Shown here piece after piece: positions 1 to 64,000 of a stretch of 64,000 nt of DNA. Source of the stretch: Candidatus Amphrikana amoebophyrae. GTDB lineage: Bacteria > Chlamydiota > Chlamydiia > Chlamydiales > JACRBE01. The notes under the pieces are model-generated. The model had not been told where the DNA came from. It ran no database searches and worked only from the letters and a program-made list of their open reading frames with translations. The stretch's first letter is position 1. Each line of letters begins with the position of its first letter. The stretch is taken from contig JAUHQG010000027.1 in NCBI GenBank assembly GCA_030408475.1, forward strand, positions 3,024-67,023, written 5' to 3'. A program made the position numbers and the translations under genes.

Positions 1-1
1 T

Positions 2-2416
2 TGTATCGTGAACCCTCTTATCACTTACGTTAAAATTAAGTGTAAAGAGACTAAGTCTACTTATATTTTAGCTAAAAGTCGCGTTGGCCAATACTTTAAA
101 GATCGAGATTCTTACGAGATTACCTCCGTATTTAAAGGGGAAAAATTACGTGATTTAGCTTATGAACCTCTTTTTTCGCACTTTGTTGAAAACGCTTCTG
201 ATAACGCTTTCACCATTTTACTCGATGACTTTGTAGGCGAAGAAGATGGTACTGGTATAGTTCACGCTGCTCCAGCTTTTGGTGAACAAGATTTCTTTGT
301 TTGTAAAAGAGAAGAAATCGAACTCGTTTGCCCTGTCGATCAAAACGGTAAATTCACTAAAGATGTTCCCGAATATGAAGGTAAATTTGTAAAAGATGCC
401 GATAAAGACATTATTAAAGGACTCAAAGCCGAAGGTAAAATTTTCCACCATGGTCAAATTCGTCACCGATACCCATTTTGTTGGCGCTCCGATACTCCAC
501 TTTTATACAAAGTTGTTAAAACTTGGTTTGTTTCTGTTGAAACATTGAAAGATCGATTAATCGAAATCAATCAGCAGATCAATTGGGTTCCCGATCACAT
601 TAAAGATGGTAGATTCGGTAAATGGCTCGAAAATGCTAGAGATTGGGCGATAAGTCGTAATAGATATTGGGGAACTCCTATTCCTCTTTGGGAAAATGAA
701 GATGGTGACTTTTTAGCCATCTCTTCCATTGAAGAATTAGAAAAATTAAGTGGTCAAAAAGTGACCGATCTCCACAGGCATTTCATCGATGATATCGAAT
801 TTGTTGAAAATGGTAAAAAATATAGGCGCGTTACCGAAGTTTTCGATTGTTGGTTTGAGTCAGGGTCTATGCCTTTTGCTCAAAATCACTTCCCTTTTGA
901 AAATAAAGAATCGACTCTAGAAAGTTTCCCGGCCGATTTCATCGCAGAAGGGCTGGATCAAACTCGTGGTTGGTTTTACACACTTACTGTTATTGCTGCC
1001 GCTTTATTTGATAAACCAGCTTTTAAAAATGTAATCGTCAACGGAATTATCTTAGCTGAAGATGGCAACAAAATGTCAAAAAGGCTAAAAAACTATCCCG
1101 ATCCTATGGAAGTTGTCAATAAGTTTGGTGCCGATAGTATTCGTCTTTATTTACTCCATTCTCCTGTTGTTTCTGGCGAAGATTTCCGCTTTTGCGAAAG
1201 GGGCGTTGAGCTTGTTCTTCGTCAAATGCTTATTCCATTTTGGAATAGCTACGTCTTTTTTGCTACATATGCTAAAATTTGCCGGTGGACTCCTAAATTA
1301 ATGGGGAAAAATAAACCTAAAGCTACTATCGATCGTTGGATCTTATCGCGTATGCAAAAGCTGATTCTAGATGTGGAAACCGCTCTAAATAATTATCAAC
1401 TCTCTGAAGCTGTAGATCCATTTGTTGTCTTCATTGATCAACTCACAAATTGGTTTATCAGACGATCTCGTCCCAGATTTTGGTCATCAACTCAATCGCC
1501 AGATAGAGATGATGCTTTCCAAACTCTATACATTGTATTGCTTAATTTGTCTAAAGTGGCCGCCCCATTTGTCCCTTTCTTGTCAGAATCTATCTTTCAA
1601 CAATTAAGAGCTCCTCAAGACCCAGAATCTGTCCATTTGACCGATTATCCGCAATATAGAAAAGAATTTAGAGATGTTGAATTAGAAGAGCAAATGCAAC
1701 AGGTGCAAACTGTAGTTAGCATGGGGCACTCTCTTCGTAAAGAGCATAAGCTAAAAACTAGGCAACCTCTTCGAAAAGCTCTTTTGATTTGTAGTGATAA
1801 AAAGGTGATTGAAGAGCTTTCTAAACATACCTATTTGATTGAAGATGAGCTTAATGTTCATGAGCTTAAATTTGTTGAAGATGAAACCGATTTTGTTGAA
1901 TTGGCTGTGAAACCTAATTTCAAAGTTTTAGGGCGTCAAATGGGTCCATTGATGAAAGAAGCAAAATCAGTTATTGAAGATTTACAAAAAGCAGATGTGG
2001 ATACTTTGTACAATGGTGGATCAGTCGATGTCAATATTGGTCATAAGTTGTTTACTCTTACTCCGAATGAAGTTGAAGTGACTAGATCTGTGAAAGGGGG
2101 ATTAGTGGCTGCTTGTCAAGACAAGCTAACTGTTGCTTTAGATACTGAACTCGATGATGCCCTTATTTGCGAAGGGTATGCAAGAGAGATCATCAATAAG
2201 GTGAACTCTATGCGTCGAAGTGATGGATTTGAAGTTACTGATCGAATCGTTATTACTTTGGACACCTCACCTAAAATTGTGGACGCAATGAAAAAGCATC
2301 AAGACTACATCAGTGGAGAAGTTTTAGCTGATGAAGTTAAATTTGAGTCTTGCTCTGGTACAGAATGGGATATTAATGGAGAACTGGCAATTATTAAGAT
2401 TGTTAAATCGGTCTAA
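2..2416 (+). CDS. ileS: Isoleucyl-tRNA synthetase, C-terminal ~800 aa (5' end lies upstream of the window)
   Basis: The frame is open from the window edge. It carries the class-I KMSKS loop (NKMSKRLKNYPDP) plus the WAISRNRYWGTPIPLW and DQTRGWFYTL core signatures. Overall it looks like the eukaryote-like IleRS type used by Chlamydiae. Confidence 0.95.
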   Translation, partial: CIVNPLITYVKIKCKETKSTYILAKSRVGQYFKDRDSYEITSVFKGEKLRDLAYEPLFSHFVENASDNAFTILLDDFVGEEDGTGIVHAAPAFGEQDFFVCKREEIELVCPVDQNGKFTKDVPEYEGKFVKDADKDIIKGLKAEGKIFHHGQIRHRYPFCWRSDTPLLYKVVKTWFVSVETLKDRLIEINQQINWVPDHIKDGRFGKWLENARDWAISRNRYWGTPIPLWENEDGDFLAISSIEELEKLSGQKVTDLHRHFIDDIEFVENGKKYRRVTEVFDCWFESGSMPFAQNHFPFENKESTLESFPADFIAEGLDQTRGWFYTLTVIAAALFDKPAFKNVIVNGIILAEDGNKMSKRLKNYPDPMEVVNKFGADSIRLYLLHSPVVSGEDFRFCERGVELVLRQMLIPFWNSYVFFATYAKICRWTPKLMGKNKPKATIDRWILSRMQKLILDVETALNNYQLSEAVDPFVVFIDQLTNWFIRRSRPRFWSSTQSPDRDDAFQTLYIVLLNLSKVAAPFVPFLSESIFQQLRAPQDPESVHLTDYPQYRKEFRDVELEEQMQQVQTVVSMGHSLRKEHKLKTRQPLRKALLICSDKKVIEELSKHTYLIEDELNVHELKFVEDETDFVELAVKPNFKVLGRQMGPLMKEAKSVIEDLQKADVDTLYNGGSVDVNIGHKLFTLTPNEVEVTRSVKGGLVAACQDKLTVALDTELDDALICEGYAREIINKVNSMRRSDGFEVTDRIVITLDTSPKIVDAMKKHQDYISGEVLADEVKFESCSGTEWDINGELAIIKIVKSV

Positions 2417-2432
2417 TTTGTTTCCTTACCTT

Positions 2433-3311
2433 CTACCGTCTTGTGAGCTTTTCAGATTGTTTTTGGATCCATACTGTGATGCATGCTCCAATGAATATTA
2501 ATACAAAGCCGAACCAAACCGCTTTGTTCGGTATGTTGCCCCAGTAAGCAAATTCAATCAGCGCACTAAATAATATAGAGCTATACATAATAGGTGAAAC
2601 TAGTGATGCGTGCGCATATTTTAGAGCGTAGGTAAGGCATTGTTGATAGATTGCTCCTGTTATGCCTATTCCGATTACTACCGGCCACATTTGAGCTGTG
2701 GGCCATTTCCAGTTAAATAAGGCTATAATGGTAGCTATAATGGTTGCTTGCGACAGATACATGAAACTGATCTGCTCTGAAGTTGAGCTTTTATGTAGTT
2801 GACGAACAAATAGTATAGATATTGCGATTAGTAAACCACCTAATACAGCGATCATGGAATGAAATTCAAATAGACGAGTGTGGTCGGGTTGCAAAACAAA
2901 CATAACTCCAATAAATCCAAGTACAATTCCAAGAATCATCTTCATTGATAGTCGCTTTCGAAAGATGAAATATACCAATATAGGGACGAAAAGAGGATAG
3001 GTAATTCCTAGCAAAACAACATTGACTAAAGGGATATACTTAAGCGGATAGACTAAGCAAAAGATTCCAAAAAATGCAGAAAGTGTTCTAAAGAAATGGA
3101 GATGATAATTAGTGCATTTAAACGAAAAGCTTTTAAATCCAAGGAAGAATGGCATAGAAATAACGAGTCCAATGCTGAATCGAAAAAAGAGGGCCATTTC
3201 AGTAGAAAGTTCAGTTCTAGCTATTTTGTTAAACATATTTAATAGGGCAAAAAATATGGCAGAAGTAATTGCAAAGCAGACCGATAAAAGAATTTTATTA
3301 TGACGATTCAT
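2433..3311 (-). CDS. EamA/DMT-superfamily permease (RhaT-type)
   Basis: 292-aa polytopic protein with about 10 hydrophobic helices in two similar halves. The call rests on overall pattern only. Confidence 0.7.
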   Translation of the reverse strand: MNRHNKILLSVCFAITSAIFFALLNMFNKIARTELSTEMALFFRFSIGLVISMPFFLGFKSFSFKCTNYHLHFFRTLSAFFGIFCLVYPLKYIPLVNVVLLGITYPLFVPILVYFIFRKRLSMKMILGIVLGFIGVMFVLQPDHTRLFEFHSMIAVLGGLLIAISILFVRQLHKSSTSEQISFMYLSQATIIATIIALFNWKWPTAQMWPVVIGIGITGAIYQQCLTYALKYAHASLVSPIMYSSILFSALIEFAYWGNIPNKAVWFGFVLIFIGACITVWIQKQSEKLTRR

Positions 3312-3741
3312 ATTGCACTCCTTATTGAAATATAAATTTCAATATTTACGTTATTCAAATTTAGTTCAATCTGAATTTTCTATTTATTAAAATTTATATA
3401 TATACAATTTTTTTTAAACATATAACAATTATCGCAATATAATCAAAACTGTTCATTATATGTAATTAAATCATTGTTGATGGTATATTGTCGATTTGTT
3501 TTAAACAAAGTGTGGTAAATATGCAAAAAATTGCTGATGAGGCGAAGAGGTCTGTAACTCTAGATAGTGCTCTAAAATCTGACTGTAATTTTTCTATTGA
3601 TTCCATAGCTATTGCTTTAGATTCGGGAAAGATTTTTAAGATTATTGATCAAGCGTTCATTTTTTTCCCATTAAGTTTTTAAGCGCTAATTCAACAAGAA
3701 TAATTCCCTTAGCTCTTTATTCAACTCAATTTTTTACTGAC

Positions 3742-4317
3742 ATGACTCTTGTCAAGGGAGCGAGAACTTATTACCCAACCGCTTTAGCCGTTTGCGCTTT
3801 TATTGGACAAATTGCCCTTTTTAGCCAGTCTATCTCTATAGCTTCTGCTTTAGCAGTATCTATCACAGCAATTTCAATTTTGAGAAATTTATCTTTGTTT
3901 TCAGAGGAAACTAGTTTTAAAATTGACTATGCAATTAATGTTACCTCCTTAGTGGCAAATTTAATCTCTAAATCATATTTTAAAGCTTTGATCAAAGTTA
4001 TAGGGATATGTTTAACTTCTTTTTCAACAAAAGATGGAAAAGAGATTGTTACTTCAGTTATTTATCTTAGTGTGCCAAAAAAAGACAGACCAGAAGGTTC
4101 AAAAATAGATGATCAGATAACGACTTGTAAACGATTAATCACTTTATGGGAACTCATGGATAAATCTGTATTTGATGAGTCTATGCACGAGTTACACACT
4201 AAATATGTTACCCCACAACTTAAAAAGAGTTTAATTCTTCTATTGTGGGGCATGAATGAGCAAATCAACGATATCAAATATAGATTTGCTGGATTGCTTA
4301 GGTTATTGGGAAGTTGA
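3742..4317 (+). CDS. Hypothetical membrane protein with an Inc-like bilobed hydrophobic segment
   Basis: 191-aa ORF. Its N-terminal ~45-aa hydrophobic stretch (YPTALAVCAFIGQIALFSQSISIASALAVSITAISIL) is interrupted by polar residues. No recognisable catalytic motif. Confidence 0.4.
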   Translation: MTLVKGARTYYPTALAVCAFIGQIALFSQSISIASALAVSITAISILRNLSLFSEETSFKIDYAINVTSLVANLISKSYFKALIKVIGICLTSFSTKDGKEIVTSVIYLSVPKKDRPEGSKIDDQITTCKRLITLWELMDKSVFDESMHELHTKYVTPQLKKSLILLLWGMNEQINDIKYRFAGLLRLLGS

Positions 4318-5904
4318 TTCTAAGTTCCAATCAATCTTCACTCCATTATAGGTAGTTTGTCCCGAAACGACATTCTTAATCAGGTGGTAGTCGTAGATGG
4401 CAAAGCTATGGGAAGGAAATATCAATGCTGTCCCATCTCCCATTTTAAATGGAGCTATAGACTCTTTGTTATTATTCGTTATTGTAGCGTCTATAAAGTC
4501 CATAAAGTCATCTAATAGCCAATTCCCAAAGAAATACAAAGAGGCTGTTGGGGTTTTTGTATTTGTTTGGTAATTGACACTAAACATCCAAACGATATTA
4601 TCTAATATAGTTTGCCCTTGAGCAGGGGTTAAGCTAGTGGCTCCTGCTAAATCGCCTGTCCAGGCTGCTGAAATTTCAGTTCTTTGAAATGAGACGTTAG
4701 AAACAGTCGCAGTTGCAGCTGTTGTAGAAAGTGAAGTGGGTGAGTTTACGCCATTGACAGTACACAGCTTTTTAATAGGATTTCCTTCATAAGGAACAAA
4801 TAATAGAGGGTCAGAATAATTTGTGAAATTAGTTCCGTGCCCAGTGACTGTGGTTGCATGTTGAGTTGCGCTAATAGTTCCTACTCCTGTTAAGTAGGGG
4901 TATTCTCTTAGTAAAGAGTTGAAATAGCTGCCTGCAGTGACTCCGGAATGTGAAGCTGAGGTGGTTGTCGCCCCTGCAGCAAATATAGCAGGGATATCAG
5001 TCTCATAAACTTGAATGTAAACAGATTGTAGTAAGGATGCGTCAGTTGGGGAGCGTTGCCAGGTGGGAGCTGGATTAGGAAAAGAGGTAGTGGGGAAATT
5101 AGGTGGATTTCCATAACCTAATGCAAAGGAATCGGGTACAGGAAAGGTTGCTAAATTAGCATAGGTTTCTGGAGCTTCATCGACACCAAGAGTTGACCCA
5201 ATTTTTATTGCTTCTAAACCATTTAAGTATTTATATTCATCGACATAATTATATAGACGTTGTTGTATATCCTTAGTGGCGCCACTATATTGAGGATCAA
5301 AGGCTATTTCTTGAATTCCTACTGATGTTCCTTGAGCTATTACATCCTTTGCCCAGTCGAGCATATTGTTAATGCCAGGGAAGTAGCCAGATAGGTAAGT
5401 TTGAGGCTGGGGGTTGACCGTTGGATAAGTTCCTGCAGGAGCATCACTAGTAAAGTTTTGCGATTCAAAGAAAATTGAAATATAAAAATCAGGTTGTATG
5501 GCTAACATAGTGCTATAAATTTCCTTCATTTGACCAATAAAGGAATCAGTGGATGTATTTGAAGGTTGGAAAAAAGAATTAGAAGTTGTGCTGTTTGGAT
5601 CTTTTACAAACACAATAAGTCTTTTCATTTGACGAGCTTGTAGCATTGAGAGAACGTCTTGAAAGTGAGTTACATAGGTGCTTTCTGTTTCCCCTTCTAA
5701 ATAATCCCAAAGCATGAAATGTTGATTAGTAAAACGTGTTAAGCCAGTTGTAATGCCAGAGTTAGGATGTTTTCCTGGGACTTTAGCTCTCACTTCACCA
5801 ATGTATTGTTGGTAGAAGTTATTAAATTGTGCCCTTGTAGGGGGTCCTGAATATAGCGGTATCGCCAGTAAAAGAATCAAAGCCTTAAAAACGGAGCGTA
5901 ACAT
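4303..5904 (-). CDS. Hypothetical secreted protein, Thr/Ser/Asn/Pro-rich
   Basis: 533-aa ORF with an N-terminal signal-like peptide (MLRSVFKALILLLAIPLYSG). Its start overlaps the stop of the upstream beta-barrel gene by 20 nt. No family recognised. Confidence 0.6.
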   Translation of the reverse strand: MLRSVFKALILLLAIPLYSGPPTRAQFNNFYQQYIGEVRAKVPGKHPNSGITTGLTRFTNQHFMLWDYLEGETESTYVTHFQDVLSMLQARQMKRLIVFVKDPNSTTSNSFFQPSNTSTDSFIGQMKEIYSTMLAIQPDFYISIFFESQNFTSDAPAGTYPTVNPQPQTYLSGYFPGINNMLDWAKDVIAQGTSVGIQEIAFDPQYSGATKDIQQRLYNYVDEYKYLNGLEAIKIGSTLGVDEAPETYANLATFPVPDSFALGYGNPPNFPTTSFPNPAPTWQRSPTDASLLQSVYIQVYETDIPAIFAAGATTTSASHSGVTAGSYFNSLLREYPYLTGVGTISATQHATTVTGHGTNFTNYSDPLLFVPYEGNPIKKLCTVNGVNSPTSLSTTAATATVSNVSFQRTEISAAWTGDLAGATSLTPAQGQTILDNIVWMFSVNYQTNTKTPTASLYFFGNWLLDDFMDFIDATITNNNKESIAPFKMGDGTALIFPSHSFAIYDYHLIKNVVSGQTTYNGVKIDWNLESTSQ

Positions 5905-6682
5905 CTATTTTTCCTCCCCAAATTTGATAAGATTCAGGTTGGATTCCAAGAGATAAGCCTCTGTCTGTAACAGCTGTAGAAGCTCCCATTTTTACTGATC
6001 TATAAAATGGTGTCGCTGTTGCATGTAGCCAGTCTCTAATTTTAAGAGTAACTGGGAATTCTAATAACTCATCATTTTTGCGATCCAAAAACCATTTAGA
6101 GCCTATTGTCACATCAATTTCCAAATAAGTGACGATAGCAAATAGATAAGTGTAGTTTATTCCAAAAGAGAGGTGTTTGTTGGCATATAAGTTACATTTA
6201 AAGCCAAAAGGCAAGTAGGGCTTTACATAGGTATAGCGTAAAAGTTCAAAATCAGTAATGGCTAAGTGTTGGCGCCACCAAAGATATTCAAAGCCAATAA
6301 ATGGGGTAAATGTGTGCATCTTTTTTCTCCCCCAACTAAAGTTGAGGCCAATTTTTTGAGAATATAGAAACTCAATTTGAGAAATCGTAGATGTTCCCAC
6401 CACTGAGTTTAGATCTCCAGCTCCTGCTGAAATTCCTAAATTTATATATACCCCTTTTGGTATAGAGTATTCATAAGATGCGTTGCCACCCCATGTATAT
6501 CCATGAAACTCACCAATGCCGTCAGCTTCTAATTGATAGCGTTGGTAGGTGGGCCCAATATTAATTTGGGAATAAGTTTCTTTTGGGGCAATCTCTTTAT
6601 GTTTAACAAAAACATGATCTAAATCAGATGCCAAAAGAGGTGTTGAGAGGGCTATAGCCGCTAATAGGGTTCGAAAAATCAT
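5885..6682 (-). CDS. Putative small outer-membrane beta-barrel protein
   Basis: Signal peptide (MIFRTLLAAIALSTPLLA), alternating hydrophobic and aromatic beta-strand pattern, and a C-terminal ...IDVTLRF ending in Phe as in many OMPs. Confidence 0.55.
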   Translation of the reverse strand: MIFRTLLAAIALSTPLLASDLDHVFVKHKEIAPKETYSQINIGPTYQRYQLEADGIGEFHGYTWGGNASYEYSIPKGVYINLGISAGAGDLNSVVGTSTISQIEFLYSQKIGLNFSWGRKKMHTFTPFIGFEYLWWRQHLAITDFELLRYTYVKPYLPFGFKCNLYANKHLSFGINYTYLFAIVTYLEIDVTIGSKWFLDRKNDELLEFPVTLKIRDWLHATATPFYRSVKMGASTAVTDRGLSLGIQPESYQIWGGKIDVTLRF

Positions 6683-6764
6683 AATCTCATAGTATAGAAA
6701 AGGGCAACTTCAATGCAATAAAAATTTTAACTTGTTTTTTTTACAGTAGAAAGGTGCCCTATTG

Positions 6765-8627
6765 TTATTTAGGGATATTAGTGGGCAAGGAGTGTCTCTT
6801 GCTTGAAATAATTCCCCAAATAATAAAGACGATTAAAGCTAAACACCAAATTATTATCCTAGAGAGAGTAAATAAAGGATAAAGAGGTTGGTGTAAAAAA
6901 CCCATTTGAGAGCCAGGTGGCCAAAAAATAAATTCGGGAACTCCCTTGACGTTGTCTTGAGGGACAAATCCAAAGCCTCGACTATCAAAACTCATCGAAT
7001 AATTATCACCAAGCGCTAAGTAATGACCTTCAGGGATTTTAAGTCCTGTACGCTTGATAAATTTCATATCAAGCTCGCCTTTATTTGTGATAGGAGGGCC
7101 TTTGTCAATAAAGGGGATATAATTATCAGCAGAACTTTTTTGTCTTTGAAGTTCTCTATTTACAAAAGTAACGAGAGCTGGGTCTGTATGGGTAAGTAAA
7201 ACTTTGTCCATTAAAAATAGCGAGTTATGTCTGAAAAAGGCGTATCGAGATGGGTAGGCGTTCATCATCGTTTCTGAAGCAAGTCTCACATCAAAACTCA
7301 TTCCCATGTTAAAGAAGAAGGCTGCTTTTTTTGCGCTATACTCGGCTAATGGGTGAGAAGGGGGAACTTGTTTGCTAATTCCTTGCCAGTAGATCCGATA
7401 AGGGACACCATCTATAAACTCGTAAGTTCCATTGGGGATACCATCAAATTTTGGATAGTTATTGGCTACTCCTTTTTTTATAGGGGGGTTAGTTGAAGAG
7501 TGCCTTCTCAAAGTGCCATCTTTAACTACAAATCTTGCTGTGGTCATATTGGAGTAGATTATACGTAAAATTCTGTCATCTAAGGGTATGGCTGATTTTG
7601 AAGTAGTCAAAACGGGCATTTTTTGATGGTAAATTGTATCTACTAATTTGGCGTTTTTTAAGCTAGGTGAGTGTTGAAATTCTAGCTGATATTTCCCTTT
7701 CTTATTGACTATTTGAGCTGTTGCATAATTGTTAAAACCCCAAAGTGCACCATAGCGATCAACAGGCTTAGCATTTTTTTCTGCGCTATAAAGTATATCG
7801 TATTTTATTTGTTTAAGAGGGGATAGATACATTTTGGCAACAGGCAAGTTCATCTGATAAAGTAGTACAGGTGAAATGACATCAGATTTATCGCGGTTGG
7901 GGAATTTCACTTTGCCTTCAAAAGACATAAAAGGGACATGACTTATATTAGCTAGTTTGTCAGGTTGAAGCTCTTGAGTGATATCTTTACCATTCTTATC
8001 AAAACCATAAATTTGTCCACCGTAAAAATAGAGGGTGTCACCAGGTTTTCCCATTACTCTTTTTACGTACTGCTTATAGCCAGGGAAGAGATAGAAGTAG
8101 CGAGTGTAGTTGTCAGGGATGTCCATGTTTTCTCCATTGAAAATGAAGATACCATTTCTCTTCACTTCTTCAGGTTTAAACATAAAATGTTTAAGCATAA
8201 GGGGGATGTTGATTCCAAACTGTGTTTTAGAAACTAACAGGCGATCGTTTTCTTTAAGAGTGGGGCGCATTGATCCTGATGGGATTTGATAAAACTCAAA
8301 CCACATTTGACGCACAACTGTAGCCACGACTAGTGCAAAAACTAAAGCAAAAAAGACTTCCAATATATGGTCAAAAAAGGTCTTTTTTAGGTGGAGCTTA
8401 CTTAAAAGTTCACATTTTTTAGCTAAGTTGTGAGCCCCTTCGGTGTTTTTGCTTATTAAAGTATCTTGAAATGTTGAAAGAGTGTTGTGAATTTCTTCTC
8501 TAGTGTCGTCTCGAAGTCGTTTTCGTCTCTTTCGAAAAATTTTAATTGTATGGTAAAAAATAGAGCGAGATTTTTTTAATCGATACACTGAGCAAAAACC
8601 GGGGTTGTGCGAAAGGATTGATTTCAC
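6765..8627 (-). CDS. lepB: Signal peptidase I (long chlamydial form)
   Basis: S26 catalytic boxes SGSMRPTL (Ser box) and GDNYSMSFDSRGFGFV (GDNxxxSxDSR). It has an N-terminal and a C-terminal TM segment. The 620-aa length is typical of chlamydial LepB. The start is GTG, so it is uncertain. Confidence 0.9.
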   Translation of the reverse strand: MKSILSHNPGFCSVYRLKKSRSIFYHTIKIFRKRRKRLRDDTREEIHNTLSTFQDTLISKNTEGAHNLAKKCELLSKLHLKKTFFDHILEVFFALVFALVVATVVRQMWFEFYQIPSGSMRPTLKENDRLLVSKTQFGINIPLMLKHFMFKPEEVKRNGIFIFNGENMDIPDNYTRYFYLFPGYKQYVKRVMGKPGDTLYFYGGQIYGFDKNGKDITQELQPDKLANISHVPFMSFEGKVKFPNRDKSDVISPVLLYQMNLPVAKMYLSPLKQIKYDILYSAEKNAKPVDRYGALWGFNNYATAQIVNKKGKYQLEFQHSPSLKNAKLVDTIYHQKMPVLTTSKSAIPLDDRILRIIYSNMTTARFVVKDGTLRRHSSTNPPIKKGVANNYPKFDGIPNGTYEFIDGVPYRIYWQGISKQVPPSHPLAEYSAKKAAFFFNMGMSFDVRLASETMMNAYPSRYAFFRHNSLFLMDKVLLTHTDPALVTFVNRELQRQKSSADNYIPFIDKGPPITNKGELDMKFIKRTGLKIPEGHYLALGDNYSMSFDSRGFGFVPQDNVKGVPEFIFWPPGSQMGFLHQPLYPLFTLSRIIIWCLALIVFIIWGIISSKRHSLPTNIPK

Positions 8628-8695
8628 AAATTAGCTTCTGTCACCTAAGAGGGGTGGATAAGCAGTTTTTATTCGCCAATATGCCACTGTTTAAA

Positions 8696-9727
8696 TTATT
8701 TGGCAACATTTCCCTTAAAACGGACGCTTTTTGCCGATTCTGCGCGAACGTCTGGATGAGAATCTATTCTTAACATAAAGTGATATGGCTTATTGTGGTC
8801 CAAAGATTCATTGATAAAAGATTTAGGGATATGAAATTCAACGCATTCTTTCTCCTCCCCTTTAATAGCTTTGGCTTTTGACAAAACAGGATCACCTAGT
8901 TGAGGTAAATAAGATATAAAGTAGAGGTGAAGTCCTTCATAATAATCAGGCGTATTCACTTTTACAACTATTTCATCATCTTTAACTGTAACTTTATCGT
9001 AAAAATGAGGAAGTCGCCTTGGTAAAGTTGCATGTCCTATACCCATATTGTGACCGCCATCAACTGTAGGTAGTTTAATGCCGGCTTCAGATTCATCTTT
9101 TACTTGCATCCAAAATGGAAATGGAAAATCTGTTTTATCCTTATCAAAGTAGAGTTCAACCGTTTTACCCGCTAAAATTGATTCGTCATCAGGCCAAGTT
9201 GCTCTATATACATTATATTTAGGTTTTTTTTGCTTTTTGCCTTCAAATTTTTGCGGAGGGTTCCACAGTTTTCTTGTGTCAAAACCACCCAGTGCTGAAT
9301 TTGATCCAATTTTGCGCCTAGATGATTCATTTACATCTTTTAAAGGTAAGTACATCATTTTCGATAAAATGGAGTCAAATGACGAGAGGTCTAAAAAAGA
9401 ATCGTTTAATACACTGTAGCACTCCATCATCTTTCCAGTGGACAAGTCAAGTTCGTATAAAACCCATGATGTTGCTTTTGGTGCACCATTTTTTAGGTAC
9501 TCTGGCCAAGATTGTCCTCTTTTAACGCAAGAAACAGGCACCGTTATTTCTTCAAAAATAATACTTTTATCTGTTATTGTATGAATCGAAATGAGAGAAT
9601 AGTTTTTACTCATTAGTGTGACAATATAATCTCCTCTTGAGGAAGATTCCAGCTTTTCTGCAAGTGTTAAGGCGCTTGCAAAGTTGCAAATGAGTAGAGA
9701 AAATAAAAGTGTGATAAATTTTTTCAT
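8696..9727 (-). CDS. Hypothetical secreted protein
   Basis: Long ORF. I prefer the internal ATG at 9727 because it gives a classic signal peptide (MKKFITLLFSLLICNFASA). No family recognised. Confidence 0.55.
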   Translation of the reverse strand: MKKFITLLFSLLICNFASALTLAEKLESSSRGDYIVTLMSKNYSLISIHTITDKSIIFEEITVPVSCVKRGQSWPEYLKNGAPKATSWVLYELDLSTGKMMECYSVLNDSFLDLSSFDSILSKMMYLPLKDVNESSRRKIGSNSALGGFDTRKLWNPPQKFEGKKQKKPKYNVYRATWPDDESILAGKTVELYFDKDKTDFPFPFWMQVKDESEAGIKLPTVDGGHNMGIGHATLPRRLPHFYDKVTVKDDEIVVKVNTPDYYEGLHLYFISYLPQLGDPVLSKAKAIKGEEKECVEFHIPKSFINESLDHNKPYHFMLRIDSHPDVRAESAKSVRFKGNVAK

Positions 9728-9798
9728 TTTTCTGTGGGATAAAATTAGATTTAATTTTAACATTTTAGCCATTTAGTCACAATGAAAGGTAGAAATAA

Positions 9799-10146
9799 GT
9801 GTTTAAAAAAAAGTTTTTAATTTTAGGTTTGCTCTTTATATCAACCCTTTTTGCTGTAAATGAGAGTGTTGCGACAAGCGATCAAGAGTTACTAAATAAT
9901 TTAAATGAAGAAATTATTGAGCTTGAAGACCAAAGAGACAAGCTTTCGGCAAGAGCTGCTAGACTAAATGACATGGGAGATAGGCTTCAGTTTGAATCTG
10001 GTAGTTTAGGTGATGCCAGGCGATATTGGAATATGGCTCAAAAATCAAATGAAATTGCAGATAAAATTGACGTTGAGATCGACAAATTAAAAATTGAAAA
10101 ACAGCAGTTGCTACATGAAATGGGTAAAGAAGGTGAGGGTGAATGA
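9799..10146 (+). CDS. Hypothetical secreted coiled-coil protein
   Basis: 115 aa, with a signal peptide (MFKKKFLILGLLFISTLFA) followed by charged heptad-like sequence. Its stop overlaps the pncB start (ATGA). Confidence 0.5.
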   Translation: MFKKKFLILGLLFISTLFAVNESVATSDQELLNNLNEEIIELEDQRDKLSARAARLNDMGDRLQFESGSLGDARRYWNMAQKSNEIADKIDVEIDKLKIEKQQLLHEMGKEGEGE

Positions 10147-11606
10147 GAGATTTTAGTTTAGCGCTTCACACAGATTTATATCAGTTAACTATGGCTTACG
10201 GCTATTTTAAAGAGGGAATAGCGGACAAAGAGACAGTGTTTCACCATTTTTTTCGTAAAAAACCATTTGGTGGAGAGTATGCTATTGTATGCGGCCTTGA
10301 CAATTTGATAGATTTTATTCAAAATTTTAGATTTTCCACTTCAGACTTAGACTATTTGAAATCTTTAAAGGGGTCTAATGATTTACCTTTATTTGATGAT
10401 CCATTTCTTGAGTACTTGGCGAACTTCTCTTTTACTCTCGATATAGATGCTGCCCCTGAAGGAACCGTTATTTTTCCGTATGAGCCCATTATTCGAGTTC
10501 AAGGCTCTTTGCTTCAAGCTCAATTGTTAGAGAGCGCGTTGTTGAATATTGTTAACTTCCAAACTTTGATAGCAACTAAAGCTTCTCGGATCTTAGTAGC
10601 TGCAGAAGGGCAAGAAGTAGTAGAATTTGGTATGCGAAGAGCTCAGGGAATTGACGGAGCTTTATCAGCTTCTCGAGCTTCATTTGTGGGTGGATGTAGC
10701 GCTACTTCTAATGTATTAGCGGGAAAAAAATTTGGTATTCCAGTTAAAGGGACACACGCGCACAGTTGGGTAATGTCTTTTTCTGATGAGCAACAAGCTT
10801 TTGAATCATTTGCTCATATAATGCCTGGAAATGCCACTTTTTTAGTTGATACTTATGATTCTATACAAGGGACTAAAAAAGCGATAGCTGTGGCAAAAAG
10901 CAAAGGGGCCGACTTTAAATTTTTAGCGGTTAGATTGGATTCAGGAGATTTAGCGCAGTTGAGTATTGAGATTCGCAAACTCTTGGATCAGGCTGGTTTT
11001 CTAAAGACAAAAATTATGGCATCAAATGAACTTGATGAATTTATCATTCGAGATTTAAAGCACCAAGGAGCCAAAATTGATGTGTGGTGCGTTGGAACAT
11101 CGCTTTCAACTGCTAAAGGGCAATCAGCTTTAGATGGTGTCTATAAACTCTCTGCCTATAAAGACGAAAAAGGGCAATGGCAGCAAACAATAAAAATTTC
11201 AGAACAATTAATCAAAACGACTAATCCTGGAAATTTAGAAGTTCGCCGATATTACACAGATCAAGGTTATATTGCCGATATGATATATGACAGGATGAAC
11301 CCTACAGTAGAAGCTCCAACTCTGATTCATCCAATTGATAGTACTAAGAAAAAGAAGATCTTAGGAAAAATTTCTCACCATGATTTACTTATTCCTATCT
11401 TTAAAGAGGGTAATTGCATATATTATAGACCAAAATTAAAGCAAATTCAGGATCACATGAAAAGAGAAATGGAAAAATTCCATCCTAGCGTCATGCGATT
11501 TTTGTACCCTAATCCGTTTTTTGTTGGGTTAGAGTCGAGTTTGTATGAAACAAAGATAGCTTTAATGGAAAGGATAAAAAATGAGAAAAGCTCTATTAAT
11601 TGTTGA
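10143..11606 (+). CDS. pncB: Nicotinate phosphoribosyltransferase
   Basis: N-terminal LHTDLYQLTMAYGYF signature, GMRRAQG and GTHAHSWV motifs of the NAPRTase family, 487 aa. Confidence 0.9.
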   Translation: MRDFSLALHTDLYQLTMAYGYFKEGIADKETVFHHFFRKKPFGGEYAIVCGLDNLIDFIQNFRFSTSDLDYLKSLKGSNDLPLFDDPFLEYLANFSFTLDIDAAPEGTVIFPYEPIIRVQGSLLQAQLLESALLNIVNFQTLIATKASRILVAAEGQEVVEFGMRRAQGIDGALSASRASFVGGCSATSNVLAGKKFGIPVKGTHAHSWVMSFSDEQQAFESFAHIMPGNATFLVDTYDSIQGTKKAIAVAKSKGADFKFLAVRLDSGDLAQLSIEIRKLLDQAGFLKTKIMASNELDEFIIRDLKHQGAKIDVWCVGTSLSTAKGQSALDGVYKLSAYKDEKGQWQQTIKISEQLIKTTNPGNLEVRRYYTDQGYIADMIYDRMNPTVEAPTLIHPIDSTKKKKILGKISHHDLLIPIFKEGNCIYYRPKLKQIQDHMKREMEKFHPSVMRFLYPNPFFVGLESSLYETKIALMERIKNEKSSINC

Positions 11607-12183
11607 TGTTCAAAACGACTTTCTGCCTGGTGGATCATTAGAAGTTCCAGAGTCAGATGAAATCATTCCTATTATTCTTGAGTTAGTGTCTCAATTTGAA
11701 ACTGTAATCGCTACTCAAGATTTTCACCCAGTTGGTCATTGTAGCTTTGCATCAACACATAAAAAAGAAGTGGGTGATTGTATAGAAGTTAATGGTGATG
11801 AGCAAGTGCTTTGGCCTGATCATTGCATCCAAGGAACAAAAGGGGTAAATTTACACCAGTCAATCCTCGATAACGTTGAATTAGCTAAAATTGTACAAAA
11901 AGGGACTAATCTAAAAGTAGATAGTTACAGCGCTTTTTTTGATAATGATCTCGAATCAATGACAGATCTAGATGAATATCTAGATAGTGAGGATATTACT
12001 CATCTATCTGTAGTGGGCCTTGCCACTGACTATTGCGTTAAAAATACTGTACTAGATGCTCTAGATTTGGGCTACAAGGTGTCAGTTATCCTTGAAGGGT
12101 GTAGAGCTGTCAATTTATACCCTGAAGATGAAGAAGAGGCTATAAAAGAGATGGCAGCTGCTGGAGCGCAGATTATTTGCTAA
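11581..12183 (+). CDS. pncA: Nicotinamidase / pyrazinamidase (isochorismatase fold)
   Basis: ALLIVDVQNDFLPGGSL N-terminus and the catalytic Cys motif GLATDYCV. It overlaps the pncB 3' end by 26 nt. Confidence 0.9.
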   Translation: MRKALLIVDVQNDFLPGGSLEVPESDEIIPIILELVSQFETVIATQDFHPVGHCSFASTHKKEVGDCIEVNGDEQVLWPDHCIQGTKGVNLHQSILDNVELAKIVQKGTNLKVDSYSAFFDNDLESMTDLDEYLDSEDITHLSVVGLATDYCVKNTVLDALDLGYKVSVILEGCRAVNLYPEDEEEAIKEMAAAGAQIIC

Positions 12184-12273
12184 CCCACCTAACTTGCTGA
12201 TTGTTAAACACTTACGCCTATAGCTTGCTATTTGCGCTCTTTTTATGGTAGTTCTAGTCTAAAGGGGTGTTAT

Positions 12274-12564
12274 ATGAATCAAGAGTTAGAGTCGATAGGT
12301 AAGGAGGTTCGCCAAATTATGGCGAATATAAGCGCAGGAGAGACGCGAAATAATCGAATATTAGCCTCTATTCATGATAGACTCGATAACTTGGTAGAGG
12401 TTCTTGATAAATCTCAAAGTTTACTCCGTTCTCATTTTGTATCTTTTTATGAGGCGGTGGATAATTACGATTCAAATCCAAGTAGCCCTGCTCTTCAATA
12501 TGTAGATCAAATGGCAAAGCCTATGTTAGTTGAAGTGAAAAGGTTGACAGCTGAGGTCCAATAG
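12274..12564 (+). CDS. Hypothetical small helical protein
   Basis: The track ORF starts at TTG 12232. The ATG at 12274 is preceded by AAAGGGG (SD-like). No recognisable domain. Confidence 0.4.
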   Translation: MNQELESIGKEVRQIMANISAGETRNNRILASIHDRLDNLVEVLDKSQSLLRSHFVSFYEAVDNYDSNPSSPALQYVDQMAKPMLVEVKRLTAEVQ

Positions 12565-12579
12565 TCTACCATAATTCAT

Positions 12580-13782
12580 ATGGAAAAACGATCGACATTC
12601 TCAAAAGTGCTAAGTGGCAGCTTACTTATTTCAGGAACAACTATTGGCGCTGGTATGCTGGGTATACCTTTAGTTACCAATGCGTGCGGATTTATCCCTG
12701 CCTCAGTTATTTGTGTTGTCGTTTGGCTTTTTATGTTACTTACTGGGTTGCTTTTACTTAGAGCTACACTGTGGCTTCCCGATCACTCAAGTTACCTCTC
12801 GATTTCTAAGAAGTTTTTGGGGAGAGGAGGTGAAGTTGTGACGGGTGTCATGTTTGTCTTTTTGTATTACTGCCTTATGATCGCTTATTTTGCTGCAGGC
12901 TCTCATTTAATAGCTGATTTATTATACTGTTATTTAAATATATCCCTTTTTGGTCCGTTTAGTATTCTGCTTTTTTCTACTTTTTTCTTCATTATTGTTG
13001 TGATTGGCCCTAAGTCGATAGATCGGGTCAATATAGTGCTAAGCTTGTGTATGTTTGCCCTTTGGTTTGTTTTACTCGGTCTTGGTATTCCTCATGTAGA
13101 TGAAGAGCTTTTGGTGACAAGAGATTTCTCCAAAATGTGGGTCGCTCTTCCGCTGCTTTTTGGAGCCTTTGGTTATCACAATATTATCCCTTCTTTGACT
13201 AGTTACCTTAAACGCGATAAGAAAGCTTTACGACTTTCTATTTATATAGGCGCTACTATTCCTCTTGTTGCTTACGTCTTATGGCAGTGGCTGATTTTAG
13301 GAATACTTCCCGATAATGTTATTCAGGATTTAATGGGAAAAGGGTTGCCGGTTACTTTTGCGCTTAAAGAGTTTGTCCACTCCAAGTACATATTTGTGAC
13401 GGGACAACTTTTTGCCCTTTTTGCGATTATTACTTCTGTTTTAGGGGTCTCTTTCTCTCTTATTGATTTTTTAGCGGATGGTTTTAATAAAAAAGCAAAA
13501 GGGGTGAATAGAATATGGCTCTCTCTCTTAACAATATTGCCACCTGCACTTATTGCGCTTAGCAACCCTTCTGTATTTGAAAAAGCGCTCAGTATTGCGG
13601 GTGGATTTGGTGAAGCCATCTTAAATGGGTTTTTGCCTGTTGCTGTTGTTTATTCGGCTTGTTATTTCTTGAAAAAGCCGCAGTATGAGTGCGTAAAAGG
13701 GGGGAGGGTACTGCTCATAATATTGGCTGGATTTGCTTTACTTGTTACGGTGATTGAGGCGCTTCATTTGGCGTTTGATTAA
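12580..13782 (+). CDS. tyrP: Aromatic amino acid (tyrosine/tryptophan) permease, HAAAP family
   Basis: 400 aa, about 11 TM segments, with an N-terminal GTTIGAGMLGIPL motif typical of TyrP/Mtr/TnaB. A paralogue lies at 55878..57089. Confidence 0.85.
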   Translation: MEKRSTFSKVLSGSLLISGTTIGAGMLGIPLVTNACGFIPASVICVVVWLFMLLTGLLLLRATLWLPDHSSYLSISKKFLGRGGEVVTGVMFVFLYYCLMIAYFAAGSHLIADLLYCYLNISLFGPFSILLFSTFFFIIVVIGPKSIDRVNIVLSLCMFALWFVLLGLGIPHVDEELLVTRDFSKMWVALPLLFGAFGYHNIIPSLTSYLKRDKKALRLSIYIGATIPLVAYVLWQWLILGILPDNVIQDLMGKGLPVTFALKEFVHSKYIFVTGQLFALFAIITSVLGVSFSLIDFLADGFNKKAKGVNRIWLSLLTILPPALIALSNPSVFEKALSIAGGFGEAILNGFLPVAVVYSACYFLKKPQYECVKGGRVLLIILAGFALLVTVIEALHLAFD

Positions 13783-15050
13783 CCACTGAAAGAAAGGGCC
13801 TTAAAAGTAGTAAGTAGGGGTAAATGGTCGGATGACCCACTGTGCGCCGTATCTGGTGTAACAAAGTCTTCTACGACTTCTTTTGTGTGTTTAAGAGTAA
13901 AATCAGAAGCTTCAGATCTTAAACCGTCAACAGGGTGACAATAATCTAGAGATTCTCCTAAAGATACATTTTTATTCCAATTAATTGTCTCGCTTCCCCA
14001 AGTTGAGTTTTCATGTTCTAGGTCATAAAATGATGAATCTCGAATATCATTTACACTATCAAGGTTGCCTGTCGCTTTGACAGCTTCGCTGCTCATGTTA
14101 AGGTCTCCCATAACTATAGACGATCCAATATTATACCCTTCTTTTTCAAGCTTAGTCTTAAAGTCTTTCATCTTGTTTTTGATTGAAGTGAGTTGAGCCT
14201 TTCTTTTATTAGTATAAAAATCGCTTCCTTCAGCATCATCTTTGGCTTGCAAATGAGTGTTGGCGACTAGTATGTATTTATTTGTGTCAACTTGAAGGCA
14301 AGTGATAATGGCTCCTTTATTCATCATCGAGTCATCACCAGAGCCATTGGTAAAACGTATGCCCATAACAGCAACGGGTTTAAAGTTTGTGGCCATTACA
14401 AGTCCAGCGTCAAGACCCCACTCGGTGGGAAAAGCGTTATGCATTACATAACGATATTTGGATGATAAAGTGTTGCATAAAATTGATCGAGCTTTTTTGT
14501 CTAAAACCTCTTGAAATGAAGCAACGCCATATGTACGATCTTTTTCACCATATTTGGAGGCAATTTCTCTTGATCTTTCTTCTGGGTTTCGAGTTTGGTT
14601 CACATTTGAAAATAGTCCACACATGAGACCGGTATTGTAGCTTGAAAAAGTGGTCTCTTCTCCAACTTTTAACGTTTTTTGCAAAATAGTTTCATTAATA
14701 GACATCTGAATGTTTTTTAAATCAAAACTAACAACAGTTTTTAAAAGCATTCCGACTGCTATAGCGGGAGATGATGCAATAGCAAGTGTGAGGCCAATTG
14801 TTCCAAAGCTAAATTTTAAAGCTATTTTAATAATAGCAAAATGGTTATTAGATTTTCCTGGAGTTAGGTGGAAGAGAGCGTGGCCCAAAAGTTCGGCTCC
14901 ATATTTAGCAGGCCTACTCAAAATATCGCCTATTTTGCCAATAATTGCGGTTAGAGTTGAGTGGTATTCGGAATCAATGCCGGTTTCAGGCATGTCATTA
15001 GGCATGCGCAAGAATACTTCTTTGCTGACTGTAGCGGTTAATGGAGTCAT
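13779..15050 (-). CDS. Endonuclease/exonuclease/phosphatase (EEP)-fold enzyme with an N-terminal hydrophobic anchor
   Basis: The EEP catalytic boxes appear in order: ASFQEV (Glu), ANTHLQA (His), GDLNMS (Asp-x-Asn) and SSDHLPL (Asp-His). The N-terminal ~120 aa contain a ~35-aa bilobed hydrophobic stretch (IALKFSFGTIGLTLAIASSPAIAVGMLLKTVV). Confidence 0.7.
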   Translation of the reverse strand: MTPLTATVSKEVFLRMPNDMPETGIDSEYHSTLTAIIGKIGDILSRPAKYGAELLGHALFHLTPGKSNNHFAIIKIALKFSFGTIGLTLAIASSPAIAVGMLLKTVVSFDLKNIQMSINETILQKTLKVGEETTFSSYNTGLMCGLFSNVNQTRNPEERSREIASKYGEKDRTYGVASFQEVLDKKARSILCNTLSSKYRYVMHNAFPTEWGLDAGLVMATNFKPVAVMGIRFTNGSGDDSMMNKGAIITCLQVDTNKYILVANTHLQAKDDAEGSDFYTNKRKAQLTSIKNKMKDFKTKLEKEGYNIGSSIVMGDLNMSSEAVKATGNLDSVNDIRDSSFYDLEHENSTWGSETINWNKNVSLGESLDYCHPVDGLRSEASDFTLKHTKEVVEDFVTPDTAHSGSSDHLPLLTTFKALSFSG

Positions 15051-15246
15051 TGGTCCCCCTGTTTTTAATCTTCATGCTATTATTATACAGTTTAACTTGT
15101 TAATAATCAATAAAAGTTTAATTAACTAACAAACAATATAAATATAATTTTAATAAACAAATATGATGGTTTTTTAACAATAGTTCTTTTGTTTTTAATT
15201 CTTTTTTGATACTATCTTTACCAATATCTAAAAATAAGGAGTTGTT

Positions 15247-15489
15247 ATGGCTGGAATAATAGGATTAGTAAACCATGTTAGAGAGGTTATAAATCCTCCG
15301 CCAATTACGGCTAAGGAAGCTGTTAAAAATGCTGCTCTTTGCGCTTTTTGCGCTCTTGGAATGTATACTTTAAACCAAGGTGCCGAGCTTCAGGGGCGTC
15401 ATGTGTATACTTTTCCAACTTATGGGGTTTTAGCTTTAGTTTGCTTCAATTCGGGAATGAAAGTGAAAAGGTATTTTGAGCAAGACTAG
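15247..15489 (+). CDS. Hypothetical small membrane protein
   Basis: 80 aa with two hydrophobic segments. AAGGAG lies upstream of the ATG. Its stop codon overlaps the stop of the convergent 962-aa gene (CTAG). Confidence 0.35.
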   Translation: MAGIIGLVNHVREVINPPPITAKEAVKNAALCAFCALGMYTLNQGAELQGRHVYTFPTYGVLALVCFNSGMKVKRYFEQD

Positions 15490-18374
15490 CCTAATACTCG
15501 CTCGTCTACCGCTTCTTCGAAAATCTCTTTCGTTATAGCGGCTTGCTCTTTTACCCATCCCCACGCGCTCGTGAGCATGCGCCAAGTTCTGTTGCCGGTT
15601 TGGCGAGTGACTCTTGCGCATCTTGCGCCACCTCTTGCTGATCGCCTTTGGCATTGCAACCTTTCATAATTCACCCTTCTAGAGGCTGTTTTAGCTCTGT
15701 CTAGTACCTGTTGAGCTCCATTTCTAACTACATCGCTCTTGATTATTGCAACGGTTGCAACCCTTAATGTCGCTGTTACAAACAGGTTGTCAATGTATAC
15801 TTGTGCTACAATTGCAACTGTAGAGCTAGCTACGGCTGAAACTAAATTAACACGTGTCATTTTATCACTAATCGGTTGATGCTTGGGGCCGATTCTAGTT
15901 GTGTATCCTGCGAAGAATTCAAATTCAGGGGTGAGCCATTGAGCGGCGGCGGCGGCCCAAGATGGAGAAAAAAGAACGAACCAGTTACTTACAACGGTTG
16001 AGCCATATACGCTAGCTCCTAAAGTAACAATCCACTTTGCTTTCGGTATAGCGTTATATTCGATTGCAAGTCGACGAGCTTCACTGCTTACGGCCAATAC
16101 AGAAGCGACTGACAAAGAGACTTTTATCCATTTAGATGTCTTTGACATTAATTGGAATCTTTTGGGTAGTCGTCTCTCAAGCATTCTGAAGTCTTTTTGC
16201 ATTTGTTGAAAATGTTGTCGAGTTTTTCTAAGAGGTATTCCTTCTTCGAAATTATTTTTAATCGTTTGATAGCGCGGGTGGTCTCTTACCCATCTTTTTA
16301 CACATGTTAATGAGCAAATTATTGTAACGACATCAACGGCTAATGAGGCTTCACCTGGCAAAACTAGTTTAAGGCCTTGTAGAGTTACTCCGGAAACGAC
16401 TTGAAATGGGATTACACTAATACCTAGAGATTCAGTTGCTCTAGCGGTTGCTGCATTCGATGCAAATCCAAGTTTGTTGGCAGATCTAGCTAGACTTCCG
16501 TAGATACGTGGATTGACAACTAGATCAACTAAGGGGGCCCAAGGATCTTTTACCATTTGTAGTCCGGTTGCTACAACAACCTCTAGAGCTATTGCACCTA
16601 TATTTGTAATCTGAGTTTGTGTATATCCCGATCCATTCATATCCCGAGATATTTCATGGAGCGCTTGTTGAAAATCTGATTGAATTTTTTGACAAACTAG
16701 GTATAATTTTGGATAGCGTTTTATATTTGTAGCATCGTCTAAGTCGTATGAAACCATATTAGCAATAACCCACGTAGCGATTCCACCGATAAAAGTGTGC
16801 CCCGAGATTGTGGATAAAGAGCCCCCAATAACGGCGATTCCAAGTCTTGCTAGTGAAGGTCTGCTTTCTAATACAGCGGTTATATTGCTAAGTATTGGAG
16901 CTAAATTCATCAATTCTAATTCAGCTACTATTTGGATTAAAAAGTTAGGTGCTGCTAGTTCATCAAGAGGGGTTATAGCTGTTCTTCCGCTTGTCAAAGC
17001 TTCAGTCACATCTCCAAAGAGTGTCGATGCGGAAGTTTTGGTTAATTTTTCATAACGACTGACTAAGTTTCGAAGTGCTTTTGCCGCCTTTTTTGGATCA
17101 GCCCCTTCTCCAGCTTTAATAGAGTCTTTAAGTTTATTCACTTCAGTAAGTAAGTTGCCTGCTTGAGTTAGTAAGCCATTGGCTTGATTGCTTACAGATC
17201 CCAATTGTGACTTGATAGATCTCGTATACAGTTCTAGGTTGTGACTAAGAGATCTCAAAGTTACTTCTGTTGGTACTTTTTTAACAATAACATCGTGTAA
17301 AATACCAAGCATACCTGATCGGATTTTTTCATTAATCATCCCTTTTACAATAGACTTAGGGATTGAAATAGCCATTTTTTTAGCGACTCTCTTTAATCCT
17401 CTTTCTCCCATTCGCATTAGCTCTTGAAAGTGGGGGTTTTTGATTATCATTCGCTTGATAGTAGGTGAGTTTATAAGAGACATAACAAGAGCATTATCAA
17501 CTCCTATGAGATTTGAGGCGCTAAGGAAAATATATTGCGCTAAAATAAAAGTAGCTCCTTCGCAGTAAGTTATATCTTCTCCTACATCGCCATTATAGAC
17601 TCCGAGTTGCTTTCCAACTTCTTTTCTTCCTTCGTCTAAAAACTGAGAGAGGTATCCAGGACCCCAAAGGTTATCAAAACTGGTCCTAGTTTCCATAGTT
17701 AGCGCTAAAGCTGTTGTTGCAACCCCTTCAAAAACATCAACGGCTCGCGTTGCTGCGCGAGCGTATTGAGGATCAGCTCTTCCTGCCCTTGCCTCTCTTC
17801 TTTGAAAGGCAAATTCGTGAGCTGTAGCTCTTAATTGAGCTCTTGCTAGTTGAGCTCTTTGTCTGTATGTCATTGGAGCTAGCGCTATTGGTGGAGGGGG
17901 AGCATCAAGTCTTGGTTGTGCTGCTGGCTCATCATCAATGCGCTGATGAGCGGCTCTATATCTGTATTCAGCCTCTCTTTCGCATCTAGCTTGCGTTGCG
18001 GGAGGAAGAAGGGGGGGTAATTCATCAAGAGCTCGTAATTGATGAGTTTGATTTCTGAGCATTTGCTCTGCATCTGCCCAGGTATAAGAAGCCCTAGTAG
18101 CAACAGCTCTAGCGTCGAAATCGTCAGCAGGCTCATCTAAGTCAGGCTCATCATCAGAATCATCCAATTCTAAAACGGTTACTCTTTGGGGATAAAGGGG
18201 TTCTTTTAATGAAGAGTGTGGAGTGGTGGTAACTTGAGCTGACACGCGGGTAGTAAGCTCACCTTCATGCAGGCCAAGGCTTCTCATAGGTGTGCGATGA
18301 CGCATTTCGCACTCTTTAAATTGAGCGTATACATCTAATGCTAAGTGAGTTGAGTATCCTGAAGCAGTGCTCAA
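15486..18374 (-). CDS. Large hypothetical protein, paralogue A (962 aa)
   Basis: Uninterrupted 2.9-kb ORF. The TTG start is preceded by GGGGAGGG. It aligns end-to-end with the next gene, for example LELMNLAPILSNITAVLES..GIAVIGGSLSTISGHTFIGGIATWVIANMVSYDLDD against LELMRLAPTLSNTLTVLND..SIAILGGITSAAVGYPLLGGIATLGITQLVSYEADD. No known domain recognised. Confidence 0.8.
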   Translation of the reverse strand: MSTASGYSTHLALDVYAQFKECEMRHRTPMRSLGLHEGELTTRVSAQVTTTPHSSLKEPLYPQRVTVLELDDSDDEPDLDEPADDFDARAVATRASYTWADAEQMLRNQTHQLRALDELPPLLPPATQARCEREAEYRYRAAHQRIDDEPAAQPRLDAPPPPIALAPMTYRQRAQLARAQLRATAHEFAFQRREARAGRADPQYARAATRAVDVFEGVATTALALTMETRTSFDNLWGPGYLSQFLDEGRKEVGKQLGVYNGDVGEDITYCEGATFILAQYIFLSASNLIGVDNALVMSLINSPTIKRMIIKNPHFQELMRMGERGLKRVAKKMAISIPKSIVKGMINEKIRSGMLGILHDVIVKKVPTEVTLRSLSHNLELYTRSIKSQLGSVSNQANGLLTQAGNLLTEVNKLKDSIKAGEGADPKKAAKALRNLVSRYEKLTKTSASTLFGDVTEALTSGRTAITPLDELAAPNFLIQIVAELELMNLAPILSNITAVLESRPSLARLGIAVIGGSLSTISGHTFIGGIATWVIANMVSYDLDDATNIKRYPKLYLVCQKIQSDFQQALHEISRDMNGSGYTQTQITNIGAIALEVVVATGLQMVKDPWAPLVDLVVNPRIYGSLARSANKLGFASNAATARATESLGISVIPFQVVSGVTLQGLKLVLPGEASLAVDVVTIICSLTCVKRWVRDHPRYQTIKNNFEEGIPLRKTRQHFQQMQKDFRMLERRLPKRFQLMSKTSKWIKVSLSVASVLAVSSEARRLAIEYNAIPKAKWIVTLGASVYGSTVVSNWFVLFSPSWAAAAAQWLTPEFEFFAGYTTRIGPKHQPISDKMTRVNLVSAVASSTVAIVAQVYIDNLFVTATLRVATVAIIKSDVVRNGAQQVLDRAKTASRRVNYERLQCQRRSARGGARCARVTRQTGNRTWRMLTSAWGWVKEQAAITKEIFEEAVDERVLG

Positions 18375-18475
18375 ATTCCCTCCCCGAGATTTAAAAGCAT
18401 TCGTAGCACTATTTTAACACATATTACATTATAAATAAAACTTTAATTATATTTGCTTAAACACTTTAAAACTAA

Positions 18476-28032: not shown

Positions 28033-28398
28033 CTAATCCTGAAAGTAGCGATCGACTGTATTGCGCAACTGGTCAGGGGTATATGGCTTAGATAAATAAT
28101 CTAAATTTGTTAAATTCACTTTGTTTTCTATCTCTTCTTTTGGATGAGCCGAAATAATAACTATAGGGGTGTTAGTTGCAATGCCACTCCCTTTAATTTG
28201 TTCACTCGTTTTAAACCCATCAATCCCTGGAAGAGTTACATCCATGAGTATCAACTCAGGAGTATGGTCTGTGCAGTATCTAACGGCAGATTCGCCATCA
28301 GCAAATCTTGTAATTTCATACCCTTTTTTATTGAGTATCTTTTCCATTAATAGTGCATTGTCATCGTCATCCTCGACAATCATAACTGTATGTGCCAT
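28033..28398 (-). CDS. Single-domain response regulator (CheY-like receiver)
   Basis: 121 aa with VMIVEDDDD (acidic pocket), LILMDVTLPG (phospho-acceptor Asp), VIISAH and YLSKPY (conserved Lys). All canonical receiver residues are present. Confidence 0.9.
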   Translation of the reverse strand: MAHTVMIVEDDDDNALLMEKILNKKGYEITRFADGESAVRYCTDHTPELILMDVTLPGIDGFKTSEQIKGSGIATNTPIVIISAHPKEEIENKVNLTNLDYLSKPYTPDQLRNTVDRYFQD

Positions 28399-28437
28399 GT
28401 TGCGCTATTCTCCATGTTTATGTGTGCCATGAAAAAC

Positions 28438-30084
28438 TCAAATAACTGAGTTTTTCATAACTTTTTCTATTTTCTTTTTGTCACCAAATTGGTGAATTTT
28501 TTCTTTTGGGAAGCATAATGAAATGACTGTCCCTTGTTTGCCGGTATCTTTTTCCAATTGAATGTAGCCGTCAAGAGCCTCTGCTATCTTCTTAGCAATA
28601 GGTAGGCCTAATCCAATTCCCCCCATTTTATCATCTATTTGAAGGGTGAAAAAGGGATCAAAGATTCTCTCTTGGTCGCTTGTCGCTATACCTAGGCCAG
28701 AATCTTTTACGGTGAGTTTTAAGGTTTCCTTATCAGTTGAAAGTGAAACATTAATTTCTCCCTGCTGCGTAAATTTAGTTGCATTTCGAATCAATTCAAG
28801 CAAAATCTGTTTGATGCGAGTGCTATCTGAAGTAATATAGTATTGATCTTCAATGTATTGCGTAATCTTGAGATCTTTTTCTTGCGCTCTAGCTTGGGAA
28901 GATAAAACGCATAACTGAACAATTTGCGCCAAATTAACCTCTTCTGGATTATAAATAACCCTTCCCCCTTCGATTTTTGATATATCTATGAGCTCATTGA
29001 TCATGAGAGTTAATTTTTTAGCTGCAGTATTGATTAGATTGATGGAGCTTTTTTGGCGCATATTAATGGGGCCATCAAACTCCTCAAGCATACAATCAGC
29101 TAATCCTAAAATAGTGGTTAAAGGGGTGCGTAATTTATAAGAGAGAGCGGATAAAAATCTATCTTTTGCCTGAGAGGCTTCTTCTGCTTTTTTTTTGCTT
29201 TCATCTAAAATTACATAGTAGATGCGGTTATCTGAGTGAAGCCCAAGTAGAGGGATAAAAATAGCGATAAGTTCCATGATATGGGAAAATCCAAGCGTTC
29301 CAAAGTCTTGAGGGCGAGGGTCGTAAATGAGGTAGGCTTCAGATGCTATATTGGGAATAAGGCTTAATATTAGTGCGTATCTAAATAAGGTGGGGTGTTG
29401 CTTAAAAAGTATGAAAAAAGAGGGAGTCAAAACGGTAAGAATCAAAAAGAGGGGAATGTATTCAAGTGCTTGGTTTCCAAAATCTTGCCCAAATATCATT
29501 TGAGTGAGCTCTCGAATGTATACTAAATAATAAAGAGCTCCACCACCCAATAGAGTCGTATATATGGTAACACTAATCACCACCAATGCAGCACTTTTGG
29601 TTTTTATTTTTTGATATATGAAGACGATAAAAGCGCAAATAGAGAGTGAGAGGGTGAAAAACAATCGGTCTTCCCACCAAGCAAAACCTATAGTATGAGT
29701 TGTAGGAAGCTCTAGCTTTAGTAACCCTTCAATAGTCAATATTTCAACTAAGTTTAAAGTGCCTAATAAAAAGAAACCTATTCCAAATATTAATGGGGCT
29801 ATATTACGTGAAAAACCAAAATTAATACAGCCAATAACTAGTATCATCAATGAAAAGCTGAAGTCTAGCCAAGTGAGAATTAAAGAGGATGTTGTAGTAA
29901 GCAGGATTGCTACAGATTCTGGTATGAAGCTTGTCCACATTTCATGCTCTTTAGAAAAGAGGGTGGTTTCAAGATGTTCAACCTCAAGGAATAAAAAAGC
30001 AAGCAAGCTGATTCCTAAAACAAGCCAAACAGAATGCTTGAATATAGGGATACGTCTTGCTTTGTTAGCGTGTTCAAACTGCAT
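28438..30084 (-). CDS. Membrane sensor histidine-kinase-like protein (HisKA + HATPase_c) whose H-box reads Tyr
   Basis: About 8 N-terminal TM helices. The DHp box reads AKDRFLSALSYKLRTPL, where the canonical form is ...SHELRTPL. The N box (LIRNATKFT), G1 (DSGLGI), F box (IFDPFF) and G2 (GGIGLGLPIA) are intact. Confidence 0.85.
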   Translation of the reverse strand: MQFEHANKARRIPIFKHSVWLVLGISLLAFLFLEVEHLETTLFSKEHEMWTSFIPESVAILLTTTSSLILTWLDFSFSLMILVIGCINFGFSRNIAPLIFGIGFFLLGTLNLVEILTIEGLLKLELPTTHTIGFAWWEDRLFFTLSLSICAFIVFIYQKIKTKSAALVVISVTIYTTLLGGGALYYLVYIRELTQMIFGQDFGNQALEYIPLFLILTVLTPSFFILFKQHPTLFRYALILSLIPNIASEAYLIYDPRPQDFGTLGFSHIMELIAIFIPLLGLHSDNRIYYVILDESKKKAEEASQAKDRFLSALSYKLRTPLTTILGLADCMLEEFDGPINMRQKSSINLINTAAKKLTLMINELIDISKIEGGRVIYNPEEVNLAQIVQLCVLSSQARAQEKDLKITQYIEDQYYITSDSTRIKQILLELIRNATKFTQQGEINVSLSTDKETLKLTVKDSGLGIATSDQERIFDPFFTLQIDDKMGGIGLGLPIAKKIAEALDGYIQLEKDTGKQGTVISLCFPKEKIHQFGDKKKIEKVMKNSVI

Positions 30085-30205
30085 AACAACTCAATATAGA
30101 TAAATTACCGGCAATTTTTCTTATATTACTTAATTTCAGTGCGGTCAATACAAATTAACATTGTAATTAACTTGTCCAACTAATTAAATAAAAGGAAAAG
30201 AGGGG

Positions 30206-31588
30206 ATGCTGCTCTTAATGGAAACTTTTTTTAAGACATCTAATCTAATTTTGATGTATTACTTTCTGGCTATCAATACGTTATATGCGCTTTTGATTGC
30301 CCTTTCCATTCCTGCTATTTATAAGCGTTTTAAGTCAGTTGGTCTTGAAGATATCTCAAAACTTTTAAAATCAGAGTCATTGCCTACAATTTCTATAGTC
30401 TTGCCTGTATATAATGAAGGGCTGGGTGGAATTGCGGCTGTTCATAATTTATTAGAGCTTCACTACCCGAGTAAAGACTTAATAGTGGTTAATGATGGAT
30501 CTCCCGATAACACCATGGAGCTTTTGATTAATGAATTTGAACTGGTAGAAACTTTTGCAATGCCAAATGGAAACTTACCTACAGAGAAAGTATCAAAAGC
30601 GTATAGATCCAAGAGGTTTTCTAACCTACTTGTTTTAGATAAAGAAAATGGCGGTAAAAGCGACGCTAATAACTGCGGAATTAACTATAGTTTTGCCAAG
30701 CTCTATTTAAATGTAGATGGAGATACCATTTTAGAAAATGATGCCCTTTTGCGAATGGTGCGACCATTTCTCACCGAGAAACTAATTCTTTGTCAAGGAG
30801 CTACTATTCGCATACTTAATGGGTGCACGGTTAAAAATGGAAAGATTACCAATGTTGAACTTCCTCGAAATTATTGGGCCGGAATACAGATTGTTGAATA
30901 TATGAGGTCATTTATCTATGGAAAGTTAGGTTGGAATAGTTTGGGGGGAAATCTAATTGTATCGGGAGCTTTTGGCTTGTTTGATAGAAAGGCTGTGATT
31001 GAGTGTGGCGGTTATAATACTAAGGCAATTGGAGAAGATTTTGAATTAACGATGACGCTTACAATGAAAAGGCGTTTAGAGAAAGAGAAAGCTAAAGCGG
31101 TGATGTTTATTCCTGATCCTGTTGCTTGGACAGATGTTCCACCCACCTATTCAGAGCTTGGGACTCAAAGAGCTCGTTGGCACCAGGGGTTATGTGACAC
31201 AATGTGGATTCATAAAGACATGTTTTTTAATCCGAAGTATGGAATGACAGGCATGCTGGGTTATCCTTATATGTTCTTTGGAGAGCTTATTGAACCGCTT
31301 GTAGAGACATTTGCCTATTTTTTGATCTTTTTTGGAATTAGTTTAGGCTATTTGACATGGAGAGATGGCCTTTTAGTTTTGATGGTTTCATGGGGATTGA
31401 CTTCAATTATGACAATGATTGCGGTGGTAATGGAAGTGTCTACATTTCGTAGATATAAGAGATTAGGCCAATTTGCTTTGTTATTTATGTACACTTTTTT
31501 AGAGGTATTAGGTTATCGCCAGATGTATATTTGGTGGAGATTCAAGGGTTTTTGGAGATATTTCAAGAGCACTAAGGGGTATTATTAA
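30206..31588 (+). CDS. Processive family-2 glycosyltransferase (PgaC/IcaA/NodC/chitin- or cellulose-synthase-like)
   Basis: SIVLPVYNE, VVNDGSPDNT, VDGDT (DXD), GEDFELT and the QRARW (QxxRW) processivity motif. There are one or two TM helices at the N-terminus and about three after the catalytic domain. AGAGGGG precedes the ATG. Confidence 0.85.
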   Translation: MLLLMETFFKTSNLILMYYFLAINTLYALLIALSIPAIYKRFKSVGLEDISKLLKSESLPTISIVLPVYNEGLGGIAAVHNLLELHYPSKDLIVVNDGSPDNTMELLINEFELVETFAMPNGNLPTEKVSKAYRSKRFSNLLVLDKENGGKSDANNCGINYSFAKLYLNVDGDTILENDALLRMVRPFLTEKLILCQGATIRILNGCTVKNGKITNVELPRNYWAGIQIVEYMRSFIYGKLGWNSLGGNLIVSGAFGLFDRKAVIECGGYNTKAIGEDFELTMTLTMKRRLEKEKAKAVMFIPDPVAWTDVPPTYSELGTQRARWHQGLCDTMWIHKDMFFNPKYGMTGMLGYPYMFFGELIEPLVETFAYFLIFFGISLGYLTWRDGLLVLMVSWGLTSIMTMIAVVMEVSTFRRYKRLGQFALLFMYTFLEVLGYRQMYIWWRFKGFWRYFKSTKGYY

Positions 31589-31591
31589 GAG

Positions 31592-33217
31592 ATGAAAAAA
31601 TGGATCTATCTACTTATGTTTGCTTTTTGTATATCTGTTGCTGCTCAAGAAAAATTAACTGATGAGCAAACCTACGGCTTGATTAAAAAGGCAACGCAAT
31701 TTGAAGACGAGAAGCAGTATAAAGAGGCTATTAACATATATAAAGAGCTCTTAATTGATAAGCCCATAAATCGTGAATATCTTCATCGAATAGCTCTTTT
31801 ATACTATCGAGATCAAGAATATAGAGAATCGGAAAAATATTACTTAGCCATTTTAAAGTGGTATGGTACAGATATCGAAGCTTCAATTTGGCTAGCCCGT
31901 ATTTATTACAGGCAACAAAAATTTAAGCTAGCTCAGCAATATTTGGAGCCAGTGATTGAAAAACATCCCGATTATATTGAAGCAGCCGTGTTGCTTGTTC
32001 GTATATATATGGCTTTAGATGAGTGGGAAAAAGCTGAAGAGAGATTAGAAGCAACAGTTGCACTTGACCCTGATGATGTAACCGTAATCAACTTACTTGG
32101 AAATGTTTATGTCCATAATGGTCAATATTCAAATGCTTATAATGAATATAAAAAAGCATGGATAGAATCAGGTGGTGACATCGCATATCTCGATAGAATG
32201 ATTGGGGTGAGGGATGCGGCAAGGCCGCATGCTAGAACTACAGTTGCATTTTCTCAAGAGAGAGAAATAGATTTAGTCTCTCAACTTTTAACTACTCAAA
32301 TTAACACATGGTTTACAGAGTTTTCTTATAATTATCCTCTAAGAGATAATGTACAAGTGTATGCGAAAGGGATGTATAGTCCTGAGCAACAATTTAATAA
32401 GATATCAAATCGCAATAATTACTACGTTAATAATTATGCAAACACGCTAGGCTTTGAGTATAAGTATTTTAACTATTTAACACTTAAAATGCAGTCACAT
32501 CTTAAGTGGGGGACGAATAAGGGTAAAAATAATATATTCCCTTTTGACACACAAACGTCTTGGGAGCCTTTGGTCTCACTTCGCGTGGGTAATTCTCACG
32601 TTAATTATGCTGCTTCAATATATAAAGAGTCATTTGTAGGAAGAGATTTTTCAGATTTAGTTGCTATGTATGTGAGAAAACGCTCAGTGCTAAATGGGGT
32701 TAATTTTAGATTTTTCAATGGCAAATCGATAGTGGGAGGTGATGGAACGTTGAGTATTTATACGGGATCACGTCAAAACCGTCTTCGAGAGTTTAATTTA
32801 TTTGCGATACAAAGAATTGATACTAAACCTATTGCTGCGATAATTGAATATAAATATCTCTATGGAAATTTCACAAAAGTGGATAAGGAGTATTTTTCAT
32901 ATAGGGCAAGATATCGTCACTTTGGAACCTTGAGGCTTATTCGGCCGTGGGGCGGTCGCAATGCTATTGAAGCTCGTTACACTTTTAAATGGCAAAAGTT
33001 GCGAGAATTTGTCAACGTGGCGGAAGAGATTTCGGCTAATAATGCTAGGCCTCCTCAAGAGCTATTGCTCAATATATTAACAGCCAATGAATTTGAATTA
33101 GTGGGAAAATTCTCAATTAGGGATCATTTCACTGTGGAAGGGGGGATTAATTACTACTTTGATAGTAATCAGTATAAGACGATGGGGGGTAACCTCAAAG
33201 TGAACTACTACTTCTAG
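31592..33217 (+). CDS. TPR-repeat plus C-terminal beta-barrel outer-membrane protein (PgaA/BcsC-like exporter architecture)
   Basis: It starts 4 nt after the GT2 stop. Signal peptide MKKWIYLLMFAFCISVAAQ, about 5 TPR-like repeats (aa ~25-200), then about 330 aa of alternating beta-strand pattern ending ...GGNLKVNYYF. Confidence 0.7.
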   Translation: MKKWIYLLMFAFCISVAAQEKLTDEQTYGLIKKATQFEDEKQYKEAINIYKELLIDKPINREYLHRIALLYYRDQEYRESEKYYLAILKWYGTDIEASIWLARIYYRQQKFKLAQQYLEPVIEKHPDYIEAAVLLVRIYMALDEWEKAEERLEATVALDPDDVTVINLLGNVYVHNGQYSNAYNEYKKAWIESGGDIAYLDRMIGVRDAARPHARTTVAFSQEREIDLVSQLLTTQINTWFTEFSYNYPLRDNVQVYAKGMYSPEQQFNKISNRNNYYVNNYANTLGFEYKYFNYLTLKMQSHLKWGTNKGKNNIFPFDTQTSWEPLVSLRVGNSHVNYAASIYKESFVGRDFSDLVAMYVRKRSVLNGVNFRFFNGKSIVGGDGTLSIYTGSRQNRLREFNLFAIQRIDTKPIAAIIEYKYLYGNFTKVDKEYFSYRARYRHFGTLRLIRPWGGRNAIEARYTFKWQKLREFVNVAEEISANNARPPQELLLNILTANEFELVGKFSIRDHFTVEGGINYYFDSNQYKTMGGNLKVNYYF

Positions 33218-33503
33218 AGTGTGTTGAAACACAAGTTTAGTTAGTTGAGCATCGTCTTTTTGTGATCTTTTGCAAAAAAAGTTGCAGCTCACTGTACTTC
33301 AGTACAAGTTTCGCTCCAATTTTTGCCAAATATCAACAAAAATCCGACACTCTTTCTGAACTGACTTTCGGCGATCTTTCATTTTTTATAAAAATAAAAT
33401 CTCATCCAAAATCCATGTCCAGAAAACCTTTTAAATAGGTTGATTAAACTGTTTTTTGAAATGGCTGTTACATACAACTTGGGTTGTTAGATAAAGATGT
33501 TTT

Positions 33504-34748
33504 TTAACTCGCTTTTTCGAGGTTCTCCGTCTCTATGCCTAGTGCCTGGTTATAATATTTTACTCGCTCTTCTGTAATCGCTTTCCATGAAAAGGTTTGC
33601 GCGACATCTAACGCTTTTTGTGAAAGCTCAATCTTTTGATCATAAGGTAGATGCGCTAGCTTTAAAATTGCAGATGCTAACTCGTTGTCATTGGCAGGAG
33701 GCACTAACTTGCCTACAACAAAGTCACGAAGCCCTCCAACTGAAGTTGAGACAAGGGGCAATCCACAAGCCATTGATTCTAAACATGCTATTCCAAAACC
33801 TTCGGAGCGAGAGGGGAGAATGCCAAAATCACAAATATTGTGGATTTCAGCGAGCTCTTCCATGGTGCGATGGCCCAGGAAGTGAACCCTGTCAAATAGA
33901 AATTCCTCTTTTGAGTCAATGTCAATGACATCTTCAATTTTTCCCGAGCCTAATATTATGAAGTGGATGTTCTCTTTTGATTCAATTAACTTGTTGGCTT
34001 TTAAAAGTATGTCTATCCCTTTTGTCTTAGAAATTTTGCCAGCAAAACTAAATATGGTGGCGTCTTCAGGGATATCTAAGCAATAATGATTCAGCACTTC
34101 TTGTCTATTGAGCTCTCGTTTTTGAAATATTTCTTTGTCGTACCCGTTAGTGATGATTTTAACTTTGTCTTTGGAAACGTTATAGAGTCTTACTACTTCT
34201 TCAGCTACATATTTAGAAATGGCAAAAATGTATTTTGCATTGTGGGCAGCTTCAATAGCAATGGGTTGAATTCTTTCATCATACAAAAATCCCATTTGAT
34301 CTGAGTGATGAGCTGTACAGACATAAGGAATTCCAGCTTCTTCGATAATCTTTTCCATGGTCCAAATATGTTGACATTCTACTATGTCGGGCTGAAAGTC
34401 TTTAATTTCTTGTAACAGACTTTCTCGTAAACAATCGTAGTAAAAGGCAAACTCAGATTCAGAAAGTTCTCGATAGGTTCGTTTATGTTCTGGCACACGC
34501 GGATGGGGATCTGGAATCATAAGGGGAAAGGTTTCTATTGAGAAGTTTTCATTGCGAATGGGGAACTTCCAAATCTTATAAATTTCTTTATTGTCGTAAT
34601 AGAGGTTGATGTCTTTAGAGTCTATTCCAGCATCAGGAAAAAAAAGGCGCACTTCATGTCCCATTTTTATGAGAGCGTGAAGTACTGCATTAGCTACAGT
34701 GAAGCTGCCGGTTCCCCATGGACCAGTGTTTGTAATCAAAATCTTCAT
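33504..34748 (-). CDS. Glycosyltransferase family 4 (GT-B, retaining)
   Basis: C-terminal EGFGIACLESMACGLPLVSTSVGGLRDFV (EX7E-type motif) and an N-terminal MKILITNTGPWGTGS Rossmann start. Confidence 0.85.
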   Translation of the reverse strand: MKILITNTGPWGTGSFTVANAVLHALIKMGHEVRLFFPDAGIDSKDINLYYDNKEIYKIWKFPIRNENFSIETFPLMIPDPHPRVPEHKRTYRELSESEFAFYYDCLRESLLQEIKDFQPDIVECQHIWTMEKIIEEAGIPYVCTAHHSDQMGFLYDERIQPIAIEAAHNAKYIFAISKYVAEEVVRLYNVSKDKVKIITNGYDKEIFQKRELNRQEVLNHYCLDIPEDATIFSFAGKISKTKGIDILLKANKLIESKENIHFIILGSGKIEDVIDIDSKEEFLFDRVHFLGHRTMEELAEIHNICDFGILPSRSEGFGIACLESMACGLPLVSTSVGGLRDFVVGKLVPPANDNELASAILKLAHLPYDQKIELSQKALDVAQTFSWKAITEERVKYYNQALGIETENLEKAS

Positions 34749-34797
34749 GAAACCGCCATTTTATTGACTAATTAGCGGAATTTTAATATTAACTCAA

Positions 34798-35811
34798 TTA
34801 ATTATCATCTTTGTTTATTTTGTTTATTACAAACACTGTAATCAAGCTAATTAGAAGAGAAAGAAAAACTAAACAGTTTTTCTTTTCTTTGTCTTGTTCT
34901 AATAAATATTGTTGTTTTACTTTTATTAAAAGGTTGGTCTCTACAAATTTTGAAGCAGTGCACATTATGTGTTCTATATTTTTAGTATGTAGTATTCTAC
35001 CTCTGCTTTTTAAAGTGGCTATAGTTTGTATAATTTTTCGATGTCTCTTTCTATAGAGAGTAACACTTTCTTTGCTGCTTAGTAAATCAGTATCATAGGA
35101 AGTATCCATAGATTTGCGACTTTGTGCAAAAGGGATCATTGAAGAGGGTATATTGAAAGTTTCGATTACAAACTCAACTTGGTTGGCAACTTTGCTAGAT
35201 AGTTTTAAGTTGAGTTTGTGTTTAGGCTTGCGTAAGAAAAATTGGTGCGTTGATTGCAAGGCGCAAAAAGAGAGTATTCGACAGCCTAAGAGGGAAGCTT
35301 GCCATTTACCAATAGAATAACAAATTGTAACGGCATGTTTAAAAGAGCAACTTTGAAATATTTTGATGATTTCATCATGAACCCCTAGACTGTCTAGAGA
35401 AATGAATTGGTGTTGCCTTGTTTTTTCTTGATAACGTACATATATGGGGGTGACATGTCGAGCTTGTTTTGAATATATAACCATTCCCAATGTTTTCATC
35501 GGGAGATCGGATTGAATGAATCGAGCTAGAGTTGTGATATTTATAACTCTAATATCGAGATCACAGCTTATTTTAATTGCTTGAGAGCAAAGTTTCATCC
35601 CCTGCAAGGTTAAACAGGGAGTGAGATCCATATTTACATCTTTATACTTTTGATTGTAAGTGAGATACTCTTTCTTAGCATGTGCATTATAGATAGTTTG
35701 TATTTCAATATTTAATTGGTCAGCGACTTTTTGAGCGTTTGCAACAGTTGACCCATGATCATAGTCAACCTTAGGTGTTGGCTTTAGACTATATATGGGT
35801 GAAAGGGTCAC
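34798..35811 (-). CDS. Putative CE-clan cysteine protease / acetyltransferase (Ulp1-SENP / ChlaDub / YopJ-like) with a C-terminal TM anchor
   Basis: Ordered His...Asp...Gln-x5-Cys pattern: ARHVTPIYVRY ... FISLDSLG ... KWQASLLGCRILS. H to D is 21 aa and D to C is 37 aa. The C-terminal hydrophobic helix is LVFLSLLISLITVFVI. AGGAG lies 5 nt upstream of the GTG start. Confidence 0.45.
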   Translation of the reverse strand: MTLSPIYSLKPTPKVDYDHGSTVANAQKVADQLNIEIQTIYNAHAKKEYLTYNQKYKDVNMDLTPCLTLQGMKLCSQAIKISCDLDIRVINITTLARFIQSDLPMKTLGMVIYSKQARHVTPIYVRYQEKTRQHQFISLDSLGVHDEIIKIFQSCSFKHAVTICYSIGKWQASLLGCRILSFCALQSTHQFFLRKPKHKLNLKLSSKVANQVEFVIETFNIPSSMIPFAQSRKSMDTSYDTDLLSSKESVTLYRKRHRKIIQTIATLKSRGRILHTKNIEHIMCTASKFVETNLLIKVKQQYLLEQDKEKKNCLVFLSLLISLITVFVINKINKDDN

Positions 35812-35995
35812 GGGCGCTCCTGTTTTGTTGAGGCACTATATATAGATAGTTTTTTGAAGGCAAGTAGATTCTATCAGAAAATAAAACGTAAGTGTCATAG
35901 GATAAGTCGGGTAGGAATTTGTAATTAATTAGCTCATTAGTTATAGCCCAAGTTATGTCTAAAACTTTGGTTTATATATTGAGTAAGGGGAAAGT

Positions 35996-36817
35996 GTGAG
36001 TGGTATAGGAGGTGTTGGGTCAGTATCAGCAGGTAGTTACAATAATGATGGTATTAATGTAGATGTAATTTTGTCTAAGCTAGCCACAGAGTTGTCTGAT
36101 TTAAGTAAAAATACCCAATCTGACCCAGAGCAACTACTTTTAGATTTAAAAAACACAAAAAGTGAGCTTGAGCAAGTAACAACTTTGCCATCAGGTCAAA
36201 ATAAATCTAACTTTCAGTATTTAGAAAAATTGGTTCATAATATAATTGTATTTGTAACTGAATTTTATCCTGGTAATTGTGTAATTGCAGGTTGTGATGC
36301 GAACATCCCTTTTCAGGCAGCTCTTCAAGTAATGCAACACGAGATTGAGCTTTGGAATATTAATATAGAGACAGGTTCGGATTTAGATTCTTCAATGGAC
36401 ACATATAAAGCAATGGAGAGTGATCTAGTTTTGATAGGCTCTAATCCTATGATTGTAGCTCATTCAACTTCTACCTCTTTTTCTATATCCGATATAAAGA
36501 ATGCTAAAACCCTTTCATATTTAGCATTAATGAATTTTTTCACTACTGCTTTAACGAGTCAATCTCTTACTAATTCATTCGCCTCGCCTATGTTAGATCT
36601 TTTGGTGAATGTAGCTTCATTTGCTAAAGAGGTGTATGTTCCATTTGCTAATGCAATCAATTTATTGCCTTCAAATGGCAAACTAAATTGGAATGAACTT
36701 GAAAAAAAATATCCTTCATTATTTAAATTTGCAAACCAACTATATGATTGGTTTGAATCTAGTGAAAAATCGGGGATTTTAACAGCTATTGAAAAAGTAA
36801 ATCCTGATCTGCCATAG
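35996..36817 (+). CDS. Hypothetical protein
   Basis: 273-aa ORF with a GTG start after AAGGGGAAA. No signal peptide or TM segment, no family recognised. Confidence 0.5.
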   Translation: MSGIGGVGSVSAGSYNNDGINVDVILSKLATELSDLSKNTQSDPEQLLLDLKNTKSELEQVTTLPSGQNKSNFQYLEKLVHNIIVFVTEFYPGNCVIAGCDANIPFQAALQVMQHEIELWNINIETGSDLDSSMDTYKAMESDLVLIGSNPMIVAHSTSTSFSISDIKNAKTLSYLALMNFFTTALTSQSLTNSFASPMLDLLVNVASFAKEVYVPFANAINLLPSNGKLNWNELEKKYPSLFKFANQLYDWFESSEKSGILTAIEKVNPDLP

Positions 36818-36818
36818 C

Positions 36819-46553: not shown

Positions 46554-47814
46554 ATACAGTTTTAAAATTAGAGCCATATTACCTTTAGTATTTGCTCTTT
46601 TTATAGATAATTTAAGTTTTGGAAGTGTTTATCCTTTAGTGACTGGAATATTTCAAAATCACCCCGAACTTTTTTTTGATGCATCAGTAGATAGGCAAAC
46701 TATAGATGCGATGATGGGAATAGCTTATTTGTTATTTCCTCTTGGCATGTTTTTTGGGGCTTCTCTTTTAGGAGATATTTCAGATCATATTGGAAGAAAA
46801 AGAACACTTGTTATTTGTATGATTGGAGTGGGATTTGGTTTTCTCATTATGACAATTGGTACTTTAATAGGAGCACTTATTTTATTTTTAATAGGTAGAT
46901 TGATTACAGGATTGATGGCAGGGGCGCAGCCAATAGCTCAAGCATCAATTGTTGATATGAGTGATAAAAAAAACAAAGCATTAAATATGAGCTTTATCAC
47001 TTTTGCCGTTATTATGGGAGTAGCAATTGGTCCTGTTGTGGGTGGTTTTTTTGCTGATCAATATTTATTTCACGAGTTTGGTTACTATTTGCCACTTCTT
47101 GTGATTGGGTTACTTGCTTTTTTAGCAGCGCTTTGGATTGGAGTGAGTTTTAAAGAACCTGAAGGATTTCATAGAGTCAAACGGCGAATTAACTGGGCTA
47201 GGCCCATTACAGTGTTTGTTGAGGCTATGACTCACAAATGGATTCGAACTTTATCTATCACTTTTTTTGTTTTTCAAGTGGGCTTTAGTATTTATTTTCA
47301 ATTTATGTTAGTCAAGTTGCAAAAAGAGTTTGCTTTTACCGTATTTTATATGGGACTTTTTACCGGATTTTTAGGACTATCTTTTATGATTGCGCTTACT
47401 CTTATTATGAAGAGGGTAGTACATCTATGCCGAGTTGAGTATTTAACAGTCATCACTTTAATAGGTAATGGGGTAGCGATATTTATTTCTGGTTACATGC
47501 ACTCAATTTTATCTATTTGGATTTTTGCCTTTTTTGTGGGTGTATTTGATATTTTAGCCTACACCACAATTTTAACAGCATTTTCAAACGCTACGAACCA
47601 AAGTTCTCAAGGATGGGCACTTGGTATTGCAACATCATCTATGGCTTTAGCTTGGTTAGTTTCTGCTCTGTTTGCTAATTTAATTCCCGTTTTAGGAATA
47701 GATAATTTGATTGCTTTAGGCGGCATACTTGTCATTTTAAGCCTTTTTATAATGTATGGATATTGTCGAGCCAAAAACTTAACTTGGAGAGAGAATAGTG
47801 AAAAAGAAGTTTAG
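46543..47814 (+). CDS. MFS transporter, 12-TM (DHA1/TetA-like), paralogue 1
   Basis: MFS motif A GDISDHIGRKRTL, about 12 TM segments, alignable along its length with the next gene. Confidence 0.8.
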   Translation: MATKYSFKIRAILPLVFALFIDNLSFGSVYPLVTGIFQNHPELFFDASVDRQTIDAMMGIAYLLFPLGMFFGASLLGDISDHIGRKRTLVICMIGVGFGFLIMTIGTLIGALILFLIGRLITGLMAGAQPIAQASIVDMSDKKNKALNMSFITFAVIMGVAIGPVVGGFFADQYLFHEFGYYLPLLVIGLLAFLAALWIGVSFKEPEGFHRVKRRINWARPITVFVEAMTHKWIRTLSITFFVFQVGFSIYFQFMLVKLQKEFAFTVFYMGLFTGFLGLSFMIALTLIMKRVVHLCRVEYLTVITLIGNGVAIFISGYMHSILSIWIFAFFVGVFDILAYTTILTAFSNATNQSSQGWALGIATSSMALAWLVSALFANLIPVLGIDNLIALGGILVILSLFIMYGYCRAKNLTWRENSEKEV

Positions 47815-49036
47815 TCTATTTGCCTTATTGCCACTAATATTAGCGCTCATGATTGATAATATGAGTTTTGGCGCAATTTTCCCTTTGGTAACTAGCATAT
47901 TTCAAGAGTATCCTCAAATATTTTTTGGGAAGGCGACATCAATTGAAACCATTGATTGGTACATGAGCATGGCCTATTTTATTATGCCTCTTGGTATGTT
48001 TTTTGGAGCCTCTTTTTTGGGAGATCTCTCTGATGTTTTGGGAAGAAGGGTAACAATGATTGCGGCAATGGCTGGAATTGGTTTGGGTTATCTATTTATG
48101 GTATTATCCATATATACAGCTTCAATCTGGCTCTTTTTATTTGGAAGACTTGTAACGGGCCTATTTGCTGGATCACAAGGAATTGGGCAAGCAGCGATTG
48201 TAGATATGAGCACACCAAAGACTAAGGCAATGGCTATGAGCTTTTTGACCTTTGCGATTTGTATTGGATTTACTTTAGGTCCTATTATCGTCTCTATTTT
48301 TACAAGTATTACTCAAATGATGCGTCTTAGATTTGAGCTGCCCCTGTTTGTAATTGGAGTGGGATCACTATGCTCTTGTTTTTGGCTATACCAATCGTTT
48401 GCAGAGTCAGGTAAAATTAATAAAAAGCATAAAGTTTCCATTTTGAGACCTCTTCATTTACTTTGGGAGGTGGGTTTTCATGAAAATTTACGTATTATAA
48501 CTCCTGCTATGTTTTTTTTCCAAATGGGGATAGCACTATTTTTCCAAACGATCATGATAAAGATGCAAGTGGAGTTTCATTATGATGTCATGGATCTTGG
48601 ATTGTTGATGGCTTTTTATGGTGTTGTTTTAATGTTTACACTCACTGTACTAGCTAAGATATTCATTTCGCGTTGGAAAATTGAATGGTTTACTATGTAT
48701 AATTTAATTATCAATGGGGTAGTGGTTATACTTTCAGCTTGGGTTACAAGTGAATTTTTTATGTGGGTATTAATTGCATTTGTATCAGCATCAAATGCAT
48801 TTGCTTATACGGGAGCGTTAACAACATTTTCCAATGGAGTTAGTTCTAAAAGGCAAGGATGGGCAATGGGTATTTGCGTTGCAACTGCTGCTTTAGGCTT
48901 TGTCGTTGGGGGGCTTTGGATGTCACTTTTACAAGTATTAGGGACAGATTGGTTAATTACTATTTCAGGACTATCGACACTACTAGGAGCCTTCATTCTC
49001 TATACATATATTAATCGTAGTGAAAAACTAGCCTAA
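47798..49036 (+). CDS. MFS transporter, 12-TM (DHA1/TetA-like), paralogue 2
   Basis: GTG start overlapping the previous gene by 17 nt, motif A GDLSDVLGRRVTM, and the same N-terminal pattern (LPLxxALxIDNxSFGxxxPLVT). Confidence 0.8.
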   Translation: MKKKFSLFALLPLILALMIDNMSFGAIFPLVTSIFQEYPQIFFGKATSIETIDWYMSMAYFIMPLGMFFGASFLGDLSDVLGRRVTMIAAMAGIGLGYLFMVLSIYTASIWLFLFGRLVTGLFAGSQGIGQAAIVDMSTPKTKAMAMSFLTFAICIGFTLGPIIVSIFTSITQMMRLRFELPLFVIGVGSLCSCFWLYQSFAESGKINKKHKVSILRPLHLLWEVGFHENLRIITPAMFFFQMGIALFFQTIMIKMQVEFHYDVMDLGLLMAFYGVVLMFTLTVLAKIFISRWKIEWFTMYNLIINGVVVILSAWVTSEFFMWVLIAFVSASNAFAYTGALTTFSNGVSSKRQGWAMGICVATAALGFVVGGLWMSLLQVLGTDWLITISGLSTLLGAFILYTYINRSEKLA

Positions 49037-51169
49037 TTAGAGATCTGAGAAGAGAGTAAACCCTCGCGGTCTAATGGGGCCGCTATTTCCAATGGGAAGA
49101 TTTCCGGTGAAAAACTTTTGATAAACTTCAAATCCTTCTTTAGCATTTTTTACCACTATAAAGCAATTTGAGACCCACTCTGACCCCTTTATCGTTCCAT
49201 TTTTAACATTGAGTTGAAATCTAGATGTGATTTTATCTCTCCAATAGGCTTCATCTCCAAAGAGTAAAATAGGATTCAAAAGGCATGATCCCACTTTTCT
49301 TCTCACCTCTTCAAGAGCGAGTTCAAAATCTGTACCAATTCCACCAATGACAAAGATAGGTAAGTCTAAGTGAAACTCAGCTTGTCTTTCTACTAATTTG
49401 TCTAAGCTATATGTCATTTTTGCTTGAATATATGGGTTTTCATGTTGCTCATGTAAAACCCCCGTTTGCGATGAGACAGAGAAGTCGACAATGTTAGCGC
49501 AAGATAGGATGTCAAGCTCAGTCGCCACTTGGTTTCCAATGCTCATAGCGCCAGGTCCGCCTCCTGTAACAAGAGCTAAGGGAGTGTGCTCATTCATAAT
49601 AGGGTGATTAAAGCTCTTTTTCTTATTTTTTAGCATTCGTAAAAGCTTTGTGAGCTCGTCTTTGAAATCTCCTTCAAGTAAGTTAGAACCGTAAACTCCA
49701 ATCATAGTGGCATTAATAAAGTCATGAGTCTTTTTCATAGGAACAAACATGCCCGAATCTTTATTGGGCTTGTGGGTATATTGTAAAAGTAAATTAGTTG
49801 AGGAGTCTGCCCAATATACTGGAATACAGTGTTTGGTCAAATCAGCTAAAAGGGCGCGATCTTCATGAGAGAAATAGTCCCCATTATCATAGGATGGATG
49901 TTGGAAGTAAATTCCTTTTAAATTTCGTTGAACCGGTTCTGAAATCAAATACCGTTTTAGAAGAGGGGTCGGGAAATATTTCGAGAGCATGACTCCTTGA
50001 GAGGTGATTTCACCATCTTGGAGCGCTTTTAAAAAAGGGTATGAAGATTGACTCTCTACATAACGGTTAATTAAAGCGGCTCTTCTTGAAGAGAATATGT
50101 CATCTGGAAATTCTTCTTTTTGAACTTTAGCCTTAACCCAATCTTGGGTCTTTAAGTTGATAAGCTGATTGCTTTTGACAATAAATAGCGAACACCTCAA
50201 ATCTCGATCTTTTGGCATTGTTTTGAACGCGTTAAATATGTAAGAAGGATTGTCTAAACAAGCGGTAAGCTGGTCTCTATCTGAAAAAAAGACATGCTCT
50301 TTATAGGGTTCAAGTGTGTAAAATTCAAGAGGTATATCTACTAGCGCTTTTTCACTATTACCAAATAGCTCGTAGATGTCGCCTGAAGCTTTGGTGTCTG
50401 GTTGTAATACTGAGGCTGATGTGTGTTTGAATCCGGACGGGAGTAGCTCATTGACAACTTTGGCATATGCGGTACAAATATGAAGAGGGGCTGTTTTAAC
50501 AAGTAAGATTTCATTTGCTTTTAGCTCTCTTTTTTCATCCTCTTTCCATTCTTGATGTAATGAAATAAGTTCTCTTAAACTAAAGTTAGGATTTTTTAGA
50601 GCTAAAGAAAGAGTGGGAATGAGAGCTTCCATATTACTGTTATATTCAACGATTCCCGCTTCTAAAGGTAAAAATGCGACTATACGGTCGTCAACTTTAT
50701 CTAAAACTAGGTGGTCATAGCCAGGAGTGGCTCCAAATGAGAGGAGGGGGTTCCCTTTGCAATCTGTCCGTCCAAACATGCGCGTTAAATAAGGTTCGTT
50801 TCTTACACGCCTATCTTTTGCTGCAGCAAAGAGTTTGCCGATGTAAGCACCTATTTCCAAATATTTTAACATCTTCTTAGCCAGTTTTCCGTAGGCCGTT
50901 ATTTCTATGTGAACTTCAACTTTGCTAAGTCGCTTATGAAATATGATGGTTTTTGTTTCACTATGTAGACCTAATTGAGCTAATGCGCTCTTAAGATTGA
51001 ACATAATATCTTCTTTGTCTATTGCTAATCCAACAAAGTGGCTGCCTAATTGTTCAATTTCCACTTCAACTAATGCGCGTATGGGAGATTCTTTTTTTAT
51101 GACAACAATTTTACCATCTTGAGTGACTAGATCATTGTGTAAAGAGAAATTGGGTCTTTCATGAGACAT
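49037..51169 (-). CDS. LOG/PpnN-like (TIGR00730-type) nucleotide-binding domain protein with a ~450-aa N-terminal region of unknown function
   Basis: The C-terminal third carries LALVTGGGPGAMSIGN (GGGxGxM box) and PIFVIGGIGTDFELALEE (PGGxGTxxE-like box). The N-terminal two thirds are unrecognised. Confidence 0.65.
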   Translation of the reverse strand: MSHERPNFSLHNDLVTQDGKIVVIKKESPIRALVEVEIEQLGSHFVGLAIDKEDIMFNLKSALAQLGLHSETKTIIFHKRLSKVEVHIEITAYGKLAKKMLKYLEIGAYIGKLFAAAKDRRVRNEPYLTRMFGRTDCKGNPLLSFGATPGYDHLVLDKVDDRIVAFLPLEAGIVEYNSNMEALIPTLSLALKNPNFSLRELISLHQEWKEDEKRELKANEILLVKTAPLHICTAYAKVVNELLPSGFKHTSASVLQPDTKASGDIYELFGNSEKALVDIPLEFYTLEPYKEHVFFSDRDQLTACLDNPSYIFNAFKTMPKDRDLRCSLFIVKSNQLINLKTQDWVKAKVQKEEFPDDIFSSRRAALINRYVESQSSYPFLKALQDGEITSQGVMLSKYFPTPLLKRYLISEPVQRNLKGIYFQHPSYDNGDYFSHEDRALLADLTKHCIPVYWADSSTNLLLQYTHKPNKDSGMFVPMKKTHDFINATMIGVYGSNLLEGDFKDELTKLLRMLKNKKKSFNHPIMNEHTPLALVTGGGPGAMSIGNQVATELDILSCANIVDFSVSSQTGVLHEQHENPYIQAKMTYSLDKLVERQAEFHLDLPIFVIGGIGTDFELALEEVRRKVGSCLLNPILLFGDEAYWRDKITSRFQLNVKNGTIKGSEWVSNCFIVVKNAKEGFEVYQKFFTGNLPIGNSGPIRPRGFTLFSDL

Positions 51170-51657
51170 TATTCACCTGGGCTGAAAGTTTTTGCAAAAC
51201 CTTGTTTATGGGTGCGTTGAAAAGTCATCATTCTGATTTTCTAAACACCTCTTTAATATAGATGAAATTGAAATGTTTCGGCAAGTTCTTTAGATTGTTT
51301 CGTATTAGTTTCGTATTAAATTAGAATTGAATGTAATTTCACCCGAAATTGTTGTGGGAGTTTTGACGAGAAAGTGTGCAAAAAGTTCACAAGTGGCACA
51401 GAATAAGAGGGGTAAAGTGTTGATAAATTCATTTTAACATGTTCTTAAAATTAGACGTAATTTGTTGTTGCTTAGTGGTTTAAAAATATAGGTGAATTTG
51501 AAATGGATTGTCTTTCTCTAATTATTAATAGAGGGTAAAGATTTGTTCAAAAGTATTGAGGAAAACGGTTAAGTAGAATAAGAATAGACTCTCTGCTTGA
51601 GAATAATTTGCGCCTTATTTAACATACGTTCTTTACGTAAAAGATCAATTAGTAGTT

Positions 51658-52530
51658 ATGACAGACATTATTTTATTTCGAAGCTTTGGCACGCACAATG
51701 GTACATTTCATGCAGATGAAGTGACAGCATGTGCTCTTTTAATAATTTTTGATTTAATCGATCGCGACAAGATTGTAAGATCGCGCAACGATGAGGAATT
51801 AAGCCATCTTGAGTATGTGTGTGATGTAGGAGGTATTTATAATCCTGCCATTAAAAGGTTTGATCACCATCAAAAAGAGTATCAAGGGGAACTAAGTTCT
51901 GCGGGTATGATTTTACAATACTTAAGAGATGAACAAATTATTGATGAAGGGATTTTTCAATACTTGCGCCTTGGTTTAGTTAAGGGAATTGATGAAATAG
52001 ACAACGGATTGGTTGATCCAGTCGAAGGGCATGCCACATTTTCTTCTGTGATCGCTAATTTTATTCCTATCTCTTATAATGCAACTACTGAAGAGATGTT
52101 CATAGCATTTGAAAGGGCTCTTGATTTTGTAATCAATTATATTCGGCATAAATTAGAGAAGTATGCATATGTTCAAGAGTGCAAAGGGGCTGTAAAAGAA
52201 GAAATGGATAAGCAAGATCGCTGTTTATATTTTCAACATTCAATGCCCTGGTTAGAGCCTTTTTTTGAAATGGGGGGGGATGATCACCCTGCTCAATTTG
52301 TTTTAATGCCAACTGGGCAACATTGGAAACTTAGAGCCATTCCACCTTCATATAAAGATAGAATGCGGACAAGAAAGCCATTGCCAAAGAAATGGGCAGG
52401 TCTTTTAGAAAATGATTTAAAGAAAGCTTCAAATATTGAAGGGGCTATTTTTTGCCATAAAGGGCGATTTATTTCTATTTGGGAAACCAAAGAAGATGCA
52501 CTTGCAGCATTAAAGGAGGCTCTTAAATGA
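51658..52530 (+). CDS. MYG1-family (UPF0160) metal-dependent hydrolase / exonuclease-like protein
   Basis: GTHNGTFHADEVTACALL and RFDHHQ signatures of the MYG1 family, 290 aa. Confidence 0.8.
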   Translation: MTDIILFRSFGTHNGTFHADEVTACALLIIFDLIDRDKIVRSRNDEELSHLEYVCDVGGIYNPAIKRFDHHQKEYQGELSSAGMILQYLRDEQIIDEGIFQYLRLGLVKGIDEIDNGLVDPVEGHATFSSVIANFIPISYNATTEEMFIAFERALDFVINYIRHKLEKYAYVQECKGAVKEEMDKQDRCLYFQHSMPWLEPFFEMGGDDHPAQFVLMPTGQHWKLRAIPPSYKDRMRTRKPLPKKWAGLLENDLKKASNIEGAIFCHKGRFISIWETKEDALAALKEALK

Positions 52531-52862
52531 GTACAATTTTTGGCAAAATAATCAGAAAAGAAATGCCCGCACAGATTGTGTATGAAGACGATTTAGTTAT
52601 GGCTATTAAAGATTTATATCCAGTAGCTCCTGTTCATATTTTGATCTTACCTAAAAAAGAGATGAAAAATCTTCAAGCAATGGCAAAAGAGGACTTGAGT
52701 CTGATGAGTCATATTGTTGATGTTGCTCAAAAATTAGCTAAAGAATATAAAATTGAAGACAATTATCGTTTTTTGACCAATAATGGGGAAAAGGCAGGTC
52801 AATCAGTATGGCATCTTCATTTTCATCTAGTTGGTGGAAAAGAATTGGGCTCTATAGCTTAG
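52527..52862 (+). CDS. HIT-family (HinT-like) nucleotide hydrolase
   Basis: IFGKIIRKEMPAQIVYEDD N-terminus and the histidine triad HLHFHLVGG. Its start overlaps the MYG1 stop (ATGA). Confidence 0.9.
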   Translation: MSTIFGKIIRKEMPAQIVYEDDLVMAIKDLYPVAPVHILILPKKEMKNLQAMAKEDLSLMSHIVDVAQKLAKEYKIEDNYRFLTNNGEKAGQSVWHLHFHLVGGKELGSIA

Positions 52863-54568
52863 TTTTTCTCTCACCCATTTTATTGGCTGCATCGGAAGAT
52901 TCTGATATTGCTACAATTTCTATGTTTTATAAACTTGGCGATTATAATAGCGCTAAAAATGTTTGTCAAAAAGCTTTGCGTCATCATCCGGATTCTAAGA
53001 AACTTAACGAACTCTCTTTTCGCATATTGGCTGAAAGCGGTTATATCAAAGAAGCTCTTTCATTAATTAAAGAATTTCCTTGTTATGATAAGATCAATAA
53101 TTTCAATGATCTCTCTTTGATAGAAACACTAGCTTGGGGAGTATTGACAAATGTGTCGCAAAGTTCAGAAAACATGCAAGTGATGTCGATGATTGGCGCT
53201 TTTTTCACGCGCGATGCAAGAGCGGTTAATCTTATTTTAGAGCATATGACTTCACGAAATGCCTTATTAAGGGCTCATGCTGTTAGAGCTTCTGTCATGT
53301 ATCGCGATGATGTTTTAAAAGATCATCTTAAAAAGATGCTGTTTAAAGAGAAAAACTATTTTGTAAAATTAGAAGTATTAAGAGCTGTTGGGGCACTAAA
53401 AATTAAGAGCTGCGCTTCGGTTTTAAAAGAAAAGATTGCGTCTGATCAAGCAACTGATGAAGAGAAATATCACGCTATTGGTGCTCTTATTCAAATGTAT
53501 GAAGATTTAGAGTTAGATGAATTTAATGAAATGATTGCAAGTCCAAGAGCTGGTTTAAGAAGGGCTGCATGTGATATTGTTGCCCATTTAGAGCAAAAAG
53601 AGAGGATTGGAGCCATTTTTTTGATGCTTGAAGATTCTTCTCATGAAGTGAAAATTTCAGCTTTGAATGCAATAGCCATATTAGGAAATAAAGGGGTTAG
53701 CCAAGCAAAGTTAAAAGAGCGTATCTCTTTATTCATTAATGATACGAATGCCGCTTTATCGCTTACTGCGGAGTGGGTAAATATAAGACTGGGATTAGGG
53801 TGTAAAGAGTCTCATATAATGGAGTTTCTCTATGATAAGAATCAAAGGCTTCGACTGTTTGCCGCTTCAGTTCTCACGTTGTGTGGAGACAGTGTGGAAT
53901 CGGTTCTGCTTCACCACAGTCGAAAACATTTTGATCCTTTCGTTAGGCTTCAACTCTCTTCTGGCTTAATTAATATGGGGCATAACCGCTCTATTTATTT
54001 AAACGAGATCGACGATCTTTTGTCTAATACAAATGTAAAATTAATGCATGCGAAACATGTAAATCCTATTTTTTCTTCAATAGCACCAAGCGAAGTGCGT
54101 CATATGGCGATCGTTCCACAGTATCCAGAAATGGTAGATCAGTTGGTTAGGCTTGATCTGATTAATACGCTTACTATTTTCAATTATGCTGGTGCTAAAA
54201 GCATGCTTAAAGAGATGCTTAAAGCTCACTCATTAAATGTGATTGGCAATACAGCTTCACTGTTGCTTGAACAAGGAGAATTGGAGTCAGTAGAATTAAT
54301 TCGAGATTTACTCAATGATGAAGATGGAGCTGTTGCTACTCAAGCGGCTTTAGTTTTAGCTTTTTTAGGAAAGGATCCCAGTGTTGTTCCTACTTTAAAA
54401 AGGGCTTATGCTACAGCTGACTGGGAATTAAAGATTCAAATTTTGGAAGCTATGGGGAGAATTGGGGAGCATGAGGCGATTCCTTTTTTGATTGAAAGAA
54501 TAGAAGAACCTTTTCAATTGCTAAAAATTGTGGCTGCTTCTTCTTTAATCCAGTGTCTCTATCATTAA
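52808..54568 (+). CDS. Exported HEAT/TPR-like helical-repeat protein
   Basis: 586-aa ORF. The N-terminus looks like a signal peptide (WWKRIGLYSLVFLSPILLAAS). It carries repeated HEAT-like units (LRAHAVRA, VKLEVLRAVGAL, LRRAACDIVAHL, VKISALNAIA, LRLFAASVL, VATQAALVLA, LKIQILEAMG). The start is uncertain because it overlaps the hit gene by 55 nt. Confidence 0.6.
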   Translation: MASSFSSSWWKRIGLYSLVFLSPILLAASEDSDIATISMFYKLGDYNSAKNVCQKALRHHPDSKKLNELSFRILAESGYIKEALSLIKEFPCYDKINNFNDLSLIETLAWGVLTNVSQSSENMQVMSMIGAFFTRDARAVNLILEHMTSRNALLRAHAVRASVMYRDDVLKDHLKKMLFKEKNYFVKLEVLRAVGALKIKSCASVLKEKIASDQATDEEKYHAIGALIQMYEDLELDEFNEMIASPRAGLRRAACDIVAHLEQKERIGAIFLMLEDSSHEVKISALNAIAILGNKGVSQAKLKERISLFINDTNAALSLTAEWVNIRLGLGCKESHIMEFLYDKNQRLRLFAASVLTLCGDSVESVLLHHSRKHFDPFVRLQLSSGLINMGHNRSIYLNEIDDLLSNTNVKLMHAKHVNPIFSSIAPSEVRHMAIVPQYPEMVDQLVRLDLINTLTIFNYAGAKSMLKEMLKAHSLNVIGNTASLLLEQGELESVELIRDLLNDEDGAVATQAALVLAFLGKDPSVVPTLKRAYATADWELKIQILEAMGRIGEHEAIPFLIERIEEPFQLLKIVAASSLIQCLYH

Positions 54569-54586
54569 TTCTTTACCTAGGTTTTT

Positions 54587-55771
54587 ATGATTAGCGAAAA
54601 ACAATTACATCAAGTAAAAGAATTTCTGAAAGAGCAAGATTTTGATGGGTGGCTAATTTATGATTTTAAACGATCAAACGATATAGCGCATAGTGCTCTT
54701 AAAATTCCATTGACTGAGCATATTACGCGCCCTTTTTACTATTGGATTCCAAAACAAGGAGATCCTAAGCTCCTTTTAAACACCATTGAAAAAGCGGTTT
54801 TATCAGATTTACCTGGCGAGCGCATATTATATATGAGTTATGAGCAAAGGCTTCAAAAAGTAAAAAATATGTTATCGGGTTCAAAACGCATTTTAATGGA
54901 AATTTCAGAAAATAACCGCATTCCATATCTATCTAAAGTGTGTTTTGGGGTTGTTGACCAAATTCGTTCGTATAATATAGAAGTAGCTAGCTCAGGTAAT
55001 ATGTTGCAGCTTTTATTAAATAGGTGGGATGAAGTTGATTATGCCTCGCATACTAGAGCTGCTGAAATTTTGAAATTTACTTATGAAGATGCCTTTGACT
55101 TAATTCGTAAAAAATTAGATAAGAATGAATCCGTTTATGAGGGTGATGTTCAAAAATTTATAGCGGGTCAGTTGACCAAACATGGTCTTGTCTATGATGG
55201 ATTACCTTCTGTTGCAGTTAATGCAAATGCGGCAAATCCTCATTACCATATCGGCACGAAAGGGGAGAAGATTACTTGTGATCAGCTTGTTTTAATTGAT
55301 CTTTGGGGAAGAGAGAACAAAGAGAGAGGAAAGTATGCTGATATTACTGTGATGGCCTTTACAGGAGACAAGGCTCCTGAAAAAATGGTGCAAGTTCTTC
55401 AAATAGTTCGTGCAGCCCAAAAGAAGGGCTTTGAATTAATCGAGCAGCGATATGCAAAGAAAGAAGGGGTTACGGGTGCTGAAGTGGATCATATTTGTAG
55501 AAGAGAAATTACCGATCATGGTTTTGGCGATTTTTTTATTCACAGAACAGGGCATAATATCGATGTAGAGCTTCATGGGGCAGGGGCTCATCTTGATAGC
55601 TTGGAAACTATTGATGACAGATTGTTAGTGCCGTCTACTTGTTTTTCGATAGAACCAGGTATATATTTACCGGGAGAATTTGGTGTGAGGCTTGAATCAG
55701 ATGTCTTTATCCATGAAAATGGTAAAGTGGAAATGACTACAGACACACAAGAAGACTTCTACTATATATAA
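54587..55771 (+). CDS. M24-family Xaa-Pro aminopeptidase/dipeptidase
   Basis: Metal-ligand boxes VLIDLWG, HRTGHNIDVELHG, SIEPGIY and GVRLESDV. Confidence 0.85.
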   Translation: MISEKQLHQVKEFLKEQDFDGWLIYDFKRSNDIAHSALKIPLTEHITRPFYYWIPKQGDPKLLLNTIEKAVLSDLPGERILYMSYEQRLQKVKNMLSGSKRILMEISENNRIPYLSKVCFGVVDQIRSYNIEVASSGNMLQLLLNRWDEVDYASHTRAAEILKFTYEDAFDLIRKKLDKNESVYEGDVQKFIAGQLTKHGLVYDGLPSVAVNANAANPHYHIGTKGEKITCDQLVLIDLWGRENKERGKYADITVMAFTGDKAPEKMVQVLQIVRAAQKKGFELIEQRYAKKEGVTGAEVDHICRREITDHGFGDFFIHRTGHNIDVELHGAGAHLDSLETIDDRLLVPSTCFSIEPGIYLPGEFGVRLESDVFIHENGKVEMTTDTQEDFYYI

Positions 55772-55773
55772 TG

Positions 55774-55794
55774 AGAAATAGTTGATTTCTTTTT
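55774..55794 (+). terminator. Weak hairpin plus T-run after the M24 peptidase gene
   Basis: AGAAAT-agttg-ATTTCT followed by TTTTG, 3 nt after the stop codon. The stem is short and AT-rich. Confidence 0.3.
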
Positions 55795-55877
55795 GTAGGG
55801 AGAGTATGAAGTGTGATTTTTTCTATCTCTAAATAGATTTATGTAGTATATTAAGTTCCAATATACGGATTTACGCT

Positions 55878-57089
55878 TTGGAAAATACACATAAAACGAC
55901 TATTGGTCACACTATTGGAGCGATTGCCTTGGTGGCAGGAACTTGCGTTGGTGGGGGCATGTTGGCGCTTCCTGTTGATACCGGAGCTATTGGTTTTTAT
56001 CCTTCATTACTCTCGCTTTTTATTGCTTGGATTTTCATGACTATCACTGGATTATTTCTTGTAGAGTCTAGTTTATGGCTTGAGCGTGATGCTCATTTTA
56101 TGACCCTTTCCTCTAGATTGCTTGGAAAGGTTGGAAAGTACATTTGTGTTTTCTTTTTCTTGTTTATGGGATATGGGTCGCTAATTGCGTATGCTTCAGG
56201 TGGTTCAATATTGTTGGTCTCTTTTTGCGACTCAGTTTTTGGCCTTACTGTTTCAAGAGTTGAGGCTTGCGCCATATTTTCTGCTATTTTGGGTTTGGTT
56301 ATATACTTTGGTACGCAGTTAATTGGAAAGATCAATACTATTTTGGTAGTTGGTATGATTATCTCTTATTTTGCTATTGTCGGTGGGGGGCTAGCAGAAG
56401 TTAAGGGTGTTATGTTGACTCGAGCAAATTACACCGGTATGGCTCTTGTATTCCCTTTAATGCTTGCTACATTTAGCTATCAAATGATTGTACCGAGTTT
56501 AACTTTTTATTTAAATCGTGATCCTAGGGCATTGAAAAAGGCTATTGTGATAGGAACCTCACTTCCATTTATTGCCTATGCAATATGGGAGTTAATCGTG
56601 TTAGGAACTGTTCCTTATGAAGGAGCTATGGGGCTTAAGCACGCTTTTACTCAAGGGTTTTCAGCAACAGAACCTCTAAAGCATTATGTTTCAATGGGGT
56701 GGCTTTCAGTTGTAGCTGAAATGTTTGCTTTCTTTGCTATTGTAACTTCTTTTTTAGGTATTGGTCTTGGTCTTTTTGATTTCTTGTCTGATTTGACTAA
56801 AATCAAAAAGAAAGGATGGGGGAAATTAGCCTTAATATTGCTAGCCATCATCCCAACTATTTTCTTTGCAATTCTTTTTCCCAATGCATTTATGACAGCT
56901 TTAGAGATTAGTGGTGGCTTTGGAGATGCTATTTTATCTATTATCCTTCCAGTTTTATTCATCTGGATTGGGAGATATTATAAGCGATATGAGAGCGTCT
57001 ATATTGTTGGTGGTGGAAGATTTGCCTTAAGTGTGACTGCTTTATTTGCTGTATTTGTATTATCTATTCAAATTTACAAGTTAATTTAG
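55878..57089 (+). CDS. tyrP: Aromatic amino acid permease, HAAAP family (second TyrP-like paralogue)
   Basis: 403 aa, with GTCVGGGMLALPV matching the GTTIGAGMLGIPL box of 12580..13782 and the same TM layout. TTG start. Confidence 0.85.
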   Translation: MENTHKTTIGHTIGAIALVAGTCVGGGMLALPVDTGAIGFYPSLLSLFIAWIFMTITGLFLVESSLWLERDAHFMTLSSRLLGKVGKYICVFFFLFMGYGSLIAYASGGSILLVSFCDSVFGLTVSRVEACAIFSAILGLVIYFGTQLIGKINTILVVGMIISYFAIVGGGLAEVKGVMLTRANYTGMALVFPLMLATFSYQMIVPSLTFYLNRDPRALKKAIVIGTSLPFIAYAIWELIVLGTVPYEGAMGLKHAFTQGFSATEPLKHYVSMGWLSVVAEMFAFFAIVTSFLGIGLGLFDFLSDLTKIKKKGWGKLALILLAIIPTIFFAILFPNAFMTALEISGGFGDAILSIILPVLFIWIGRYYKRYESVYIVGGGRFALSVTALFAVFVLSIQIYKLI

Positions 57090-57137
57090 AGTTTTTAACT
57101 AAATGCTGTTAATTTATCTTTAAATAGGGGATACTTT

Positions 57138-57316
57138 ATGCAAACAACTGCTTTAGGGAGGGCAGAAGTGCAAGTTAGTATGTCGCAAGTTTTTAGGTGT
57201 TCAGTAAAAAAAACATATCAATTCCTTCAAAAAGTTGATGTTAAAAATTTTACTATTAAATTGTTGGCTTTAGGTGTGCTATCCATTGGTATTAGGCATT
57301 TGTATTCCAGGTTATA
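57138..57316 (+). pseudogene. 5' fragment of a GNAT-like gene interrupted by the IS630 element
   Basis: The ORF reads into the IS left end (...GIRHLYSRLY|) and terminates inside the inverted repeat. Removing the IS and one TA joins it in frame to 58241..58790. Confidence 0.6.
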
Positions 57317-57339
57317 TAGTGATTTAAATTTTATTTTTC
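57317..57339. repeat. IS630 left terminal inverted repeat
   Basis: tagtgatttaaattttatttttc is the exact reverse complement of 58216..58238. Confidence 0.9.
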
Positions 57340-58190
57340 CTCTTTACATACGTTGACAAATACATGATCAATTGCTTCTGACAGCTTAGAAAACCCCTTA
57401 ATACAATCCCTTACCATCTTCTTGAAATTCGCCCAAAACTTCTCTATCGGGTTTAGATCTGGCGAATAAGGCGGTAGGAAAAGAAGCTTGCACCCCACAC
57501 TTTCTATGAGAAGTCGACTTTTTTCTGACTTATGAAAAGAGGCATTGTCCATAATCACAACCTGTCCTTGTTCGAGCTCAGGTAACAAAATTCTCTCAAT
57601 CCAAGTGTTGAATAAATCTGTATTGCAAGTTCCCTGATAACAAAAAGGGGCAATAATTTTAGATTGCACCTTCCCTGCAATAAAACTTTCTCTAGAAAAA
57701 CGCATACCAGAGGATTCTCCTTTAACACATTCTCCATAAAAACCTCTTCCTCGATCCCTATGCAAGTACTCATTGATCCCGCTTTCATCAATATAGACTC
57801 TTAAATGTTCGGGGATTTTTGCTATTTCTTGGTTGAATTCTTCTCTTCTTTTCTCATCTCTTTCTTTGTAGAGGAGTGTCTTTTTTTTAAGGTGATTTTA
57901 AGCCTCTTACAGGCATAAAAAATAGCTTGTGCTGTTGTTTTAAAGTGTTCACTAATCTCATGAAGGTAAGCATCTGAATTTTTTTGAATGTATTCTATAA
58001 GAACATGATCTTTAAATTTGTACGATCCCTTTTTGCGCTTTTTCGGAGCTAAATTACCTTCATTTTCTTTTTTCTCCCAGTTGGTAAGAGAACGAGTGGT
58101 CACCCCAAAAGTGAGGGCTGTTGCTTTTTTAGAGTTACCTTTTTTGAGATACTCTAAGGCTTTTTTTCTTAAATCGAGTGAGTAAGTCAT
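57331..58190 (-). CDS. IS630-family transposase, encoded in two frames (orfA 58190..57822; orfB frame continues to 57331) joined by a -1 shift at an A8 run
   Basis: orfA has an HTH-like N-terminus (SLDLRKKALEYLKKGNSKKATALTFGVTTRSLTNW). A -1 shift at the coding-strand A8 run (plus-strand T8, 57881..57888) reads KTLLYKERDEKRREEFNQEIAKIPEHLRVYIDESGINEY...IMDNASFHK...PPYSPDLNPIEKFW. Confidence 0.85.
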
Positions 58191-58215
58191 GTAACAACTT
58201 ATACACGAATTAAGA

Positions 58216-58238
58216 GAAAAATAAAATTTAAATCACTA
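58216..58238. repeat. IS630 right terminal inverted repeat
   Basis: gaaaaataaaatttaaatcacta is the exact reverse complement of 57317..57339. Confidence 0.9.
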
Positions 58239-58240
58239 TA

Positions 58241-58790
58241 TATAACTGCTCTTGGTACTTCTGAAAAAAATGGTCTGTATACAATCACCAAATTAGATCG
58301 ACGAAACTGGGATAAAGAGGTGTTTAATGTTGTAAAAGTTTGGCGGGCTCAATTAACCGAAATGACAACTGGTTTAGACGATAGTCAATACCCCATTTTC
58401 CTTAGCAGGGCAGCTTCTGCTCAAAAAATATATGCTGATTTACTTGAGAAACTCAATGAGAAGAGGAACATTGAAGTATTGATGTGTTTCAGGAGTTCCG
58501 AGACACCGGTAGCGATAGCAGTTACTCAGCCTAAAGACCAAAAAAATTGTGCGTGGCTTTGGTTATTGTGTGTTCGTCCTAATTTAATCAAGGGTGAGAA
58601 AGAGTTTAATGATAGGCCGAGAGGGGTTGGGACTTTTGTTCTTAATTATCTCAAAGAAACAGTAAAAAGCTTTGAGCTTGGTGCTGATATGTCAGCTGTT
58701 GGTTTTTATAAAAAAAATGGTCTTAGAGTTATAAGTTCTGGATTTTCTCATGATAGGTCGATTTTCATACAGATGAAGTGGGGTCTCTAA
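58241..58790 (+). pseudogene. 3' portion of the IS-interrupted GNAT-like gene (the track ORF starts at GTG 58320)
   Basis: The frame is open from the IS boundary (ITALGTSEKNGLYTITKLDRRNWDKEVFNVVKVW...). This pre-GTG stretch aligns with the paralogue at 59369..60037 (EVGEFTVVTGEVERWGSRVFQVAAAW...). It carries the GNAT-like boxes RPRGVG and AVGFYKKNGL. Confidence 0.6.
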
Positions 58791-58809
58791 TTGTCTCTAA
58801 TATCTGGTG

Positions 58810-59223
58810 TTATTTCGAATTGACAAGCTGGTTTAGTGCTTGTTTCTTCATAAGTAGGTGTAAACTTTTTAATCCGTTTATTCTAGTCAAAGAAATACTT
58901 GAAAGTATGCCGAGTTCTTCTAAGAAGGTTGGAGGTTCTTTTAAGATATATTCTGGCGATTTACCGCTATAAGCTATAAGCATGATTTTCATAAGTCCAC
59001 TTGAGATTAGGGCGTCTGAAGAGCCAAAAAAGTAGACTAAGTCATCGCTTATTTCACTATATAGATAAGAGGTGCTTTGGCACCCTTGAACTCGATTTTC
59101 TTCAATTTGATATTGAGGGTCGATGTCATGCATTGATTTGCCAAGATCTATAATTTTAGAGTAGATATCTTGCTCAGTTAAGCAGTTTTTAAAAAATAAA
59201 CTAATGTTTTCTATGTTATTCAT
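58810..59223 (-). CDS. sufE: SufE/CsdE-like cysteine desulfuration (sulfur acceptor) protein
   Basis: 137 aa with an ENRVQGCQSTSYLY active-site Cys loop characteristic of SufE. Confidence 0.75.
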   Translation of the reverse strand: MNNIENISLFFKNCLTEQDIYSKIIDLGKSMHDIDPQYQIEENRVQGCQSTSYLYSEISDDLVYFFGSSDALISSGLMKIMLIAYSGKSPEYILKEPPTFLEELGILSSISLTRINGLKSLHLLMKKQALNQLVNSK

Positions 59224-59368
59224 GTCACTACTATATCAAGCTCGGGCATTTGAAACAACCACGCTTTCAAATTCAAGATGTGTCTAAAGCCTGGGTTTCA
59301 ATTGTGATAAAGTTGATTATGTGATAAGCTATTATTTGTTTAACTGGGGTTTAACTTGGGAGAGGTTA

Positions 59369-60037
59369 ATGTTAAGAAGTCTTGATTTAGGTGTGCCAAA
59401 ATTTTGTTTACCATCTATTAAAGAAGGATCAGAGTATAAAGAATTTGCTTCTGATCAGGGGGGAGAAGTTGGTGAATTCACTGTGGTAACTGGAGAGGTT
59501 GAACGCTGGGGTTCAAGGGTTTTTCAGGTGGCAGCGGCATGGAAACAGGTGTTTTTTAATGTCTTAGGTTCACTAGAAGGATTGGCATTAAGTGGAGATT
59601 TGCTGAGTCGAGTGAAATCTGCTTATGATATTTGTGAGGTGTTTTCTGATAAAGCGGGAAAGGTTTTAGAGTCAACAGTTTTAGTAAGTTTAGATAAGAG
59701 GCTAGAGCCAAAGGCTATTGCGGTTTTGCAGAATATAGAAGGTTCTTCAAATCCTTGGCTTTGGTTTCTATGTACGAGTCCGTCCAATTTACTACCTTCC
59801 CATCTTTCAAGAGAAGAAAGGGTGCGTGGAGCAGGAAGTAGTATTATAAAATTTATTGCAACAAATATGCTTGAAGAGGGCGCAAAACTAAGACTTGGTG
59901 CAGATCCAAGTGCACTTGGCTTTTATAAAAAATGTTTTTTTAAATCTGAAAGGGAGTATATAAATTCCGAAGGGCAACAGAGGGTTGAAATGAGCCTAAC
60001 TAGTACTGTTGCACAACGTTTTTTTAAGGGTAAGTAA
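59369..60037 (+). CDS. Divergent GNAT-like protein, intact paralogue of the IS-disrupted gene
   Basis: The ATG at 59369 follows GGGAGAGG. It has PWLWFLCTSPSNLL, RVRGAG (R-x-x-G-x-G, acetyl-CoA motif A-like) and LGADPSALGFYKKCFF (motif B-like). These match WLWLLCVRPNLI, RPRGVG and LGADMSAVGFYKKNGL in 58241..58790. Confidence 0.5.
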   Translation: MLRSLDLGVPKFCLPSIKEGSEYKEFASDQGGEVGEFTVVTGEVERWGSRVFQVAAAWKQVFFNVLGSLEGLALSGDLLSRVKSAYDICEVFSDKAGKVLESTVLVSLDKRLEPKAIAVLQNIEGSSNPWLWFLCTSPSNLLPSHLSREERVRGAGSSIIKFIATNMLEEGAKLRLGADPSALGFYKKCFFKSEREYINSEGQQRVEMSLTSTVAQRFFKGK

Positions 60038-60143
60038 GATTTTTTTTCGTAAAGCTTGAATAAAAGTAGCCAAGAAGCTAACATAGACGTACCTTGAGTA
60101 AAATTAAGTCTACTAAATTCTGAGTTAACAACCAAAAGTTACA

Positions 60144-60365
60144 ATGTCAAAAAAAGAAGATACGATAAAAATTGATGGAACTGTTGAAGAGCTTCTCCCA
60201 AACATGACGTTTAGGGTTGCTTTAGAAAACGGTATGAATGTGATGGCCCACCTTTGTGGTAAAATGCGTATGAAAAATATTCGTGTTCTCGTTGGTGATA
60301 CTGTAACTGTAGAGATCTCTCCGTATGATTTGAGTAAAGCCCGAATCATATATAGACAGAGATAA
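60144..60365 (+). CDS. infA: Translation initiation factor IF-1
   Basis: 73-aa S1-like protein, [30 protein letters not shown]...[21 protein letters not shown]. Confidence 0.95.
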
Positions 60366-60443
60366 AATTAAGAAATGCAAGAGATTTTCTTGCGTTTTTT
60401 TTGTTTTAGAGCTAAGCTTGCACCGATTATGCTTAGCATTGTT

Positions 60444-60515
60444 GCCCAGATAGCTCAGCGGTAGAGCACTTGCATGGTAAGCAAGCGGTCGGAGGTTCAA
60501 TTCCTCTTTTGGGCA
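60444..60515 (+). tRNA. tRNA-Thr (GGU)
   Basis: Hand-folded: acceptor GCCCAGA/TTTGGGC, D arm GCTC-AGCGGTA-GAGC, anticodon arm CTTGC-ATGGTAA-GCAAG, T arm GGAGG-TTCAATT-CCTCT. It sits in the conserved position upstream of tuf. Confidence 0.9.
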
Positions 60516-60568
60516 AAAAGACTTATAAAAAAATATTATGAAGTAGCCACGGTCCGGAGGATTTTAGA

Positions 60569-61753
60569 ATGGCAAAAGAAACATTCAAAAGAAATAAGCC
60601 ACACATTAATGTGGGAACCATTGGTCACGTTGACCATGGTAAAACAACTCTTACTGCTGCGATTACTAAGTTTCTCGCTGAAAAGGGTGGAGCTGATTTT
60701 AGAGATTACGCAACAATTGATAACTCTCCTGAAGAAAAGGCGAGAGGAATTACTATTAACGCATCTCACGTGGAATACGAAACAGAAGACAGGCACTATG
60801 CTCACGTTGACTGTCCAGGTCACGCTGACTACGTTAAAAACATGATTACTGGTGCGGCTCAAATGGACGGAGCTATTCTTGTAGTTGCTGCGACAGACGG
60901 ACCTATGCCACAAACTAAAGAACACGTTTTACTTGCTAAGCAAGTTGGTGTTCCTGCTATTGTTGTTTTTCTTAACAAAATGGACCAAATTGGTGCAGGC
61001 GACGAAGAACTTGTTGACTTAGTTGAGATGGAAATCACTGAACTTTTAGAGTTTCAAGGATACGAGAGTCCAGCAATCATTAGAGGCTCAGCTTTAAAGG
61101 CGCTTGAGGGTGATCCAAAATATTTAGAAGCAATGGAAGAGCTTGTTAAAGCAATTGACGATAGAATACCTACTCCAGAGCGTGAAGTGGACAAACCATT
61201 TTTGATGCCGGTTGAGGACGTGTTCTCTATTCCTGGTCGTGGTACTGTTGCCACAGGCCGTGTTGAGAAAGGTCTTGTTAAAATGAATGATAAGATTCAA
61301 ATTGTTGGTCTAAAAGAAACTCGTGATACTGTTGCTACAGGTCTTGAGATGTTCAACAAAATTCTTGATGAAGCTAGAGCTGGTGAGAACGTTGGTGTTC
61401 TCTTAAGAGGAGTTGATAAGAATTCTATTGAGCGCGGAATGGTTTTGGCTGCTCCTGGTTCTTGCAAACCTCACACAAAGTTTAAAGGAACAGTTTATGT
61501 TCTTAAGAAAGAAGAGGGTGGACGTCATAAGCCATTCTTTACCGGTTATAGACCGCAATTTTTCTTTAGAACAACTGATGTAACTGGTACAGTTTCACTT
61601 CCTGCAGGCACTGAAATGGTTATGCCAGGCGATAATGTTGAGTTTGATGCCGAGCTAATTTGCCCAGTAGCTATGGAAGAAGGAATGCGTTTTGCTATCC
61701 GTGAGGGTGGTAGAACTATTGGAGCAGGTACTGTTACAAAGATTGTTCAGTAG
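60569..61753 (+). CDS. tuf: Elongation factor Tu
   Basis: 394 aa with the [18 protein letters not shown] and NKMD GTPase boxes. It is very close to chlamydial EF-Tu throughout. Confidence 0.98.
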
Positions 61754-61766
61754 TAATTAATTTAGC

Positions 61767-61790
61767 AAGCTCTTTCATATGAAAGAGCTT
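61767..61790 (+). terminator. Perfect 24-nt palindrome (12-bp arms) between tuf and tRNA-Trp; possible attenuating terminator or processing hairpin
   Basis: AAGCTCTTTCAT|ATGAAAGAGCTT lies 14 nt after the tuf stop and is followed only by a short TTT, 6 nt before the tRNA. Confidence 0.35.
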
Positions 61791-61796
61791 AGCTTT

Positions 61797-61869
61797 GGGT
61801 GTGTAGCTCAGTTGGTAGAGCATCGATCTCCAAAGTCGACGGTCGGGGGTTCAAGTCCCTCCGCACTCG
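61797..61869 (+). tRNA. tRNA-Trp (CCA)
   Basis: Hand-folded: acceptor GGGTGTG/CGCACTC (two G-U pairs), D arm GCTC-AGTTGGTA-GAGC, anticodon arm TCGAT-CTCCAAA-GTCGA, T arm GGGGG-TTCAAGT-CCCTC. It sits in the conserved position before secE. Confidence 0.9.
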
Positions 61870-61898
61870 CAAATAAACATTTTAATTTGAGGCGAAAA

Positions 61899-62147
61899 GT
61901 GGCTCAAAGAATTACACCTATGAATCATGTAAAAGCAAACTCTAGAAAGTCTGGTCCCAATTTTGTTTCTGGTATTAAAGAAGAAATGAAGAAAGTTACT
62001 TGGACTGAAAAAAAAGAATTACAACATTGCACCAAAATGGTCCTTGGAACTACATTTTTTTTCGGTTTAGGTATTTATATTGTGGATCTAATGATCAAAG
62101 GTGTGTTAGACTCTCTAGGAATTGTTGGTAAATGGATAGCACAGTAA
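61899..62147 (+). CDS. secE: Preprotein translocase subunit SecE
   Basis: The track ORF is trimmed because its 5' part covers tRNA-Trp. The GTG at 61899 follows GAGG (alternative ATG at 61920). It has EMKKVTWTEKKEL followed by a single TM helix. Confidence 0.85.
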   Translation: MAQRITPMNHVKANSRKSGPNFVSGIKEEMKKVTWTEKKELQHCTKMVLGTTFFFGLGIYIVDLMIKGVLDSLGIVGKWIAQ

Positions 62148-62161
62148 TAAAAGGGGCAACA

Positions 62162-62713
62162 ATGTCGGGCAATTGGTTTGTCGTTCAAGTATTATCTGGT
62201 CATGAAAAGAAAGTGAGAAGATCACTTCTTGAAAACCGGACCGCAGCAGGTATGGATGAGCTCATAGAAGAGGTTGTCGTTCCTACTGAGAATGTAGCTG
62301 AGTTAAAGAAGGGCGAACAGAAAGTTTCTGAAAAACGCCTTTGGCCAGGATATATGATGGTCAAAATGACTTTAACAGATGACTCTTGGATGTATGTAAA
62401 AAACAGTAACGGTGTTATTGACTTCTTAGGTGGCGGTAAGCCTCAACCTCTTTCTCATAGAGAAGTGGAAGAGATTCTCGACGATCTAGAAGGTAAGAAA
62501 GATACTGTTGTACAAAAGCATGACTTTGTTAAAGGCGATAAAATCAAAATTGTTGATGGCGTTTTTGTCAATTTTGTTGGTATTGTTACGGACGTTTTCC
62601 ACGACAAAGGGCGTTTGAGTGCAAATGTAATGATTTTTGGACGAGAGACTCGCGTAGATGACCTCGAATTTTGGCAAGTTGAAAAACTAGCTGCAGACGC
62701 TGATTTAAATTAA
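62162..62713 (+). CDS. nusG: Transcription termination/antitermination factor NusG
   Basis: The ATG at 62162 follows AAAGGGG. It has the NGN start WFVVQVLSGHEKKV and the KOW motif GDKIKIVDGVFVNFVGIVTDV. Confidence 0.93.
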   Translation: MSGNWFVVQVLSGHEKKVRRSLLENRTAAGMDELIEEVVVPTENVAELKKGEQKVSEKRLWPGYMMVKMTLTDDSWMYVKNSNGVIDFLGGGKPQPLSHREVEEILDDLEGKKDTVVQKHDFVKGDKIKIVDGVFVNFVGIVTDVFHDKGRLSANVMIFGRETRVDDLEFWQVEKLAADADLN

Positions 62714-62736
62714 TGATAGATAAAAGGTAAGTTTCG

Positions 62737-63165
62737 ATGGCTAAGAAAAAGCTCATAAAAACGATTAAACTCCAGATTCCAGCAGGTAAGGCTAACCCAG
62801 CCCCACCTATTGGACCCGCACTAGGTGCTGCGCAAGTACCTATTATGCCATTTTGTAAGGAATTCAATGCGAAGACTCAAGATAGAGCTGGTGATATTCT
62901 TCCAGTTGTTATCTCTGTTTACTCAGATAGAAGCTTCGATTTTATTACTAAGCAACCTCCAATTGCTAGACTTATATTAAAGGCTGCTGGTCTTTCAAAG
63001 GGCTCAGGCGTTCCAAATCGCGATAAAGTTGGTAAAATCACTCTAGAGCAAGTGATGCAAATCGTTAATCAAAAAAGACCAGATCTTAGAATTCGTTCTG
63101 ACGATGCAGCTGTTGAGCTCGTTAAAGGTACAGCTAGATCAATGGGAGTGGAGGTTGAAGGCTAA
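62737..63165 (+). CDS. rplK: 50S ribosomal protein L11
   Basis: [20 protein letters not shown] signature, 142 aa. Confidence 0.97.
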
Positions 63166-63863
63166 TGACAAAACATAGCAGAAGATTTAAAAAAGTATTA
63201 AACGAAGTTGATGTAGAAAAGACTTATACTCTTGAAGAAGCAGCTCAAATTTTGAAATCAGTGCCTTCGGTGAAATTTGACCAATCAGTTGATATATCAG
63301 CTAAATTGTCGGTTGATCCTAGAAAAGCTGAGCAGCAAGTTCGTGGAACTGTTTCTCTTCCTAAGGGAACTGGTAAAAAGATCGTTTTAATTGTTTTCGC
63401 TCAAGGTGATTTAGTTAAAGAGGCTGAAGAAGCAGGTGCTGATTATGTAGGTTCTCAAGATCTTTTTGATAAAGTTAAAGGTGGTTGGACTGACTTTGAT
63501 GTTGTTTTAGCTTCACCGGATATGATGAGAGAAGTTGGTAAACTTGGTAAAGTTTTAGGACCAAGAGGTTTAATGCCATCTCCTAAAGCAGGTACAGTAA
63601 CTCGTGATATCGCTACAGCTGTTAAAGAAATTAAAGCTGGTAAAATTGAATATAAAGTAGATAAAGCTGCAGTAATCAATAATCAAATCGGAAAATTATC
63701 ATTTTCTGCTGAAGATATCGTTGAAAATGCAAATACTTTAATTTCAGCTATTATTAAAGCAAAGCCATCAGCTGCAAAAGGACAATATATTCAGTCATTA
63801 TTTTTGACTTCGACTATGGGTCCTGGAATGCGAATTGATTTGCAAACACTTACAACAAATTAA
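63165..63863 (+). CDS. rplA: 50S ribosomal protein L1
   Basis: 232 aa with the VRGTVSLPKGTGK and LGPRGLMPSPKAGTV signatures. Its start overlaps the rplK stop (TAATG). Confidence 0.97.
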   Translation: MTKHSRRFKKVLNEVDVEKTYTLEEAAQILKSVPSVKFDQSVDISAKLSVDPRKAEQQVRGTVSLPKGTGKKIVLIVFAQGDLVKEAEEAGADYVGSQDLFDKVKGGWTDFDVVLASPDMMREVGKLGKVLGPRGLMPSPKAGTVTRDIATAVKEIKAGKIEYKVDKAAVINNQIGKLSFSAEDIVENANTLISAIIKAKPSAAKGQYIQSLFLTSTMGPGMRIDLQTLTTN

Positions 63864-63878
63864 GGCGAGCAATATCCA

Positions 63879-64000
63879 ATGAGACAAGAAAAGCAATTCC
63901 TACTCGATTCCATTACTGATGCTATCAATAACTCAAAGGCATTTGTCATCACTAGCTACGAAAAAATCGATGCTAATGCAACTGCTGACTTCAGAAGCGA
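63879..64000 (+). CDS. rplJ: 50S ribosomal protein L10, N-terminal 40 aa (runs off the window)
   Basis: The ATG at 63879 opens MRQEKQFLLDSITDAINNSKAFVITSYEKIDANATADFRS, an L10-like N-terminus in the expected rplKAJ order. Confidence 0.75.
   Translation, partial: MRQEKQFLLDSITDAINNSKAFVITSYEKIDANATADFRS

Follow-up and report, generated by a model that had tools for sequence, protein, structure and literature searches.

To our knowledge, very few pseudo-histidine kinases have been studied, DivL of Caulobacter crescentus above all. DivL carries cytoplasmic PAS domains and takes part in the alphaproteobacterial cell cycle, where it acts on CckA. The phospho-acceptor position of its H-box (SYELRTPLTTI) is taken by Tyr550, and the protein is devoid of both kinase and phosphatase activity (Childers et al., PMC4211667). 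It binds the ATP analogue TNP-ATP weakly and uses its RR-docking face to bind DivK~P, the phosphorylated form of a single-domain receiver, an interaction that is disrupted by the R553A and T557N mutations (PMC4211667). As DivL is inactive yet keeps the N, G1 and G2 residues of its HisKA and HATPase_c fold, intact ATP boxes in a protein of this kind do not prove catalysis.

Three further systems offer partial parallels to the locus described here. RetS of Pseudomonas aeruginosa, which governs polysaccharide and biofilm genes, is likewise a kinase-fold sensor that signals without autophosphorylation of its own, although it keeps its His, has receiver domains and acts on GacS; the Gac/Rsm system in turn governs polysaccharide production. 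In the split CheA of Synechocystis (PilL-N/PilL-C, that is Hik36/Hik43), a kinase module without an acceptor His works with a separate HPt protein, the HPt being on one polypeptide and the dimerization and CA domains on another, and the pair has been linked to exopolysaccharide and aggregation phenotypes (PMC7656254). Finally, the Spo0F/Spo0B phosphorelay provides the order of components, from kinase through single-domain receiver and HPt to further receivers, that recurs in the gene order reported below. Environmental chlamydiae have very few two-component proteins, and our literature search found no paper on the chlamydial family of pseudo-histidine kinases to which the protein described here belongs.

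The window, a stretch of 64,000 nt from Candidatus Amphrikana amoebophyrae, contains at 28438..30084 on the minus strand an open reading frame for a histidine-kinase-like sensor of 548 aa that lacks the acceptor His. Its DHp domain (HisKA, PF00512) spans residues 306-374 (28963..29169, minus strand; 46.7 bits against a cut-off of 26.9 in Pfam), and its CA domain (HATPase_c, PF02518) residues 420-528 (28501..28827, minus strand; 86.6 bits, above cut-off). The N-terminal part, residues ~1-290 (29215..30084, minus strand), is a predicted multi-pass membrane sensor that we call MASE3-like on the basis of a weak, sub-cut-off match to PF17159 (19.5-21.7 bits, cut-off 31) and the helices of the AF2 model; the same profile is matched by four of 11 family members, with a best E of 4e-14. 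The AF2 model (mean pLDDT 70.6) comprises multiple TM helices, the second DHp helix and an alpha/beta CA domain, with one continuous helix (261-333) running from the last TM helix straight into DHp helix 1, and its closest structural matches are GacS, RetS, HK853 and DivL.

The H-box of this protein reads SYKLRTPLTTILG. The plus strand at 29137-29139 is 'ata' and the reading frame lies on the minus strand, so that the codon is TAT, for Tyr316. That Tyr316 sits in the phospho-acceptor column follows from phmmer alignments to solved kinases, in which SYKLRTPL lies under SHEIRTPL of GacS (7z8n) and RetS (6dk8) and under SHDLRNPM of 8u4x, LSALSYKLRTPL pairing with MSHEIRTPL in the first two and with VSHDLRNPM in the third. 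The His of HK853-type kinases falls in this column too. BLASTP places SYKLRTPL under SYELRTPL of a DivL-like protein, and the H-box is therefore not misplaced. DHp helix 1 contains no second His, and the family alignments have no invariant His column. A sequence-only reading of this stretch had proposed a Tyr, encoded by TAT, at the acceptor position and intact N, G1, F and G2 boxes, and had named an H-box placed elsewhere with a His present as one outcome that would overturn it; the Pfam and pairwise alignments agree with the first point, all four boxes are found (N, IRNATKFT; G1, DSGLGI; F, IFDPFF; G2, GGIGLGL), and profile alignment leaves Tyr at the acceptor column with no His elsewhere in the helix. 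A shifted acceptor, suggested by YH or FH in three relatives, was considered and rejected, as the window protein has Lys317 at that position and the H+1 column is not conserved. The domains and ATP boxes of a functional HisKA kinase are thus in place, whereas the acceptor His and the acidic residue at H+1, here Lys317, are missing; Thr320 is kept at H+4. Such a substitution is rare: among 403 other kinase cores, defined as search hits with a residue at the acceptor column, about 2% are non-His (395 His, 5 Tyr, 2 Gln and 1 Arg), Tyr being the commonest replacement.

The likeness to DivL extends beyond the Tyr. The DivL crystal chain (PDB 4q20) reads NVSYELRTPLTTIIG where the window protein has ALSYKLRTPLTTILG, so that SYELRTPLTTI faces SYKLRTPLTTI, and R553, T554, P555 and T557 of DivL correspond to R319, T320, P321 and T323. 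Both proteins have the HisKA and HATPase_c fold with its N, G1 and G2 residues, and a single-domain receiver is the partner of each (DivK there and, as predicted, REC121 here). A DivL-like protein (P0031), whose best PDB match is 4q20, shares 34% identity with the window protein over the kinase core and aligns Tyr on Tyr. Unlike in DivL, however, a MASE3-like membrane domain leads straight into the DHp of the window protein, Pfam finds no PAS domain, and the setting is a chlamydial polysaccharide and HPt-relay locus. The protein therefore shares with the DivL family the Tyr in a SYELRTPL-type H-box, and neither the PAS domains nor common descent. Its nearest relatives are His-bearing chlamydial MASE3 kinases rather than DivL, so that its Tyr arose independently of that of DivL, and the resemblance to DivL is, as the tree indicates, convergent; horizontal transfer of a DivL core, or any specific kinship with DivL, is ruled out by the tree and the order of matches. 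The chlamydial proteins form a His-to-Tyr family independent of DivL and in a different phylum.

Homologues were gathered by several routes. In the first search the closest full-length homologue (P0002/L021) was of equal length, with 35% pairwise identity and Ile at the acceptor column. A profile search of 1.84 billion representatives yielded seven further His-less full-length homologues, and of 400 genomes of the same order, 12 had a homologue when searched with a profile of the N-terminal sensor domain. A four-sequence search for related loci returned one true orthologue among 32 generic kinases, and a search with the clade profile was overrun by generic kinases and added nothing. The neighbouring GT2 gene gave access to further loci: traced in metagenome contigs, it led to eleven more, one of them with only the cut-off N-terminus of the kinase-like gene.

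A maximum-likelihood tree places the window protein in a clade of 13 sequences (support 88/94, bootstrap/SH-aLRT), the members of which are 24-39% identical to it, and His is found at the acceptor column in none of the 13. Tyr occupies the site in eight (window, P0123, P0124/L079, P0126/L082, P0143/L083, L080, G084 and G263), Ser in two (P0122/G055 and L081), and Phe (P0200), Ile (P0002/L021) and Glu (P0121/L087) in one each. The sequence-only reading had asked whether orthologues conserve the Tyr, and the answer is divided: the absence of His is universal, and the Tyr itself has been exchanged in five members. All three nearest relatives (window, P0123 and P0124) have Tyr, the codon for which is TAT in four loci and TAC in three. 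Since Tyr is present in every major sub-branch of the clade, the simplest history is a single, old His-to-Tyr change, with Phe, Ser, Ile and Glu replacing Tyr later. Synonymous sites are saturated even against the nearest relative, which is 39% identical.

These comparisons bear directly on whether the gene is simply broken. One might have suspected that the gene is decaying or without function, or that this base was misread in sequencing or assembly, since ATP boxes too are lost in distant relatives at the same locus (G273 and L089, with Asn at the His site; G199, with Glu; and G289, which has His), indicating that the module can degenerate; in L088, from the same locus, Arg stands at the His site and the boxes are intact. 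Yet the 548-aa frame is intact, 16 columns are invariant across the 13 sequences despite identities of 24-39%, N434, D461, G463, G465, G491 and G493 being unchanged in all 13, the gene order is fixed, and the nearest relatives have the same Tyr through synonymous codons. We regard decay or error as highly improbable, and the suggestion of a sequencing error or a recent inactivating mutation at Tyr316, raised when the stretch was first read, is excluded by the Tyr of the nearest relatives, the use of both TAT and TAC, and the lack of His throughout the clade.

With the kinase fold kept, the acceptor His gone, and that loss conserved in a 13-member clade with synteny, the protein conforms in its sequence to what is understood by a pseudo-histidine kinase. 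In HisKA kinases, it is specifically kinase activity that depends on an acidic residue at H+1, and specifically phosphatase activity that depends on Thr or Asn at H+4 (Willett and Kirby, PMC3510030); all 13 clade members have lost the acidic H+1 residue, and eight retain Thr at H+4. Having lost both the His and the acidic H+1, the 548-aa protein should, by its sequence, be unable to autophosphorylate or to feed a relay in the normal way. What the alignments indicate to be retained is a dimeric DHp helix with a receiver-docking H-box, together with the conserved nucleotide-pocket residues of the CA domain. The earlier option of a pseudokinase or phosphatase is borne out to this extent, with the remaining H-box residues and the helix that docks receivers kept where His and acidic H+1 have been lost in all 13. 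A reading as a phosphatase only was set aside as at most a sub-variant, as Thr at H+4 is confined to eight of 13 and the role of His in the phosphatase reaction is debated. In HK853 and EnvZ the His side chain is reported to contribute to that reaction (PMC7005713), and this, taken with the Lys at H+1, makes a strong phosphatase activity of the 548-aa protein uncertain.

Could the CA domain instead phosphorylate Tyr316 itself? Tyrosine autokinase activity was reportedly the first proposal made for DivL, and eight of the 13 members, which combine Tyr with an intact ATP pocket, would suit it here. However, the other five members have Phe, Ile, Glu or Ser, and a phosphotyrosine ester is, by established chemistry, unable to drive transfer to Asp. 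DivL, moreover, is without autokinase activity in vitro (PMC4211667), and we consider this reading very improbable for the chlamydial protein.

The genes around the pseudo-histidine kinase suggest what it may act upon. Downstream on the same strand lies REC121 (28033..28398, minus strand), a single-domain receiver, termed REC-A across loci, with a Pfam Response_reg score of 86.3 bits, a complete acidic pocket (EDDDD), Asp53 and the conserved Lys in SKPY; Spo0F, hybrid-kinase receivers and DivK are among its nearest relatives of solved structure. It is followed by a 1099-aa protein of the arrangement HPt-REC-REC-(GGDEF-derived)-REC (24730..28029, minus strand), in which Pfam recognizes three REC stretches and, at residues 457-528, an Hpt domain. 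Residues ~830-960 were traced to GGDEF by end-to-end alignment to the L085 orthologue, the equivalent region of which matches PF00990; in the 1099-aa protein this region is degenerate. The HPt His485 (codon CAT at 26575..26577, minus strand; IIHKIAGSSGSYGF) lies in a motif that is conserved in most orthologues, and the earlier remark that this was the only such motif nearby can be extended, as it is the sole Pfam Hpt match in the whole 1.8-Mb genome (91.6% complete). A HEAT-repeat-like protein (23603..24733, with a 4-nt overlap) and a UDP-sugar pyrophosphorylase (UDPGP; 22487..23593, after a 9-nt gap) close the series on the minus strand (22487..24733). With spacings of 39, 3, -4 and 9 nt, the five minus-strand genes look like one operon, of which the last two would form the end.

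On the other side of the kinase-like gene is a polysaccharide block (30206..34748, mixed strands) consisting of a divergent GT2 synthase (30206..31588, plus strand), a TPR/outer-membrane protein (31592..33217, plus strand) and a GT4 glycosyltransferase (33504..34748, minus strand), and such a block adjoins the pseudo-histidine kinase in every locus examined. The gene for the 1099-aa protein is thus predicted to be co-transcribed with a UDP-sugar enzyme, opposite the GT2/TPR/GT4 cluster. In every readable locus the order is UDP-sugar pyrophosphorylase, HEAT-like protein, HPt-REC-REC-(GGDEF-derived)-REC protein, an optional single receiver and the kinase-like gene, and then the divergent GT2 synthase, TPR/outer-membrane protein and GT4; the taxon labels of the GT2 relatives are Simkaniaceae, Chlamydiia and Chlamydiales. 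The description that fits the 548-aa protein best is that of a conserved pseudo-histidine kinase in a phosphorelay of chlamydiae with a link to polysaccharide, and it would mark the signalling input of a conserved and so far uncharacterized polysaccharide locus of environmental chlamydiae. The label 'sensor histidine kinase' for such genes needs a comment in annotation.

The gene order recalls the Spo0F/Spo0B phosphorelay, with the difference that the first component here is not phosphorylatable on His, so that the relay would have to be entered elsewhere. In the genome (1.8 Mb, 91.6% complete), HisKA proteins number three, beside a single HPt, and hybrid kinases are absent; the two kinases apart from the 548-aa protein are canonical, with normal His-bearing H-boxes, and one of them, a GAF/PAS kinase on contig 19, has a single-domain receiver directly after it. 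From gene order and the analogy with DivL, we infer that the 548-aa protein acts by docking its cognate receiver, REC121, and we consider it probable that this kinase-dead protein works in such a way. In the proposed mechanism, REC121 would dock on the DHp with Tyr316 facing the phosphate of Asp53, and the MASE3-like membrane domain would tune this docking. REC121 would thereby be sequestered, reported on or, given the Thr320 kept at H+4, possibly dephosphorylated, and the pseudo-histidine kinase would gate the flow of phosphate among REC121, HPt His485 and the receivers of the 1099-aa protein. Phosphate would enter from a canonical kinase, for which the contig 19 kinase and its receiver are the candidate pair; in six relatives, an additional canonical pair within the locus could be such a source.

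The distribution of the single receiver offers a further lead. REC-A stands between the kinase-like and HPt genes also in L079, L080, G084, G263/L084 and L082, and among loci with known context it is present in six and absent from one (L083) with Tyr, and present in none and absent from nine without Tyr. The raw hypergeometric probability, in which kinship is ignored, is ~9e-4; on the tree there are four independent contrasts, of which three agree, none opposes and one is a tie (sign test p = 0.25). Because relatives are not independent and the corrected test gives this p, the association is a lead and not a result, though it fits a Tyr that would be constrained only while the cognate receiver is present. 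Two observations count against docking, namely that Tyr is dispensable in five clade members and that the Tyr-bearing locus L083 has no REC-A. The invariant ATP-pocket residues further suggest that nucleotide binding is still selected, which a pure scaffold model leaves unexplained, though DivL keeps these residues too.

Several relatives (L080, L038, L044, L085, L087 and L089) hold an extra canonical kinase and receiver pair inside the locus, and this arrangement invites comparison with RetS. An inhibitor of that type would form DHp heteromers with a canonical kinase, or drain phosphate from it, instead of docking REC121. The kinase core is most similar to GacS and RetS in both sequence and predicted fold, and polysaccharide production is common to the two systems. 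In the window, however, the locus has no second kinase and no GacS-type partner, and in the genome's two other kinases the sensor and DHp sequences are unrelated. At 28% identity, the likeness to GacS and RetS is at the level of the general hybrid-kinase class, and the co-occurrence of Tyr with REC-A, which docking of REC121 would accommodate, would go unexplained. We therefore hold inhibition of the RetS type to be quite unlikely.

The sequence-only reading had offered, as one inference, a CheA-like logic in which the catalytic domain phosphorylates an HPt domain in trans. In such a split kinase the His-less DHp would serve only to dimerize, and the CA domain would phosphorylate HPt His485, from where the receivers would be fed. 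Several observations speak for this. The HPt gene is next or next but one in every locus, with coding ends that overlap or nearly abut, it encodes the only HPt of a genome in which no hybrid kinase is found to feed it, and none of the 13 His-less proteins of the clade departs from the N, G1 and G2 residues; Hik36/Hik43 provides a natural precedent (PMC7656254). The patterns of domain loss point the other way. In G273 and G289 the G1 and G2 boxes are destroyed and the HPt His of the partner is still kept, whereas in L088 the boxes are intact and the HPt His of the partner is lost, from which it follows that the ATP pocket and the HPt His are not obligately coupled; in L089 and G199 both are lost. 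The H-box flank LRTPLTTILG is also that of a HisKA protein, and a CheA-type dimerization domain would not need this RR-docking sequence. The CheA family has CheA-type dimerization and CheW-like domains, whereas Pfam matches HisKA rather than the CheA dimerization domain here, finds no CheW domain, and places the HPt only on the neighbouring protein, which sets the window protein apart from the CheA family. DivL has the same ATP-box residues yet is inactive, and a canonical route, from kinase to single receiver to HPt, is available, with the contig 19 pair as donor in this genome and the additional in-locus pairs in six relatives.

On this balance, a split CheA-like kinase is unlikely. A narrower version, limited to the sub-clade with a perfect ATP pocket that includes the window protein, would have the CA domain phosphorylate HPt His485 and leave the Tyr as a docking residue for the single-domain receiver; we think this rather improbable, and, if true, it would mean that a CheA-like split kinase had evolved from an orthodox or hybrid HisKA kinase.

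Docking of REC121 by a kinase-dead protein, the reading that we prefer, can be set within a wider range of natural variation, as members of the family differ in the residue at the His site (Tyr, Phe, Ser, Ile, Glu, Arg or Asn), in the presence or absence of a partner receiver and in whether the ATP pocket is live. Such variation could be used to ask what roles the Tyr and the nucleotide pocket play in a dead kinase. Deep in the tree, branches are long and resolution is poor, and an order of events is claimed for the 13-member clade only. His is kept in relatives with the same sensor domain outside the locus (P0202, G010, G102, G003 and G360), from which the ancestral state reads as His. Two of these His-bearing proteins, P0202 and G010, have a fused C-terminal receiver, and in G010 a single-domain receiver orthologous to REC121 adjoins the His-bearing hybrid relative.

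The kinase-like gene of the window is part of a conserved chlamydial locus (window positions 22487-34748), which was seen in roughly twelve genomes or contigs from several families (loci L021, L038-L046 and L079-L089). Its order is UDPGP, a HEAT-like protein, the HPt/REC hub and the kinase-like sensor, with a PgaC-like GT2, a TPR/outer-membrane protein and a GT4 on the divergent side. The same locus is found in a more distant Chlamydiales genome (L085; GCA_024233515.1, JACKPO010000006.1), where it includes a 514-aa kinase that has the His, together with a PAS kinase and a receiver. In the hub protein of this distant locus, Pfam still recognises the GGDEF region with a score over its cut-off, though there too the signature motif is changed.

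The distribution of the locus is patchy even among close relatives, since G001, a 95% complete genome of the same genus, contains no MASE3 sensor-domain homologue and its only GT2 match is 36% identical; across the order of the window, the MASE3-like sensor domain is present in 12 of 400 genomes. The locus also occurs on a contig whose deposited name is ‘Candidatus Aerophobetes bacterium’ (L047; NVUU01000096.1). This contig is identical to one of G084, a genome assigned to the order of the window, and the deposited name is probably a labelling or binning issue.

Variation is seen among the orthologues of the kinase-like sensor itself. The L046/L036 orthologue (genome G289) has a complementary defect, in that the His of the H-box is kept (THEILNPL) and the N, G1 and G2 boxes are lost. 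Three members of the clade of His-less homologues, P0124, P0126 and P0200, have a His one residue past the Tyr or Phe (YHLRT, YHLRQ and FHLRT), a position at which His is not conserved across the clade and is missing from the window protein.

Single-domain receivers of a second orthologous group, REC-B, have a KPC motif, and their genes accompany either the polysaccharide genes or an extra canonical kinase. They lie at 9553-9915 in L080, 14208-14567 in L081, 13541-13894 in L038 and 5773-6105 in L044, and are absent from the locus of the window.

The 1099-aa hub (24730-28029) has a long N-terminal extension, residues 1 to about 410, containing an EPEPDV repeat linker. Among the orthologues compared, this extension is shared by the window protein and its 1054-aa counterpart in L079 alone; in the others, of about 750-800 aa, the N-terminus lies a short way ahead of the HPt domain. 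Finally, the 5' portion of the kinase-like gene contains an antisense 114-aa ORF (29759-30103, forward strand), which in all likelihood is open by chance.
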